The position numbers and the translations under genes were made by a program. A model generated the notes under the pieces. That model did no database searches, was not told the origin of the DNA, and worked only from the letters and a program-made list of their open reading frames with translations. Of a stretch of 64,000 bases of DNA, positions 1-64,000 are shown piece by piece. Every line of letters starts with the position of its first letter. The first letter of the stretch is position 1. The stretch is from Variovorax sp. (GTDB taxonomy: Bacteria; Pseudomonadota; Gammaproteobacteria; Burkholderiales; Burkholderiaceae_C): contig JANMHJ010000040.1 of assembly GCA_031375105.1 (NCBI GenBank), positions 37,798-101,797 of the forward strand, written 5' to 3'.

Positions 1-454
1 CTAGAAAGCCCACCGTGGGCGCAATGGCGATGCGCAGCGCTTGCGGCAAGATCACATGGCGCAGCTTTTCTGTGAACGAGAGCGAGAGCGAATCGCAGGC
101 TTCCCATTGGCCTTTCGGGATGGCCTCCACGCAGCCGCGCCAGATTTCCACAAGAAAGGCGCTGGTGTAGAGCGTGAGCGCCACAAAAGCGGCTGTCCAC
201 GCGCTGGTTTTGATGCCGAAGAGCGCGATGCCGAAATAGATGAGAAACAGCTGCATCAGCAAAGGCGTGCCTTGGAAGAGCTGCACATAGGCATTGACAA
301 ATCGCTTGAGCCACACGGAAGGCGACAGTCGAGTAAACAGCAAACCCAAGCCCACCAAACCGCCGCCCACGAAGGCCATGATGGAGAGCAAGACCGTCCA
401 CCTTGCAGCGAGCAGCAAATTGCGATTGATATCCCAAAGCGTGAATTCGACCAT
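1..454 (-). CDS. Polar amino-acid ABC transporter permease (partial; 3' end lies beyond window start)
   Basis: Minus-strand frame starting with ATG at 452-454 reads MVEFTLWDINRNLLLAA..., a typical HisQ/HisM-type permease N-terminus. No in-frame stop before position 1. Sits directly downstream of a second permease and the binding protein. Confidence 0.55.
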   Translation of the reverse strand, partial: MVEFTLWDINRNLLLAARWTVLLSIMAFVGGGLVGLGLLFTRLSPSVWLKRFVNAYVQLFQGTPLLMQLFLIYFGIALFGIKTSAWTAAFVALTLYTSAFLVEIWRGCVEAIPKGQWEACDSLSLSFTEKLRHVILPQALRIAIAPTVGFL

Positions 455-464
455 GACTCGCTTC

Positions 465-1184
465 TCAGAAAATGAAGCGCTGCCCAAGCCATTGCAGGAG
501 CTTGCGCAGCGCAATAGACAAGGCCAGATAAATCGCCGTGGCAATCAAGAAGGCTTCAAAGGCGCGGAAATTGCGACTTTGAATCAGGTTGGCGGCGTAG
601 CTCAATTCCTGCGTAGAAATTTGCCCGCAAACCGCTGAGCCCAGCATCACGATGATGATTTGGCTCACCAAGGCTGGCCAGACTTTGCGCAGTGCCGGTG
701 GCAACACCACGCGAAGAAAAATCTGCGCAGGGTTCAATGCCAAACTCTGTGCCGCCTCCAATTGCCCACGCGGCGTGACTTCAATCCCAGCGCGGATGAT
801 CTCGGTGGCATACGCGCCGAGATTGATCACCATCGCGATGATGGACGCCAGCTCCGGGCTGAGCTTGATGCCTGCTGCTGGCAAGCCAAAAAACACAAAG
901 AAAAGCTGCACGATAAAAGGCGTGTTGCGGATCAGCTCCACATAGGTGCCCGCAGCCAAGCGCATCCACGCTCTGCCATGCACCCGCGCCCACGCGCAAG
1001 CGATGCCCAACAACACGCCAATGACGGTAGAAACAGCGGTCAATCCCAAAGTCCAAGCCACGCCCTTGGCCAGCAACGGCCATTGCGAAAGCACAGCGCT
1101 GAAATCAAATTCGATCATGGGAGAACCGAGGTGGAAGGAGAGAGATATCTGCCCCAGCAGACACCGTGAATCTGGCTTTGCCAA
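465..1184 (-). CDS. Polar amino-acid ABC transporter permease (His/Glu/Gln/Arg/opine family)
   Basis: 239 aa multi-TM ORF with the binding-protein-dependent permease signature region (…ATEIIRAGIEVTPRGQLEAAQSLAL…). Adjacent to a family-3 binding protein. Confidence 0.8.
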   Translation of the reverse strand: MAKPDSRCLLGQISLSFHLGSPMIEFDFSAVLSQWPLLAKGVAWTLGLTAVSTVIGVLLGIACAWARVHGRAWMRLAAGTYVELIRNTPFIVQLFFVFFGLPAAGIKLSPELASIIAMVINLGAYATEIIRAGIEVTPRGQLEAAQSLALNPAQIFLRVVLPPALRKVWPALVSQIIIVMLGSAVCGQISTQELSYAANLIQSRNFRAFEAFLIATAIYLALSIALRKLLQWLGQRFIF

Positions 1185-1238
1185 TCCACGGATGGCACCC
1201 TCTGGGGGGCGACGGCCACTGGGCCGTCATGGGGGGAT

Positions 1239-2039
1239 TCAATTAGGCAGATCGCCCGCAGGACGGCCGAGCCACTTATTCGCCATCTTGTCGATGTCAC
1301 CATTCTTCTTGGCCTCAGCCAAAATTTCGTTGACTTTCAGGCGCAGTTTGTCCTCACCTTTGCCCACGCCAATGAAATTGGGGCTGTCTTTGAGCAAGAG
1401 CTTGTATTCGGTGTTGAGCTGGGGATTCTTGCCCATCATGTTGCCGGCCACGGATGCGCCCGTAGCAATCGCCTGCACTTGGCCAGCGACGAAAGCAGAT
1501 ACAGTTGCGTTGTTGTCTTCAAAGCGCTTAATGTCCGCCGTGGCTGGCGCAACCTTGGTGAGTTCTTGGTCTTCAATCGCGCCGCGCGTCACAGACACGG
1601 ATTTACCGGCCAAATCAGCAAAGCTTTTGACATTCAGGTTTTTCGCGGCAAACACAGCCTGGAAGAAAGGCGAATAAGCAGCGGTGAAATCAATCACCTT
1701 CTCGCGGTCTGGATTTTTACCGAGCGTGGAGATCACGAGATCAGCTTTTTTGGTTTGAAGATAAGGAATGCGGTTGGCGCTGGTGACGGCCACCAGCTCA
1801 ATGCCCACACCCATTTTTTGGGCGATGTAATTGGCCATGTCGATGTCCAGGCCTTGGGGCTTCAAATCGGTGCCGACGAAGCCGTAGGGCGGAAAGTCCG
1901 TCGGAATAGCAATCGTGATTTTCTTGGCTTTCATCACGTCATCAAGCGCGGTTTGCGCTTGGGCTGCGGTAATAGAAAGCAGGCTGGCTGCGGCCACGGA
2001 GGCCAACATCAGGGCTTTGAAAGAAATGCGTTTGTTCAT
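1239..2039 (-). CDS. Periplasmic polar amino-acid-binding protein (SBP family 3)
   Basis: Signal peptide MNKRISFKALMLASVAAASLLSITAAQA followed by an SBP_bac_3-like body. Start set at the ATG at 2037-2039, which has GGAG 5 nt upstream; the ORF-track start at 2075 is probably too long. Confidence 0.8.
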   Translation of the reverse strand: MNKRISFKALMLASVAAASLLSITAAQAQTALDDVMKAKKITIAIPTDFPPYGFVGTDLKPQGLDIDMANYIAQKMGVGIELVAVTSANRIPYLQTKKADLVISTLGKNPDREKVIDFTAAYSPFFQAVFAAKNLNVKSFADLAGKSVSVTRGAIEDQELTKVAPATADIKRFEDNNATVSAFVAGQVQAIATGASVAGNMMGKNPQLNTEYKLLLKDSPNFIGVGKGEDKLRLKVNEILAEAKKNGDIDKMANKWLGRPAGDLPN

Positions 2040-2148
2040 AGGTGCTCCAAAAAAGTGTATACAGTTTAGAAGCAAACTCCGTGCCAGAGCACCCTGATCG
2101 CGGGTGCAAACCTAGAGCATTCCCTAGCCTAAAGTTTCAAGAGAAAAC

Positions 2149-3135
2149 TCAATCGAGCTTGGCTCCCGATTTCTGCACTGCCGTAGCCCACTTTGGTAAT
2201 TCGGCGGCGATAAACTTGGCGAAGTCTTCTGAGCCCATGAAGGCCGGATCTGCACCTTGGCTGACCATGCGGTTGCGCACATCGGGCATGGCCAGCACTT
2301 GCTTGAAGGCGTCCGACAATTTGTCCACAATCGGCTTGGGTGTGCCCGCAGGCGCGAGAAAGCCATAGAAGCCGACCACCTCAAAATTCTTGGCCAGCTT
2401 GGTTTCCATCACGGTAGGCACATCGGGCAGGGCGGGGTTGCGCTCGCGGCTCGTGACAGCCAAGGCTTTGACCTTGCCTTGCTTGTGATACTGCGCCGCC
2501 TGCGGAATGCTCTCGGCCATGAATTGCACTTGGCCGCCGATCAAATCTTGAAACGCTGGCGCACTGCCGCGATAGGGAATGTGCACCATGAAGAGCCCCG
2601 TCTCGGTTTTGAACATCTCCGGCACCAGATGGCTGATGCCGCCATTGCCGGCTGAGCCATAGTTCACCTTGCCGGGATTGCTCTTGGCGTAGCTGACGAA
2701 TTCTTGAAGCGTGTTGGCTTTTACGCTGGGATTCACCAGCAGGGCGAGCGGCTGCATGGCGGTGCGCGCAATCGGCACGAAATCTTTCAAAGTGCCATAG
2801 GGCAGCTTGGAATACAGGCCGGGGTTGATCACCATCACGCCCGTGTTGGCCAGCATGATGCTGTAGCCATCCGGCGCAGACTTTTGTACATCTTGCGCAC
2901 CCACAATGCCGCCCGCGCCGGCTTTGTAATCCACGATGATGGGCTGGCCGAGCACGCTTTGCAATTTGTCTGTGAGCAAGCGTGCATGTTGATCGAGCGG
3001 GCCGCCGGCGGGGAAGCCGATCACCAAGCGGATGGGTTTGTTGGGATAGGCCGTCTGGGAATAGGCTGTTGGTAGCAGGCCAACAGTCGCCAAGGTGGCA
3101 GCAAGAAGAGTTTTCACAGAGGTGCGGGTTTTCAT
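2149..3135 (-). CDS. Bug-family (TctC-like) tripartite tricarboxylate transporter substrate-binding protein
   Basis: Signal peptide MKTRTSVKTLLAATLATVGLLPTAYSQ, then the PNKPIRLVIGFPAGG…DQHARLL…SAPDGYSIMLAN motifs typical of Bordetella/Comamonadaceae Bug proteins. Confidence 0.8.
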   Translation of the reverse strand: MKTRTSVKTLLAATLATVGLLPTAYSQTAYPNKPIRLVIGFPAGGPLDQHARLLTDKLQSVLGQPIIVDYKAGAGGIVGAQDVQKSAPDGYSIMLANTGVMVINPGLYSKLPYGTLKDFVPIARTAMQPLALLVNPSVKANTLQEFVSYAKSNPGKVNYGSAGNGGISHLVPEMFKTETGLFMVHIPYRGSAPAFQDLIGGQVQFMAESIPQAAQYHKQGKVKALAVTSRERNPALPDVPTVMETKLAKNFEVVGFYGFLAPAGTPKPIVDKLSDAFKQVLAMPDVRNRMVSQGADPAFMGSEDFAKFIAAELPKWATAVQKSGAKLD

Positions 3136-3158
3136 GGCGGTCAATAAGAGCAGATAAC

Positions 3159-4910
3159 ATGCATGATAGCCAGAACACACTATCCGAGACATTGGAGTTT
3201 TCCTTGGAATCCCACAAAAGCGCCGCACACTTTGCGCATTGGCCTGCTCGCCTGCCTCACAGCCTCACACCGCCTGCGGGCTCGCTGTGGAACAACCTGG
3301 CTGTCAACGCACTGCGCTACCCCGATAAAGCAGCGCTGCGTTTCTTTGATAGCTCGGTGAGTTATGCTCAGATGCTACAAAAAGCAGAGCAACTTGCGCA
3401 GGTTCTATGCCGGCTAGAGGCCAAAAAGGGCGAAAGAATCGTGGTCTGCATGCAGAATTGTCCGCAGTTGGTGCTCTCGCACTTTGCGATTCTTCGGCTG
3501 GATGCGGTGGTCGTTCCCGTGAACCCGATGAACAAGGCCGAGGAGCTCAAACACTACATCCTTGACCCCGATACGCGCATCGTGATCACCTCGGCAGATT
3601 TGGCGGCGGAGTGGGCGAGCGCATCCAATGCTTTGCCGCCAGAGCAGCGCTTGAAGCACTTGATCGTCACGCACATGAGTGATGGCTTTGGCGCAGAAGC
3701 AGAGAAAGACATGCCGCCCGCTTGGCGCGATTGGCTGCTCACAAAGCACGCAATGCCTATCATCGAAGGCGCGCAAACCTATACATGGGCTGATGTGATG
3801 TCAGCCCCATCCACGCAAGCTCTGCCGCCCGTGACAGCCACCAGCGAAGATCTCGCCATGCTGTCCTACACCAGCGGCACCACAGGCTTGCCCAAGGGTT
3901 GCATGCACACGCATGGTTCGCTCATGCACAACGCCGTGGCCAGCATTTTGTGGGGCAATGGCACTGCGCAAAACGTCACGCTGGCTGCCGTGCCGATGTT
4001 TCATATCACCGGTATGGTCAGCCTCATGCACGCTTCGCTGTATGCGGGCGCGACGCTGGTGATCATGCCGCGCTGGGATCGTGATTTGGCAGGGCGCTTG
4101 ATTTCGCGCTACAAAGTCACGCACTGGACGAACATTCCTACGATGGTGATTGATCTGCTCGCCTCGCCCAGCTTTGATCAATACGATCTGAGTAGCTTGG
4201 TGTATATCGGCGGCGGCGGCGCGGCCATGCCCCAAGCTGTGGCGCAGCGATTGTTGGAGCAATTTGGCTTGCGCTATGTGGAAGGCTATGGCCTCACTGA
4301 GACGGCCGCACCCAGCCACAGCAACCCCACAGATCGCCCCAAGCAGCAATGCCTAGGCGTGCCCTTCATGAGCTGCGATTCGCGCGTAGTCAATCCTGAA
4401 ACTTTGGAAGAAATGCCTGTGGGCGAGCAAGGTGAGATCGTGATGAACGGGCCGATGAATTTCAAAGGCTATTGGAAAAACGCTGAGGCGACCGCTAAAG
4501 CCTTTTTCGAGCGCGATGGCAAAGTGTTTTTCAGGAGCGGCGATTTGGGAAGAGTCGATGAAGAAGGCTACTTCTTCATCACGGATCGCTTGAAACGTAT
4601 GATCAACGCCAGCGGCTTTAAGGTCTGGCCAGCGGAGGTGGAGTCATTGATGTTCAAACACCCTGCGATTGCCGAAGCCTGCGTGATCGCTACCCGTGAT
4701 GCCTATCGCGGCGAAAGCGTCAAAGCCGTCGTCGTGCTGCGCAGCTCGCATGCAGGGCAGGTGAGCGAGCAAGATATCTTGCAATGGTGCCGAGACAATA
4801 TGGCGATTTACAAAGTGCCGCGTGTGGTGGAATTTGCTCAAGTCTTGCCTAAGAGCGGCAGCGGGAAGGTGATGTGGCGGCTGTTGCAGGAGAAAGAAAA
4901 GACTGCTTAA
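3159..4910 (+). CDS. Long-chain acyl-CoA synthetase / AMP-dependent ligase (FadD-like)
   Basis: AMP-binding motif YTSGTTGLPKGCMHTHGSL and a C-terminal ligase domain. Start placed at MHDSQ (3159), only 23 bp from the divergent TctC start, so the true start may be a few codons downstream. Confidence 0.75.
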   Translation: MHDSQNTLSETLEFSLESHKSAAHFAHWPARLPHSLTPPAGSLWNNLAVNALRYPDKAALRFFDSSVSYAQMLQKAEQLAQVLCRLEAKKGERIVVCMQNCPQLVLSHFAILRLDAVVVPVNPMNKAEELKHYILDPDTRIVITSADLAAEWASASNALPPEQRLKHLIVTHMSDGFGAEAEKDMPPAWRDWLLTKHAMPIIEGAQTYTWADVMSAPSTQALPPVTATSEDLAMLSYTSGTTGLPKGCMHTHGSLMHNAVASILWGNGTAQNVTLAAVPMFHITGMVSLMHASLYAGATLVIMPRWDRDLAGRLISRYKVTHWTNIPTMVIDLLASPSFDQYDLSSLVYIGGGGAAMPQAVAQRLLEQFGLRYVEGYGLTETAAPSHSNPTDRPKQQCLGVPFMSCDSRVVNPETLEEMPVGEQGEIVMNGPMNFKGYWKNAEATAKAFFERDGKVFFRSGDLGRVDEEGYFFITDRLKRMINASGFKVWPAEVESLMFKHPAIAEACVIATRDAYRGESVKAVVVLRSSHAGQVSEQDILQWCRDNMAIYKVPRVVEFAQVLPKSGSGKVMWRLLQEKEKTA

Positions 4911-4932
4911 ACTCCTGTTTTGATAGCACTCC

Positions 4933-4969
4933 GCGCAGGTTCTATGACGGCTAACCTGCGATTTTCTTT
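4933..4969 (+). terminator. Rho-independent terminator after the acyl-CoA ligase gene
   Basis: GCGCAGGTT…AACCTGCG hairpin (8-9 bp stem) followed by ATTTTCTTT. Confidence 0.5.
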
Positions 4970-5196
4970 AAATATTCGATAGTTTGTTCTGTCGCGCCAC
5001 CCGCTCATGTTGGCACGAGGTGTGCGATGTGCTGCGTGGCAATTCACCTCGCGCAGTGATTCTTGTAGCGTGCGAGTATGGTTTGCATCACCACCTAGAT
5101 TGGCGCACAACCTCTGTAGCGAGCGCGAATGGAACAGCCCCGCATCCCATCACCCACCTCGCACCATGTGGCTTGGTGGGTGTTTTGAGATTTAAC

Positions 5197-6087
5197 TCAC
5201 TGTAAGGCATCATTAATTTGCATAGACAAGTTGCTTTTGCCAATATTGCAGACCTCGCAAAGTGGTTGAAGATTTTCGAGCACAGTTTCTCCGCCCCTAC
5301 TCCAAGGCGTGATGTGATCAACATTAAGGACAACTCCTAGATGAGTTGCTGGAGATCTTCCACACGCACAGCATGCAAACCGGTCTCTGCGGTTTACAAG
5401 AAAACGAAGTCTCCAAGATGGATCGCGCTGAGTTTTGCGTTTTGATGGTTGTGGCGTTTGCTCGGCTTGCGTGGGGACGTATTCGTACCCATTGCTGCTT
5501 GTTGCAGGTTGCTCCATTGATAGCACAAAATTTTCGAGCGCACTTCGCCAAGAGCCAAAGCGTCGCACGTAAGAATGTGCAGATGCTTCAGACAAGAGCG
5601 CTGTCATGTCAGTTTTCTTTGGTTGCCGACCAAGCGACTCCCAAACTTTTGCTAGGTTGCTGAGTAATTCTTCATTAGATGCTCTTGGATGCCAGTTTTC
5701 AGATACTTTCAATCCAGCAGCTTCAAGTGCGATAGGCCATGACCCGAAAGCGCGTTGAATCGTAGCGACTGAGAACTTCCCAATAGGTGAATATTCGGTT
5801 CCAGAAAGAGTTTCTGTTTGAAGGCAGCTTGCAACGGAAATTAAGTCTGCCAGAAGCTCATGCTTTGGAATCGTCATCCGCTTCCCAACCAGCAGTCCGC
5901 TCAGTGCAAGAGCTTTGTTCCAAGAGTCAAAACGGTTCTGAATGGTAGCGGTTGAGAATCTGCCGTTTTCGTTGTATTCCGATTTTGTAAGCGTGTGCTT
6001 GCCAAGACGAGTTGCAGTTGCACGCATATCTTCTAGCAGAACCTCATTGGCACAGTCTCGATTGTCTGGTTCAAGTATGTAGTGCAT
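5197..6087 (-). CDS. Free-standing HNH endonuclease with N-terminal homing-endonuclease-associated repeats
   Basis: C-terminal HNH motif (CCACGRS…HLGVVLNVDHITPWSRGGETVLENLQPLCEVCN). Three N-terminal repeats of about 35 aa (…YNENGRFSTATIQNRFDSWNKALALSGL / …YSPIGKFSVATIQRAFGSWPIALEAAGL / …HSYVRRFGSWRSALENF). The gene lies in a roughly 47% GC pocket. Confidence 0.7.
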   Translation of the reverse strand: MHYILEPDNRDCANEVLLEDMRATATRLGKHTLTKSEYNENGRFSTATIQNRFDSWNKALALSGLLVGKRMTIPKHELLADLISVASCLQTETLSGTEYSPIGKFSVATIQRAFGSWPIALEAAGLKVSENWHPRASNEELLSNLAKVWESLGRQPKKTDMTALLSEASAHSYVRRFGSWRSALENFVLSMEQPATSSNGYEYVPTQAEQTPQPSKRKTQRDPSWRLRFLVNRRDRFACCACGRSPATHLGVVLNVDHITPWSRGGETVLENLQPLCEVCNIGKSNLSMQINDALQ

Positions 6088-6425
6088 GATGTTTACTGGT
6101 GCTTAACGAACTTGGATTTGATCTTATCAGTCGCTTGCCAACTAAACCGCAGGGCGTGATAGGCGTGGTCTGGATGGGCGGTGCGGCCATTCGCGCTCGC
6201 TACAGAGTTGGTGTGCAAACAAAGGTGGTGATGCCAATCCATTCAACGCGCTACAAAAGCATCTGCGCGCGGTGCAAACCGACCAGTCAGATCGCGCTCG
6301 CCATGCCAGCGGAATCGGGTCGCGTCAAACCGCCAAGAGTGCAAACAATGCAAAAAATCAGAACGGCAATTTAGGCCTATCACCATCTATTCGGGCAAGT
6401 CTTCTATGCCATCGAGCCCTAAAGC

Positions 6426-6614
6426 CTAACGCTTATCGCTGTTGTCAAACTTGTCTCGCGGCATTAAAAACATCGCCACGCCCAGCACGATCAATACCAC
6501 GGGCCACCACACGCGCAAGACTTCCAACATACTAAAGTTCAGCCAGCCTAGGTTGCTCACTAAAAACGCTGCGCCTACTAGGATCAGCACCAGCGCTGCA
6601 AAGTTGCCTCTCAT
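6426..6614 (-). CDS. Small two-TM membrane protein (62 aa), function unknown
   Basis: MRGNFAALVLILVGAAFLVSNLGWLNFSMLEVLRVWWPVVLIVLGVAMFLMPRDKF. ATG at 6612-6614 with GGAAGG RBS. The ORF-track start at 6695 is likely too long. Confidence 0.4.
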   Translation of the reverse strand: MRGNFAALVLILVGAAFLVSNLGWLNFSMLEVLRVWWPVVLIVLGVAMFLMPRDKFDNSDKR

Positions 6615-6693
6615 ATCTGTAGCCCTTCCGGTGTTGTCAGTAAAAATTATATTATTACTCAGTCTGCTCAAATTGTGCCAAGACCGCCAGAGC

Positions 6694-6810
6694 ACTCGGG
6701 GTGGATGGCGTAAGTAAAGGGGGAGGCGGCGTGATCACTTCACGGAAGACAAATCAAACCTTGATGCCGCCGGAGGACATGGAGCCATCCGCCCCGGGTG
6801 CTCTGGCGGG
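6694..6810. repeat. Long imperfect inverted repeat (about 24 bp arms, about 70 nt spacer) between ffh and the small membrane-protein gene
   Basis: CCGCCAGAGCACTCGGGGTGGATGG (6694-6718) is the near-perfect reverse complement of CATCCGCCCCGGGTGCTCTGGCGG (6787-6810). The interior holds a GTGATCAC palindrome. Confidence 0.5.
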
Positions 6811-6860
6811 CGTTTGAGCCAAGCAAAGGCCATGCACACACGGTTATTTTTACAAGCGTT

Positions 6861-8279
6861 TCAAAAAGGCAATTTAGGTATTCCACCGCCCATACCCGGC
6901 AGGCCTTTCATGCCTCCCATGCCTCCCATGCCTCCGAGTTTTTTCATCATCTTCATCATGCCGCCACCCTTCATTTTTTTCATCATGTCGCGCATTTGAT
7001 CGAATTCGTTGAGCAAGCGGTTGACTTCCTGAATTTGCACACCTGCACCTTGGGCAATGCGGCGCTTGCGGCTGGCTTTGGTTTTGCCATCAAACAAGAG
7101 GCTGGGATTGCGCCGTTCTTTACCACTCATGCTGTTGATGATGCCTTCCTTGCGGATGATGTCTTTCTCCGCGCGGTTCAAATCGGCCTCGGAGGCTTTG
7201 CCAGCGAGTTGGCTGGGGAGTTTGTCCATCAGGCTCGACAAACCGCCCATGTTTTTCATTTGCTGTATTTGCTCTAAAAAATCTTGCAAGGTGAAGCCGT
7301 CGCCGCTTTTGATCTTCTCGGCCATCTTCTGGGCAGCCGCCATGTCGACGTTGGCCGTGACTTGCTCGACCAAGGCGAGGATGTCGCCCATGCCCAGAAT
7401 TCGGCCTGCAAAGCGCTCGGCATCAAAAACTTCCAAACCGTCAATTTTTTCGCTCGTGCCGGCGAATTTGATCGGTACGCCAGTGATCTGTTTCACTGAC
7501 AATGCTGCGCCGCCGCGTGAATCGCCGTCGGTTTTGGTCAGGATGATGCCGGTCAGTGGCAGTGCATCTTTAAAAGCTTTGGCGGTGTTGATAGCGTCTT
7601 GGCCTTGCATGGCATCGACGACGAAGAGTGTCTCGATTGGATTCAAGATGCTGTGGAGCTCTTGAATTTCTTGCATGAGTTGCGCGTCAATCGCCAAGCG
7701 GCCAGCGGTGTCCACCAACAGCACGTCGAAATAATGATTCTTCGCATACAGAAGCGCGGCGCGGGCGATGTCGGCGGGTTTTTGATCAGGAGAGGATGGA
7801 AACCACTCCGCACCCGCCTGTGCCGTCACGGTTTTGAGCTGCTCAATTGCAGCGGGGCGATACACGTCGCCAGACACAGTGAGCACTTTCTTTTTGCGCT
7901 TGGTGATCAGGTGCTTGGCCAGTTTTGCGGTGGTGGTGGTTTTGCCCACACCTTGCAAGCCTGCCATCAGAATCACGGCAGGCGGCTGGGCGGCGAGATT
8001 GATGTCGCTCACGCCTTCGCCAATTGTTGTTACCAGCTCGCGGTTGACGATGCCCACCACCGCCTCGCCCGGCTTGAGCGAGCCCACCACCTCTTGGCCA
8101 AGCGATTTTTCTTTCACCCGTGCAATGAAATCGCGCACCACAGGCAGCGCCACATCGGCCTCCAGCAGCGCCATGCGCACCTCGCGCAGCATGTCGGCCA
8201 CGTTGGATTCGGTGATGCGGGCCTGCCCGCTCATCGTTTTGACGAGTTTTGACAGGCGTTCGGAAAGGGCTGAGGCCAT
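6861..8279 (-). CDS. ffh: Signal recognition particle protein Ffh
   Basis: NG-domain GTPase motifs (GLQGVGKTTT, DTAGR, TKTD) and a Met-rich M-domain with GGMGG repeats at the C-terminus. Confidence 0.95.
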   Translation of the reverse strand: MASALSERLSKLVKTMSGQARITESNVADMLREVRMALLEADVALPVVRDFIARVKEKSLGQEVVGSLKPGEAVVGIVNRELVTTIGEGVSDINLAAQPPAVILMAGLQGVGKTTTTAKLAKHLITKRKKKVLTVSGDVYRPAAIEQLKTVTAQAGAEWFPSSPDQKPADIARAALLYAKNHYFDVLLVDTAGRLAIDAQLMQEIQELHSILNPIETLFVVDAMQGQDAINTAKAFKDALPLTGIILTKTDGDSRGGAALSVKQITGVPIKFAGTSEKIDGLEVFDAERFAGRILGMGDILALVEQVTANVDMAAAQKMAEKIKSGDGFTLQDFLEQIQQMKNMGGLSSLMDKLPSQLAGKASEADLNRAEKDIIRKEGIINSMSGKERRNPSLLFDGKTKASRKRRIAQGAGVQIQEVNRLLNEFDQMRDMMKKMKGGGMMKMMKKLGGMGGMGGMKGLPGMGGGIPKLPF

Positions 8280-8365
8280 GATGGATATTGCTGGTTGGCA
8301 GGCCGCTTGCGCAGCGCTTGCAGAGGTAAACTAGAAGCCATGATTTTATCCAGTAGTTCCTCAAC

Positions 8366-9160
8366 GTGAATTCAGCCGCTTGGTTTTGGGTGCTAGCCGC
8401 CGTGGCCTTGGTGGCGTATGCCCTGCCTGCGCTGATGAAAGCGCCTAAGCCGCAGGCTGTGGCCAGTAGCTTGGCTGTGGCTTGGGGTGCGCACGGCTTG
8501 GTGCTGGGGGTGGCTTTGTTTTCCGGGCGTTTTGGCTTTGGGCCAGCGCTCTCGGTGATGGCCTGGCTGGTGCTCACGGTGTATGCCGTGGAAAGCCGCC
8601 TCTATCCGCAAATGCAAAGCCGCCGGGCTTTGGCAGCGCTGGGCGGCTTGGCTTTGCTGATCGGGCTTGTGTTTCCAGGCGCTTCTCTTGATGCAAAGAC
8701 TTCGATCTGGCTGCCTTTGCATGGTGCGTTTGGCGTGGCAGCGTATGGTTTGCTGGCTGTGGCCACGGTGCATGCTTGGCTGATGCGTCGCGCGGAGGAG
8801 CACATGCGTTCAGCGCAAGGCGCGGCGGATGCCGGCGTGGGCTTGCCCTTGATGACACTGGAGCGCTTGATGCTTGGCTTTGTTTTTGCAGCATTTGTGT
8901 TGCTCACGGGCACGCTGCTTGCGGGGTGGCTGTTTGGCGAGGATTTGTATGGCCCGGGCAAAGCTTGGTCGTGGAATCACAAAACGATTTTTTCTGTACT
9001 GGCTTGGGGCGTGATGGCAGCGCTGCTTGTGGGGCGCTGGCAATGGGGCTGGCGCGGCAAGCGGGCGGCACGCTTTGTTTATGGAAGCGCCTTGCTTTTG
9101 TTGCTGGCTTATGTGGGCTCACGCTTCGTGCTAGAAGTTTTCCTCCAACGCACGGTTTGA
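8366..9160 (+). CDS. Cytochrome c assembly family inner-membrane protein (CcsA/YpjD-like)
   Basis: 8-TM protein with a Trp-rich C-terminal region. The arrangement divergent from ffh is conserved for ypjD-like genes. Confidence 0.75.
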   Translation: MNSAAWFWVLAAVALVAYALPALMKAPKPQAVASSLAVAWGAHGLVLGVALFSGRFGFGPALSVMAWLVLTVYAVESRLYPQMQSRRALAALGGLALLIGLVFPGASLDAKTSIWLPLHGAFGVAAYGLLAVATVHAWLMRRAEEHMRSAQGAADAGVGLPLMTLERLMLGFVFAAFVLLTGTLLAGWLFGEDLYGPGKAWSWNHKTIFSVLAWGVMAALLVGRWQWGWRGKRAARFVYGSALLLLLAYVGSRFVLEVFLQRTV

Positions 9161-9184
9161 TACCTCGTTTTTGAAAGATTCCGT

Positions 9185-9427
9185 TTGAAATACGCTGTTG
9201 TTATTTTGGTTGTGCTGCTGGGCGTATGGTTGTGGCGCAAGAATCGCGCGGATGACCGGCGAGAAGCTGTCAAACCGCCCGCGCGCAAGGATTCGGTGCA
9301 GCCCAGTCAACCGCAGATCATGCTCAGTTGCGCAGTCTGTGGTGTGCATTTCCCAGAGAGCGACGCTATTGTGGGCAAGAAGAATCATTACTGTAGCCTT
9401 GCGCATCGCAAGCAGCGAGAGCCTTGA
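9185..9427 (+). CDS. PP0621-family small protein (TM helix plus C-terminal zinc ribbon)
   Basis: MKYAVVILVVLLGVWLWRKN…CAVCGVHFPESDAIVGKKNHYCSLAHR. Sits immediately upstream of PilS/PilR-like genes, as is typical for this family. Confidence 0.65.
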   Translation: MKYAVVILVVLLGVWLWRKNRADDRREAVKPPARKDSVQPSQPQIMLSCAVCGVHFPESDAIVGKKNHYCSLAHRKQREP

Positions 9428-11190
9428 TGCAAGAAGGTCAAAGTCGCTTCAGTGCGCTGATGGATGTCAATGCCGTAGCCTCGCGTGAATTGGATTTAAC
9501 CGACCGCGAGAGTGGCTTGCCTCGCTTGTGGCGCGGTTTCATGGCCGCGCGTATTTTGGTGGCGGGTGTGTTGTTGCTGCTGCTTTTGTATCTGCGTGCG
9601 ATGGGTCAACCACCTCAGAGCTTGGCGTTGGTGGTTTGTTTGGCCTATCTGGCGTTGACGGTATGGGTACGCGTGTTGGGACGGCCTACGTTGCCAGGTG
9701 CTCGCTTTGATCCTCAATGGCTGGTGACGGTGGGTGTGGATGTGTTGGTGTTTGGTTTGCTGCTGTATTTACAAGTGGGCACGATCAATTACACACCTTT
9801 GTTTGCTTTGCCGGTGCTGCTGGCCGCAGTGCTTGGCCCCTTGCTGCTGGCGCTGGGCACGGCGGCAGCAGTCACAGTGGCTTTGCTGCTAGATGCGCTT
9901 CAATACACCTTGGCAGGCACGCCGGATGCGTCAGGCCGTTATGTGCAGGCAGCCATCACAGGGATGGGGCTTTTTGTCGTGGCCTATCTGACCAACCAAC
10001 TGGCCACACGGCTCGTGCGCCAAGAGCGTGTGGCGCGCGGCAGTGAGATGGCGGCGCGTGCGCAAATTCAGGTGAATCAATTGGTGATTGACAATTTGGG
10101 CGATGGTGTGCTTGTGATCGATGCCAATGGCGTGGTGCATGCGGCCAATCCGGCAGCGCGAGAGATGCTGGGCGCAGGCCCGGTGCCCGATGTGAGTTTG
10201 GCCAAGCCTCCCTTCGTGTTGGCGGGGCGCAGTGCGTGGCAGGGCTTGGCTGATTTGGCTGCGCGCAGCTTGAGTGAGCAACAAGCGCTGAGTCGCGATG
10301 TGGCTGTGAACGATGGGCACAACAGTCAGCGCCAGTTGCATGTGAAGACCTATTTATCGATCTTGCCAGATGCGCCAACGCAGGGCAATCTGTGCGTGAT
10401 GTTCATGGAGGATCTGCGCGAGATGGAGGCGCGTGTGCGCACCGAGAAACTGGCGGCTATGGGGCGCATGTCGGCTGCGGTGGCGCATGAAATCCGCAAT
10501 CCGCTGTCTGCCATCGCTCAGGCCAATGCCTTGCTGGCTGAAGAAATCACACAGCCCCAGCAGCAAAGCTTGGTGCGCATGGTGGCGCAGAATGTGCAGC
10601 GTTTGAATCGCGTTGTGGAAGATGTGCTGGATGTTGCGCGCGCTCAAAGTGGTGCGCGGCACGCCGTTGTGCTGCATGATGCCTCACGTTTTATCAGCCA
10701 GGTGTGCACTGATTGGGCGGGGCAGAATAATGCACAAAAAGTGCTTCTTCCCCCTATAGAATATGCGCAGAGTGCTATCGAATTCGAAGCAGATCATTTG
10801 CGCCGTGTGCTCGTCAATCTCCTAGACAACGCGCTGCGGCATGCAAGCAGGCATGCCAGTGCAATTCAAGTGACTTTCCAGCCAGACCGTACGACCCCAG
10901 GCGGTTGGAAGCTGAGTGTTTGGAGCGATGGCGCACCGATTGAGCAGAGTGTGCAGAGGCATTTGTTTGAGCCCTTCTTTAGTTCGCAAAGTAGATCCAG
11001 CGGCTTGGGCTTGTATATCTGCCGCGAGTTGTGCATGCGCCATGGTGCCACCATAGGCTACCAGCGCAGTCTGCGGCAGCAGCCGGGACGCTCTGCTGCG
11101 CAAGAGGGCAATGATTTTCAGGTGCAGATGCGCCAGAGCCTAGAGGTCACCCAACCGATGCCTTTGATGCCCATGGCATCGCGCGGCTGA
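9424..11190 (+). CDS. PAS-domain sensor histidine kinase (PilS-like)
   Basis: N-terminal polytopic membrane region, then HisKA (AAVAHEIRNPL) and HATPase_c (N box NLLDNALRHA, G boxes SDGAPI…GLGLYIC) motifs. Its stop overlaps the PP0621 gene. Confidence 0.8.
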   Translation: MMQEGQSRFSALMDVNAVASRELDLTDRESGLPRLWRGFMAARILVAGVLLLLLLYLRAMGQPPQSLALVVCLAYLALTVWVRVLGRPTLPGARFDPQWLVTVGVDVLVFGLLLYLQVGTINYTPLFALPVLLAAVLGPLLLALGTAAAVTVALLLDALQYTLAGTPDASGRYVQAAITGMGLFVVAYLTNQLATRLVRQERVARGSEMAARAQIQVNQLVIDNLGDGVLVIDANGVVHAANPAAREMLGAGPVPDVSLAKPPFVLAGRSAWQGLADLAARSLSEQQALSRDVAVNDGHNSQRQLHVKTYLSILPDAPTQGNLCVMFMEDLREMEARVRTEKLAAMGRMSAAVAHEIRNPLSAIAQANALLAEEITQPQQQSLVRMVAQNVQRLNRVVEDVLDVARAQSGARHAVVLHDASRFISQVCTDWAGQNNAQKVLLPPIEYAQSAIEFEADHLRRVLVNLLDNALRHASRHASAIQVTFQPDRTTPGGWKLSVWSDGAPIEQSVQRHLFEPFFSSQSRSSGLGLYICRELCMRHGATIGYQRSLRQQPGRSAAQEGNDFQVQMRQSLEVTQPMPLMPMASRG

Positions 11191-11217
11191 TCACTTCGCT
11201 CAGCCTACAATCTGCGC

Positions 11218-12723
11218 ATGCTTTCTCCTCTTGATCCTTCAGCTTCTTTTCGCGGTACGCCGAGCGTGCTGGTGATTGACGACGAGCCGGATCTGCGCAC
11301 CTTATATGAGCTGAGTCTGACGCGCGAGGGCTACGAGGTGGTCACAGCCGGCAGTGTGGCGCAATCGCTGGCTGCGCTTCATCAGCGGCAGTTCCATGCG
11401 GTTGTCTCGGATATGCAATTGCCCGATGGCTTAGGTTTAGAGGTCTTAAAGTTTTTAGCGCAAACGCAACGCAATGAACGTTGCGTGGTTATCACGGCGC
11501 ACGGCTCGGCAGAAAATGCGGTGGAAGCACTGAAAGCGGGTGCGTTTGATTACTTGAGCAAGCCCGTGGATTTGAAGCAGTTTCGCTCGGTGGTGGCGCA
11601 AGCTGTGCGCCTGAGCCAAAGTTTGCCTCGTGAGCCTGTAGGTGCTTCGACCAGCTCAATCAGTGTGCCCAACGCGCCTCAGACCGAAGCCGTTGAGCGT
11701 CCCGGGGCAGCCGAGCAAGCGCTGGCGGCGATTGTGGGTATCTCAGAAGTCATGAGCCATTTGCGCGCTCGCATCACCAAGGTGGCGCGTAGCATGGCAC
11801 CTGTGTTGGTGCATGGCGAATCAGGCACAGGCAAAGAGCTGGTGGCTCGTGCGATCCATGCATGTAGTCACCGCAGCGAAGGCCCTTTCGTGGCGGTCAA
11901 TTGCAGCGCCATTCCAGAGAACTTGCTGGAAGCGGAATTTTTTGGCGTACGCAAGGGCGCTTTCACTGGCGCTAGCGCAGACCGTGAGGGCTTTTTTCAG
12001 GCTGCACATGGCGGCACTTTGTTTTTGGATGAGATGGGCGATCTTCCGCAAGCCATGCAGGCCAAATTGCTGCGTGCGATTCAGGAGCGCAGCATACGAT
12101 TGCTGGGTGATACCCAGGAGCAGTCGGTCAATGTGCGTATCGTGAGTGCAACGCACCGCGATTTAGCTGCTGCTGTGGCTGCAGGGCAGTTTCGCCAAGA
12201 TTTGTATTACCGCATCAATGTGATTGACATGGCCTTGCCACCCCTGCGTCAGCGCTTGGAAGATTTGCCAGTGCTGGTCGATTGCCTGTTGCGGCGAATT
12301 GCCAGCGAGTCGGGGCAAGCCGTGCCAGCAGTCTCGCCACAATTACTTGCGCATTTGAGCGGGCTGGCATTGCCTGGCAATGTGCGCGAGCTCGAAAATT
12401 TGCTGCACCGAGCGGTGGCACTCTCGGACGGTCAGCATCTGACTTTGGACGATACGCAGCATCCGCTGACCGCTGTGGCAACGACACTAGCACCCGCACC
12501 AGCATCGCGTGAAATGTCAACCAAAGAAGCAGAGGCAGAAAGCGTTTTGCCACGCGATCTTCAGGCTCATTTGGACGAACAAGAGCGGCAAATCCTGATC
12601 AAAGCCTTGAAAGACACAGGCTTCAACCGAACTGCCACTGCCGCCAGACTGAGCATGAGCTTGCGGCAAATCCGCTACCGCATGGCGCGCTTGGGGATTG
12701 AAGCCGATGATGACAAGGCCTGA
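11218..12723 (+). CDS. Sigma-54-dependent Fis-family response regulator (PilR/NtrC-like)
   Basis: Receiver domain (VLVIDDEPDLR…D54-like), AAA+ sigma54-interaction domain (GESGTGKE, GAFTGA, ESELFGH-like) and a C-terminal Fis-type HTH. Confidence 0.85.
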   Translation: MLSPLDPSASFRGTPSVLVIDDEPDLRTLYELSLTREGYEVVTAGSVAQSLAALHQRQFHAVVSDMQLPDGLGLEVLKFLAQTQRNERCVVITAHGSAENAVEALKAGAFDYLSKPVDLKQFRSVVAQAVRLSQSLPREPVGASTSSISVPNAPQTEAVERPGAAEQALAAIVGISEVMSHLRARITKVARSMAPVLVHGESGTGKELVARAIHACSHRSEGPFVAVNCSAIPENLLEAEFFGVRKGAFTGASADREGFFQAAHGGTLFLDEMGDLPQAMQAKLLRAIQERSIRLLGDTQEQSVNVRIVSATHRDLAAAVAAGQFRQDLYYRINVIDMALPPLRQRLEDLPVLVDCLLRRIASESGQAVPAVSPQLLAHLSGLALPGNVRELENLLHRAVALSDGQHLTLDDTQHPLTAVATTLAPAPASREMSTKEAEAESVLPRDLQAHLDEQERQILIKALKDTGFNRTATAARLSMSLRQIRYRMARLGIEADDDKA

Positions 12724-13303
12724 ACACGCAAAGCTTTGGCATGCGGGCTGGTGCAGTGCAGCCAAACGGTTGGATTCTCCCAATTTTGGCCCTAGGCCCG
12801 TGGGCGGGCCGATTGATTTGATTGTTTTGCATTCCATCAGCTTGCCACCTGGGCGTTATGGTGGTCAAGAAGTGCAGGCTTTGTTTACCAATCAGCTGGA
12901 CTGGGATGCCCACCCCTATTTTCAAAGCATCCGTGGCGCGACGGTCTCCTCGCACTTTTACATTCGACGCGATGGCCAGCTCTGGCAATTCGTCAGTGTT
13001 CAGGATCGCGCTTGGCACGCGGGCCGCTCAAGTTTTCGAGGGCGCGAGAACTGCAACGACTTCTCTATTGGCATCGAATTAGAAGGGCTGGAAGGCCAGC
13101 TGTTTGAGTCGGCTCAGTATTTTCAGTTGGCTGCGCTATGCCAAACCCTGCGCTCTGAGTATCCGATCACGCATATCGCGGGGCATGAGCACATCGCGCC
13201 AGGTCGCAAATTCGATCCAGGCGTGGGCTTTGACTGGCCGCGTTTGATTCAAGATGTGGGGTGGTCGCCTCAGTGTTTTCCCGTGCTATCTTTTTTGAAG
13301 TAA
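12698..13303 (+). CDS. ampD: 1,6-anhydro-N-acetylmuramyl-L-alanine amidase AmpD
   Basis: Amidase_2 motifs (HSISLPPG…, AWHAGRSSFRGRENCNDFSIGIELEG, GHEHIAPGRKFDPG). The start may be one of the internal Met codons at 12707/12710, just past the overlap with pilR. Confidence 0.85.
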   Translation: MKPMMTRPEHAKLWHAGWCSAAKRLDSPNFGPRPVGGPIDLIVLHSISLPPGRYGGQEVQALFTNQLDWDAHPYFQSIRGATVSSHFYIRRDGQLWQFVSVQDRAWHAGRSSFRGRENCNDFSIGIELEGLEGQLFESAQYFQLAALCQTLRSEYPITHIAGHEHIAPGRKFDPGVGFDWPRLIQDVGWSPQCFPVLSFLK

Positions 13304-13631
13304 CGAACCACTTACTTCTTTCATGTGCCTGCGTCGCACACAGCGCGCAATGAGGCAGACCCAGCATTGACGCGGGCCGCGCTTGAAAAAGCGTCTGTAA
13401 GCCCCATCTGGATTGGGTTTGGCGCGGCAGCAGCAGATGCTGCTTGGGTCGCTGGCCCGATGTGCCTGAAAACTGTGCATTCATGCCCAGCAAAAGCGAG
13501 CCAAAACTGTGCAGGAGCTGCTTTCTGCATACATCAAAAGTACACATGGATGCCCCCGTTGATCAGGGTTTTTGTAGTGTTTTTTTACGTGTTTGTGAGC
13601 CAAGCACACGCACTCGGTCAAAGAGCCCGAT

Positions 13632-13679
13632 ACACTACCTATAGTGTCTTGCCAAACCAAAAAACACTAGATATAGTGT
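13632..13679 (+). promoter_or_regulatory. Tandem NrdR boxes upstream of nrdAB
   Basis: ACACTACCTATAGTGT (13632-13647) and ACACTAGATATAGTGT (13664-13679) are two 16-bp palindromes matching the NrdR box consensus (acaCwAtATaTwGtgt). They are 32 bp centre-to-centre and about 110 bp upstream of the nrdA start. Confidence 0.7.
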
Positions 13680-13787
13680 CTGACTGTTGCACCCTAGCTT
13701 CAAATTTGATAGCATGTCACATAGTTCAGATACCGAAAAACACTCACTTCGCGACAACATTAATCGAGATCAACTCAAGAGGACGCA

Positions 13788-16754
13788 ATGCAGACGACCA
13801 CCCTTCAATCCGGCTCCAGTGTTTCTTACCTTGCAGGCGACGTGCCTGCCGCTCAGGCTGCGACCTCGCAGGCCGCCAGCAACCCTTACAGCAGCTACCA
13901 AATCATCCGCCGTAATGGTTCGGTAGTGCCATTCGAGCCCAGCAAAATTGCTGTGGCCATGATGAAAGCTTTCTTGGCAGTGCATGGCACACAAGGCGCA
14001 GCTTCGGCCAGCGTGCGCGAGGCGGTTGATTCGCTGACCAGCAATGTGGTGCGCGCTCTGATGCGCTCGCGCCCAGGTGGAGGCACCTTCCATATCGAAG
14101 ATGTGCAAGATCAAGTTGAATTGGGCTTGATGCGCGGTGAGCACCTAGAAGTGGCTCGCTCCTATGTGCTTTATCGTGAGCGTCGCGCACAAGAGCGCGC
14201 CAAAGCACCTGCAACAGCCGTTGTGACCACGCCCACCTTGCACGTTGTCGATGGAGGCAAACGCGTGCCTTTGGATATGGCTCAACTGCAAGGTTTGATT
14301 GAATCGTCGTGTGCCAACCTGAGCAAAGATGTCAGCCCTGCACCTATTCTTGCGGAAACTCTGCGCAATCTGTATGACGGTGTTCCAGTGGATGAGGTCT
14401 ACAAAGCCTCGATCCTCGCCGCTCGCACGATGATCGAGAAAGAGCCCGACTACACCTATGCCACATCGCGCCTTCTCCTGCACACGATCCGCAAGGAAAT
14501 CTTGGGCAAGGAAACCACACAAGCTGAAATGGCCGTGGAATATTTGGAATATTTCCCTCACTTCATTCACAAGGGTGTGAAGAACGAATTGCTCGATGAA
14601 AAGCTGGAGCAGTTTGATCTCAAGCGCTTGGCCGCAGCCTTGAAGCCCGAGCGTGATTTGCAATTTGATTACCTCGGCCTGCAAACCTTGTATGACCGCT
14701 ACTTCCTGCACGTGCGCAAAACCCGCATCGAAATGCCTCAGGCCTTCTTCATGCGCGTGGCTATGGGCTTGTCGCTCAATGAGATTGACCGCGAAGCCCG
14801 TGCAATAGAGTTTTATGAAGTCCTCTCATCATTTGACTTCATGAGCAGCACGCCCACCTTGTTCAACAGCGGCACACTTCGCTCGCAGCTGTCTTCGTGC
14901 TATCTCACCACCGTGCCAGATCACTTAGATGGCATCTACGAATCCATCAAAGAAAACGCGCTGCTCTCCAAATTTGCAGGCGGCTTGGGCAACGACTGGA
15001 CGCGCGTACGTGCCATGGGTTCTCATATCAAAGGCACCAATGGCGAATCACAGGGTGTGGTGCCTTTCCTCAAGGTGGTCAACGACACGGCCGTGGCTGT
15101 GAACCAAGGCGGCAAACGTAAGGGCGCGGTTTGCGCTTATCTAGAAACCTGGCACTTGGATATAGAAGAGTTCTTGGAACTGCGCAAAAACACCGGTGAT
15201 GATCGCCGCCGCACGCACGACATGAACAGCGCCAACTGGATCCCCGATCTCTTCATGCGTCGCGTCATGGAAAAGGGCACCTGGACGCTTTTCTCGCCCC
15301 ATGATGCGCCTGATCTGCATGATCTGTTTGGTTCGGCGTTCGAGAAAGCCTATGTGGCTTATGAGAAAAAAGCGGCAGAAGGCAGCCTCAAGCTGCATAA
15401 AACTGTGTCTGCCCCTGATCTGTGGCGCAAGATGCTCACCATGCTCTTTGAAACTGGCCACCCTTGGATCACCTACAAAGATGCTTGTAATGTGCGTTCA
15501 CCTCAGCAGCATGTGGGTGTGGTTCACTCCTCTAACCTGTGCACCGAGATCACACTTAACACGTCAGATACCGAAACAGCTGTGTGTAACCTCGGCTCAG
15601 TCAATCTCGTGCAGCATTTGAAAGACGGCGCGAACGGCAAAGAGCTGGATCGCGTCAAGCTGCAAAAAACTATCACGACCGCGATGCGCATGCTAGACAA
15701 CGTGATCGATATCAATTACTACGCCGTGAAAAAAGCGCGTGACTCCAATATGCGTCACCGTCCTGTGGGCTTGGGGCTGATGTCGTTTCAAGACTGCCTC
15801 TATGAGCTGCGTACACCCTATGGCTCGGATGCGGCGGTGAAATTTGCCGATGAATCCATGGAAGCGATTTGCTACTACGCCTACTGGGCCTCCTCCGAGT
15901 TGGCCAAAGAGCGCGGCAAGTACACCAGCTACAAAGGCTCGCTCTGGGATCGCGGCATTCTGCCTTTAGACACACTGGACATGCTCGCTAAAGAGCGCGG
16001 TGGTTATGTGGAAGTTGATCGCTCTAGCACGATGGACTGGGATGCTCTTCGCAAAAAGATCGCGCAAGATGGCATGAGAAATTCCAACTGCGTGGCGATT
16101 GCGCCAACTGCCACGATCTCCAACATCATCGGTGTGGACGCTTGCATTGAGCCTTGCTTTGGCAACCTCTCCGTGAAGTCCAACCTGTCGGGCGAGTTCA
16201 CCATCATCAACCACTACCTCGTGCGTGATTTGAAGCGCTTAGGCTTGTGGGACGATGTGATGGTGGTGGATTTGAAGCATTACGATGGTTCGCTGCGCCC
16301 GATTGATCGCGTGCCGCAAGATATCAAAGCTTTGTATGCCACGGCTTTTGAAGTCGACACCACTTGGGTAATCGAGGCAGCAGCCCGTCGCCAGAAATGG
16401 ATTGATCAGGCGCAGTCGCTCAACATCTATATGGCAGGCGCTTCCGGTAAAAAGCTCGATGACACCTACAAGCTGGCTTGGTTGCGTGGCCTCAAGACCA
16501 CCTACTATTTGCGCACGGTTGGCGCTACACATGCAGAGAAATCGACCGTCACATCAAGCACGCTCAACTCGGTGGCCTCGGGCGGTGGAGTGGGTGGCTC
16601 GGGTGTGAGGAGTGCTTCCGTGCAAGCGGCCAAGCCGGCAATGAGTGCTTTAGATGCAGCTGCTGCTGCAGCGCAAATGCAGCTGTCTTCTTCGCCAGCA
16701 ACCGACATCAAGTTCTGCGGTGTGGATGACCCCACCTGCGAATCTTGCCAATAA
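13788..16754 (+). CDS. nrdA: Class Ia ribonucleoside-diphosphate reductase alpha subunit
   Basis: ATP-cone N-terminus (VVPFEPSKIAVAMMKAF), catalytic-site NLCTEI motif and C-terminal Cys pair. 988 aa. Confidence 0.95.
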   Translation: MQTTTLQSGSSVSYLAGDVPAAQAATSQAASNPYSSYQIIRRNGSVVPFEPSKIAVAMMKAFLAVHGTQGAASASVREAVDSLTSNVVRALMRSRPGGGTFHIEDVQDQVELGLMRGEHLEVARSYVLYRERRAQERAKAPATAVVTTPTLHVVDGGKRVPLDMAQLQGLIESSCANLSKDVSPAPILAETLRNLYDGVPVDEVYKASILAARTMIEKEPDYTYATSRLLLHTIRKEILGKETTQAEMAVEYLEYFPHFIHKGVKNELLDEKLEQFDLKRLAAALKPERDLQFDYLGLQTLYDRYFLHVRKTRIEMPQAFFMRVAMGLSLNEIDREARAIEFYEVLSSFDFMSSTPTLFNSGTLRSQLSSCYLTTVPDHLDGIYESIKENALLSKFAGGLGNDWTRVRAMGSHIKGTNGESQGVVPFLKVVNDTAVAVNQGGKRKGAVCAYLETWHLDIEEFLELRKNTGDDRRRTHDMNSANWIPDLFMRRVMEKGTWTLFSPHDAPDLHDLFGSAFEKAYVAYEKKAAEGSLKLHKTVSAPDLWRKMLTMLFETGHPWITYKDACNVRSPQQHVGVVHSSNLCTEITLNTSDTETAVCNLGSVNLVQHLKDGANGKELDRVKLQKTITTAMRMLDNVIDINYYAVKKARDSNMRHRPVGLGLMSFQDCLYELRTPYGSDAAVKFADESMEAICYYAYWASSELAKERGKYTSYKGSLWDRGILPLDTLDMLAKERGGYVEVDRSSTMDWDALRKKIAQDGMRNSNCVAIAPTATISNIIGVDACIEPCFGNLSVKSNLSGEFTIINHYLVRDLKRLGLWDDVMVVDLKHYDGSLRPIDRVPQDIKALYATAFEVDTTWVIEAAARRQKWIDQAQSLNIYMAGASGKKLDDTYKLAWLRGLKTTYYLRTVGATHAEKSTVTSSTLNSVASGGGVGGSGVRSASVQAAKPAMSALDAAAAAAQMQLSSSPATDIKFCGVDDPTCESCQ

Positions 16755-16942
16755 AAACAGATGTCGCTTTGTGCTTTGTTTTCCGTGAGCTACTGATTTC
16801 ATAGCAATCGGTGGTGCGCGAAAGCAAAGCTGTGATTTCAAAGCGATGTAATTCAGCAACACAAAATCGAGTTCAGATGTCGCAAGACTTGCAAGAAATT
16901 TGCATTTGCATTCATCTGCTCTCATAATCGGAGCATTCACTT

Positions 16943-18157
16943 ATGTTGACCTGGGACGAAGAAGTCAAACCCGCACTGCAAACTATTCCTACAAGTGGCT
17001 CCTCGATGAGTCACTTGGATGCAGTGCCTTCCCCGATCGCAGTTGCTGATCGCAAAACATTGGACGATGGCGCACCGATGCCTGCCAATTTTGCTGCCAC
17101 TGCGCAAGCCGCTGAACACTCCAACCAAGCCAACACGCATCGCCGCGTGACCGCTGCAGACAAACGCATCATCAACGGCGCGACGGATGTGAATCAGCTC
17201 GTGCCCTTCAAATACAAATGGGCTTGGGAAAAGTATCTCGCCACCTGCGCCAACCACTGGATGCCGCAAGAAATCAACATGACGCGCGACATCGCCTTGT
17301 GGAAAGATCCCAACGGCCTGACGGATGATGAGCGCCGCCTGATCAAACGCAATCTCGGCTTTTTCGTGACGGCGGATTCTTTGGCTGCCAACAATATCGT
17401 GTTGGGCAGCTATCGCCACATCACTGCACCTGAGTGCCGCCAGTTCTTACTGCGTCAAGCCTTTGAAGAAGCCATTCACACCCATGCCTACCAGTACATC
17501 GTGGAATCGCTGGGCTTGGATGAGGGTGAAATCTTTAATGCCTACCATGAGGTGGCCAGTATTCGCAACAAGGATGAGTTTCTCATTCCGTTCATTGACA
17601 CATTGACCAATCCGCATTTCAAGACTGGCACGCCCGAAAACGATCAGAAGCTTTTAAGAAGCCTGATTGTCTTTGCCTGCCTAATGGAGGGTTTGTTTTT
17701 CTACGTCGGCTTCACGCAGATTTTGGCGCTTGGCCGCCAAAATAAAATGATGGGCGCGGCAGAGCAGTATCAATACATCCTGCGCGATGAATCCATGCAT
17801 TGCAATTTTGGCATTGACCTGATCAATCAGATCAAGCTGGAAAATCCGCATCTGTGGACGGCGGAGTTCAAAACTGAGATCAATGCTTTGTTCATGAAGG
17901 CCGTGGAGCTGGAATACGCTTACGCCGAAGACACCATGCCACGCGGTGTACTTGGCTTGAATGCATCGATGTTCAAAGGTTATCTGCGCTACATCGCCAA
18001 TCGCCGTGCGGTGCAGATCGGCTTAGAAGAATTGTTCCCCGGTGAGGAAAACCCCTTCCCGTGGATGAGTGAAATGATCGACTTGAAGAAAGAGCGCAAT
18101 TTCTTCGAGACGAGAGTGATTGAGTACCAATCAGGAGGTGCGCTGTCCTGGGATTGA
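16943..18157 (+). CDS. nrdB: Class Ia ribonucleotide reductase beta subunit
   Basis: Ferritin-like di-iron/tyrosyl-radical fold (…[11 protein letters not shown]…, …ESMHCNFG…) with the N-terminal extension typical of beta/gammaproteobacterial NrdB. It follows nrdA. Confidence 0.9.
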
Positions 18158-18379
18158 TCCATTGGGTCGATCTGGGTAGGCATACCAAGCGATTGGTCAA
18201 GGAAGGCGGTGGCTGAAAAGCCGCTGTCTTCAGGTTTGCTAAAGCTCAACATAGAGCTGGCAAGCTAACCCTATTCAGGCTGTTGGGCTTTTAGTCCAGC
18301 GGTTTGAATCGCTTGGCGTGCATCTGTACGCGAAGTGTTTTATCTGTTGATCCGTAAACTAGATCTAGGAGAAACAATC

Positions 18380-18784
18380 ATGGCAACTGCGAAAAAAGCA
18401 CCGGCAAAAAAAGCCGCTGTAAAGAAACCCGCTGCGAAAAAAGCAGCAGCTAAGAAGCCCGCCGCCAAAAAGGTAGCAGCTAAAAAAGCACCGGCAAAAA
18501 AAGCCGCTGCTAAAAAGCCAGCCGCCAAGAAGGTAGCGAAGAAAGTTGCGGCCAAAAAGCCAGCAGCGAAAAAAGTAGCGAAAAAAGCGCCTGCTAAAAA
18601 AGCAGCAGCGAAAAAAGTAGCGAAAAAAGCAGCAGCTAAAAAACCTGCCGCTAAAAAGCCTGCTGCCAAGAAAGCCGCGAAAAAGCCCGCTGCGAAAGCT
18701 GCGAAAGCACCCGCTGCCCCTGCGGCTCAGACGACTCTGAACCCGCAGGCTGCTTGGCCGTTTCCAACGGCCAGCAAGCCCTGA
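18380..18784 (+). CDS. Histone H1-like nucleoid protein (Ala/Lys-rich AAKKPAAKK repeats)
   Basis: MATAKKAPAKKAAVKKPAAKKAAAKKPAAKK… is low-complexity and lysine-rich throughout. Start set at ATG 18380; the ORF-track start at 18335 is a TTG-type extension. Confidence 0.75.
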   Translation: MATAKKAPAKKAAVKKPAAKKAAAKKPAAKKVAAKKAPAKKAAAKKPAAKKVAKKVAAKKPAAKKVAKKAPAKKAAAKKVAKKAAAKKPAAKKPAAKKAAKKPAAKAAKAPAAPAAQTTLNPQAAWPFPTASKP

Positions 18785-18805
18785 TAGGGTTTGAGCAACT
18801 GAAAA

Positions 18806-18832
18806 CCCGCCATGCAAATGGCGGGTTTTTTT
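18806..18832. terminator. Rho-independent terminator (likely bidirectional) between the H1-like gene and yqaA-like gene
   Basis: CCCGCCAT-GCAA-ATGGCGGG hairpin with TTTTTTT on the + strand and TTTT on the - strand. Confidence 0.7.
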
Positions 18833-18856
18833 GGCTGTGAGTTTGCTAAAAACTGC

Positions 18857-19341
18857 TCAGCTCGAAGAAGGAAACACCCAAAGCAGCAGTGAGGTCATCA
18901 CCAAATACCGTAGAAACTTCCCAATCAGCATATAGCCCACACAAGGCCAAAACGGTAATCGCAGCCAGCCTGCTACCGCGCACAGCGGATCACCCACAAC
19001 GGGCAACCAAGAGAGCAAACAAGCCTTGGGCCCAAGTTTCTCCAACCATTGCAAAGCCTTGAGCTGGACGGAATGGCCTTTGTATTTATCTACCGCACCG
19101 TGTGCACCATAGCCGATCCACCAATCAATGGCGCCGCCAATCGTGTTGCCAGCCGTCGCTACCAAAATCGCGGGCCAAAACAAATCGGGATTGAGCTTGA
19201 TCAGGCCAAATACGGCGGGCTCTGAGCCCAAGGGCAGCAAGGTCGCAGAGATGATGGAGATGAAGAAGACCGTGGTCAAGCCGAACTGAGGCAGCGCGAG
19301 CCATGCCATGATTTCCAAGAGCCAAGAGGGTAAATTTTCCA
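18857..19341 (-). CDS. YqaA/DedA-family (VTT domain) inner-membrane protein
   Basis: MENLPSWLLEIMAWLALPQFGLTTVFFISIISATLLPLGSEP… with 4 TM helices. Start set at the ATG at 19339-19341; the ORF-track start at 19627 is probably too long. Confidence 0.65.
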
Positions 19342-19410
19342 TAGGGTGACAGTGCTGAGGGAGTATACTCGTGCCTCTTTTTTCATCAATTTCTCTCCCG
19401 CCAAATACCC

Positions 19411-20478
19411 ATGAACACCGAGCTTTTCGGTCCACGCATTGGCCCCTACCAGTTGCCCAGCCCGGTGTTTGCTGCGCCGATGGCGGGCGTGACGGATTTG
19501 CCGTTTCGCAAGCTGTGCAAATTTTTTGGTGCGGGTTATGCGGTGAGTGAGATGGTGACTTCGCGCAAGGAGTTGTGGGCGAGCTTGAAGACATCGCGCC
19601 GCGCCAACCATGAAGGTGAGTCTGCACCCATTGCCGTGCAGATCGCGGGCACGGATGCTTTGATGATGGCCGAGGCTGCGGCCTACAACATTGACCGAGG
19701 TGCGCAGATCATCGACATCAACATGGGTTGCCCTGCCAAGAAGGTTTGCAACAAATGGGCGGGCTCGGCCTTGATGCAAGACGAAAAACTGGCGCTGCAG
19801 ATCATCGAAGCTGTGGTGCTAGCCGCGCAGCCGCATGGCGTGCCGGTGACGCTCAAGATGCGTACTGGCTGGTGTGCCACCCATAAGAATGCGCTGAGCA
19901 TCGCACTGGCTGCGCAAGCGGCGGGCATTCAGATGCTCACGATCCATGGCCGCACCCGCGAGCAGGGCTACAAAGGCGTTGCCGAATACGAAACGATGGC
20001 GGAGATCAAAAGCCGCCTGCATATTCCGATGGTGGCCAATGGCGATGTGGATTCACCGGAAAAAGCCAAAGCAGTGTTAGCGTTTACTCAGGCCGATGCC
20101 GTGATGGTGGGTCGCGCAGCGCAGGGCAGGCCGTGGATTTTTCGTGAGATCACGCATTATTTGCAATCTGGCGAGCATCTTGCGTCGCCCTTGGTGGCCG
20201 AGGTGCGCCGCGCGATGCTGGCACATTTGCTGGAGCACTATGCGCTGTATGGCGAGTTCACGGGTGTGCGCAGCGCTCGCAAACACATTGGCTGGTATGT
20301 GCGTAGTTTGCCCGGTGGCGAAGCGTTTCGCCAGCAGATGAATGCAGTGGAAGATGTGCAGGAGCAACACCAAGCGGTTGCCGATTATTTTGATGATCTG
20401 GCTACGCAGATGGATCGCTTACCCGTGCAACAGACGAGCTTGAATGAAGAAGAAACCGAAGAATTGAGTTTGACATGA
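19411..20478 (+). CDS. dusB: tRNA-dihydrouridine synthase B
   Basis: Dus family TIM-barrel motifs (LAPMAGVTD, DINMGCP). Followed by fis with a 4-nt overlap, the conserved dusB-fis operon. Confidence 0.9.
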   Translation: MNTELFGPRIGPYQLPSPVFAAPMAGVTDLPFRKLCKFFGAGYAVSEMVTSRKELWASLKTSRRANHEGESAPIAVQIAGTDALMMAEAAAYNIDRGAQIIDINMGCPAKKVCNKWAGSALMQDEKLALQIIEAVVLAAQPHGVPVTLKMRTGWCATHKNALSIALAAQAAGIQMLTIHGRTREQGYKGVAEYETMAEIKSRLHIPMVANGDVDSPEKAKAVLAFTQADAVMVGRAAQGRPWIFREITHYLQSGEHLASPLVAEVRRAMLAHLLEHYALYGEFTGVRSARKHIGWYVRSLPGGEAFRQQMNAVEDVQEQHQAVADYFDDLATQMDRLPVQQTSLNEEETEELSLT

Positions 20479-20708
20479 GCAAGAAAAATATTGAAGACTG
20501 TGTGCGCCAAAGCTTAGATGTGTATTTCAAAGATTTGGGCAATGAAACGCCGCACGATCTCTACAACATGATGCTGGAGATTTTTGAGAAACCCATGCTG
20601 GAAGTGGTCATGCGCCAAGCAAGTAACAACCAATCCAAAGCCGCCGAATGGCTGGGCTTGAATCGCAACACGCTGCGAAAAAAACTCACCGAGCATCAGA
20701 TGCTTTGA
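20475..20708 (+). CDS. fis: DNA-binding protein Fis
   Basis: 77 aa, with C-terminal HTH …QSKAAEWLGLNRNTLRKKL…. Confidence 0.9.
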   Translation: MSKKNIEDCVRQSLDVYFKDLGNETPHDLYNMMLEIFEKPMLEVVMRQASNNQSKAAEWLGLNRNTLRKKLTEHQML

Positions 20709-20781
20709 GGCTGTCTTGCAGCAAACATCTCTTGTGACTGATCCATACAACGCATTTTCATAAAACGACAGGGAGCCGCTC

Positions 20782-22371
20782 ATGCGTGCATTGATATCTG
20801 TATCTGATAAAACTGGCGTGCTCGAATTAGCTCGCCAACTGCATGCCTTGAAGGTGGATTTGATCTCCACCGGCGGCACGGCCAAGCTACTGGCCGACAA
20901 CGGCCTGCCTGTCACGGAGATTGCGCAAGTCACCGGTTTTCCGGAAATGCTCGATGGCCGTGTGAAAACCTTGCATCCCAAAGTGCATGGCGGCTTGCTC
21001 GCGCGGCGCGACTTGCCAGCGCACATGGCCGCTTTGAACGAGCATGCGATTGAACCCATCGATCTGCTGATCGTGAATCTTTATCCGTTTGAAGCAACGG
21101 TGGCAAAAGCTGGCTGCACGCTGGAAGATGCGATTGAAAACATTGACATCGGCGGCCCAGCGATGGTGCGCAGCGCGGCGAAGAATTGGAAGGATGTGGC
21201 GGTGCTTACCGATGCGTCGCAGTATGCGGGCGTGATTGCTGAATTGAAAGCGGGGGGCATCAGCCAGATGACCAAATTCGCGCTGAGCGTGGCAGCGTTC
21301 AACCGCATCAGCAACTACGATGGCGCGATCAGCGATTACCTCTCTACTATCGATTTCGAAGCATCTCACGCAGAAAATACGCTGACTAGAAGCCAATTTC
21401 CCTCTCAAACCAATGGCCGGTTTGTGAAATTGCAAGATTTGCGCTACGGCGAAAATCCTCATCAAGCCGCAGCGTTTTACCGTGATTTGTATCCCGCGCC
21501 GGGCTCGCTGGTGATGGCCAAGCAATTACAGGGCAAGGAGCTGAGCTATAACAACATCGCCGATGCAGATGCCGCTTGGGAGTGTGTGAAGAGCTTTTCT
21601 GAGCCTGCATGCGTGATCGTCAAGCATGCCAATCCATGTGGCGTGGCTGTGGGCATGGATGGCTTGGCGGCTTACAGCAAAGCCTTTCAAACCGATCCTA
21701 CCTCTGCGTTTGGCGGCATCATTGCCCTGAACTGCGCGTTGGATGAGCAAGCTGCATTGCAAATTTCAAAACAGTTTGTGGAGGTCTTGATTGCCCCGAG
21801 CTATTCACCCGAGGCGCTGGCGGTGTTCAAGGCGAAAGCGAATGTTCGAGTGTTGGAGATCGCTCTGCCACCGGGCGGAATCACTGCTTGGGACAAAGGC
21901 CAAAACTTGATGGATGTCAAGCGCATTGGCTCTGGGCTGTTGATGCAGACGGCGGATAACCATGAACTGCAACTGACTGATTTGAAAGTTGTGACGAAAC
22001 TACAGCCCACGCCTGCTCAGTTGCAAGACTTGCTGTTTGCTTGGAAAGTGGCGAAGTTTGTGAAATCCAACGCGATCGTGTTTTGCAAAGATGGCATGAC
22101 GATGGGTGTGGGGGCAGGGCAGATGAGCCGCTTGGATTCAGCGCGGATTGCGAGTATCAAAGCCGGGCATGCTCAGCTGAGTTTGCAGGGCACCGTTGTG
22201 GCCTCTGATGCGTTTTTCCCGTTTCGCGATGGCTTGGATGTGGTGGTCGATGCAGGCGCGACCTGCGTGATTCAACCCGGCGGCAGCATGCGCGACAAGG
22301 AAGTGATTGATGCTGCCGACGAACGGGGTGTTGCGATGGTGTTCTCTGGAGTTCGTCATTTCCGCCATTGA
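20782..22371 (+). CDS. purH: Bifunctional AICAR transformylase / IMP cyclohydrolase
   Basis: MGS-like N-terminus ([10 protein letters not shown]…LISTGGTAK) and AICARFT C-terminal domain. 529 aa. Confidence 0.95.
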
Positions 22372-22448
22372 TGACAAACGATTTGCTACTAAATATATAG
22401 CAAATTGTTCAAATCATAAAAGGGCGAGAGCACACTTTTATCATTGAA

Positions 22449-22943
22449 ATGCAAGAATTTCCGCGCACATTGAAAATCCTCACGGTCTATGGCCTGATCT
22501 TCGTGGTGTTGTTCCTCGGATTGCAATGGTGGATGGCTGAGCAGCGCAAGCCTCGCTTGATTGTCGACGCTGCCGGGCAGACGCAGATCGTGTTGCCACG
22601 GGACCGCAGTGGCCATTATTTCTGGATTGCGCAGATCAACGGCAAAGAGGTGGAATTTTTGGTGGACACTGGCGCTAGTCAGACCTCGATCTCAAAGGCC
22701 TTGGCACAAGAGCTGGGTTTGCAGGAGCAGGGCAGTGCGAATTTCAGCACGGCCAATGGCATGGTGCGAGGCGGCTTGTCCCAAGCCACGATTTTCTTGG
22801 AAGGTGGCCTAAAATTTGAGCGCCAGCGCATTGCTGTCTTGCCGCAGATGGAGCGGGTGGGTTTGCTTGGAATGGACGTTTTGGGCAAACTCAAGCTTGA
22901 GCAGCAGGGTAAGGAGCTGCGGATCACCGTGGTTCGCCATTGA
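22449..22943 (+). CDS. Retropepsin-like (clan AA) aspartic protease, membrane-anchored
   Basis: N-terminal TM helix followed by an FLVDTGAS active-site motif. Matches the TIGR02281-type family. Confidence 0.7.
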   Translation: MQEFPRTLKILTVYGLIFVVLFLGLQWWMAEQRKPRLIVDAAGQTQIVLPRDRSGHYFWIAQINGKEVEFLVDTGASQTSISKALAQELGLQEQGSANFSTANGMVRGGLSQATIFLEGGLKFERQRIAVLPQMERVGLLGMDVLGKLKLEQQGKELRITVVRH

Positions 22944-22964
22944 CGGAGCAAAACGAGAAGCACC

Positions 22965-23771
22965 ATGATGACATTAATCGACTATGCGGCCTACCAAACC
23001 TTGAATATCACCCGTTGTGGCGAAGGCGGTTTCGTGCTCGACATTCAAATGAAGGCACTCAACGGAAAACTCCCTACGGCAGGCCATGCCGGTCACAGCG
23101 AGCTCACGGAAATTTGGCGCGATGTGAGCCGAGACGATTCAGTCAAAGTTGCTGTGCTGCGCGGAGAAGGCTTGGGTTTTTCGGGCGGCGGAGATTTAGC
23201 CTTGGTCCAAGACATGGCGCAGGATTTTGAGGTGCGCAGCCGGGTCTGGAAAGAAGCAAGGGATTTGGTTTACAACGTGATCAATTGCGATAAGCCCATC
23301 GTGAGCGCGATGCATGGCCCCGCTGTGGGCGCAGGCTTGGTCGCCGGGCTACTTGCTGATATTTCGATTGCAGCAGACACTGCCAAAATCGTCGATGGCC
23401 ACACGCGCCTTGGCGTGGCCGCAGGCGATCATGCTGCCATCATTTGGCCGCTACTTTGCGGCATGGCCAAGGCCAAGTATTACCTGTTGCTTTGCGAATC
23501 TGTGAGCGGTGCGGAGGCCGAGCGCATTGGCTTGGTGTCGCTTTGCGTACCGCAAGATCAGCTGCTACAGAAGGCTTATGAAGTGGCCGACAGGCTGGCT
23601 GCGGGCAGCCAAAGCGCGATCCGCTGGACGAAATATGCGCTGAATAACTGGTTGCGCCAAGCCGGCCCGAGCTTTGATGCCTCGCTCGCGCTGGAATTCA
23701 TGGGTTTTGGCGGGCCGGACGTGCGCGAAGGTGTGGCCAGCTTGCGCGAGAGGCGTAGCCCGAAGTATTGA
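22965..23771 (+). CDS. Enoyl-CoA hydratase/isomerase (crotonase) family protein
   Basis: Crotonase fold motifs ([27 protein letters not shown]). Confidence 0.8.
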
Positions 23772-23838
23772 GCTTTCCCGCTATGCAATGTGTAGCTTGC
23801 GTGCTAAGCTCGTTGACATCTTCTAGGAGACTTACCTT

Positions 23839-24576
23839 ATGAGCGACAGCAATAACCCCATAAACAGCACCTTTGGCAAGTTTGTCCCAGGCTTTGATTT
23901 CTTGCAAGGCTTGGCCAGCTCGGCGGTGAAGGGTGCGGCCCAAGGTATTCCGCAGCTACCCAATCCGGCGAACTGGGTCGCGCCTACGCTGAGTGTGGAA
24001 GAGCTGGATAAGCGCATTCAAGAGCTGAAAACGGTGCAATTTTGGCTCGATCAAAACGCCAAAGCACTGCAAGCCACTGTGACGGCGCTTGAAGTGCAGA
24101 AAATGACGCTGGCTACCCTCAAAGGCATGAACTTCAATATGGGCGATGTCGCCAATGCCTTCAAGCTCAAAGCCACGGAGACGATGGCGGGCGCGGTGAA
24201 CACTGCCCTAGGTAAACCGACTGCAAAAAAATCTCCTAAGAAGAAGGTCGGCGCGACTTCTGCCAAGAGTGCTGGCTTGGTTGATCCGATGCAATGGTGG
24301 GGTTCTCTCACACAACAGTTTGGCAATATTGCTGCTGAAGCGATGAAAGATGCCGGCAAGAAAACTGCGATGGACACCACGAAAAACATGGCCAAAGCGA
24401 TGACACAAAGCGCCGTGAACACCGCGATGAATACCGCCAAATCTGCTGCACAAGCCGCTTCCACTACGGCGCAGAATGCTAGTAAATCCATAGCAGCTCG
24501 CGCAGCAAAATCAACGGCCAATGCCCAAAAAGCTGCAAAAACAGCCACTAAAAAAGTAGCTGCAAAACGCAGATGA
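23839..24576 (+). CDS. Phasin/PhaM-like protein with Lys/Ala-rich histone-like C-terminal tail
   Basis: Coiled-coil N-terminal half, then KSPKKKVGATSAKSAG… and a C-terminal KAAKTATKKVAAKRR. This resembles PHA-granule/nucleoid tethering proteins; the assignment is tentative. Confidence 0.35.
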   Translation: MSDSNNPINSTFGKFVPGFDFLQGLASSAVKGAAQGIPQLPNPANWVAPTLSVEELDKRIQELKTVQFWLDQNAKALQATVTALEVQKMTLATLKGMNFNMGDVANAFKLKATETMAGAVNTALGKPTAKKSPKKKVGATSAKSAGLVDPMQWWGSLTQQFGNIAAEAMKDAGKKTAMDTTKNMAKAMTQSAVNTAMNTAKSAAQAASTTAQNASKSIAARAAKSTANAQKAAKTATKKVAAKRR

Positions 24577-25922
24577 AATCTTTTTCCTTCGCGCATGCCA
24601 CGCATCCGCAATGGCGCATGTGCGCAGGGCTGGTGATCGCGCAACTTCGCGCCCAGATGGCGCTGCCCGAGCATGCCGCTGCTCCGCCGCTAGGCATCCT
24701 CTATTTCACCGATCATTACGCGGCTGAGGCGCAAGCGCTGCTGGAGTTGCTGCGCCAAGAGCTGCCGCAGGTGAGCGATTGGGTAGGTACGGTGGGCGTG
24801 GGTATTGCGTCGAACAATGTGGAGTATTTTGATGAGCCTGCGATGGCTGTCATGCTCTGCGATCTGCCGCGCGAGCAGTATCGGGTGTTCAGCGGCATCG
24901 CGCCTTTGGTGGCGAGCAAAGCATTCGTGCCACACAGCGCTTTGGTGCATGCGGATGGGCGAACGCCTGATTTGGCAGAACTGCTGGGCGAGCTTGCCGG
25001 GCGCACATCATCCAACTATCTCTTCGGTGGGTTGGCTGCGAGCCGCCATACCGCACCGCAATTGGCGCTGCATCAGGACAGTCAGAACACAGGTGTGTTT
25101 CAAGGCGGTTTGAGTGGCGTGGCTTTCAGCGAAGGCGTGGCGTTGATCTCGCGGGTGACGCAAGGCTGTGAGCCGATTCGATTGCCAGACGGCAAAAAAA
25201 CCAAAGCGCATCGCATCACCAAGAGTGATCAGCATGTGGTGCTGGAGCTGGATGGTGAGCCCGCGCTAGATGTGCTGCTGGATGAATTGGGCGTATCTTT
25301 AAGCGATCCGCAACGTGCGGTGATCAGTTTGCGACAAACTTTTGTGGGGCTGACCAGTGGAGCGCCTGAGCAGAGCTTGGCGCGCAGCCAAGGCAGAGCT
25401 GTGGAAAACCGCCAAGGCAGTGGAATTGAGCGCGGCCAAGGCCGCTTTGGCGCAGACACGCGGGTGCGCCATCTCGTGGGGCTTGATCCGCTGCGGCGCG
25501 GTATTGCTGTGGCTGATCTGGTGCCTGAGGGCAGTGAGTTGACGTTTTGTGAACGCAACAAAGAGGCGGCGCGGCGTGATTTGATGCGCATTTGCGCAGA
25601 GATTCGGGAAGAATTAGAGCCTGAAGAGGAACTTCTAGAGGCGGCTTCTGATTCGCAGAATACTACTGATTTGATAGCATCTAACGAACGCTCTATAACG
25701 GGAAGTGGCCAATTTGGCTCTAAAAACATCATGGGTGCGATCTACGTGAGCTGCGCAGGCCGTGGCGGCCCGCATTTTGGTGGTGATAGTGCTGAGCTAC
25801 AAATTGTGCGCCATGCTTTAGGCGATGTGCCGCTGGTGGGTTTCTTCGCAGGCGGCGAGATTGCGCATCAGCATGTCTATGGCTACACCGGTGTGCTCAC
25901 GGTGTTTACCGCCCCTGCTTGA
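24573..25922 (+). CDS. FIST N/C-domain sensory protein
   Basis: N-terminus (…AGLVIAQLRAQM…LGILYFTDHYAAEAQALL…) is typical of FIST_N. Low-complexity insert in the middle. 4-nt overlap with the upstream gene. Confidence 0.6.
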   Translation: MKSFSFAHATHPQWRMCAGLVIAQLRAQMALPEHAAAPPLGILYFTDHYAAEAQALLELLRQELPQVSDWVGTVGVGIASNNVEYFDEPAMAVMLCDLPREQYRVFSGIAPLVASKAFVPHSALVHADGRTPDLAELLGELAGRTSSNYLFGGLAASRHTAPQLALHQDSQNTGVFQGGLSGVAFSEGVALISRVTQGCEPIRLPDGKKTKAHRITKSDQHVVLELDGEPALDVLLDELGVSLSDPQRAVISLRQTFVGLTSGAPEQSLARSQGRAVENRQGSGIERGQGRFGADTRVRHLVGLDPLRRGIAVADLVPEGSELTFCERNKEAARRDLMRICAEIREELEPEEELLEAASDSQNTTDLIASNERSITGSGQFGSKNIMGAIYVSCAGRGGPHFGGDSAELQIVRHALGDVPLVGFFAGGEIAHQHVYGYTGVLTVFTAPA

Positions 25923-26038
25923 TTGTCTGATTGCTAAACGACCCTAGCGCGGTATCAAATTCTGATACCCATCGCTCTGCGCCATGCGGCTGCACAAGCT
26001 TTTGAGAGCAAACGTGCATTCCCTCAGATGATCCGTTC

Positions 26039-26851
26039 ATGTTCAACCCTTCAGGCCTTCACATGAATCCTTCTCATCTCAACAGCGTTTCTCAGCAGCG
26101 CTTTCATACCGCTTTGATGGCTATGGCCTTCGCTGCGATCAGCTTTGCCGTCTTCTTTCCGCTTCTCGCGCCCCTGCTGCCGCATATTCCTACCAGCGGC
26201 CACAGCCATGTGCATGCGCATGGCCATGCTTTCATTGATGCACGCAGCCTACTAGGCATTCCCAACTGTATCGATGTGCTCTCCAACATTCCTTTCCTCT
26301 TCGCGGGCCTTTGGGGCTTGATTGCACTGCGTCGCCGCAGCTTGCCAAACGCCAGCCGCCGTGCCGCGCAAATCTTCTTCATTGGCCTGATCCTTACCTG
26401 CTTCGGATCGAGCTTCTATCACTGGGCACCCAGTGATTTCGGTTTGATGATTGATCGCTTGGGCATGGCAATAGCCTTCGCAGGTGTGATCTCGTTGGCA
26501 GCGGGTAGCCGTTTGGGTGAATCAGTGGCCAAGCAGGCCATGCCTGTGCTGCTGGTTCTCGCGCCGCTGGCCGCAGTGGCTGCGCATAGCCTGCACAACG
26601 TCTTGCCATGGGCTGTGGTGCAGTTTGGCGGCATCGCGCTGATTTTCTGGCTGGCAACATTGCCGCGCCGCGCAGGCCAAGCTCTGAACCTGTGGGCATT
26701 GATCGCTTGGTATGCATTGGCCAAACTGCTCGAAGCGCAAGACGAAGCCGTATTTCAACTCACACAAGGCATTGTTTCTGGCCATAGCTTGAAGCACATC
26801 GCAGCCAGCCTTGCCGCTGTGCCCGTGATTGCGGCTTTGAAGAAGTCATAA
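26039..26851 (+). CDS. Alkaline-ceramidase-like polytopic membrane hydrolase (tentative)
   Basis: 7-TM protein with conserved His/Asp/Ser/Tyr positions (DARSLLGIPNCIDVLSNIPF, SSFYHW, HSLKH) reminiscent of the ceramidase/PAQR-type fold. The TAATG overlap couples it to the next gene. Confidence 0.4.
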   Translation: MFNPSGLHMNPSHLNSVSQQRFHTALMAMAFAAISFAVFFPLLAPLLPHIPTSGHSHVHAHGHAFIDARSLLGIPNCIDVLSNIPFLFAGLWGLIALRRRSLPNASRRAAQIFFIGLILTCFGSSFYHWAPSDFGLMIDRLGMAIAFAGVISLAAGSRLGESVAKQAMPVLLVLAPLAAVAAHSLHNVLPWAVVQFGGIALIFWLATLPRRAGQALNLWALIAWYALAKLLEAQDEAVFQLTQGIVSGHSLKHIAASLAAVPVIAALKKS

Positions 26852-28806
26852 TGCTCGCAGAACGACCCAACAACATCGAGGAGCCCGCCTTGAGCGAAGC
26901 AAATAAACACAACGACCATCCCAATCAATTCGCCCTGCTCGGCCAACGCCGCTTCGCTCCGTTTTTCTGGACGCAGTTTGCAGGCGCGGCGAATGACAAT
27001 GTTTTTAAATTTGCCTTCACCGTGATGGTCACGTATCAGCTCTCCATCAGCTGGATGCAGCCTGCGATGGCGGGGTTGGTGATTGGGGCGTTGTTTATTT
27101 TGCCATTTTTGTTGTTTTCCGCCACCAGTGGGCAGCTGACTGACAAGTATGAAAAAAGCAAAATCATCCGCTTCGTGAAGAATTTAGAAATTGCGATCAT
27201 GCTGATTGCAGCTTACGGCTTCTTCAATGCCAATGTGCCTGTGTTGCTGGGTTGTACTTTTCTCATGGGCTTGCATTCCACGCTATTTGGCCCAGTGAAG
27301 TTTGCCTACATGCCGCAGGTGCTCAACGAGCGTGAGCTTACAGGCGGCAACGGCATGGTGGAGATGGGCACGTTTGTGGCGATTCTTGCAGGCAATATCG
27401 TTGGCGGTGTTTTGATTGCTCTACCCGGCATCGGTGCTACGTATGTTGCTATCACTTGTATAGCAGCTGCTGTTTTGGGAAGAATCGTTGCGCAGTATAT
27501 TCCGGCCACACCTGCGACCGACCCCACGCTTCAAATCAACTGGAATCCTTTCACCGAGACTTGGAAGAACTTGAAATTAGCGCACGGCAATATCGTCGTC
27601 TTCCGCTCTTTGCTGGGCATCAGTTGGATGTGGTTTTTTGGTGCGGTTTTCTTGAGTCAATTCCCCAGCTTTGCCAAAGACGTGTTGCATGGCAGCTCCA
27701 ATGTGGCTTCGCTCTTGCTCGTCGTTTTCTCGATCGGCATTGCCACGGGCTCGTTGCTGTGCGAGGTATTTTCTCGCAGACATGTGGAGATTGGCCTCGT
27801 ACCGCTGGGCGCGATTGGCATGAGTGTATTTGCGCTGGATTTGTATTTTGCTTCTCGCAGTTTGCCTCAGGCTGAGCTGCTCACCGTGATGCAGTTCATC
27901 AGCATCAGCGCACATTGGCGCGTGATGGCGGATTTGTTTTTGCTCAGCTTGTTTGCGGGGCTCTACAGCGTGCCTATGTATGCGTTGATCCAGCTGCGCA
28001 GCCAGCCCACGCACCGCGCCCGCATCATCGCTGCCAACAATATTTTGAACGCGCTCTTCATGATTGCCAGCAGCCTGATCGTTGGCGCATTGCTCGGCAG
28101 CGGTTTTACGATTCCGCAGGTTTTCTTGTTCACCGCGCTGGCCAATGCGATGGTGGCTATCTACATCTTCCTGCTCGTGCCCGAATACTTCCTGCGCTTC
28201 GTTGCTTGGGTGGCTTCACGCTGCATCTATCGATTCAAAGTCACTGGCGATGAAAACATTCCTACCAGCGGCGCAGCCATCCTCGCTTGCAACCATGTGA
28301 GCTTTGTGGATGCCATTTTGCTCATGGCCGCCAGCCCGCGCCCCATCGTCTTCGTGATGGATCACCGCATCTTCAAAATGCCCGTGCTCGGTTGGTTCTT
28401 CAAACTCGCCAAAGCTATTCCCATTGCTTCTAAAGCTGAAGACCCCGCTGCCTACGAAGCTGCGTTCACAGCCGCTGGTAAAGTGCTCAAAGCAGGCGAT
28501 ATGCTCGCCATCTTCCCCGAAGGCGGTATCACCCGCGACGGTACGTTGCAAGAATTCAAAGGCGGCATCATGAAAATCTTGGAACAAGCCAAGCTACAGG
28601 GTATCGAGCCACCCGTGATTCCCATGGCGCTCACCAATCTCTGGGGCAGCTACTTCAGCCGTATTGAGAAAGACGGCGCGATGATCAGACCGTTTCGTCG
28701 GGGGTTGTTTAATCGGGTGGGGTTGAATGTGGGTATCGCAATTGAGGCACAAGATGTCCAGCCTCAGGCATTGCGCACTAGCGTTCATGCTCTGTTGTCG
28801 CGCTGA
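26851..28806 (+). CDS. Lysophospholipid transporter LplT (MFS) fused to 1-acyl-glycerol-3-phosphate-type acyltransferase (Aas/PlsC-like)
   Basis: N-terminal 12-TM MFS domain. C-terminal acyltransferase with HX4D motif (CNHVSFVDAILL) and FPEGG motif. 651 aa. Confidence 0.8.
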   Translation: MLAERPNNIEEPALSEANKHNDHPNQFALLGQRRFAPFFWTQFAGAANDNVFKFAFTVMVTYQLSISWMQPAMAGLVIGALFILPFLLFSATSGQLTDKYEKSKIIRFVKNLEIAIMLIAAYGFFNANVPVLLGCTFLMGLHSTLFGPVKFAYMPQVLNERELTGGNGMVEMGTFVAILAGNIVGGVLIALPGIGATYVAITCIAAAVLGRIVAQYIPATPATDPTLQINWNPFTETWKNLKLAHGNIVVFRSLLGISWMWFFGAVFLSQFPSFAKDVLHGSSNVASLLLVVFSIGIATGSLLCEVFSRRHVEIGLVPLGAIGMSVFALDLYFASRSLPQAELLTVMQFISISAHWRVMADLFLLSLFAGLYSVPMYALIQLRSQPTHRARIIAANNILNALFMIASSLIVGALLGSGFTIPQVFLFTALANAMVAIYIFLLVPEYFLRFVAWVASRCIYRFKVTGDENIPTSGAAILACNHVSFVDAILLMAASPRPIVFVMDHRIFKMPVLGWFFKLAKAIPIASKAEDPAAYEAAFTAAGKVLKAGDMLAIFPEGGITRDGTLQEFKGGIMKILEQAKLQGIEPPVIPMALTNLWGSYFSRIEKDGAMIRPFRRGLFNRVGLNVGIAIEAQDVQPQALRTSVHALLSR

Positions 28807-28874
28807 ACAACAAACTCAACCAAAGCATGAGTGGGGGTTGGTTTCTCGGAAAAGAATCTCAGCAAGAATGAGGT

Positions 28875-31118
28875 TTATTCAAGCACAGCACGCAATTGGC
28901 GGGTGGTCAGAGCCAAGCGTCGATTGCTCACTTGAGCCAAGCTAGACATGAAGGCCAGCGCATCTGCTGGATGGTTCATCGCCCAAGTGTCAAAGTCTGT
29001 TTTGGCCAACACCAACAGGCGTGCGGCCTGTTCTCGCGTTAGGGAATGTGCGGTGCGCGGCGTGCCGTTGAGAAACGCCATTTCTCCGAAAGCTTGGCCA
29101 CGCCCCACAGTTGCCAAGCGCAGTCCACCGGTGAGTGCGGTTTCCATGGAAATGCGGCCTTGATGAACAAAATACAAATCTGTGCTTTGATCGCCAGCAG
29201 CAAAAACACTTTGATCTGTTTCCAGTTCTAAGATACGCATGCGATTCATCAGAGCAGTGCGCGCTTCATCGCTCAGCGATTGCCCCAGTTCACCCAGTGG
29301 ATCTAACTCATTGGTGGCAACTGAAGGTCGCTCTGCCAATAAACCCTCCTCCGCCCATTCGAGGGCGCGATCCACATCAGCAAACAATTGCAGCCCAGGC
29401 ATGGGGGGAAGGCGTTCGAGGTCTGTCACCGCCAAAGCCAGTGGGATACCTTTGCTATCGAGCTCACGCGCTAAGCTGCGCAAATGCGCCAATCCTGTCT
29501 CGTCCCAAGCGGGAACGCGCGTCGCATCCAAAATCACCCAGCGGTGCTGGGACATCAATCGGGCACGCACCTGTTTAGCGACAAAGGCTGCAACACCAAA
29601 GGACACAATACCTTGCAGCTCAAATACCGCAACTTGATGCATGCGCTCGGCGACCCACTGATCGGCCTCTTTGCGACGTAGTCGGCGGGAACGCATTTGT
29701 CCATTCAGATGCTCGCGGCGCAGTGCACTGGATGCCGATACCTTGAGCAAGGCCACAGTCGCAACCACCAGACCCGTGACCAAGGCGATCACGCCACCTG
29801 CAAATGCAAACACCAAAGCCACCAACCAGCTCTGTAAAAGCGTGTCTTTGGCGCGTTGCCAAATGCTTCGAAGATACATCTCTTTTGGAATTTGACGCAA
29901 TCCTGCTGTGATCAAAGCACCTGCAAAGCAAGCCATGGGCAGCCAAGACAACCACCAATGCCCGGTCAAGGTGATGCCAAGGATCAAGCCTGCATGCCAA
30001 AGGCCGGCATTCGTTGCGAAGATCCCATTTTGACTGGCCATGCGGCTGCGCGAAGCACTGGTTGAGGCTGGAATCCAGCCCATCAATGCACAAGCGGCGC
30101 CTGCCAAGCTTTCCGTCTGCAAGACATTGTTGCCATGGTCAGGCTGAGTCTGTTCAGCAGCCAGTTCTTGCCTGAACACCACTATCTCTAAGCTGTTGAC
30201 CAGCGCAGCGAGAGCAGACAGTGAGAACAAGGTGGGACCCAATTGCCGCACAACATCGAGCCATGGTAAATTTTGCCATGTCGGTATCACAATAAATGAC
30301 AGTGAGTAGGGTTCGGCGGCACGGGCTAAGGTTGGCAGCAAGTCGCCCAGAGTCCATTGCAAGGCTAAGGCAACCAGCGCTACGAGTGCGGTGGCAGCAA
30401 ACAGCCAAGGAAACTGTGGCCACCGAGCTGTCACAAAGCGCTGAAATAACCAGGCCAGCAACACCACGGCACCGGCGACGCTGGCATGCCAAGCCAGAAC
30501 CAAATCCCATACCCACAGATCGGCACCGAAGGCGATTTTCAGTTGGGATAAGACCATGGCCAAACCCACGCCAGCTGCAAAGCCCTGCATCACTGGAACG
30601 GGCATAAAGCGCGCCAAATCAGCCAATCGGAGCACCCCAAAAAGCCATTGCAGCATAAAGGTAAAAGCGATCACCAACGAGGTCACGGCCAAGGCATGTC
30701 CGGGAGACAAGCCCAGTGCATCGGCCTGTCGTACAACCAACCCCAAAACCGTGCCGTAAAGCAAAGCGATTACGGTGCTCGGTGCATAGATGACGCCGCT
30801 ATGGCGAAACAGCACAGCCATCAACACGCAGGGCAATGCAACGGCCCACATGACCATCGCCCCAATCGGAAAATCAGAACTCACCGGCGAGAGCGCCAAC
30901 AAACCCAAACCGAGCGCATGAGGTAGCGTGACAGAAGCTGCCGAAGCGCCGCCCGTAAATCCGGGCCACCGGACTAACGATGCTGGCAAGCTGGGGGCAA
31001 GGGTGGCTTCGGAGTCGATGGACGACATGTTTGAAGCGCTCAGGGACAGGCGCGGGTGCAGGCAACATCCGCGTAAAGATCTAGAGCGACGAACGAGGCG
31101 ATGGCATCCAAAGGCCAA
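28875..31118 (-). CDS. SulP-family anion transporter fused to STAS and cyclic-nucleotide-binding (CAP-effector) domains
   Basis: SulP signature region (…LAGAACALMGWIPASTSASRSRMASQNG…), a STAS domain (VAVFELQGIVSFG…ILDATRVPAWDETG) and a C-terminal cNMP-binding domain (…FGEMAFLNGTPRTAHS…). N-terminal start uncertain (31118 or internal Met at about 31028). Confidence 0.7.
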   Translation of the reverse strand: MAFGCHRLVRRSRSLRGCCLHPRLSLSASNMSSIDSEATLAPSLPASLVRWPGFTGGASAASVTLPHALGLGLLALSPVSSDFPIGAMVMWAVALPCVLMAVLFRHSGVIYAPSTVIALLYGTVLGLVVRQADALGLSPGHALAVTSLVIAFTFMLQWLFGVLRLADLARFMPVPVMQGFAAGVGLAMVLSQLKIAFGADLWVWDLVLAWHASVAGAVVLLAWLFQRFVTARWPQFPWLFAATALVALVALALQWTLGDLLPTLARAAEPYSLSFIVIPTWQNLPWLDVVRQLGPTLFSLSALAALVNSLEIVVFRQELAAEQTQPDHGNNVLQTESLAGAACALMGWIPASTSASRSRMASQNGIFATNAGLWHAGLILGITLTGHWWLSWLPMACFAGALITAGLRQIPKEMYLRSIWQRAKDTLLQSWLVALVFAFAGGVIALVTGLVVATVALLKVSASSALRREHLNGQMRSRRLRRKEADQWVAERMHQVAVFELQGIVSFGVAAFVAKQVRARLMSQHRWVILDATRVPAWDETGLAHLRSLARELDSKGIPLALAVTDLERLPPMPGLQLFADVDRALEWAEEGLLAERPSVATNELDPLGELGQSLSDEARTALMNRMRILELETDQSVFAAGDQSTDLYFVHQGRISMETALTGGLRLATVGRGQAFGEMAFLNGTPRTAHSLTREQAARLLVLAKTDFDTWAMNHPADALAFMSSLAQVSNRRLALTTRQLRAVLE

Positions 31119-31264
31119 TGCAAGGTGGATTTCATGGCGCGAAGCATAACACCGCCTTTACACCAAAACGCTCTCACATAGGCAAGCAGGAACACAGTGC
31201 GTACAGCAGCGTTGATCAACTGATTTCATGGGTGATGAGCTTGATCGCAGATGCCAAAAAGTGT

Positions 31265-32671
31265 TTAACTTTTGTTTTCGAAATAGGGTTGAGATTCGGG
31301 TTGATGCCAGCCCCGCGTCTTGCCCGGATTCATCAAACCATGCGGGTCGGCGATTTTTTTGAAGTCGATTTGAGCAGGGTCAATTTCTTTCATGCCGCCG
31401 TCTTCTATGGTGACAACGTGGTTGTCGAAAACCATACAACCGTCTTGCTCGAATTCTTTGATGATTTCGTAAAGGCGAGCTTTGTCGAAATAGCTCACCA
31501 GCGGTAAGCCGAAGGCGACACAACCGCCGTATTGGCGGCCGAATTCGTGGTGTTGCAAAACTTCATCGCCCCAGCGCGCCATTTGCTTTTCTACCAAGGC
31601 GATGTCGATGCCAATGCCTTGTGTCCATGGTGCGACGGTTTGTAGATTCGTCCAGCTTTTGTCTTGCTTAAGTGCGATGAGGGTGGTGTGGTTGTAGGCG
31701 CATTCAAAAGCGGGGGAGAGCTTTTCGACTTTGAGTTGCTCTTCGGTGAAGGCCATGGATTCGTAGCCAGCGTGTTTGGCGACGAGGGCACGCCAAGCCT
31801 CTAAGCTTGTGGGGTTGACCATAGAGAACACGGCATCTTTGTTGGCCGGAAAACGTGCGCCAAACTCAGCTTCGTAATACGGAGCAATGCGCCGCTCCAC
31901 TGCGGTGATGAGGAAGGCATCGACCGAGCTACCAATCGCTTCCGTGGCCTCACAGCCAAAGCGTAGGGCGGCACTGTAACTGTCAAACAGGGCGATGTGG
32001 TGCACCCAATCGACAGCGGGCTTGAGGCTTAAAGTGAGCGCGGTGATGATGCCGTTGGTGCCGTAAGCATGATGCACTTTTTGAATGTCGGCATCTTTCA
32101 ATTCAATGATGCGCGGAGTTTCTTCCAGCGTGACGACGCGAATCATCGTGACATTGCCTGCGTCTTTCAAAATCCCATTGCGCACACTGCCCGCGCCAGC
32201 ATAGCCGCCTGCGATGAACCCGCCGATGGTGGCGATGTCGCGCGTACTGGGGTACATGAGAATTTCTTGGCCGCCTTCTACGCAGCCGTCAGCTCGCACG
32301 GTTTTCTCTAAATCAGCGATCAAGATGCCCGCTTCGCAGGTCACCTTTCCAGGCGCAATACTGATCACGCGATTGAGCTGCGTGACATCCAAAATCACGC
32401 CACCTTCGAGCGGCACGCATTGGCCGTAATTGCCTGTGCCGCCGCCTCTTATCGTGATGTTGAGGCGGTGCTTGGCGCAGGCGGCAGCGACTTGGATGAC
32501 TTCCTGTTCATCGCGCGGGCTGACCATGATGTCGCCCATCTTGTCATCGAGCTCGGCTTTGAGAATGGGGCTGTACCAGTAGTAGTCTTTCGATTTCACA
32601 GCGAGCGTGTGTGCATCGCGGGTCAGCTGGATACCTTGGATGTCTTGGAGGAAGGCTTCGAAGTTTTTCAT
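31265..32671 (-). CDS. FAD-linked oxidase (PCMH-type FAD-binding domain)
   Basis: FAD_binding_4 motifs (RGGGTGNYGQ…) plus a C-terminal oxidase domain. Confidence 0.7.
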   Translation of the reverse strand: MKNFEAFLQDIQGIQLTRDAHTLAVKSKDYYWYSPILKAELDDKMGDIMVSPRDEQEVIQVAAACAKHRLNITIRGGGTGNYGQCVPLEGGVILDVTQLNRVISIAPGKVTCEAGILIADLEKTVRADGCVEGGQEILMYPSTRDIATIGGFIAGGYAGAGSVRNGILKDAGNVTMIRVVTLEETPRIIELKDADIQKVHHAYGTNGIITALTLSLKPAVDWVHHIALFDSYSAALRFGCEATEAIGSSVDAFLITAVERRIAPYYEAEFGARFPANKDAVFSMVNPTSLEAWRALVAKHAGYESMAFTEEQLKVEKLSPAFECAYNHTTLIALKQDKSWTNLQTVAPWTQGIGIDIALVEKQMARWGDEVLQHHEFGRQYGGCVAFGLPLVSYFDKARLYEIIKEFEQDGCMVFDNHVVTIEDGGMKEIDPAQIDFKKIADPHGLMNPGKTRGWHQPESQPYFENKS

Positions 32672-32763
32672 GAGGTTAGGGGTGTGAAGTCAAGTTGCCG
32701 GGCGCGAAGGGTGCGTAACTTTCGCGCCCTTCGCGTCCGGTATTGGTATTCGGTTGTTAAATC

Positions 32764-34005
32764 TCAAATCGTTGACAGTCTCTGCACAAGAGGCGCATTC
32801 ATCAAATCGCGTGCATCACTCGCATGCACGAGTAGTAAATCATTCACAGCGCAGCCTTCGCGGATCAAACCATCCCAAGGCAGACGCATGGCTTTGGAGG
32901 GCGCGCTGGTGATGCTGCTGAGCCAATCGATGGGCTGCGATAAATGGCCCATTTGAACGGCTAGCGCATAACTGGCCAAAGGGTTGTAGCTGCCGTAGGG
33001 ATAGAAGCCATCTGCGACGTTGTCTGTGGCAATGGAGCAGTTCACGCCCAGCTCGCGCGCTTCACGCAGGCGGGTGAGGCCGCGCTCTAGGGGCGTGCGG
33101 TTCCACGCGCCTTGTAAGTAGAGATTGGTGGCGGGCAGTGCGACTATATGGATGCCTGCTTGGGCGCAGAGCTTGAGCGTAGCCATGGCTTCCGCGTCGC
33201 TTTGTACGGCGAGTGAGCAGGCGTGGCCGCAGGTGACGCGGCCATGCCAGTTGTTTTTGATCGTGAGCTCGGCAATGGCTTTCAAGCCGCGTGCATCAGC
33301 GTCTAGGCCTTCGTCGGCATGGAAATCTAGATCGAGTTGGTTTTTGATGGCCAGATCAAAGACGCGCTGGAGTTTGTCGTAGATGCGTTCGTTGCGGTAA
33401 ACGAACGCGCCGAGCAGGGCAGCTTCGCCTTGGCTTTGATCACAAGTGAGGTTTGCAGTGGCGACTTCGAGCGCGAGCTCTTCGCCGTTGAAGGCAGCAT
33501 CAAAACCTTCGCCAAAAAAATCCAATGGCGTGAGGCTCACGCATTGCAGTGTGAGTCTGCCGCGCCACTGAGTGCGCAGCTTTTCAAACACGGCGAGAGA
33601 TTTCGGCGCATCTTTGTTCATCCAATCCAGATGCGTGCGCAGGGCTCGGCAGCCGTTGGTATAGGCTTCCGTCAAGGCGCGTTGCATGCGAGATTCAATT
33701 TGCGCAGCGCTCCAGCCGTCGCGGTGTTGGGCCATGCGCTCAATCGCTGCATACAAATCGCCTTCTGCTGCGCCCACTTCATCCACGACGAAAGTTTTGT
33801 CAATGTGCAGATGCAAATCGACGAAAGCAGGCAGCAGCATCTGCGCCTCATTCACTATTGAATTAATAGCATGCTGTGCAGGTTTTATAACGGCTAGAAG
33901 CCCTTTTTCTATATAAATATCGAACGCAGTTGCCTCAACAGAGAAGCCACGCACGCTGTGCGGAATCTGCACACCCGTGATAACACGTGAGCTTGCATCC
34001 ATCAA
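32764..34005 (-). CDS. Cytosine-deaminase-family amidohydrolase (CodA/creatinine-deaminase-like)
   Basis: Metal-binding HxH (PAFVDLHLHIDKTF), aligning with CodA PPFVEPHIHLDTT, and a downstream HADE… motif. Its stop overlaps the ABC permease start. Confidence 0.7.
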   Translation of the reverse strand: MMDASSRVITGVQIPHSVRGFSVEATAFDIYIEKGLLAVIKPAQHAINSIVNEAQMLLPAFVDLHLHIDKTFVVDEVGAAEGDLYAAIERMAQHRDGWSAAQIESRMQRALTEAYTNGCRALRTHLDWMNKDAPKSLAVFEKLRTQWRGRLTLQCVSLTPLDFFGEGFDAAFNGEELALEVATANLTCDQSQGEAALLGAFVYRNERIYDKLQRVFDLAIKNQLDLDFHADEGLDADARGLKAIAELTIKNNWHGRVTCGHACSLAVQSDAEAMATLKLCAQAGIHIVALPATNLYLQGAWNRTPLERGLTRLREARELGVNCSIATDNVADGFYPYGSYNPLASYALAVQMGHLSQPIDWLSSITSAPSKAMRLPWDGLIREGCAVNDLLLVHASDARDLMNAPLVQRLSTI

Positions 34006-34847
34006 CGACTTGCCTTGACTTCGCTCTCATGCCATTTGCCGAGAACGAGTTTGGAGATGAAGTTAAACAACACAAAAATCATCACACCTGTGAGCGAAAC
34101 GAGCACCAGCGCCGCAAACATTTTCGGAATTTCGGTGCGAAAGCTCGCTTCCAAGATGCGTGATGCCAAACCCGTTTGCTTACCAGCCGCGCCTGCGGTG
34201 AATTCTGCCACCACAGCGCCAATCAAGCTCAGGCCGCCGGCGATTTTCAAGCCGGCGATGAAGTAAGGCATGGCCGAGGGAATGAGCAAATGGCGCAGTG
34301 TTTGCCAAGGCGAGGCGCGATACAGCGTGAAGAGATCGCGCAAATTATGATCTGCGCTGCGCAGGCCGATCACGGTGTTGGAAAGAATGGGGAAGAAAGC
34401 CACGATCCAAGCGCAGAGTAAGAGCGCGGCCATGGTGCTGTCGATGAAAATCAAAATCAAAGGCGCAATCGCCACAATCGGCGTGACTTGCAAAACGATG
34501 GCAAACGGGAAGAGGCTGGCTTCAACCCATTTGTTGAGCGCAAATAGCGTGGCCAGAATCACGCCGCCAGTGACGGCTAAAAACAGCGCGCCAAAAGTCA
34601 CTTTCATCGTGAACCACCAGCTCTCCATCAGCGAGCCGAGATTCTCCCAAAGCGTTTGCAAAACGAGCGTGGGCGCGGGAAGGATGTAGTGCGGAATGTT
34701 GTTGATTCGCACTAAGGCTTCCCAGCCTACCAAGGCAGCAGCGAACACCACGAAAGGCAGAATTTTTAAGAGAAAAGTGCTTCCACCCGTTATATTCTGT
34801 GCGCTAGGTGCTATTAAATTCATAGTATTTTGCGAATCTTCAGACAT
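34002..34847 (-). CDS. ABC transporter permease (NitT/TauT aliphatic sulfonate/nitrate/pyrimidine-type)
   Basis: 6-TM BPD_transp_1 permease with the EAA-like loop. Overlaps the ATPase gene by 8 nt. Confidence 0.8.
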   Translation of the reverse strand: MSEDSQNTMNLIAPSAQNITGGSTFLLKILPFVVFAAALVGWEALVRINNIPHYILPAPTLVLQTLWENLGSLMESWWFTMKVTFGALFLAVTGGVILATLFALNKWVEASLFPFAIVLQVTPIVAIAPLILIFIDSTMAALLLCAWIVAFFPILSNTVIGLRSADHNLRDLFTLYRASPWQTLRHLLIPSAMPYFIAGLKIAGGLSLIGAVVAEFTAGAAGKQTGLASRILEASFRTEIPKMFAALVLVSLTGVMIFVLFNFISKLVLGKWHESEVKASR

Positions 34848-35601
34848 GATGCTCTCCCGCTTTTTGTAGTTCTTGCGAGACTTTCACGCAAAGTTGCGCA
34901 TAGCGCTCGGTGCTCCTAAAAGCGTCCGTGCGCGGATACGGTTCGTCAATGGCAATATCTGCGATCACGCGGCCTGGCCTTGCGGCCATGATGATGATGC
35001 GATTGCTCAAATACACGCTCTCGTAAACGCTGTGGGTGACGAAAACTGTGGTGAATTGCTTCGCATGCCAGAGGGACAACGTGTCGTTATTGAGCTTGAA
35101 GCGCGTCATCTCATCGAGCGCGGCGAAAGGCTCATCCATCAACAAGAGACGCGGCTCGGTGACCATGGCTCGCGCTATCGAGACGCGCATTTTCATGCCG
35201 CCGGAAAGCTCGCGCGGATAGACATGTGCAAACTGCGCCAAGCCTACTTTCTTTAATGCGTCTTCTACCTGCGAACGCGCTTGCTCGCGGTTTTTCCCTT
35301 TGAGGCGAAGCGGCAACCACACATTGTCAAACACCACCGACCAAGGCATGAGCGTAGGCTCTTGGAAGACGAAAGAAATGTCTTTGGAATGATCCTTCGA
35401 TGGATCGCTCCAAGCGATCTGACCTGAAGTCATGGGCAGCAGGCCTGCCATCATCTTGAGAGCTGTGCTCTTGCCACAGCCTGAAGGGCCGAGCAGGCTG
35501 ACGAATTGATGTTCACCAATGGCCAGATCGACATCTTGCAGAGCAAGTGTGCCGTTGTCATAGCGTTTCACGACGCGCTGGAGTTCAAGGAGTGTGCTCA
35601 T
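34840..35601 (-). CDS. ABC transporter ATP-binding protein (NitT/TauT family)
   Basis: Walker A GPSGCGKST, signature LSGGMKMR, Walker B LLLMDEPF. Confidence 0.85.
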   Translation of the reverse strand: MSTLLELQRVVKRYDNGTLALQDVDLAIGEHQFVSLLGPSGCGKSTALKMMAGLLPMTSGQIAWSDPSKDHSKDISFVFQEPTLMPWSVVFDNVWLPLRLKGKNREQARSQVEDALKKVGLAQFAHVYPRELSGGMKMRVSIARAMVTEPRLLLMDEPFAALDEMTRFKLNNDTLSLWHAKQFTTVFVTHSVYESVYLSNRIIIMAARPGRVIADIAIDEPYPRTDAFRSTERYAQLCVKVSQELQKAGEHHV

Positions 35602-35614
35602 GCTTGGGGAGAAT

Positions 35615-36445
35615 TCAAACAGGGATTTCAGGATGCTGCCGCAACGTGCTCATCGGCAAGCTGCTGATCTCTTGCAAGACTTGCGCCAGTTTTTGCGCAG
35701 AAGCGTTGATCACCGCATGGCCTTTCTCTGCTGTGGCAATAGATGCATTGCCGCAAGCACCCAACGGGTTGTAATCCTGCGTTTGCCAGCCCATTTTGGC
35801 GCTGCTTCCGTTACCTAAGATCGGGTATTTTTCATGCCGCGCTTGCGAGCTGCTTTTGAAATCACGCGCTTGAGACATGTCCACTGTCTGCGGCGCGAGA
35901 GCCAGCATCATGGAAGTTTCCATGTCGCCGCCATGTATGCCGAAGCGGTGCTCGTCTGCGCTGAAGAGACCATTGACTTCGTCGCCCAAAGGCAACGTGA
36001 ACCAGTTGACGCTGAAAACCAGCATGTCGAGTCGCACGCGTAGATCTCGCGCCACGATATCCATCACGCTGATTTGCCCGCCATGCGAATTGAGCAGCAC
36101 GAGTTTTTTGATACCTGCGCGATGCACACATTCGCCTAGCTCTGTCCACAGCGCAATCACCGTCTCAGCCTTCAAAGTGAGCGTGCCTGGAAAGCGCTGG
36201 TGCTCATTGCTTTTGCCCACTTGTTGTGTGGGTAAAAACAAAGCGCGGGTGTTGCCGAGCAAGGGCAGGGTGGCTGATACCACGCCGTTGACCAAGGTCG
36301 TGTCCACCGAGGTTGGCAAATGTGGTCCATGTTGTTCAATGGCTGCAACAGGAAGCACGGCGACGATGTCGTCTGCGCCACTGGCAGCGAGTTGGGCAAA
36401 GTTGCGGGTGGAGAGATCCGCCCAAGAGTGAGAAGGAAGTTTCAT
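35615..36445 (-). CDS. Creatininase (creatinine amidohydrolase) family protein
   Basis: LPVAAIEQHGPHLP…, a creatininase-fold metal-binding motif. First gene of the minus-strand operon. Confidence 0.75.
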   Translation of the reverse strand: MKLPSHSWADLSTRNFAQLAASGADDIVAVLPVAAIEQHGPHLPTSVDTTLVNGVVSATLPLLGNTRALFLPTQQVGKSNEHQRFPGTLTLKAETVIALWTELGECVHRAGIKKLVLLNSHGGQISVMDIVARDLRVRLDMLVFSVNWFTLPLGDEVNGLFSADEHRFGIHGGDMETSMMLALAPQTVDMSQARDFKSSSQARHEKYPILGNGSSAKMGWQTQDYNPLGACGNASIATAEKGHAVINASAQKLAQVLQEISSLPMSTLRQHPEIPV

Positions 36446-36606
36446 TTCCAGATGTTAAACGGGAAAGACGATGTCGCAGCACAGGGGGGCGGACAAACCC
36501 TGTTGGCATATTGGCCTGACTATTGCTAGTATCTTTGCTGAAACTTGACCAAACGGTCAGTTTTAAGCCATTGCACTGTTGATGCATAGCCCAAGGAGTT
36601 GCCAGC

Positions 36607-37956
36607 GTGTCTGCCCATATTTCCCCCGATATCCGCCCCGCCCGCCTGAGTGCGCAAGAATATGCCGCTCGCTTTGGTGATGCCACGCCGCGCCTCACGC
36701 CTTCTCAAGCGCTGCTAGAAGCCGAGCGCTGCTTGTATTGCTTTGATGCACCCTGCGCCAAAGCCTGCCCCACCAGCATTGATGTGCCATCGTTCATCAA
36801 ACGCATCGCAGATGGCAACCTGCGCGGTTCGGCGCGCACCATTTTGGAATCCAACCCGCTGGGCGGCATGTGTGCCCGCGTTTGCCCGACGGAAAATTTG
36901 TGTGAGGCTGTGTGCGTGCGCACCACGCAGGAAGACAAGCCTGTGGCGATTGGCCGCTTGCAGCGCTATGCGGTGGATGCGCTGATGGAAAGCAAGCAGC
37001 CCCAGATATTTACTCGCGCAGCAGTGACGGGTAAAAAAATCGCGGTGGTGGGCGCAGGCCCAGCAGGCCTCTCATGCGCTTACACGCTCGCTCGCGAAGG
37101 CCATGGCGTGGTTATTTTTGACGCTCGCCCCAAAGCGGGTGGACTCAACGAATATGGCTTGGCAAGCTACAAAACACCGAATGATTTTGCGCAGCGGGAG
37201 ATCAAATGGCTGCTAGATATTGGTGGCATTGAAATTCGCCACGATTGGAAACTAGAAACCGCGCAGCAATTGGCTACATTGCGCCAAGATTTTGATGCGC
37301 TGTTTTTGGGCATGGGCTTGTCCAGCACGCACCAGCTTGGCGTGCCCGGCGAAGATTTACAGGGCGTGCAAGATGCGGTGGATTTCATTGCTACTTTGCG
37401 GCAAACGGTTGATCTGGCCACCTTGCCTGTAGGCAGGCGCGTGGTGGTGATTGGCGGCGGGATGACGGCTGTGGATGCTTCTGTGCAGTCTAAATTACTG
37501 GGTGCAGAAAGCGTGCACATGGTGTACCGGCGTGGCGCAACAACGATGACGGCTTCTAAAGACGAGCAAGAGTGGGCACAGACGAATGGCGTGGTGATCT
37601 CTCACTGGCTTTCGCCGGTGGAAGTGATCGGAGCAAACGACCATGCAACAGGGGTGAAATTCGCGCAGCAAGCTCTTGTTGGCGGCAAGCTCGTGCGCAC
37701 CGGGCAAACGCAAGTGATCGAAGCCGATATGGTGCTCAAAGCCATTGGCCAGCAATTGGGCAACCCTGTGCTCTCGCAAGCAGGTTTCCAGCTGGAAGGT
37801 GGGCGCATAGTGACGAATACTGCTGGTTTGACCAATTTGCGCGGAGTTTGGGCAGGCGGCGACTGCCGCGCAGGCGGGCTGGATTTAACAGTGGAAGCCG
37901 TGGAGCATGGCAAGCAGTCTGCCTATGCGATCCACGCCCATCTTGGTAACGCTTGA
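36607..37956 (+). CDS. preT: NAD-dependent dihydropyrimidine dehydrogenase subunit PreT (GltD-like)
   Basis: N-terminal 4Fe-4S cysteine cluster (CLYCFDAPCAKACP…CARVCPTENLCEAVC) followed by FAD/NAD(P) Rossmann motifs (VVGAGPAGL, VIGGGMTAVD). Confidence 0.85.
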   Translation: MSAHISPDIRPARLSAQEYAARFGDATPRLTPSQALLEAERCLYCFDAPCAKACPTSIDVPSFIKRIADGNLRGSARTILESNPLGGMCARVCPTENLCEAVCVRTTQEDKPVAIGRLQRYAVDALMESKQPQIFTRAAVTGKKIAVVGAGPAGLSCAYTLAREGHGVVIFDARPKAGGLNEYGLASYKTPNDFAQREIKWLLDIGGIEIRHDWKLETAQQLATLRQDFDALFLGMGLSSTHQLGVPGEDLQGVQDAVDFIATLRQTVDLATLPVGRRVVVIGGGMTAVDASVQSKLLGAESVHMVYRRGATTMTASKDEQEWAQTNGVVISHWLSPVEVIGANDHATGVKFAQQALVGGKLVRTGQTQVIEADMVLKAIGQQLGNPVLSQAGFQLEGGRIVTNTAGLTNLRGVWAGGDCRAGGLDLTVEAVEHGKQSAYAIHAHLGNA

Positions 37957-39287
37957 ATCACGGAGTGAAAACGATGGCAAATCTCAACACCACTTTCGCT
38001 GGCATCCAAAGCCCCAATCCCTTTTGGCTTGCCTCTGCACCACCCACAGACAAAGCCTACAACGTCAACCGCGCTTTTGAGGCGGGCTGGGGTGGGGTGG
38101 TCTGGAAAACACTGGGCGAAGCGGGGCCGCCTGTGGTCAACGTGAACGGCCCGCGCTATGGCGCTTTGCTCACACCCGATCGCCGCATGATGGGCTTCAA
38201 CAACATTGAACTCATCACCGATCGCGATCTGGAGATCAACCTGAAAGAAATTACCGAGGTCAAACGCAATTGGGCAGATCGAGCCATGATCGTCTCGCTG
38301 ATGGTGCCTTGCGAAGAGCAAGCTTGGAAGGCGATTTTGCCGCGCGTGGAAGATACAGGTGCAGATGGCATTGAGCTCAATTTTGGTTGCCCGCATGGCA
38401 TGAGCGAACGCGGCATGGGCGCGGCTGTGGGGCAAGTGCCTGAATACATTGAGATGCTCACGGCTTGGTGCAAGCAGTATTCCAAGTTGCCAGTGATCGT
38501 CAAGCTCACGCCAAACATCACCGACATTCGCCTGCCCGCACGTGCGGCGAAGCGCGGCGGCGCGGATGCTGTCTCACTCATCAACACGATTAACTCCATC
38601 ATGGGTGTTGATCCCGCCACGCTCACCATGTCGCCATCCACCGGTGGCAAAGGCTCGCATGGCGGCTATTGCGGCCCTGCTGTCAAACCGATTTCACTCA
38701 ACATGGTGGCTGAGATTGCGCGTGACTCAGAGACGGCGGGCATTCCCATCTCTGGCATCGGCGGCATAGGCAACTGGCGAGATGCGCTGGACTACATCGC
38801 CCTCGGCTCAAGCAATGTGCAAGTTTGTACCGCTGCAATGGTCTATGGTTTCAAAATCGTCCAAGAGATGAAGGATGGCTTGTCGAACTACATGGACGAG
38901 ATGGGTTTTAAGAGCGTGCAAGAGATCGTCGGCAAGGCATTGCCTACAGTGTCTCCTTGGCAATATTTGAATCTCAATACCATTTCGAAGGCCGTGATCA
39001 ATCAAGACACTTGCATTCAATGTGGCCGCTGCCATATCGCCTGCGAAGACACATCGCACCAAGCAATCACATTTGTCAAAAATGGCAAACGGCATTTTGA
39101 GGTGATGGAAGACGAATGCGTGGGCTGCAATCTCTGCGTCACGGTTTGCCCTGTGCCTGAATGCATCACGCTGCGCGATTTATCCGTAGGAGAGACCGAT
39201 CTGCGGACTGGCAAGAAAGTCAGCGATGCACATGCGGATTGGACGATGCATCCGAATAATCCCATGCGTGCAAGCGTGCCTGCCTAG
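37953..39287 (+). CDS. preA: NAD-dependent dihydropyrimidine dehydrogenase subunit PreA (DHOD-like plus 2x4Fe-4S)
   Basis: Dihydroorotate-dehydrogenase-like TIM barrel and two C-terminal ferredoxin CxxCxxCxxxCP motifs. 4-nt overlap with preT. Confidence 0.9.
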   Translation: MNHGVKTMANLNTTFAGIQSPNPFWLASAPPTDKAYNVNRAFEAGWGGVVWKTLGEAGPPVVNVNGPRYGALLTPDRRMMGFNNIELITDRDLEINLKEITEVKRNWADRAMIVSLMVPCEEQAWKAILPRVEDTGADGIELNFGCPHGMSERGMGAAVGQVPEYIEMLTAWCKQYSKLPVIVKLTPNITDIRLPARAAKRGGADAVSLINTINSIMGVDPATLTMSPSTGGKGSHGGYCGPAVKPISLNMVAEIARDSETAGIPISGIGGIGNWRDALDYIALGSSNVQVCTAAMVYGFKIVQEMKDGLSNYMDEMGFKSVQEIVGKALPTVSPWQYLNLNTISKAVINQDTCIQCGRCHIACEDTSHQAITFVKNGKRHFEVMEDECVGCNLCVTVCPVPECITLRDLSVGETDLRTGKKVSDAHADWTMHPNNPMRASVPA

Positions 39288-39330
39288 GTTCACAATACCG
39301 CATAGTTCGTCTTTTTTATCCGCTTATTGA

Positions 39331-40797
<1,467 letters not shown>

Positions 40798-40823
40798 TCG
40801 TTTAATCTTTTGGAGTCAAGATC

Positions 40824-42098
40824 ATGAGCACTGCAACACTTGAAGCCAAGGTCGACGTGAACAGCCTGCGCATCAATGGTGATCGCCTCTGGGCATCGCT
40901 GATGGAGTTGGCGCAGATTGGCGCGACACCGAAGGGTGGTGTGTGCCGCCTCACATTGACCGATCTGGACAAGCAAGGCCGAGATTTGGTGACGCGCTGG
41001 GCAAGGGAAGCTGGCATGAGCGTGACCATCGACAAGATTGGCAATGGCTTCATGCGCCGCCCCGGGCGCAACAACAGCCTGCCTCCGATCATGACCGGCA
41101 GCCATATTGACACCCAGCCCACAGGCGGCAAGTTCGATGGCAACTATGGCGTGCTCGCGGGCATCGAGGTGGCGCGCACTTTGAATGATTTGGGCATTGA
41201 AACCGAAGCGCCAATTGAAGTGGCGTTTTGGACGAATGAAGAAGGCTCTCGCTTTGTGCCGGTGATGATGGGCTCAGGCGTGTTTGCCAAGGCGTTCACG
41301 CTGGAGCATGCCTATGCAGCGAAAGATACAGAAGGCAAATCTGTGAAAGATGAGCTGGCTCGGATTGGCTATGTGGGCGATCAAGAGCCGGGCGATCATC
41401 CGATTGGCGCGTATTTTGAAACGCATATCGAGCAAGGCCCGGTGCTGGAAGACCACGACGTCACGATTGGCGTGGTGCAAGGCGTGCTGGGCATTCGCTG
41501 GTTTGACTGCACCGTGACTGGCATGGAAGCGCATGCAGGCCCTACACCGATGGCGTTGCGCAAAGATGCGCTGCAAGTGGCTACGCATTTGATGCAAGAG
41601 GTGGTGGCATCTGCGCTGCGGCATGCGCCGCACGGGCGCGGCACGGTGGGCATGGTGCAGGTGCATCCGAACAGCCGCAATGTGATACCTGGACGGGTGA
41701 AATTTTCGATGGATTTGCGTAACAGCACCGATGCGCTGGTGGATCAAATGGTCACCGAAGTCAAAGCCTATGCCGACAAGCTGAGCAAAGAGTCTGGCCT
41801 GCCGATTCAAATTGAGATGGTGTCAAGCTATTCGGCGATTGGCTTTCATGCCGATTGCATTGATGCGGTGGCGCGCGCTGCTAAGAAGCTGGGTTACTCC
41901 AACATGCCTGTGGTCTCTGGCGCTGGCCATGATGCGGTGTACATGGCCAAGCTGGCTTCCAGTGGCATGATTTTCATTCCCTGCAAAGACGGCATCAGTC
42001 ACAACGAGATTGAAGATGCCAAGCCGGAGCACATCACGGCGGGTTGCAATGTGCTCTTGCATGCGATGCTTGAGCGAGCTGGCGTGGTGGGCTCTTAA
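40824..42098 (+). CDS. M20-family N-carbamoyl amino-acid amidohydrolase (beta-ureidopropionase / allantoate-amidohydrolase type)
   Basis: Amidase, hydantoinase/carbamoylase family (…GSHIDTQPTGGKFDG…, …HAGP…). Follows the dihydropyrimidinase gene. Confidence 0.8.
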   Translation: MSTATLEAKVDVNSLRINGDRLWASLMELAQIGATPKGGVCRLTLTDLDKQGRDLVTRWAREAGMSVTIDKIGNGFMRRPGRNNSLPPIMTGSHIDTQPTGGKFDGNYGVLAGIEVARTLNDLGIETEAPIEVAFWTNEEGSRFVPVMMGSGVFAKAFTLEHAYAAKDTEGKSVKDELARIGYVGDQEPGDHPIGAYFETHIEQGPVLEDHDVTIGVVQGVLGIRWFDCTVTGMEAHAGPTPMALRKDALQVATHLMQEVVASALRHAPHGRGTVGMVQVHPNSRNVIPGRVKFSMDLRNSTDALVDQMVTEVKAYADKLSKESGLPIQIEMVSSYSAIGFHADCIDAVARAAKKLGYSNMPVVSGAGHDAVYMAKLASSGMIFIPCKDGISHNEIEDAKPEHITAGCNVLLHAMLERAGVVGS

Positions 42099-42739
42099 AG
42101 GGCTAAATCGCTCAAGCCGCAGCCACGCAAAATCAGCGACACCACATGCTCTGTGGCGCGGCTGTGCGCCTTGGTGCTCAGATTGTTATGCCCCAGCACC
42201 GCGCTGACCTGCACATCAAAATCAGCATAGGTTTGCGTGGCCGCCCAGATCGTGAAAAAGAGATGCGTGCCATCGACCTTGGCCATGCGGCCTTGATCCA
42301 TCCAAGTTTGCAGCACTGCGGCTTTGGTTTTGACGAGCTTGCGTAGCTCGGTAGCCAGCAACTCTTGCACCACAGGCGCACCATGCAAAAGTTCGTTGGC
42401 AAATACTTTTGACGCATCAGGGCGTTGGATCGACAATGCCATCTTGGCGCGGATGTATTGCTCAATGGCCGTGCGTGGATCAGCATCAAAAACAATCGCA
42501 TCTGCGGGCGCGAGCCAATCGCTCAAAATACGCGCCAACACAGCGCGATAAATCGCCTCTTTGCTGCCAAAGTAGTAATGCAGATTGGCTTTGGGCAAAC
42601 CACTGGCCTGCGCAATCGCAGCCATGGTAGTGCCCGAAAAACCGGCGCGTGCAAACATGGCTTCCGCTGCTGCCAAAATCACGCGTTCATTGGTTTGACG
42701 AATCTGGCTTTGGCCAGCTTCGTCGTTGGGTTTTGTCAT
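42095..42739 (-). CDS. TetR-family regulator, RutR-like (pyrimidine utilisation)
   Basis: N-terminal TetR HTH (RVILAAAEAMFARAGFSGTTMAAIAQASGLPKANLHYYFGSKEAIY) with RutR-like C-terminus. Start set at the ATG at 42737-42739. Confidence 0.7.
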   Translation of the reverse strand: MTKPNDEAGQSQIRQTNERVILAAAEAMFARAGFSGTTMAAIAQASGLPKANLHYYFGSKEAIYRAVLARILSDWLAPADAIVFDADPRTAIEQYIRAKMALSIQRPDASKVFANELLHGAPVVQELLATELRKLVKTKAAVLQTWMDQGRMAKVDGTHLFFTIWAATQTYADFDVQVSAVLGHNNLSTKAHSRATEHVVSLILRGCGLSDLAL

Positions 42740-42851
42740 TGTTGATTGTGATTTACAAGATAGAAGGGCTTGCTGCATTTCAACAGCAAGCCCTGCTATT
42801 TTCATCTGCCTAACCCTCACCAGAAGCAGGGTATTCAGATGTGTTCAGAAT

Positions 42852-43868
42852 TTACTTCTGAGCAGCTTCCCACACAGCATGCGAGTAAGCAGCTTTGCCT
42901 GGATCTTTCTTTATCACAGGTGAGCTGCCAGCGGCCATCAAAACTTTGACGGTACGCTCAAAAGCTGCTGGCTCAAGATAACCCACTTTGGGTGTGCCGG
43001 CATTGGTGATCAGTTTGGCCACGTTTTGCATCTGGCGCAATTGCACTTTTTCAGAAGCGCTGCCCGATGTGTCAGCTGCAACCACGATCTTCGCAGCAGC
43101 TGCTGGATTTTTCACGGCCTCATTCCAGCCCTTGAGTGTGGCTTTGACAAACTTGCCCATGCGAGCCACAAAAGCAGGATCTTTCAGCTTGGATTCGAGC
43201 ACATACAGGCCGTCTTCCAAAGATGCTACGCCTTCTTTTTCATAGAAGAAAGTGACCAGATCGCTTTCTTTCACGCCCGCATCAATCACTTGCCAATATT
43301 CGTTGTAAATCATGGTGGAAATACAAGCGGCTTGGTTTTGCAACAGCGGATCGACGTTGAAGCCTTGCTTCATGATCTTGATGTCGGTATCGGGCTTGTA
43401 GCCGAGCTTGGCCATCCAGTTGAGAAACGGATACTCATTGCCGCCATACCAAACACCCAAGGTTTTGCCCTTCAGATCTTTCGGGCTGGCAACGCCGCTG
43501 CTCTTTTTGCAGGTCAGCATCAGGCCAGATTGGTTGAATACTTGAGCGATATTGACCAACGGCACACCGGCTTCGCGTGCGGCGAGTGCATCTGGCATCC
43601 AGTTCACCACGACATCGGCTTGGTTGCCAGCAATGACTTGTACAGGCGAAATATCGGGGCCGCCGGGCTTGATGGTGACATCCAATCCTGCTTCTTTGTA
43701 ATAGCCTTTGGCTTGCGCCACATAGTAGCCTGCAAACTGCGCTTGGGGCAGCCATTTCAGCTGCACCGTCACTTTTTCAGCTGCCACTGCAACGCCACCC
43801 AAGGTGAGGCTGCAAGCGGCAACTACTGTCGCCAACAGGCGAGAAGTGAGTCGAGAAGAACGCATCAT
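42852..43868 (-). CDS. ABC transporter substrate-binding protein (NMT1/THI5-like, NitT/TauT family)
   Basis: Signal peptide MMRSSRLTSRLLATVVAACSLTLGGVAVAA, followed by a periplasmic binding fold. Confidence 0.75.
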   Translation of the reverse strand: MMRSSRLTSRLLATVVAACSLTLGGVAVAAEKVTVQLKWLPQAQFAGYYVAQAKGYYKEAGLDVTIKPGGPDISPVQVIAGNQADVVVNWMPDALAAREAGVPLVNIAQVFNQSGLMLTCKKSSGVASPKDLKGKTLGVWYGGNEYPFLNWMAKLGYKPDTDIKIMKQGFNVDPLLQNQAACISTMIYNEYWQVIDAGVKESDLVTFFYEKEGVASLEDGLYVLESKLKDPAFVARMGKFVKATLKGWNEAVKNPAAAAKIVVAADTSGSASEKVQLRQMQNVAKLITNAGTPKVGYLEPAAFERTVKVLMAAGSSPVIKKDPGKAAYSHAVWEAAQK

Positions 43869-43940
43869 GAAAACTCCTTTAAGTTAAAAACACAAGCACA
43901 AAACAAATCAACCACTAGGTACATCTATGCATCCATCGCT

Positions 43941-44909
43941 TCAGGTTTCCCTGACTGATGGATGCCAAAAAATCGCACGCCGCTCCAACTGAACTAGCAA
44001 GGCGTATGCCACCGAGCCCGTGATTGCCGCCACCACAATCGCGCCCCACACCAAAGCCATATTCATCTTGGCAGATTCTGTGGAAATACGAAACCCCAGC
44101 CCTTGTGTGGGTGAACCAAAAAACTCCGCCACGATAGCCCCGATCAGCGCCAGAGTGGCATTGATTTTGAGCGCACCAAAGATAAAAGGCAATGCCGCTG
44201 GCAAGCGCAGCGCTAGCAATGTGCGCGGATAACTGGCGGCATAGCCATGCATCAATTCACGCTCTAGCTTACCTGCCGCTTGCAACCCGGCAATGGTGGA
44301 AACCAGCATGGGAAAGAAGGTCATGAGCACCACCACCGCTGCTTTGGAAGGCCATTCAAAGCCAAACCACATCACCGCAATCGGCGCTACACCCACCAAG
44401 GGAATCGCGCTGGTCAGCGAAGCCACGGGCATCAAGCCGCGCTGCAAGAAAGGCATTTTGTCAATCGCCAGCGCCACCGCAAAACCCAAGGCGCAGCCCA
44501 GCGCCCAGCCCACCAACACGGCCTTGCCCACGGTTTGCACAAAGTCGCCCCACAAAGTGGCGCTGTGCTCCAGCATGGAGCGCACGATCAACCAAGGTGC
44601 TGGCAACAAAACGCGGGGCACTTCAAACGCTGTCACCAACAGTTGCCAAAAATACACCACCCAAATGCCAAACAAACCCGCTGTGAGCAAACCCACCGTG
44701 CGCGATGCGCCCGGCAGAGAAGCGGTGCGCTGAATGCTCCAGATGGCGGCACAAGCCAAGGCGAGAGTCGCTAACCAGAAAGCAAAAGGCAAGCCGCCTT
44801 CGCCGCTCTCGGGCGGCGTGGCGAATGGAAGCAGCAGCGCCGCGCTAGATGCGCAGGTGGCTATTAGTACAAGCGTCAGCATGGAGGTTGATTTTGGCGC
44901 TGTGCTCAT
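43941..44909 (-). CDS. ABC transporter permease (NitT/TauT family)
   Basis: BPD_transp_1 permease. Start set at MSTAPKS… (44909), overlapping the upstream permease stop by 4 nt; the ORF-track start at 45005 is too long. Confidence 0.7.
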   Translation of the reverse strand: MSTAPKSTSMLTLVLIATCASSAALLLPFATPPESGEGGLPFAFWLATLALACAAIWSIQRTASLPGASRTVGLLTAGLFGIWVVYFWQLLVTAFEVPRVLLPAPWLIVRSMLEHSATLWGDFVQTVGKAVLVGWALGCALGFAVALAIDKMPFLQRGLMPVASLTSAIPLVGVAPIAVMWFGFEWPSKAAVVVLMTFFPMLVSTIAGLQAAGKLERELMHGYAASYPRTLLALRLPAALPFIFGALKINATLALIGAIVAEFFGSPTQGLGFRISTESAKMNMALVWGAIVVAAITGSVAYALLVQLERRAIFWHPSVRET

Positions 44910-45814
44910 ACACGCCCCCGGTTGCGCAAAAAGTAACGTTCTGACAAAGCCACTAGCGAGGTGAGTGCCAATCCCAGCAGCGCAGACATCACCAAGGCCG
45001 ACCAAATCTGCACCGTGTTGCCGTAGTACGAACCGGTGAGCAACCGCGCCCCCAAGCCCGCTTGCGCCCCCGTGGGTAATTCAGCCACCATCGCGCCCAC
45101 CAATCCCGCAGCCACGCCTACCCGCAAAGCAGGAAACAAAAATGGCAACGAAGCTGGCAAACGCAAAAACCACAGTGCTTGCCAAGGGCTGGCGGCATAG
45201 GTGTGCATCATCTCGGTTTCAATGCGCTGGGGCGAACGCAGGCCTTGCACCATCGCCACCGTCACAGGGAAAAAGCACAAATACATCGCAATCACCGCTT
45301 TCGGCGCAATGCCTGAAAAACCCATGCTGCCTAAGATCACCAGCACGATGGGCGCAATCGCCAACACTGGTACAGTTTGCGAGGCCACGATCCAAGGCAG
45401 CAAGGCACGATCTAGCGTGCGCGAATGCACAATGGCAATCGACAAGATCAAGCCCAGCGCCGTACCCATCACAAAGCCGAGCAGGGTTGATTGCCCAGTC
45501 ACGGCCACATGAAACAGCAAATTGCGTGGCGAATCGAGCGGCCAATCGGTCAGGCTTGACCACATGTCCAGCGCCACCTGATGCGGTGCAGGCATCAAAG
45601 GGCGCTCCATCGACATCGTGGCTTGCAGCAAGTCTTGCCAGCCCCAACCCTCTTGATCGTTCAACACGCGCTCAATCGCACCTGGGGAATTCAGCACCCA
45701 AGCCGCCACATACCAAACCAAGAACAGCACCGCCAAGACCACCGCCACAGGCAAGCCTTGATGCAGCAGCCGCGATGTGGAAGAAGGGGGCAAGGTTTTA
45801 CTCATGGTGGCCAT
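44906..45814 (-). CDS. ABC transporter permease (NitT/TauT family), second subunit
   Basis: BPD_transp_1 permease. Likely start MATMSKTLPP (about 45814). Confidence 0.7.
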   Translation of the reverse strand: MATMSKTLPPSSTSRLLHQGLPVAVVLAVLFLVWYVAAWVLNSPGAIERVLNDQEGWGWQDLLQATMSMERPLMPAPHQVALDMWSSLTDWPLDSPRNLLFHVAVTGQSTLLGFVMGTALGLILSIAIVHSRTLDRALLPWIVASQTVPVLAIAPIVLVILGSMGFSGIAPKAVIAMYLCFFPVTVAMVQGLRSPQRIETEMMHTYAASPWQALWFLRLPASLPFLFPALRVGVAAGLVGAMVAELPTGAQAGLGARLLTGSYYGNTVQIWSALVMSALLGLALTSLVALSERYFLRNRGRV

Positions 45815-46628
45815 CTGCCAAAGCCTCGCGCACCTCATGCGCCAGCGCGATGAACTCTGGGCTATCGCGCAGCCCCAAATACCGCTCATTCGGTAAGGTG
45901 GAATCGATCACTTTCACAATGCGCCCTGGGCGCGGCGACATCACCACAATGCGGGTGGACAAATACACCGCCTCGGCAATCGAGTGCGTCACAAACACCA
46001 CCGTGCGCTTTTCGCGCTGCCAGAGCTGCTGAAGCTGCTCATTGAGCCGATCGCGGGTGATTTCATCGAGCGCTCCAAAGGGCTCGTCCATCATCAAGAG
46101 CTTGGGCTCAAACGAAAGCGCCCGCGCAATCGAGACGCGCTGCTGCATGCCGCCCGAGAGCTGCCAAGGGTATTTGTTTTCAAAACCTGTGAGGCTCACC
46201 CGCGCCAAATGCTCCATCGCAGTAGCGCGCGCCTTCTCGCGCGAATGCCCCTGAATCTGCAAAGGCAGCGTCACGTTAGCCAACACGGTGCGCCAAGGAA
46301 ACAAGGCGGGCGACTGAAACACATAGCCATAAGCGCGAGCCAGCCGCGCATCTTGCGGCGACACGCCGTTGACCAACACTTCGCCACTGCTGATTTGCTC
46401 TAAATCTGCAATCACGCGCATCAGGGTGGTTTTGCCGCAACCCGAAGGGCCAATCAGAGAGACGAATTCGCCTTGCGCAATATCCAAATCAATGTCGCTC
46501 AGCGCGTGAACGGGTTGATCGGCCGTTTGATAAATCACGCTGGCATGGCGCACCTGAACAGCACGGGCTTGCTCTTTGGTGGCGGGTGCTGCTTGATGTT
46601 GTGCAGGAGGAAGGTCAGATAGGGTCAT
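45798..46628 (-). CDS. ABC transporter ATP-binding protein (NitT/TauT family)
   Basis: Walker A GPSGCGKTT, signature LSGGMQQR, Walker B LLMMDEPF. Confidence 0.85.
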   Translation of the reverse strand: MTLSDLPPAQHQAAPATKEQARAVQVRHASVIYQTADQPVHALSDIDLDIAQGEFVSLIGPSGCGKTTLMRVIADLEQISSGEVLVNGVSPQDARLARAYGYVFQSPALFPWRTVLANVTLPLQIQGHSREKARATAMEHLARVSLTGFENKYPWQLSGGMQQRVSIARALSFEPKLLMMDEPFGALDEITRDRLNEQLQQLWQREKRTVVFVTHSIAEAVYLSTRIVVMSPRPGRIVKVIDSTLPNERYLGLRDSPEFIALAHEVREALADGHHE

Positions 46629-46852
46629 TGGCGAAAATGGTGGAAATCAAAGGCAAACCGCCATCAAGGCAGCTTGCAAGCGCAGCTCGTGATCGAAAAG
46701 TTAACCATTTGGTCAACTATTTCAAAAGAATGTAAGCGATTTTCGTGCCAGACAGCACAGCAAAAACCCCCATTCAAAAGGATGAGTCAGTGCAGCGGCG
46801 GGGCGATTGGCTGCACAGCTGACGCTGCGAAGTGGCCATCAGCGCGTTTGTT

Positions 46853-49481
46853 TTAGGCTGCCGCTGCCACAATGCTAGCAGCGTCCACATGGAAGAATTT
46901 TCGTAAGGCTGCTCGCGTATCGCTGCGGCCAAAGCCATCGGTGCCGAGGGTTTTGTAGCTGCGGCCTGCGGGAATACAAAAGCGCACCTGCTCCGGAACA
47001 GAGCGCACATAGTCGGTGGCGGCGATGATGGGGCCTTCAGTCTGCGACAAGATGTGTGCGAGCCAAGGCGTTTGCTGGCTTACTTCGCAGGCTTGCGCAT
47101 CGCGTGCGAGCTCGCTCCAACTGGTGACGCTGATGACGTGAACGCAACAGCCGCCGCGCTGCAATTGCTGGGCTGCTTGGATCACTTCGGTGAGAATCGC
47201 ACCAGAGCCGAGTAGGGTGATATTTTTTATCTCATTTTTAAGGCTTGTAGGCGCTTGGCCGACATCATCATTGCGTAACTTGCTATCAAATAAATAGCAT
47301 CCACGAATCACACCTTCATGCGCTGCTTCAGGCAAATCAGGCTGCGCATAGTTTTCGTTCATCAAGGTGACGTAGTAGAAAACGTCTTGTTGCTCGATCA
47401 GCATCTCGCGTGCGCCGTGATCGATGATGACGGCCATCTCGCCTGCGAAAGCAGGATCGTAGGCTTTGCAGTTGGGGATGGTGGCGGCCACCAAATGGCT
47501 GGAGCCATCTTGGTGCTGCAAGCCTTCGCCGCCCAAAGTGGTGCGCCCCGAGGTTGCGCCGAGCAGGAAGCCGCGAGCGCGTTGGTCTGCCGCAGCCCAG
47601 ATGGCATCGCCCACCCGCTGGAAGCCAAACATGCTGTAGTAAATGTAGAAAGGCAGCATGGACAAGCCGTGCACACTGTAGCTGGTGGCCGCAGCCGTCC
47701 AGCTGGCAATCGCGCCAGCTTCGCTGATGCCTTCTTCCAAAATTTGACCGTTGAGTGCTTCGCGATACGAGAGCACCGAGCCGATGTCTTCAGGGGCGTA
47801 TTTCTGGCCAACGCTGCTGTAAATGCCGACTTGCTTGAACAAATTGGCCATACCAAAAGTGCGCGCTTCGTCTGCCACGATGGGCACGACACGCGGCCCG
47901 AGCTCGGCATCTTTGAGCAAATTGCCCAGCAGGCGCACGAAGGCCATGGTGGTGCTCATTTCTTTGCCGTTGGTTTGCAGCGCAAATTGCGCATAGCTGG
48001 GCAGCGCGGGCATGGGTAAGGCCTGCGCATGGGTTTGCCTTTTGGGCAGATACCCGCCGAGTTGTGCGCGCTTCTGATGCAGGTAATGCATCTCGGCGCT
48101 GTCTGCTGCGGGTTTGTAGTACTCAAGATTTTTTGCTTGCTCGTCTGTGAGTGGCAGATTGAAGCGATTGCGGTAGTCGATCAAATCGGTGTCGTCGAGT
48201 TTCTTTTGGCTGTGGGTCGTCATCTTGCCTTGGCCGGCTGTGCCCATACCGTAGCCTTTTTTGGTGTGCGCGAGGATGACAGTGGGCTGGCCGCTGTGGG
48301 CAGCGGCAGCAGCGTAGGCGGCGTGGATTTTCACGATGTCGTGGCCGCCGCGCTTTAAGCGGTCTATTTGCTCATCGGTCATGCCTTGGGCGAGGGCGGC
48401 AAGCTCTGGGTTTTGACCAAAGAAATGTTCGCGGTTGTAGCGGCCATCTTTGGCAGCGAAGGTTTGCATTTGGCCATCCACCGTGTGGCTGAAGGCTCGC
48501 GTGAGTGCGCCTGCATGATCGCGGGCGAAGAGGCCATCCCAATCGCTGCCCCAGATGAGCTTGATCACATGCCAACCTGCGCCTGTGAAGAGTTGCTCCA
48601 GCTCGTCAATGATGCGACCGTTGCCGCGCACCGGGCCGTCCAACCGCTGCAAATTGCAGTTGACTACCCACACGAGATTGTCTAAGCCTTCGCGCGCAGC
48701 AAGTGTGAGTGCACTCATGGACTCAGGCTCATCCATCTCACCATCGCCAAACACGCCCCATACTTTTCTTGCGCTGCAATTGAGCAATTGGCGATGCGTG
48801 AGGTAGCGCATGAAGCGGGCATGGTAAATGCTACTGATCGGGCCGATGCCCATGGAGCCCGTAGGGAACTGCCAAAAATCGGGCATGAGCCAAGGATGCG
48901 GATAGCTGGATAAGCCGCGTGCACCATGTTGCGGCGCTTCGATTTCGCGGCGATAAAAGTTCAGATCGTTCTCCGTCAAACGGCCTTCGAGAAAAGCGCG
49001 TGCATACACGCCGGGTGCGCTATGCGGTTGGAAAAACACCAAATCGCCGCCATGGTGCGCATCTCGCGCATGGAAAAAATGGTTGAAGCCCACTTCAAAC
49101 AAATCTGCCGCACTGGCATAGCTGGCGATATGGCCGCCGAGTTCGCCATAGGCTTTGTTGGCCCGCGCCACCATCGCCAGCGCGTTCCAGCGCATGAGTG
49201 AGCCGAGCTTTTCTTCGATGGCCAAATCGCCTGGAAAAGCGCCCTGCTGGCTCACATGAATTGTGTTCACATAAGGCGTGGCCAGCTCAGGCTTCCATTG
49301 CACTTGCGCGGCATGCGCTGCGCGCACCAGCTCATCGAGCACGAAGCGCGCGCGCTGGGCGCCTTGCGTGGCCACCAGCGCTGCAAAGGCATCGCGCCAT
49401 TCAGCAGTTTCTTGAGGGTCGGCATCCAAGTTTGTTTCGGTGCTGGCGAGCAAATGATGGTGTGAGGTAGGTGCATTCATA
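46853..49481 (-). CDS. aceE: Pyruvate dehydrogenase E1 component, homodimeric type (AceE paralogue; no adjacent E2/E3)
   Basis: About 876 aa with transketolase-like ThDP fold (…GDGEMDEPES…). Start set at MNAPTSHHH (ATG at 49479-49481). Confidence 0.85.
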
Positions 49482-49567
49482 CAGCTGAATTGTGGATAAA
49501 TCACTGAAAAATGTGCTGCCGAATTCAGCTTCTTGATGGGATAAATTGAGCATAAAATGCCGTTTAT

Positions 49568-50032
49568 ATGCATTTAGACAGCATTGATTTCAAGATTTTG
49601 AGTGAATTGCAGCGTGAAGGTGACATTTCCAATGTGGAGCTGGCGCGTCGCGTGCATCTCTCGCCATCGCCCTGTCTCGCGCGTGTGAAGGCGCTTGAGG
49701 CTACAGGCGTGATCAGCCGATATGTGGCCTTGGTCAATGCATCAGCGATGGGTTTGGGTTTGAACGTGTTCATCAACATCAGCCTCAAAACCCAAAGCAA
49801 ACAAGCGCTGGCTGATTTTGAGCAGCGCATCGCTGAGCATGACGAGGTGATGGAATGCTATTTGATGACGGGCGACAGCGATTACCTCATCCGTGTGGCG
49901 GTTGCAGATATGGCGGCGCTGGAGCGCTTTATTTTGGATCAACTCACACCGATACCCGGCTTAGAAAAAATTCGCACCAGTTTCACACTCAAGCAAGTGC
50001 GCTATAAAACGGCATTGCCGCTGCCGCGCTGA
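49568..50032 (+). CDS. lrp: Lrp/AsnC-family transcriptional regulator
   Basis: IDFKILSELQREGDISNVELARRVHLSPSPCLARVKALE HTH plus a RAM domain. Divergent from aceE. Confidence 0.85.
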   Translation: MHLDSIDFKILSELQREGDISNVELARRVHLSPSPCLARVKALEATGVISRYVALVNASAMGLGLNVFINISLKTQSKQALADFEQRIAEHDEVMECYLMTGDSDYLIRVAVADMAALERFILDQLTPIPGLEKIRTSFTLKQVRYKTALPLPR

Positions 50033-50051
50033 TCTAACTCGAGAAGATGCT

Positions 50052-50816
50052 ATGACCCAAGATTTGTTTCGCCAAGATGCCTATTTGAGCGAATGCAGCG
50101 CCACTGTGCTGGCCGTCACTGAGCAGGGGGTGATTCTGGATCGCACCGTGTTTTATCCGCTTGGCGGCGGGCAGGCGGGAGATGCGGGCTGGCTGGTGTT
50201 GCCCGATGGCCACGAGCTGGTGGTGAGCGATACGCGCAAAGCCAAGGATGCTACGGGGTTGCCCACAACAGATATTTTGCATGTTTTGGCTCCTGAGCAT
50301 CTACAAATCCTACATAGTTTGCTATTAAATTCAGAGCAGACAGGCGCTGCGATACAACTCACCGCTCGCATCGACTGGCCGCGCCGCTATTCGCTGATGC
50401 GCTTTCACACCACTACACATCTGCTGTGTCATCTCGTGCCCCAGCTTGTCAACGGCTGCTCGATCACGGCTGATTACGCACGGCTGGATTTCAACATGAC
50501 CGAGCCGTTAGACAAAGAGCTGCTGAGCGCCGGCATCGCCCAGCTCGTGCAAGCCGCGCATCCCGTCACTTTGAGCAGCATCACTGATGAAGAGCTCGAT
50601 GCCAACCCCGCCCTCGTCAAAAGCATGAGCGTTAGCCCCCCGCGCGGTAGCGGCGTGATCCGCACGATTCGCGTGGGATCCAAGCAACTGATTGACCTGC
50701 AACCCTGCGGCGGCACACATGTGGCCAACACGTCTGAGATTGGCGATGTGCGCGTGATCAAAATTGAGAAAAAATCCGCCACGACGCGGCGAGTGGTGTT
50801 AGGATTTTGCCCATGA
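50052..50816 (+). CDS. alaX: Alanyl-tRNA editing protein AlaX-M (Ser-tRNA(Ala) deacylase)
   Basis: tRNA_SAD-type editing domain with HxxxH (FHTTTHLLCHLV) and CxxxH (CGGTHV) zinc motifs. Confidence 0.8.
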   Translation: MTQDLFRQDAYLSECSATVLAVTEQGVILDRTVFYPLGGGQAGDAGWLVLPDGHELVVSDTRKAKDATGLPTTDILHVLAPEHLQILHSLLLNSEQTGAAIQLTARIDWPRRYSLMRFHTTTHLLCHLVPQLVNGCSITADYARLDFNMTEPLDKELLSAGIAQLVQAAHPVTLSSITDEELDANPALVKSMSVSPPRGSGVIRTIRVGSKQLIDLQPCGGTHVANTSEIGDVRVIKIEKKSATTRRVVLGFCP

Positions 50817-50836
50817 ATCTACAAAGAAAACGCAGC

Positions 50837-51868
50837 ATGCAACCAGATCGTAGGCTGTTGTGCTGGCTGGCTTTGCTGCTTTGCTTTAGTTGGGGTCAGG
50901 CCTCAGCGCAAAGTCCTCAGAGCTTGGTATGGTTGACAGCCGTTCGCTTGTCGGCAGGGATGGTGATGGATCCGATGATGCCTTTGGCCGGCTGCGAGGT
51001 GGCCGCACGTCAGGCGATTGCACAGCGACAAGAGGCGATGGGTGAGCGTCTCAGATCGGAAGCCGGACAATGGTCGCTGCATCCTTTGTCGATGCCCGCT
51101 TCTGCAACGCACTCTGCCGCATTGACAGCCTTGATGCAAGCACCGTTGTGGGTTGTGGATGAAAAAGGCAGCAGACCCGTACAACTGACGCAATTGGTGG
51201 GCGCGCTGGTGCTGTCGAATGGCCCATGCTTGCATCTGAGCAATTTTGAATTGCCGCAGATGCGGCGCTTCAATTTGGCTGACGATGCAGATTTGCTGAT
51301 CTCGACACGGCCCTTGTCCAGCAGCACGCGGCTGGTACGCGCTAGGCAGCCGACGCATCAAGCCTTTGCAAACAATGAATTCAACCCTCGCCTCGAGCGT
51401 CCTTTGGCAGCTTGGTTTTCCTCTCAAGCTGAATTGATGCAGGCGTTTGCCAAAGATCTGCCCAAGCCGAACGATGCTGCTGATCGAGAGATCTGCATTG
51501 CCTCGCATCAAGCCTTCAATGCCACGCTGGACGGCGCATTGAGACCATTGATCAGCCTTCGGGTTCAGTGGTGTGAATGTGCGCAACGTGAAGCGGGCGT
51601 TTGCCGCAGACTGAACGATCCGCGCGGCAAACTAGCGCAGTGGCTCGCCGTGGTCGAGCGGCGAACGGGCGCGATCTGGCACAGCACCGTGGGCGGTGCG
51701 GATGATCTGCAGTTTATGAGCGTGATAGCTTTGGCTACCGGGGGTGATCTGAAAGAAGACGTGATTTGGCTGCTCGAAGAGCGTGCGCAAGGCGTGCAAA
51801 GCTCAGTCTTGATGCGCGAAGACAGGCAGCTCAAGCGGCAAATGATTTCCAGCTACTCGGGCCTGTGA
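50837..51868 (+). CDS. Secreted protein of unknown function, paralogue A (tandem pair)
   Basis: Signal peptide RLLCWLALLLCFSWGQASAQS. Shares conserved blocks with the next ORF (HQAFNATLDGALRPLISLRVQWCECAQ, WLAVVERR, C-terminal ISSYSGL). No recognisable domain. Confidence 0.5.
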   Translation: MQPDRRLLCWLALLLCFSWGQASAQSPQSLVWLTAVRLSAGMVMDPMMPLAGCEVAARQAIAQRQEAMGERLRSEAGQWSLHPLSMPASATHSAALTALMQAPLWVVDEKGSRPVQLTQLVGALVLSNGPCLHLSNFELPQMRRFNLADDADLLISTRPLSSSTRLVRARQPTHQAFANNEFNPRLERPLAAWFSSQAELMQAFAKDLPKPNDAADREICIASHQAFNATLDGALRPLISLRVQWCECAQREAGVCRRLNDPRGKLAQWLAVVERRTGAIWHSTVGGADDLQFMSVIALATGGDLKEDVIWLLEERAQGVQSSVLMREDRQLKRQMISSYSGL

Positions 51869-51902
51869 GTCTGTGTTACTCCACTGATCTGATGGAGCAG
51901 CG

Positions 51903-53045
51903 ATGAGCAGCCGACCCGAACCGACAAAATTACATCTGCTGGTAATCATTTTTCTTCTGATTTCATACGTTATGGCGTGGCAAAGCGCTGTCGCGCAAGA
52001 CACTTCATCCGCACCGATCAACGCGCGTTCGACTGCTTATATAAAACCGGCTTTGGTAGCTCCCGAGTGGTTCGTTGCATATCGGACTGACGCGGGTTAT
52101 ATGCTTGATCCAATCGATGAAATGACAACTTGCCCTCAGGCTTTGGAGGCGGAGATATCTCAAAGGCATTTCACATCCAATGGTGCATTGCAAGATGGTT
52201 TGCGGCATTTCTGGGTGCATCCCGTCTCCATCCGGTTACCTGCACAGCAGCAAGCAGATTTAGCGAGGTTTCAAAAAAAGCCTTTGTGGCTCATTGAGGA
52301 AACGGGTGTTCGCCCAATTCGTTTGCCTAATTTGTTGGCCAGATCGTTCGAGACCTACGGGCCATGCATGCATCTGTCTAGTTTTCCAGTAACTGAACCC
52401 AAGCGCGTCAATACGGCTGATTTTTCTGAAGTGATAGTGTCTGTTAAAGCGCAACCTGCTGGAACGCGAATAATTCGCGCGATAAATCCTGCGCACAATG
52501 CATTTAATCAATTGCCAGAAACGAATAGCGGCACAACACCTGAGGAGCGAGCCATAGCGGCTTGGGTATTGAAGCAGCCGAGTGTGCTCAAAGCGTTTGA
52601 AAAAGACTTGCCTAAGCCAGAACCAAAAGAACGTCATCACCTGTGCGTGCCTTCATTTCAGCCCTTCAACGCCACGCTTGATGGCCAATTGCGCAGCATG
52701 CTCAGCTTGCGTTTGCAATGGTGCAATTGCGAGCAAGCCTCGTCCGATGTGCCGAATGCACCATGTGCGAAGTTTGAGTTTCCTTACAACAATAAAGTGC
52801 ATTGGCTGGCAATTGTGGAACGTCGCGGCCAGTCTGCGGGCATAGTTTGGGCAAGCAGCTTGCAATCTGGTGATGCTTTGCAGTTCATGCACTTGAAGGG
52901 CATAGTCACTCGGCCGAGTATTGGAGACGACATACTTTGGATCGGCGACATTCATTACGAAGGTTACTCAACCAGCTTGATGCAACGAGTGCCCCGAGCT
53001 ACCAAGCTGCGCTCCATCAAGATTTCCAGCTACTCGGGACTGTGA
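51903..53045 (+). CDS. Secreted protein of unknown function, paralogue B (tandem pair)
   Basis: Signal peptide LHLLVIIFLLISYVMAWQSAVAQD. Blocks FQPFNATLDGQLRSMLSLRLQWCNCEQ, WLAIVERRGQ and C-terminal ISSYSGL are shared with paralogue A. Confidence 0.5.
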   Translation: MSSRPEPTKLHLLVIIFLLISYVMAWQSAVAQDTSSAPINARSTAYIKPALVAPEWFVAYRTDAGYMLDPIDEMTTCPQALEAEISQRHFTSNGALQDGLRHFWVHPVSIRLPAQQQADLARFQKKPLWLIEETGVRPIRLPNLLARSFETYGPCMHLSSFPVTEPKRVNTADFSEVIVSVKAQPAGTRIIRAINPAHNAFNQLPETNSGTTPEERAIAAWVLKQPSVLKAFEKDLPKPEPKERHHLCVPSFQPFNATLDGQLRSMLSLRLQWCNCEQASSDVPNAPCAKFEFPYNNKVHWLAIVERRGQSAGIVWASSLQSGDALQFMHLKGIVTRPSIGDDILWIGDIHYEGYSTSLMQRVPRATKLRSIKISSYSGL

Positions 53046-53116
53046 TGGAGTAGTTTGACCAGAAGCTAGACTTTGCCCTACAATTTGGGGATCAATTCTA
53101 GTTGAGGAGCCCCACC

Positions 53117-53443
53117 ATGCAAACTTTCAGCATCCGCGATCTGCGCGACCGCTCGGGTGAGCTTACGCATGAGGCCGAAGCGGGGCGCATGTCTTTGGTG
53201 ACCAAGCATGGGCAGCCGTTGTTTGTGACTTTGCCTTTTACCGAGGATTTGTTGCAGCATGGGGTGCGCAAAGCGCTGGCGATGTCATTGCTGCGTGCGG
53301 GTGATATTTCTATTGGCAAAGCTGCTGAAATTGCAGGCATGCCGTATTTGGATTTTTTGCCACTGGTGAAGGCCATGGGGATGTATGTGGTGGATTGCGA
53401 TCCTGCCGAATTGGCAAATGAGCTGAAATTATTGGGCGGCTGA
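53117..53443 (+). CDS. Type II antitoxin: Phd/YefM-like N-domain fused to UPF0175-family domain
   Basis: MQTFSIRDLRDRSGELTHEAEAGRMSLVTKHGQPLFVTLPF is Phd-like; …LLRAGDISIGKAAEIAGMPYLDFLPLVKAMG is UPF0175. ATG with GAGGAG RBS, and an ATGA overlap with the next gene. Confidence 0.65.
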   Translation: MQTFSIRDLRDRSGELTHEAEAGRMSLVTKHGQPLFVTLPFTEDLLQHGVRKALAMSLLRAGDISIGKAAEIAGMPYLDFLPLVKAMGMYVVDCDPAELANELKLLGG

Positions 53444-53949
53444 TGCAGACGCGCTTGGATATTTTGGTCTCAGACACGGGGCCATTGGTTGCGTTGGCAA
53501 AGTTGCATTTGCTGCTGCAATTGCATCGCGTTATTTCGCGTTTGTATTTGCCTAGGGCGGTGTTCGTTGAGGCCACGCAAGCTGGTAAACCGTGTGCCCA
53601 AGAATTGGCTCAGTTTGTTCAAGCGAACCCAGATTGGGTCATTTGCCAAACGGAGATTGAGCATGTGTTGATTGATGCGCTGTCTGGGCGCTTTGGCGCA
53701 GGCGAAGTGCAGGCGATGTATTGGGCAGGGGAGCTGAAAGTTGCGTTGTTGCTCGATGAGCGCAGAGCGCGAGCTGCTGCCAAAGAGCTGGGCTTGCAAG
53801 TGGTAGGCTTAGGAGCGGTTTTGCTCAGATGCAAACAGCTTGGCATCTTGCCGTTTGTGCTGCCCGCACTGAAGGAGCTGGAAAAAATGGAATATTTTCT
53901 ATCTCCTCAAGTGATCAAAGCAATCGCAGCGATGGCTGATGAACAATGA
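53443..53949 (+). CDS. DUF3368-family (PIN-like) toxin
   Basis: LVSDTGPLVALAKLHLLLQL… is PIN-like. Cognate partner of UPF0175 antitoxins. Confidence 0.65.
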   Translation: MQTRLDILVSDTGPLVALAKLHLLLQLHRVISRLYLPRAVFVEATQAGKPCAQELAQFVQANPDWVICQTEIEHVLIDALSGRFGAGEVQAMYWAGELKVALLLDERRARAAAKELGLQVVGLGAVLLRCKQLGILPFVLPALKELEKMEYFLSPQVIKAIAAMADEQ

Positions 53950-56191
53950 ACTATCGCCGCGGATGCGTACTCCACACATGATGTATTTTTCTTCTCACTT
54001 TATCAGGCATTTTGCTACTTTTTTAATAGCATTCTTCGCAGTATTCACGTCGGCTATCGCCCAAAATAGCTCAAAAAACTTAGTATCAACCGCTGCGAGC
54101 GCCGTGGTGACTACGCCGCAGGTGCGCGCTGAGTTGCTGGCTTACGCGCCTGATGGCGTGGGCTCGGGTAAGCAGGTCTGGGTGGGTTTGCAAATCGCGC
54201 ATCAACCCGAGTGGCACACCTATTGGAAGAATTCTGGCGATTCGGGGCAGCCGACGGAGATGCAGTGGCAGCTTCCTGCCGGCGTGCAGGCGGGGGAGAC
54301 GCGCTGGCCTGTACCTAAGAAGATTTGGATTGGCTCGCTGGCCAATTACGGTTATGAAAACACCGTGCTGCTGCCTGTGCCTTTGGAAATTTCCTCCATG
54401 TACAAGGCGGACTTTTTGAAGCCTGATTTGGATGTGAAGCTCAAGGCGGTGTGGCTGGTATGCAAGCAAGAGTGCATTCCGGAGGAGGGCGAGTTTGCTT
54501 TGAAAATTCCGGCGACCAGTTCCACGGCTTTAAGCAAGGCGGCTTTTGATGCGGCGTTTGCCGCGTATCCGAAGGATGTGGCCTCAGATGCGAAAGCGAA
54601 GATTGCGGGCAAGGAGCTACAGTTCAGCGTGCTGAATTTGCCTGCTGCTTTGCGCGGCAAGAGTTTGCAGATGTTTCCTGAGACACCGGAAGTGCTGGAA
54701 AACGGCGCGAAGCTCGCTTCTGAATCGCAGGGTAAAGCGGGGGCAAGCTGGCAACAGGCTTGGGCAGGCGATGTGTGGACGGCATCGTATCCGCTCTCAG
54801 CGCAGCGCAGCGCCAGCCCCGAGCAGATGGCTTTGGTGTTCACAGCTGATGGCAAAACCGCCTACCGCGTGCAGGCCAAGGTGGAGGGCGAGTGGCCCAA
54901 GCTGGCTGCCAAAGCGCAAATGAGCCCTGAGCTGGCGGCGGCTTTGCAGGCGAATGCGAATGCTTCCAAAGCACCTGTGAATCTAGATGGCGATGTCACC
55001 GGGCTGCTTGCTGCGCTGCTGTTGGCGATGCTCGGCGGCTTGATTTTGAATTTGATGCCTTGTGTGTTGCCCGTCTTGGCGATCAAGGTGCTGGGTTTTG
55101 CAAATGCGTCCAACCAGAAGGCGCGGGTAGCAGGCGGTGTGGCTTACACGGCGGGTGTGGTGCTGAGTTTCTTGGCGCTGGGTGGCTTGATGCTGGCGCT
55201 GCGTGCGGGCGGGCAGGCATTGGGCTGGGGTTTTCAGTTGCAGTCGCCAGCGGTGGTGGCGGCTCTGGCCGTGCTGTTTACCTTGATTGCGTTGAATTTG
55301 CTGGGTGTGTTTGAGCTGGCGAATGTGTTGCCTTCTTCGGTGGCCACGTTGCAGGCGAAGAATCCTCAGGCCGATGCTTTTCTCTCGGGCGTTTTGGCGG
55401 TGGCCATTGCCTCGCCTTGCACTGCGCCTTTCATGGGCGCATCTCTGGGCTTTGCGCTGGGTTTACCGGCTTGGCAGGCTTTGGCGGTCTTTGCGGCGTT
55501 GGGCATGGGTATGGCGCTGCCTTACCTTGCCGCCAGCATCGTGCCCGCTGTTGCTCGCCTGCTGCCGCGCCCCGGTGTGTGGATGGATGTCTTTAAGAAA
55601 TTCATGGCCTTTCCGATGCTGGCCACCGTGGTCTGGCTGCTGTGGGTGATCGGCCAGCAAAGCGGGATTGACGGCGCTGCGGCCTTGCTGGTGCTGTTGC
55701 TGTGCGTGACTATGATTGCTTGGGCGCTTTCCTTGCAAGGCCGTACTCGCACTTGGATTACTATCATTTCTATAGCACTCTTTGCAGGTTCTATAGCGGC
55801 GATTGGCTCAAATGTCTTAAAAATCCAAGATGCAGCAGTAGCTCAGCAAAGCGCTGGCTGGCAAGCCTGGGAGCCCGGAAAAACCGAGCAACTGCTGGCG
55901 CAAAACAAACCCGTCTTCGTCGATTTCACCGCCGCTTGGTGCGTCACCTGCCAATACAACAAAAAAACCACGCTCTCAGACAGCGCCGTGTTAGAAGATT
56001 TTGCAAACAAAAAAGTGCAGTTGCTCAGAGCTGATTGGACGCGGCGCGACCCCGCCATCTCCCAAGCGCTCACTAGCTTAGGCCGCAGCGGCGTGCCCGT
56101 GTATGTGCTCTACAAACCGGGCAGTGCCCCTGTTGTCTTGTCGGAAATTTTGACAGTCACACAGTTGCAAGCGGAACTTGCGAAACTCTAA
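53939..56191 (+). CDS. dsbD: Thiol:disulfide interchange protein DsbD (c-type cytochrome/periplasmic disulfide reductase)
   Basis: N-terminal periplasmic domain, central 8-TM domain with CxxC, C-terminal thioredoxin domain (WCVTC). The true start may be one of the internal Met codons at about 53963-53978, avoiding the overlap with the toxin gene. Confidence 0.85.
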   Translation: MNNELSPRMRTPHMMYFSSHFIRHFATFLIAFFAVFTSAIAQNSSKNLVSTAASAVVTTPQVRAELLAYAPDGVGSGKQVWVGLQIAHQPEWHTYWKNSGDSGQPTEMQWQLPAGVQAGETRWPVPKKIWIGSLANYGYENTVLLPVPLEISSMYKADFLKPDLDVKLKAVWLVCKQECIPEEGEFALKIPATSSTALSKAAFDAAFAAYPKDVASDAKAKIAGKELQFSVLNLPAALRGKSLQMFPETPEVLENGAKLASESQGKAGASWQQAWAGDVWTASYPLSAQRSASPEQMALVFTADGKTAYRVQAKVEGEWPKLAAKAQMSPELAAALQANANASKAPVNLDGDVTGLLAALLLAMLGGLILNLMPCVLPVLAIKVLGFANASNQKARVAGGVAYTAGVVLSFLALGGLMLALRAGGQALGWGFQLQSPAVVAALAVLFTLIALNLLGVFELANVLPSSVATLQAKNPQADAFLSGVLAVAIASPCTAPFMGASLGFALGLPAWQALAVFAALGMGMALPYLAASIVPAVARLLPRPGVWMDVFKKFMAFPMLATVVWLLWVIGQQSGIDGAAALLVLLLCVTMIAWALSLQGRTRTWITIISIALFAGSIAAIGSNVLKIQDAAVAQQSAGWQAWEPGKTEQLLAQNKPVFVDFTAAWCVTCQYNKKTTLSDSAVLEDFANKKVQLLRADWTRRDPAISQALTSLGRSGVPVYVLYKPGSAPVVLSEILTVTQLQAELAKL

Positions 56192-56222
56192 GCCCTCAGA
56201 AACGAAGTTTTAGGAGTCTCGC

Positions 56223-56849
56223 ATGCAACGCCGCCAATTCGCCACATCCACACTCACTGCAGCTGCCCTGCTGGCCACCACCTCAGCATCTTGGGCGCAA
56301 GCTAGCGCCACCGTCGGCCAAGCCGCCCCGAATTTCAGCGCGAAAGATGTGAACGGCAAAACCGTCTCGCTGGCTGATTTCAAAGGAAAAACCGTGGTGC
56401 TCGAATGGGTCAACCCCGGTTGCCCTTATGTTCGTAAGCATTACGACGGCGGCAACATGCAAGGCACGCAACAAGAGGCTGCAACCAAGAATGTGGTCTG
56501 GCTTGCCGTCAACTCCACGGCCACCGATCATCCCGATTACCTCAAACCCGCTGATCTAGCTAGATGGATGAAAGAGAAAAAGGCGCCCGCCACACACACC
56601 CTGATGGACGAAGACGGCAAGATCGGCAAAGCCTATGGCGCTCGCACCACACCGCATCTTTACATCGTTGATGGCAAAGGCATGTTGGTTTACGCTGGCG
56701 GCATTGACAGCATTCCCTCGGCCAGCGCGGCAGATATTCCCAAGGCCACGAATTACGTGAAAGTCTCTTTGACAGAAATCGCTGGTGGAAAGCCTGTGAG
56801 CAACAGCGTCACACGTGCTTACGGCTGTTCGGTGAAATACAAATCTTGA
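56223..56849 (+). CDS. Periplasmic thioredoxin-fold (redoxin/TlpA-like) protein
   Basis: Signal peptide plus AhpC/TSA-like fold (…KTVVLEWVNPGCPYV…). Located downstream of dsbD. Confidence 0.65.
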   Translation: MQRRQFATSTLTAAALLATTSASWAQASATVGQAAPNFSAKDVNGKTVSLADFKGKTVVLEWVNPGCPYVRKHYDGGNMQGTQQEAATKNVVWLAVNSTATDHPDYLKPADLARWMKEKKAPATHTLMDEDGKIGKAYGARTTPHLYIVDGKGMLVYAGGIDSIPSASAADIPKATNYVKVSLTEIAGGKPVSNSVTRAYGCSVKYKS

Positions 56850-56852
56850 TCA

Positions 56853-57620
56853 TCATCGCGTAAAGCCTGTCGCCGCGCGGCCACTGCCCTTGGTCACCAT
56901 TGGGGGCACTTCGATCATGCCCATCTCGTCTAAAAACACGCTGGAGCGCGCCTCTTCTGTGGGCCAAGCCTGATCCCAACGATCTGGTTTTGCTGTACTT
57001 GATTTTTTCTTGGGCACATTGGCTTCGCGCAACTCCAACCGTGTGGCCTGCCATTCCGATTCGGGATGCTGCATCGACATCATTTGAGAATGCTGCTCGG
57101 CGGCTTGCAATTCAGGCATCACCATCGCGCGGATGGTTTTCGTGTCAGGCAAATCGTCACTGGTGATTTGCCAAATAGGAATTTGCGCCATCTCCAGTGC
57201 TTTGAGCTTGCGTTGCGTGCCCTCGGATGCCTGTCGTCCCGGCTTACCCGATTGCAACTGAATCACGCCCAGCACATCCCCCTGCTCAGAGCAGATCAAG
57301 AAATCCACGCAGCGTCGCCCCACGCTGCCAAACCATTGGTTGTAGGAGCGGTTTTGCGTCACGCTCAAGAATCGCGCGAGTGCAATCTGCGGCATCAAAA
57401 GGCATTCTGGCAATGCACGGCGCAGCAACACCAACACGCGCAGCTCGGCAGGTGTGAGTGGGCGCATCGTGCGCGGCTGCCAGTCGTCTAAGCGAAATGG
57501 CCGAACCTTGCCGCTGTGCACCACAGGCGCAGAGCGCTGCCACAAAACCCAAGTGATTGCAGCCAACCCAAGCACCACCAAAGCCGCCAGGGGCCAAACC
57601 CAAGTTGAGAGCATATTCAT
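56853..57620 (-). CDS. DUF2726 (NERD/restriction-endonuclease-like fold) membrane-anchored protein
   Basis: N-terminal TM helix, then …LRVLVLLRRALPECLLMPQIALARFL…WFGSVGRRCVDFLICSEQGDVLGVIQL… matching the DUF2726 pattern. Start set at the ATG at 57618-57620. Confidence 0.6.
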   Translation of the reverse strand: MNMLSTWVWPLAALVVLGLAAITWVLWQRSAPVVHSGKVRPFRLDDWQPRTMRPLTPAELRVLVLLRRALPECLLMPQIALARFLSVTQNRSYNQWFGSVGRRCVDFLICSEQGDVLGVIQLQSGKPGRQASEGTQRKLKALEMAQIPIWQITSDDLPDTKTIRAMVMPELQAAEQHSQMMSMQHPESEWQATRLELREANVPKKKSSTAKPDRWDQAWPTEEARSSVFLDEMGMIEVPPMVTKGSGRAATGFTR

Positions 57621-57749
57621 AACACCCCATATAAGAAAGTTATTGCCAAGATGCCGCGCAGACACAATTGCCAGCTCGGCAGCGTTTGTTGCATTATGTG
57701 GCCGAGAATGCAAGCGCAGGCAAGCACACGTATGGAGTGTGACGGAGTG

Positions 57750-58973
57750 TTAACCCTTCACGCACACTACTTGCTTGAGCGTGTGCACCACGTCGACCAG
57801 ATCGCTTTGCGCCGCCATCACTGCGTCAATGTCCTTGTAGGCAGCAGGTGTCTCGTCAATCACGTCTTTGTCTTTGCGGCATTCCACGCCTTCTGTCGCA
57901 TTGCGGTGATCTGCCAGCGTGAAGCGGCGCTTGGCTTCGCCTCGGCTCATGATGCGCCCCGCGCCGTGTGAACACGATTCAAACGACTCCGGATTGCCTG
58001 TGCCGCGCACGATGTAGCTGCGCGCGCCCATGCTGCCGGGGATGATGCCCAACTGGCCTTTTTTTGCGCTCACTGCACCTTTGCGTGTGACGAATACGTC
58101 TTCCCCAAAATGCGTTTCCTTTTGCACATAGTTGTGGTGACAGTTCACCGCTTCGATATGCGATTGAAAACTCTTGTGGATCACAGTTTTCGCAGCATCA
58201 ATCACGCGGCGCATCATTACCTCGCGATTGGTGGCTGCAAACTTCTGCGCCCAGCCCACAGCGCGCACATAGTCGCCAAAATAACGTGCGCCTTCCTCGA
58301 AATAAGCCAGATCACGATCCGGCAGATTCGCGTTGTTGCGCAGCGCATCTTGCTTGGCCAGCTCGATAAACATCGTGCCGATGAAGTTACCCACACCGCG
58401 CGAGCCCGAATGCAGCATGAACCACACAAAGCCCGCTTCGTCTAGGCACACTTCAATGAAGTGATTGCCTGAGCCTAGCGTGCCCAAATGGTTGCGATGA
58501 TTCGTCTTGCCGATCTTCGGATAGTCTTTGCATAGCTCGGTGAATTCAGGCTCAAGTTGAGCCCAAGCCGTGTCCACCGAGCCCGGCACTTTATGCCAAG
58601 CCCCCGGATCACGCGTACCCGGCACTCGCCCATGCGGCACAGCGCGCTCAATCGCCGAGCGCAGCGGCGCCAGGTTGTCTGGCAAATCCTCCGCGCGCAG
58701 CGTCGTCTTCGCCGCCATCATGCCGCAGCCAATGTCAACACCGACAGCGGCGGGAATGATGGCTTTGATCGTCGGAATCACCGAGCCAATCGTCGCGCCA
58801 ATGCCGAAATGCACATCCGGCATCACCGCCACATGCTTAAACACAATTGGCAGCCGAGCCGCATTCGTCAGTTGACGACGCGCCTCATCCTCCACCGGCA
58901 CACCGCGCGTCCACATCTTAATAGGCACACCGCCGGGGGTTTGTTCTTCAATATAGTTAGTTTCCATGTCCAT
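57750..58973 (-). CDS. rtcB: RtcB-family RNA 3'-phosphate ligase
   Basis: RtcB motifs throughout (…MPDVHFGIGATIGSV…, …GSGNHFIE…, …HGAGR…). Start MDMETNY with AAGGAG RBS. Confidence 0.9.
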   Translation of the reverse strand: MDMETNYIEEQTPGGVPIKMWTRGVPVEDEARRQLTNAARLPIVFKHVAVMPDVHFGIGATIGSVIPTIKAIIPAAVGVDIGCGMMAAKTTLRAEDLPDNLAPLRSAIERAVPHGRVPGTRDPGAWHKVPGSVDTAWAQLEPEFTELCKDYPKIGKTNHRNHLGTLGSGNHFIEVCLDEAGFVWFMLHSGSRGVGNFIGTMFIELAKQDALRNNANLPDRDLAYFEEGARYFGDYVRAVGWAQKFAATNREVMMRRVIDAAKTVIHKSFQSHIEAVNCHHNYVQKETHFGEDVFVTRKGAVSAKKGQLGIIPGSMGARSYIVRGTGNPESFESCSHGAGRIMSRGEAKRRFTLADHRNATEGVECRKDKDVIDETPAAYKDIDAVMAAQSDLVDVVHTLKQVVCVKG

Positions 58974-59034
58974 GATTTTCTCCTTGAAACTTGGGGTGTG
59001 CTTTGCAGCACGCCCCAAGCCCTAATGATTGTGC

Positions 59035-60178
59035 TTAACGAAGCTTTACCAGCCCATTCAGCACCTGATCCAAACCTCCGAACACGGAGATCTTGTCGAT
59101 ACGCTCAGCCACGCGCTCCAGTGTCTCCAGCTCTTTCAGGCGCAGTGCGATGGGGTTGTCCTCCATCACCTTGGCCGTGTTGAGCAGAGAGCGAGTAGCA
59201 GCTGTTTCTTCGCGGCGGCGGATCACGTTGGCTTCAGCGGATTTACTCGCTTCCACCACCTGAGCGAAGATGGTTTTCATCTCGCCAGGCAGCACGATAT
59301 CTTTCACGCCCACGCTTTGGAGCTGTAGGCCTTGCGCGGAAAGCTTAGCGCGAACATGCCCGAGAACGACCTCGTCGATGACGGTTTTGTTCTCCAGCAG
59401 CTCGTCGAGCGTGCGCGTGCCAACGGCAGCGCGCAGGCCGAGCTGCAGCTCGCGATACAGATGCTCTGCTGGCTTGGCCAGTTGGGCAAATGCCTCACGC
59501 ACATCGGTGTAGCGCCACGTTGCAGACAGGTTCAGACGCAGGCCGACTTTATCGCGCGTCAGAATATCTTGCCCTGAAACTTCCAACGTTTGCAGACGCA
59601 AATCCACCAGCTCCACGGCCACTTGGCGGCCAAACTTCCAGAAAGCGTAAGCACCGGGTACGAGCAGCTTGTCAATCTTGCTGTCCACCGTGAGCACGCC
59701 CACGTTGTGTTCAGGCACTTGGCTCATGAGCAGGCCGGTGAGCCCCTGCACCGCGCGTTGGCGCAGTTGGGTTTGCGTCAGGCGCTGCGCGAGAGCAGCA
59801 GTGAGTTCAAAAGTCTCAACGATCTCCAGCACCTCGATGCGGACATCCACCAAGCCTTTCCAATACAGGCGGCGAGTAGCAGGCGCGAGGATTTCGACGA
59901 GGACGCCGTTTTCCACGCGCAGACCCACTTGCGTCTCCGTCAGTTCGACGCGCACGAACTCTTCAGCTACCACTTCAGGCTCTTTGGCCATGAGGTAGTC
60001 TGCCAAGCTGTGCGCGAAGGCGGTTTGGTCGATAGCAAAAGTATCGATGCGCAGCTTGTCAAAGCCCTCAAACAGCCAGTAGCGGCCAGGCTTCATGATG
60101 CGCTCGAAATCGCCATTGCGTAGCAAGATGCCGCGCTCGTTTTTCTTGATGGTCACACGTTTGAACATGTTGTTCTCC
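59035..60178 (-). CDS. SPFH/band-7 domain protein (cytoplasmic, no TM)
   Basis: MFKRVTIKKNERGILLRNGDFERIMKPGRYWLFEGFDKLRIDTF is SPFH-like, followed by a long coiled-coil C-terminus. AAGGAGA RBS 7 nt upstream of ATG 60178; 13-nt gap to rtcB. Confidence 0.7.
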
Positions 60179-60474
60179 TTATGAAATGTGTAAGAGTGAA
60201 TAAAGGTGCCGTTACAGGAGCTGCAGTGGATGATGAATGCCTGCCTGAAGGTGATGCCGTGCGCTTTAAGCGTTTGCGAAGTGCAATCAAGACATTCGCG
60301 CTGGCTCAAGCTGGCGGCTCACGCCCAGGCCGCGTGCCCATCACACGGGCCGCAGTCGCTGACAGCGTTTGATTGGGCTCTTTGAATCAGCAAGCTGATT
60401 CGTTGAACTGCATCTCGCGCTGCGTTCGGCGGGTGGTCTTGCGACCGTTTGGTTAGCTTGGCTTTTCAGACCAA

Positions 60475-60548
60475 AGTTTGGAACAGGAGTCGAACCTGCG
60501 ACAGACGATTTATCAGATCGTTGCTCTTACCAACTGAGCTATCCAGTG
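60475..60548 (-). pseudogene. Degenerate tRNA-Ile(GAT)-like gene (acceptor stem disrupted; no CCA)
   Basis: Canonical D-arm (TAGCTCAGTTGGTAAGAGC), anticodon arm (ACGAT-CTGATAA-ATCGT) and T-arm (GCAGG-TTCGACT-CCTGT). Only 4 of 7 acceptor pairs form (5' CACTGGA vs 3' TCCAAAC). The 5' end overlaps the CCA of the upstream minihelix by 2 nt. Confidence 0.4.
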
Positions 60549-60600
60549 GTGGTCATGGCGGGACTCGAACCCGCGCCTTACGGCACACCATGTCATGACC
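60547..60600 (-). other. tRNA-like minihelix (acceptor stem, T-arm and GNRA hairpin; no D or anticodon arm), CCA encoded
   Basis: GGTCATG-ACATGGTGT-GCC GTAA GGC-GCGGG TTCGAGT CCCGC-CATGACC-A-CCA. Perfect 7-bp acceptor stem, canonical T-arm, and a GTAA tetraloop hairpin in place of the anticodon arm. Confidence 0.3.
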
Positions 60601-60730
60601 CTATCTGAGCTTGAAACTGTGCGGCATACGTAGCACCGATCTTTCAAAAGAGATGCTGCGCACCGGCGGAGCGCGCTTTCGCGCCAACCCCTGACCTGTT
60701 AGCGTTCAGTTCTTCACAACAGATTCTTGT

Positions 60731-60759
60731 GCGGTTGAACTAGTGCTTAGTTCAACCGC
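60731..60759. terminator. Perfect 12-bp-stem hairpin at the 3' end of the array-embedded HNH gene (terminator or processing site)
   Basis: GCGGTTGAACTA-gtgct-TAGTTCAACCGC. The HNH stop codon lies in the loop. Followed on the + strand by GATCCTTTT. Confidence 0.4.
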
Positions 60760-61319
60760 GATCCTTTTGGCAGGCGAGCTGCCAGCCATTCATGCACGTC
60801 GGCGCGAATGTGTCGACCTGCGAGTAGGAAGTCTTCGAAGCGGTTGGGCACATAGGGTGCGTAGAGCAGCGGCATACCGGCTTCTTCCGGTGTGCGCGCT
60901 GCTTTGCGTCCGTTGCATGCGCCGCAAGCTGTGACCAGATTCATCCAGCTCCATGCGCCGCCGCGTGATGCGGGCAGGATGTGCTCGCACTGCAGATCAC
61001 GCTCATGAAACTGGTCGCCGCAGTAAGCGCAGGTGAATCGGTCACGCCGAAACAGCTTGTGTTTACTGAAGCCGGGTACGATGTCAAACAAATTGACCCG
61101 TGCCGAGCCATGTAGCGCGATGATGGGATAGACCTCCAGTACCGAGGGCTTGCCGCGCGGCACATTGAAGCCGCCACGCAGCACAGCAAGCGGGCTCGCG
61201 CCCTCGCACCAAGCCACAGAATCTGCAGCCACATGCGTTGCCGCTTGTTCAAGAGAAATCCAAGCCTGCGGCGTGCCTTGAATATCGAGTTGCAGCACAT
61301 GGCTGCGATGGGTTTGCAT
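60747..61319 (-). CDS. HNH endonuclease embedded in the tRNA array
   Basis: CAYCGDQFHERDLQCEHILPASRGGAWSWMNLVTACGACNGRK HNH motif. AAGGAG RBS. Located between the tRNA-His gene and the minihelix. Confidence 0.75.
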   Translation of the reverse strand: MQTHRSHVLQLDIQGTPQAWISLEQAATHVAADSVAWCEGASPLAVLRGGFNVPRGKPSVLEVYPIIALHGSARVNLFDIVPGFSKHKLFRRDRFTCAYCGDQFHERDLQCEHILPASRGGAWSWMNLVTACGACNGRKAARTPEEAGMPLLYAPYVPNRFEDFLLAGRHIRADVHEWLAARLPKGSRLN

Positions 61320-61351
61320 GGCTGACTCCTTTCTGGCATGCGGTTTTGATA

Positions 61352-61426
61352 TGGGTTGTTCAACCAGATTCGAACTGGTGTCTTCAGGGTCACATCCTGA
61401 AATGCTGCCGCTGCACCATGAACAAC
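61352..61426 (-). tRNA. tRNA-His (GTG), with G-1 and encoded CCA; non-host-like sequence
   Basis: G(-1)-TTGTTCA-TG-GTGC…; anticodon arm TCAGG-ATGTGAC-CCTGA; T-arm ACCAG-TTCGAAT-CTGGT; acceptor TGAACAA; C73; CCA. G-1:C73 is diagnostic for His. Confidence 0.65.
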
Positions 61427-61431
61427 ATATT

Positions 61432-61509
61432 TGGTATCTCGTGAAGGATTCGAACCCTCAACCCCCGACTTCGTAAGACGGTGCTCTGATTCCGTTGAGC
61501 TAACGAGAT
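61432..61509 (-). tRNA. tRNA-Arg (ACG), CCA encoded; A1-U72, AT-rich acceptor
   Basis: ATCTCGT-TA-GCTC…GAGC-A-CCGTC-TTACGAA-GTCGG-GGGTT-GAGGG-TTCGAAT-CCTTC-ACGAGAT-A-CCA. One T·T mismatch in the anticodon stem. Confidence 0.7.
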
Positions 61510-61518
61510 AAAAACTGA

Positions 61519-61591
61519 CGCCCCGAGAAAGTCTCGAACTTCCAACCTGCGGATTTCGAGGCCGCTGCTCTGCCAATTGAGCAATCGGGAC
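61519..61591 (-). tRNA. Class-I (short variable loop) tRNA with CGA (Ser-type) anticodon; no encoded CCA; identity uncertain
   Basis: GTCCCGA-TT-GCTC-AATTGGCA-GAGC-A-GCGGC-CTCGAAA-TCCGC-AGGTT-GGAAG-TTCGAGA-CTTTC-TCGGGGC-G. Full cloverleaf but a 5-nt variable loop, which is incompatible with canonical tRNA-Ser. Confidence 0.45.
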
Positions 61592-61595
61592 ATAT

Positions 61596-61671
61596 TGGCG
61601 TCTCTTATCGGAGTCGAACCGATGGCTTTCTCCTAGACAGGGAGACACTCTGGCCACTGAGTTAACGAGAC
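61596..61671 (-). tRNA. tRNA-Asp (GTC), CCA encoded; pyrimidine at position 37
   Basis: GTCTCGT-TA-ACTC-AGTGGCCA-GAGT-G-TCTCC-CTGTCTA-GGAGA-AAGCC-ATCGG-TTCGACT-CCGAT-AAGAGAC-G-CCA. One G·A acceptor mismatch. Confidence 0.6.
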
Positions 61672-61677
61672 GAAAAT

Positions 61678-61752
61678 TGGCAAACCGCAGGGGTATCGAT
61701 CCCCTCTCTACAGATTGAAAGTCTGCTGGCCACACCTGCTGCCTCGCGGTTC
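61678..61752 (-). tRNA. tRNA-Glu (TTC)-like, CCA encoded; unusual A54 T-loop (ATCGATA)
   Basis: GAACCGC…GCAGA-CTTTCAA-TCTGT-AGAG-AGGGG-ATCGATA-CCCCT-GCGGTTT-G-CCA. The acceptor pairs include a G1·U72 wobble. Confidence 0.5.
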
Positions 61753-61757
61753 ATAAA

Positions 61758-61835
61758 TGGTCTGGGTGGCTGGCTTCGATCCAGCGGCCTCCTGCTTCCA
61801 AAGCAGGCCGTCTACCTGACTGACATTACACCCAG
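61758..61835 (-). tRNA. tRNA-Pro (TGG)-like, CCA encoded; C1-G72, extra nucleotide at 8-9, A54 T-loop
   Basis: CTGGGTG-TAA-TGTC-AGTCAGGTA-GACG-G-CCTGC-TTTGGAA-GCAGG-AGGCC-GCTGG-ATCGAAG-CCAGC-CACCCAG-A-CCA. Confidence 0.5.
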
Positions 61836-61841
61836 AAAAAT

Positions 61842-61918
61842 TGGTGCCCCAGGGGAGATTCGAACTCCCAGAATCCTGTGTCTGAGACAGGCATGTATGC
61901 CGGTTCCATCACCGGGGC
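61842..61918 (-). tRNA. Class-I (short variable loop) tRNA with CAG (Leu-type) anticodon, A73, CCA encoded; identity uncertain
   Basis: GCCCCGG-TG-ATGG…ACAT-G-CCTGT-CTCAGAC-ACAGG-ATTCT-GGGAG-TTCGAAT-CTCCC-CTGGGGC-A-CCA. First gene of the array (promoter-proximal). Confidence 0.45.
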
Positions 61919-61936
61919 GTGAAGTGTTGTGATTTC

Positions 61937-62076
61937 ACTTCGGCTGTGTCCACACGCGAAGACCCGCACATGCGGATCAAACTGTTCGCTGCACAGGCAA
62001 GAGCGACTTGCATGCACATGCGCTGCATCGCAGTTTGCGAGAATTCGAGCAGCGTGGTGTGTGGGCACACCCGAAG
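61937..62076. ncRNA. Structured leader or putative ncRNA upstream of the tRNA array: about 22-bp inverted repeat arms flanking about 100 nt rich in internal palindromes
   Basis: CACTTCGGCTGTGTCCACAC (61937-61956) matches the reverse complement of GTGTGTGGGCACACCCGAAGTG (62055-62076). The interior holds GCGAAGACCCGCACATGCGG…, TGCATGCA and related palindromes. Confidence 0.3.
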
Positions 62077-62195
62077 TGAAACGGCGTTTGATCTAACGAT
62101 CAAAACAGCCGAACTTCTTTTCAACAAATTGTTAAAGAACAGTGACGCATTTGCACAATGCAAAGCTGCGCCCTCATGGCACGATGACCACGATG

Positions 62196-62239
62196 AAAAA
62201 AGACAACAAAAAAGCCCGATCTCGTTTCCAAGACCGGGC
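62196..62239 (-). terminator. Orphan Rho-independent terminator on the minus strand, upstream of the tRNA-array promoter region
   Basis: Minus strand reads GCCCGGTCTTGGAAACGAGATCGGGC followed by TTTTTTGTTGTCTTTTTT. No convincing minus-strand ORF lies upstream of it. Confidence 0.5.
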
Positions 62240-62537
62240 CTACAGAGGTAGGTGAAGACGGTACGTGAGTTACACGTGACCCTCGCCCGGTGGGGCTGAA
62301 TAATCCAATGCCTTCGGCTCAAAGCCTAGGCGCGAGCTATGCATGACATTCAGCCGCGCACAGCCACACCAAGCCTGAGCGGCTAAGCGTGTGGGGGATG
62401 CGATACGGTTAAACATATGAAGCTCTTGAAAAAATTAAAATGCAGAAAACTGCGATAGAACGTAATGTAAAGACTCTTTACTGGATCGTCAACATCTGCG
62501 ACAATTATTTTTTGATTTCGTTGCGAATTTTCAACAC

Positions 62538-62933
62538 ATGCAAGACTTTTCCGTCAACGCCACAGTTGTGCGCCGCACCAATCTCAATATGCTTTTGCAT
62601 GAGTTTGTGAAAACCCGCATCGCGCAAGGTGCAGCGCCCAAAGGCTTGGAGCAGGAGTTTGCGCAGCAAATACAAATCTCCCCCAGTATGCTCAGCCAAA
62701 TCAAAAGCTCACGCCCGATTGGTGACAAGCTCGCGCGGCAAATTGAGGTGCTCTGCGGCTTGGCGGCACATTGGCTGGATGAGACGCAAGCTGTGGCAGA
62801 AGATTTGCCCAATGAGGCGGAAGATCACATCGCGGATTTGGCGCGCCAAGCTTGGCGGCAATGCAATGCCGAACAGAAACGCGAGCTGCGCTTGCATTTG
62901 CGTGCCTTGGCGCAGCCAGAAAAGAAAGCCTAA
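62538..62933 (+). CDS. XRE/Cro-type helix-turn-helix DNA-binding protein
   Basis: …EFAQQIQISPSMLSQIKSSRPIGDKLARQIEVLCGLAAHWLDE… is an HTH_XRE-like motif. Preceded by an AT-rich promoter region. Confidence 0.55.
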   Translation: MQDFSVNATVVRRTNLNMLLHEFVKTRIAQGAAPKGLEQEFAQQIQISPSMLSQIKSSRPIGDKLARQIEVLCGLAAHWLDETQAVAEDLPNEAEDHIADLARQAWRQCNAEQKRELRLHLRALAQPEKKA

Positions 62934-63592
62934 GCCATCAACGCTGGCAAATCTGCCATGCTGGTAAACACATGGGTTGCACCCACATCGCGCATGGCTT
63001 GCGCGCTCGAATGGCCGATTTCATCAGGGCAGTACGCGAAGACGGTGCAGCCAGCGGCCACGCCTGCTGTAGCGCCCGTGGTGCTGTCTTCAATCACGGC
63101 GCAGCGTTTGGAATCCACGCCCAGCGCTGCCGCCGCAGCTAAATACACATCGGGTGCAGGTTTGCTTTTGGGCATCTCTACGCCGCTGAAAATACGGCCT
63201 TCAAAGAAATGCAAGAGTCCGGTCTTGGTCAACTGCAACACGACCTTACCGCGATCAGCGCCGCTGGCGCAAGCCATTTTAGTGCCGTACACAACTTGCA
63301 GTTTGTTGAGTGCAGACTCAATATGTGGGATGGCTACTAGAGAGGCATGCAGCGCAGCATTGCGTCGTTTGCGGAAGGCTTCGATCCAAGCGTCATCCAC
63401 CTTCTGGCCTGTCTTGGCTTCGATCAATGGGCCTTGGTCTTGCACGAGTTTGCCGATGAACAGGCGCATGCATTCAGCCGATGTGAGCTGCCAGCCCATC
63501 TCGCCTAGCATCTGGCGCAGCACGCCATTGGAGATGTGTTCGCTGTCTACCAACACCCCATCGCAATCAAACAAAATCGCGTCAAACTTCAT
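62930..63592 (-). CDS. HAD-superfamily hydrolase (subfamily IA, beta-phosphoglucomutase-like)
   Basis: MKFDAILFDCDGVLVDSE (motif I DxDG), …S/T motif II, and K…DD motif (AVIEDSTTG). Confidence 0.8.
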   Translation of the reverse strand: MKFDAILFDCDGVLVDSEHISNGVLRQMLGEMGWQLTSAECMRLFIGKLVQDQGPLIEAKTGQKVDDAWIEAFRKRRNAALHASLVAIPHIESALNKLQVVYGTKMACASGADRGKVVLQLTKTGLLHFFEGRIFSGVEMPKSKPAPDVYLAAAAALGVDSKRCAVIEDSTTGATAGVAAGCTVFAYCPDEIGHSSAQAMRDVGATHVFTSMADLPALMA

Positions 63593-63674
63593 ATCTGCTT
63601 CCGATAAAACTGTATTCTAATTGCTATCAATAAATGAGCAATCCGCGCTTATTCTATAACGGCGTGTGGCTGAT

Positions 63675-63887
63675 TTAGATCGAAACATCCGGCTTGAGCG
63701 GTAGATTGCTCTCGATGGCTTGCATCACGCCTGTGCTGTGGGGTGCGATGCCGTATTCGCGTAGATTTTTACGCAGCTCATAAGCATCCACTTCATTCCA
63801 AGTCAGCCCGCATTCGAGGCAGGCATGCGAATGCGCGTTGTCTAGAAACACGGGTTTGCCTATTGCTCCGGCCCGATGAAGTATCAA
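63675..63887 (-). CDS. Hypothetical small protein (70 aa; TTG start in ORF track)
   Basis: MILHRAGAIGKPVFLDNAHSHACLECGL… with no recognisable motif. May be the 3' part of a frameshifted or longer gene running into the window edge. Confidence 0.2.
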   Translation of the reverse strand: MILHRAGAIGKPVFLDNAHSHACLECGLTWNEVDAYELRKNLREYGIAPHSTGVMQAIESNLPLKPDVSI

Positions 63888-64000
63888 GCCGCATACTGAA
63901 CTCGCTTGTCTTGAAAGTAGCGCATCACACGCTCAGGGTTTTGCTCCAACATCGTCATATGCTCGACTGTTGCAGCGCGTAACTTGGCTTTTGTGCGCAC

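What the first reader, a model, noticed from the sequence alone, without database searches (positions are those of the whole stretch)
61842..61918. Class-I tRNA carrying a Leu-type CAG anticodon with A73
The anticodon arm CCTGT-CTCAGAC-ACAGG pairs perfectly and gives CAG. The variable loop is 5 nt (ATTCT), so this is not a type-II tRNA-Leu. The A73 discriminator matches Leu identity, and bacterial LeuRS relies on A73 and tertiary core rather than the long arm. It could still be leucylated, or it could be a functional mimic.
Basis: seen in the sequence. Interest (0 to 1): 0.65.

Follow-up and report, generated by a model that had tools for sequence, protein, structure and literature searches.

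The report
Short-arm leucine tRNA in repair operon
This is a real leucine-type tRNA gene that lacks the usual long extra arm; it belongs to a large, little-discussed lineage common in phage tRNA clusters, and here it opens a spare-tRNA operon attached to an RNA-repair cassette.

Summary
On the minus strand, 61918..61842 encodes a 74-nt tRNA plus CCA, with anticodon CAG, a 5-nt variable loop (AUUCU) and A73 (ARAGORN; Rfam tRNA 54 bits).

It is not a one-off or a decayed gene. It aligns collinearly with E. coli tRNA-Leu(CAG) apart from a clean 10-nt gap at the variable arm. It keeps the Leu-type D-arm, A14, A15:U48, G18G19 and A73.

A search blind to the anticodon found 115 such short tRNAs in viral contigs, and 114 carry Leu anticodons. 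The cloverleaf shows strong covariation: 99% of cells paired, and 18 of 20 pairs with compensatory changes. A model built only from the viral copies scores the window gene 86.7 bits, against 60 or less for class II Leu tRNAs.

About 250 cultured phage genomes match a T5-like copy and, where annotated, call it tRNA-Leu. At least 169 of these are full-length.

In the window it is the first of seven tRNAs. These are followed by an HNH gene, a tRNA-like pair, a Band-7 protein, RtcB and DUF2726. This arrangement recurs across Burkholderiales.

It is most likely leucylated and reads CUG as a spare tRNA during translational stress. Charging is inferred, not shown. It is a new member of a known kind, of moderate interest.

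The parts
61842..61918 (-). Class-I-format tRNA-Leu(CAG): 74 nt plus encoded CCA, 5-nt variable loop AUUCU, A73, A37. This is the finding.
   Evidence: ARAGORN; Rfam tRNA 54 bits; 86.7 bits with model R1, built only from viral class-I Leu tRNAs; collinear with E. coli leuV except for a 10-nt V-arm gap.
61936..62078 (-). Conserved structured leader RNA of about 140 nt directly 5' of the tRNA-Leu: a 17-bp closing stem plus three hairpins.
   Evidence: RNAfold -89 kcal/mol, z=-6.6. Conserved in 35 of 82 Band-7 loci, strand-specific: 72-141 bits on the sense strand against 28-45 on the antisense. 14 of 33 pairs have compensatory changes. No Rfam family.
62212..62241 (-). Terminator-like hairpin upstream of the leader; probable end of the preceding transcription unit.
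   Evidence: Consensus scan only.
61758..61835 (-). tRNA-Pro(UGG) with C1:G72, A73 and CCA; T loop AUCGAAG.
   Evidence: ARAGORN; Rfam 50 bits.
61678..61752 (-). tRNA-Glu(UUC), G73, CCA; atypical D arm and T loop AUCGAUA.
   Evidence: ARAGORN. In Rfam only a weak tRNA-Sec-model hit, 33 bits.
61596..61671 (-). tRNA-Asp(GUC), G73, CCA, with U37 in the anticodon loop (CUGUCUA).
   Evidence: The U37 loop is shared by 12 of 22 array tRNA-Asp genes.
61517..61592 (-). tRNA-Trp body whose anticodon reads CGA in this strain (C35 to G SNP at window 61557); called 'Ser' by ARAGORN.
   Evidence: The near-identical contigs L004 and L006 have CCA (Trp) at the same gene. It is the only difference within the array.
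61432..61509 (-). tRNA-Arg(ACG), A73, CCA.
61352..61425 (-). tRNA-His(GUG) with encoded G-1 and C73.
60747..61319 (-). HNH endonuclease gene (190 aa) embedded between the array and the tRNA-like pair.
   Evidence: Pfam HNH_5 1e-15. The same gene is called in L004-L006.
60547..60600 (-). tRNA-like minihelix (acceptor plus T arm, ending CCACCA) abutting the next element.
   Evidence: Sub-threshold Rfam hits: tmRNA ends 31.6 bits, mascRNA 30.3 bits.
60476..60547 (-). Band-7-associated tRNA-like RNA (b7a-tRNA position). It has an Ile-type GAU anticodon arm but only a 4-bp acceptor stem.
   Evidence: ARAGORN; Rfam aligns only model positions 4-67. An equivalent element lies about 300 nt upstream of Band-7 in most loci, with varied or abnormal anticodons. 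The concept is described in bioRxiv 10.1101/312249.
59035..60168 (-). Band-7/SPFH (slipin-family) protein, 377 aa.
   Evidence: Pfam Band_7 8e-30. 76-94% identical homologues among the listed best hits, from Burkholderiales where named.
57750..58973 (-). RtcB RNA ligase, about 407 aa.
   Evidence: Pfam RtcB 2.6e-127; gene call in L004.
56853..57620 (-). DUF2726 protein; last gene of the cassette.
   Evidence: Pfam DUF2726 3e-10; gene call in L004.

Best explanation
It is a functional tRNA-Leu gene of a distinct short-variable-loop (class-I-format) lineage. It keeps every leucine identity feature that does not lie in the long arm: A73, A14, the A15:U48 Levitt pair, G18G19 in a Leu-type D arm, and U54:A58. 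Host LeuRS, which does not read the anticodon, most likely charges it with leucine, and it then decodes CUG. It is the first of seven tRNAs. By arrangement these appear to be transcribed with a structured leader RNA, an HNH gene, a tRNA-like pair, a Band-7 protein, RtcB and DUF2726. The operon most likely acts as a spare-parts and repair kit for translation. When housekeeping tRNAs are depleted or cut (by tRNase toxins, phage attack or translation-blocking stress), the array supplies fresh tRNAs, some with atypical anticodon loops, and RtcB religates broken ones. Shown here: gene structure, family membership, covariation, the coupling of this body to Leu anticodons, and the recurring operon linkage. 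Inferred: expression, co-transcription, processing, leucylation, and the stress or backup role.
For: It is a real tRNA.

The body is Leu-type. It is collinear with E. coli leuV tRNA-Leu(CAG), with one 10-nt gap at the V arm and shared U8, G9, G12, G13, A14, A15, G18, G19, A21, A23, C24 and A73.

The family is real and constrained. An anticodon-blind pattern in IMG/VR returned 115 matches, 114 with Leu anticodons. The discriminator is A in 121 of 123, and position 48 is U in all 94 distinct sequences of the first extraction. On 49 sequences the cloverleaf is 99.1% paired, against 64% in shuffles and 34-46% when slid. 18 of 20 pairs show compensatory changes.

Membership was tested independently. 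Model R1, built from viral sequences only, scores the window gene 86.7 bits. Class II Leu tRNAs score 38-60, every other tRNA 53 or less, and the other window tRNAs 37.6 or less.

The two formats look equivalent. Band-7/RtcB arrays carry either a class II or a class-I Leu for a given anticodon, never both. Ser and Tyr tRNAs in the same arrays keep long arms. That matches synthetase rules, because only LeuRS can dispense with the arm.

Cultured phages carry it. 252 records match the class-I tRNA-Leu of the T5-like phage S124 at E<=1e-5, and 169 of them cover at least 80% of it. They include T5-like and FelixO1-like phages of E. coli and Salmonella.

There is a precedent for leucylation of a bacterial type I tRNA-Leu (PMC6614811).

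Operon context: Pfam and recurrence in 80 genomes. L-arrays with HNH and rtcB neighbours are induced by translational stress in Anabaena (PMC8421152). CUG is 30% of Leu codons in the window ORFs.
Against: There are no expression, processing or charging data for this gene or any array copy. E. coli LeuRS failed to charge the Streptomyces type I tRNA-Leu(CAA) in vitro (PMC6614811), so a proteobacterial LeuRS may not accept a short-arm substrate. Position 37 is A, not the G (m1G37) found in E. coli tRNA-Leu(CAG). This could affect reading-frame maintenance, or it could mean a non-standard role. Some neighbouring array tRNAs look impaired: the Trp anticodon is mutated to CGA in this strain, and the Glu and Pro T loops begin with A. 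Relaxed selection on the array cannot be excluded. The array region is, however, more conserved than its flanks between strains (2 differences in 2 kb, against 30 mismatches and 8 gaps over the 6.6 kb shared with L004).
Confidence: 0.65

Rival explanations
1. It is a non-translational tRNA: a decoy or sponge for tRNA-targeting nucleases, or an RNA cofactor or substrate of the Band-7/RtcB machinery. It would be produced with the operon but not used by ribosomes.
For: The operon demonstrably contains tRNA-like RNAs that cannot be charged: the b7a-type element with a 4-bp acceptor stem and a minihelix. It also has a conserved non-tRNA leader RNA. A sponge role for array tRNAs was proposed for Anabaena (PMC8421152). 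Array tRNAs often have odd anticodon loops (U37 in Asp, C33 in several). A decoy would also need to keep the anticodon.
Against: Unlike the b7a element, this gene keeps a perfect 7-bp acceptor stem, A73, an encoded CCA and the complete set of LeuRS tertiary determinants. These are conserved across about 90 diverged copies, with compensatory changes. A pure decoy would not need A73 or A15:U48. The same lineage is kept in lytic phages with no Band-7/RtcB genes nearby.
Confidence: 0.17
2. It is a horizontally acquired, phage-derived passenger gene, now neutral or decaying in this genome. It is a structurally intact relic rather than a working part of host physiology.
For: The closest relatives of its acceptor and T arms are in viral contigs; L089 has identical acceptor and T stems. 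The HNH gene inside the array suggests mobility. A sister tRNA (Trp) carries an inactivating anticodon SNP in this strain. Many Band-7/RtcB loci have no array at all.
Against: The array is linked to Band-7/RtcB in dozens of genera, with conserved order and the same leader RNA. The array region is more conserved than its flanks between strains. The class-I Leu shows compensatory evolution among the bacterial copies themselves: window and L016 against L070/L075, L086, L084 and L072.
Confidence: 0.12
3. It is a degenerate pseudogene: a class II tRNA-Leu that suffered a deletion of its variable arm and is non-functional.
For: It is collinear with class II tRNA-Leu, with a single clean 10-nt gap.
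Against: The short format is ancient and maintained. Dozens of diverged copies all have a 5-nt loop ending in U48, intact stems and covariation. It is identical in four independent assemblies.
Confidence: 0.03
4. It is a recoding tRNA: a non-Leu tRNA body that acquired CAG and inserts another amino acid at CUG codons.
For: A class I format is normal for the 17 non-Leu/Ser/Tyr isotypes. CAG is one mutation from Gln, Val, Met, Arg and Pro anticodons. The neighbouring Trp body with CGA shows that anticodon SNPs do occur here.
Against: The D arm, A73 and A15:U48 are Leu-type, not Gln, Val or Met-type. Family members carry all six Leu anticodons and essentially nothing else. There is no G3:U70 (Ala) and no long arm (Ser). 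From established identity rules (reviewed in PMC9976931; applied here from my own knowledge), the other synthetases require their own anticodon bases.
Confidence: 0.02

Closest known systems
Short (74-77 nt) tRNA-Leu genes annotated in cultured phage genomes: T5-like Epseptimavirus such as Salmonella phage S124, Felixounavirus, Aeromonas, Vibrio and Gordonia phages
   Same: The same architecture and clear homology: Leu-type D arm, a 5-nt variable loop ending in U48, A73 and a Leu anticodon. The window gene scores 86.7 bits with a model built only from viral copies.
   Different: The phage copies mostly read UAG, CAA or UAA anticodon classes; CAG is rare (2 of 115). They sit in phage tRNA clusters, whereas the window copy is chromosomal and tied to Band-7/RtcB. 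Phage T5 itself has an 85-nt class II Leu(UAG) next to its tRNA-Ala and tRNA-Ser genes, as in S124.
Streptomyces coelicolor type I tRNA-Leu(CAA) (Fan et al. 2019, PMC6614811)
   Same: A natural bacterial tRNA-Leu with a short variable loop that coexists with type II isoacceptors. It was shown to be leucylated by the single host LeuRS.
   Different: Actinobacterial housekeeping gene with anticodon CAA. Its charging depends on a Streptomyces-specific LeuRS leucine-specific domain, and E. coli LeuRS did not charge it. Homology to the window gene was not tested because the sequence was not at hand.
Canonical bacterial type II tRNA-Leu(CAG), e.g. E. coli leuV/P/Q
   Same: Anticodon, A73, D-arm sequence and tertiary-pair nucleotides; collinear alignment.
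   Different: It lacks the roughly 15-nt variable arm, and it has A37 instead of G37.
Long tRNA arrays (L-arrays) with HNH and rtcB neighbours (Santamaria-Gomez et al. 2021, PMC8421152)
   Same: A head-to-tail tRNA operon of non-housekeeping tRNAs, linked to an HNH endonuclease gene and RtcB. In Anabaena it is silent until translational stress.
   Different: This array is short (7 tRNAs plus a tRNA-like pair) and physically fused to a Band-7/RtcB/DUF2726 cassette with a conserved leader RNA. Regulation is unknown.
[quoted passage not shown]
   Same: RtcB sits next to a Band-7 protein and a tRNA-like RNA. tRNA-like RNAs are proposed to assist RNA ligation.
   Different: The finding is not the b7a element; that is at 60547-60476. 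It is a complete, chargeable-looking tRNA further upstream.

Membership tests
tRNA (Rfam RF00005) | Cloverleaf with 7-bp acceptor, D, anticodon and T arms, scoring at or above the gathering score of 29 bits | tested here: met
   54.0 bits, E=7.5e-10, model positions 1-71; ARAGORN call.
tRNA (Rfam RF00005) | Universal nucleotides U8, A14, G18G19, U33, G53-U54-U55-C56, A58 | tested here: met
   All present, read directly from the sequence.
Canonical bacterial type II tRNA-Leu | Leu anticodon (NAG or YAA) | tested here: met
   CAG.
Canonical bacterial type II tRNA-Leu | Discriminator A73 | tested here: met
   A73 followed by CCA.
Canonical bacterial type II tRNA-Leu | Long variable arm (more than 10 nt, stem-loop) | tested here: not met
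   5-nt loop AUUCU; a 10-nt gap relative to E. coli leuV.
Canonical bacterial type II tRNA-Leu | Leu-type D arm (3-bp stem, A14, A15, G18G19 placement) and the A15:U48 tertiary pair. These are the E. coli LeuRS determinants listed in PMC6614811. | tested here: met
   The alignment with leuV shows the shared D-arm nucleotides; U48 is present.
Canonical bacterial type II tRNA-Leu | G37 (site of m1G37) in CUN-reading isoacceptors | tested here: not met
   The loop is CUCAGAC (A37), against UUCAGGU in E. coli leuV. A37 is also the rule in array Leu(CAG) genes, 15 of 20 being CUCAGAA.
Class-I-format tRNA-Leu lineage of phage tRNA clusters and bacterial arrays (defined here) | Scores with the lineage-specific covariance model above class II Leu and all other tRNAs | tested here: met
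   With R1, built without any bacterial sequence: window 86.7 bits, class II Leu 60.2 or less, non-Leu 53 or less.
Class-I-format tRNA-Leu lineage of phage tRNA clusters and bacterial arrays (defined here) | 5-nt variable loop ending in U48, A73, Leu anticodon | tested here: met
   In the family, U48 in all 94 distinct sequences of the first extraction, A73 in 90 of the 91 kept after filtering, and Leu anticodons in 90 of those 91. The window has AUUCU, A73 and CAG.
Class-I-format tRNA-Leu lineage of phage tRNA clusters and bacterial arrays (defined here) | Aminoacylation with leucine | not testable with these tools
   No biochemical data. Supported only indirectly, by conserved identity elements and the S. 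coelicolor precedent (PMC6614811).
Streptomyces type I tRNA-Leu(CAA) | Sequence homology to ScotRNA-Leu(CAA), and dependence on a Streptomyces-type LeuRS leucine-specific domain | not tested
L-array tRNA operon (PMC8421152) | Head-to-tail array of extra tRNA genes with HNH and RtcB genes in the neighbourhood | tested here: met
   Seven tRNAs with 2-6 nt spacers, HNH at 60747-61319 and RtcB at 57750-58973. Related loci carry up to 20 tRNAs.
L-array tRNA operon (PMC8421152) | Silent under standard conditions and induced by translational stress | not testable with these tools
   No expression data.
b7a-tRNA (Band-7-associated tRNA-like RNA) | A tRNA-like RNA immediately upstream of the Band-7 gene in a Band-7/RtcB operon | tested here: not met
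   That position is occupied by the element at 60547-60476. The finding lies 1.5 kb further upstream and, unlike the b7a element, has a full acceptor stem.

The most novel reading that the evidence does not exclude
Loss of the long variable arm is an adaptive escape device. Phages and bacterial spare-tRNA operons would keep a leucine tRNA stripped of the class II arm (and of G37) so that it stays chargeable by LeuRS but is invisible to tRNA-targeting toxins or immune nucleases that recognise type II tRNAs or the m1G37 context. The Band-7/RtcB operon, with its unreported conserved leader RNA, would then be a dedicated 'replace and repair' system for translation under attack.
Probability: 0.15. 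Interest if true: 0.7.

Novelty: new member of a known kind. Interest (0 to 1): 0.35.

Why it matters
Textbooks, and the one paper found on the subject (PMC6614811), treat bacterial tRNA-Leu as almost always type II and present Streptomyces as a rare exception. The data here show that a short-arm tRNA-Leu lineage is widespread in phage tRNA clusters. It is also found repeatedly in proteobacterial tRNA arrays wired to an RtcB RNA-repair cassette. If these tRNAs are charged by ordinary proteobacterial LeuRS, that changes the picture of how LeuRS recognises its substrate. It would also offer a compact natural scaffold for engineered leucine or suppressor tRNAs. If they are resistant to tRNA-cleaving toxins, they become part of the phage-host arms race over tRNAs. 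For genome annotation, the practical message is that a 74-77 nt tRNA-Leu call in such contexts is not an error.

Tried and rejected
Single-sequence RNAfold of the tRNA gave a non-cloverleaf minimum-free-energy structure with z=-1.3. This is uninformative for tRNAs, so I relied on covariance models and covariation instead.

A BLAST of the array against the plasmid collection found only the RtcB/Band-7 genes in Burkholderia and others, with a single odd tRNA-like RNA upstream and no array.

A PADLOC scan of RtcB, Band-7, HNH and DUF2726 found no known defence system; HNH gave only generic matches. NCBIfam added nothing specific.

Literature searches for a description of phage or array class-I tRNA-Leu found only the Streptomyces paper. 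The phage tRNA evasion paper does not mention variable arms, and the bacterial Schlafen paper reports no type II specificity. Burroughs and Aravind 2016 could not be retrieved, so b7a-tRNA is cited second-hand.

I expected phage T5 itself to carry the class-I form. It has an 85-nt class II Leu(UAG) instead, although many T5-like relatives have the short form.

I considered a derivation from tRNA-Gln, Val or Met by anticodon mutation and rejected it, because the D arm, the discriminator and the family anticodon spectrum are all Leu-type.

The metagenome scan was not used, because the viral and genome collections gave enough.

Full report
**Observation**

The window's minus strand from 61918 to 61842 reads GCCCCGGUGAUGGAACCGGCAUACAUGCCUGUCUCAGACACAGGAUUCUGGGAGUUCGAAUCUCCCCUGGGGCACCA. 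ARAGORN calls it tRNA-Leu(CAG), 77 nt. The Rfam tRNA model gives 54 bits against a threshold of 29, E=7.5e-10.

Reading the cloverleaf directly gives:
- a 7-bp acceptor stem;
- a 3-bp D stem with A14, A15, G18, G19 and A21;
- a perfect 5-bp anticodon stem with loop CUCAGAC;
- a 5-nt variable loop AUUCU;
- a standard T arm, then A73 and an encoded CCA.

The only correction is the strand. An RNAfold of the isolated sequence does not give the cloverleaf, which is normal for tRNAs and carries no weight.

**It is a leucine tRNA body without the long arm**

Aligned with E. coli leuV tRNA-Leu(CAG), which I fetched as a comparator, the window gene is collinear from end to end. There is one clean 10-nt gap, exactly at the variable arm.

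It shares the Leu-type D arm (U8, G9, G12, G13, A14, A15, G18, G19, A21, A23, C24) and A73. U48 is present, so the A15:U48 pair can form. [quoted passage not shown] All of these are present except the variable-region feature, which does not apply to a 5-nt loop.

One departure is A37 in place of the G37 of E. coli tRNA-Leu(CAG).

**It belongs to a large, constrained lineage**

Among 80 genomes fetched through the neighbouring Band-7 protein, several arrays carry homologous short Leu tRNAs:
- L016 (CAG);
- L070, L075 and L086 (UAG);
- L084 (two copies, CAG);
- L072 and L073 (CAG) and L010 (UAG), all three missed or miscalled by ARAGORN.

I then scanned IMG/VR with a pattern that fixes only the Leu-type D loop, the T loop and class-I spacing, and leaves the anticodon free. 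It returned 115 matches:
- 114 carry one of the six Leu anticodons (UAG 55, CAA 39, UAA 12, AAG 3, GAG 3, CAG 2);
- the discriminator is A in 121 of 123 when the bacterial copies are included;
- position 48 is U in all 94 distinct sequences of the first extraction.

On an alignment of 49 diverse members, the short-loop cloverleaf is 99.1% paired. Column shuffles give 64%, and sliding the partners gives 34-46%. Compensatory changes occur at 18 of 20 pairs, and 324 doubly changed cells compare with 83±8 in shuffles.

A caveat: sequences were pre-filtered for at least 6 of 7 acceptor pairs, but this removed only 3 of 123. The anticodon and T stems were not filtered.

A covariance model built from 44 viral sequences only was then searched over about 1 Mb of bacterial loci plus the window:

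| Target | R1 score (bits) |
|---|---|
| Window gene (second best overall) | 86.7 |
| Class II Leu tRNAs of other arrays | 38-60 |
| All non-Leu tRNAs | 53 or less |
| The window's other tRNAs | 37.6 or less |

This is an independent membership test, and it is met.

**Already present, and annotated, in cultured phages**

BLAST of the window gene and of family members against 50,697 phage genomes finds 74-78 nt genes annotated 'tRNA-Leu'. Hosts include Gordonia, Vibrio, Aeromonas, Leptolyngbya and Providencia.

The copy from the T5-like Salmonella phage S124 (74 nt, anticodon TAG) matches 252 records at E<=1e-5. 169 of these cover at least 80% of the query, and the full-length hits listed span 77 nt in the record, so they carry no long-arm insertion. 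They are mostly T5-like and FelixO1-like phages of E. coli and Salmonella.

Phage T5 itself has an 85-nt class II Leu(UAG) next to its tRNA-Ala and tRNA-Ser genes, as in S124. The two formats therefore seem to replace each other at comparable positions. The bacterial arrays show the same thing: no locus has a class I and a class II Leu with the same anticodon.

In contrast, Ser and Tyr tRNAs in the arrays always keep their long arms. That is what one expects if these tRNAs must still satisfy their synthetases. From established identity rules (reviewed in PMC9976931; my own application of them), SerRS and bacterial TyrRS use the arm and LeuRS does not.

**Genomic setting**

The gene is the first of seven tRNAs separated by 2-6 nt: Leu-CAG, Pro-UGG, Glu-UUC, Asp-GUC, a Trp body, Arg-ACG and His-GUG with G-1/C73.

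Downstream on the same strand lie:
- an HNH endonuclease gene;
- a tRNA-like minihelix abutting a tRNA-like RNA with a GAU anticodon arm but only a 4-bp acceptor stem;
- a Band-7/slipin protein;
- RtcB;
- a DUF2726 protein.

The last tRNA-like element corresponds in position to the 'b7a-tRNA' predicted by Burroughs and Aravind, as summarised in bioRxiv 10.1101/312249.

Band-7 homologues are 76-94% identical among the listed best hits; where a source is named it is Burkholderiales, such as Caenimonas, Rubrivivax, Aquabacterium and Brachymonas. Upstream tRNA arrays of up to 20 genes are common in those loci and in some Gammaproteobacteria.

This matches the 'L-array' concept. In cyanobacteria, HNH and rtcB are recurrent neighbours, and the Anabaena array is induced together with rtcB under translational stress (PMC8421152).

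Array tRNAs often have unusual anticodon loops: U37 in 12 of 22 Asp genes, C33 in several, and A37 in Leu-CAG. This recalls the anticodon-loop changes by which phage tRNAs are proposed to evade anticodon nucleases (PMC10264068).

CUG makes up 30% of Leu codons in the window's ORFs, so a CAG tRNA would serve a major codon.

**Mechanism proposed**

Shown: the gene is an intact tRNA of a conserved Leu-type, short-loop lineage, embedded in a recurrent tRNA/Band-7/RtcB operon.

Inferred: it is transcribed with the operon, processed by the usual tRNA-end processing enzymes, charged by LeuRS, and used to read CUG when the normal tRNA pool is damaged, while RtcB reseals cleaved RNAs.

I put 0.65 on this overall. 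I put more than 0.9 on 'real tRNA of this lineage' and about 0.7 on leucylation.

The main counter-evidence is that E. coli LeuRS did not charge the Streptomyces type I tRNA-Leu (PMC6614811), together with the complete lack of expression data.

**Rivals**

- A non-translational decoy or cofactor role (0.17). This fits the b7a element better than this gene, which conserves A73, CCA and the LeuRS tertiary determinants.
- A neutral phage-derived passenger (0.12). The Trp anticodon SNP supports it, but the array is linked to Band-7/RtcB across genera and is more conserved than its flanks between strains (2 differences in 2 kb, against 30 mismatches and 8 gaps over 6.6 kb).
- A pseudogene (0.03). 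This is contradicted by the family-level conservation.
- A recoding tRNA (0.02). The Leu-type body and the all-Leu anticodon spectrum contradict this.

**Novelty**

Short tRNA-Leu genes are already annotated in hundreds of phage genomes. A bacterial type I tRNA-Leu has been characterised in Streptomyces. tRNA arrays next to HNH and RtcB, and Band-7-associated tRNA-like RNAs, have also been described.

This gene is therefore a new member of a known kind.

What I could not find in the searchable literature is any recognition that the short-arm Leu lineage is widespread in phages and in proteobacterial RtcB-linked arrays. That gives the finding moderate interest.

**Side observation**

Directly 5' of the tRNA-Leu lies a structured RNA of about 140 nt (window minus strand 62078-61936; RNAfold z=-6.6). 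It is conserved and strand-specific in 35 of 82 Band-7 loci and has compensatory changes in 14 of 33 pairs.

It is often flanked by tRNA-Gly and tRNA-Glu, so tRNA processing would release it. It is absent from Rfam. It may be the most novel item in this locus.

Noticed in passing
window 61936-62078 (- strand); also L007 3670-3806, L015 1642-1779, L016 4077-4220 and about 30 further loci: A conserved structured RNA of about 140 nt lies directly upstream of the tRNA array. It has a 17-bp closing stem (CACUUCGGGUGUG...ACAGCCGAAGUG) around three hairpins, with near-invariant junction motifs GGGAUGUGC, GUGCAGCGAG and CUCGCG. It is found strand-specifically in 35 of 82 Band-7/RtcB loci and shows compensatory changes. 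It is often flanked by tRNA-Gly and tRNA-Glu, so tRNA processing would release it. There is no Rfam match. It is a candidate new ncRNA of the Band-7/RtcB system.
   Followed up: partly
window 61517-61592 (- strand), SNP at 61557: The gene ARAGORN calls tRNA-Ser(CGA) is a class I tRNA-Trp body (G73, Trp-like sequence) whose anticodon is CCA in the near-identical contigs L004 and L006 but CGA in the window and L005. This single C35-to-G change is the only difference within the tRNA array region between these strains. It is probably an inactivating mutation rather than a serine tRNA.
   Followed up: yes
window 60476-60600 (- strand): A tandem of two tRNA-like RNAs lies just upstream of the Band-7 gene. 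The first is a 54-nt acceptor/T-arm minihelix ending in CCACCA. It abuts a tRNA-like RNA with an Ile-type GAU anticodon arm but only a 4-bp acceptor stem, in the position of the predicted 'b7a-tRNA'. Similar tandems ('tRNA-???' followed by a tRNA) occur in L012, L070, L075 and L084. The anticodon of the element nearest Band-7 differs widely between genomes.
   Followed up: partly
window 61596-61671 (- strand) and array tRNAs in L007-L086: Array tRNAs often break anticodon-loop rules. tRNA-Asp(GUC) has U37 (loop CUGUCUA) in the window and in 12 of 22 array copies. Several Glu, His, Ile and Pro copies have C33 instead of U33. Array Leu(CAG) genes have A37 rather than G37. This could reflect resistance to anticodon nucleases, but that was not tested.
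   Followed up: partly
window 61678-61835 (- strand): The tRNA-Pro and tRNA-Glu of this array have T loops beginning with A (AUCGAAG and AUCGAUA) instead of U54. The Glu gene is picked up in Rfam only by a weak tRNA-Sec-model hit (33 bits). Both may be structurally atypical or impaired.
   Followed up: no
L007, L014-L019, L021, L024, L025, L032, L043, L058, L063, L067, L081 (array tRNA-Leu genes): The class II tRNA-Leu(CAG) genes of most Comamonadaceae/Sphaerotilaceae arrays start with C1:G72 (CCCCUCG...CGAGGGG-A) rather than the G1:C72 of E. coli tRNA-Leu. They form a tight family distinct from housekeeping Leu tRNAs.
   Followed up: no
L202 (phage T5, NC_005859 24000-42000): The T5 tRNA region is annotated with several HNH endonuclease genes and 'tRNA-like stable RNAs with unknown functions' interspersed among the tRNAs. 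This mix of tRNAs, HNH genes and structured or tRNA-like RNAs parallels the window's operon.
   Followed up: no
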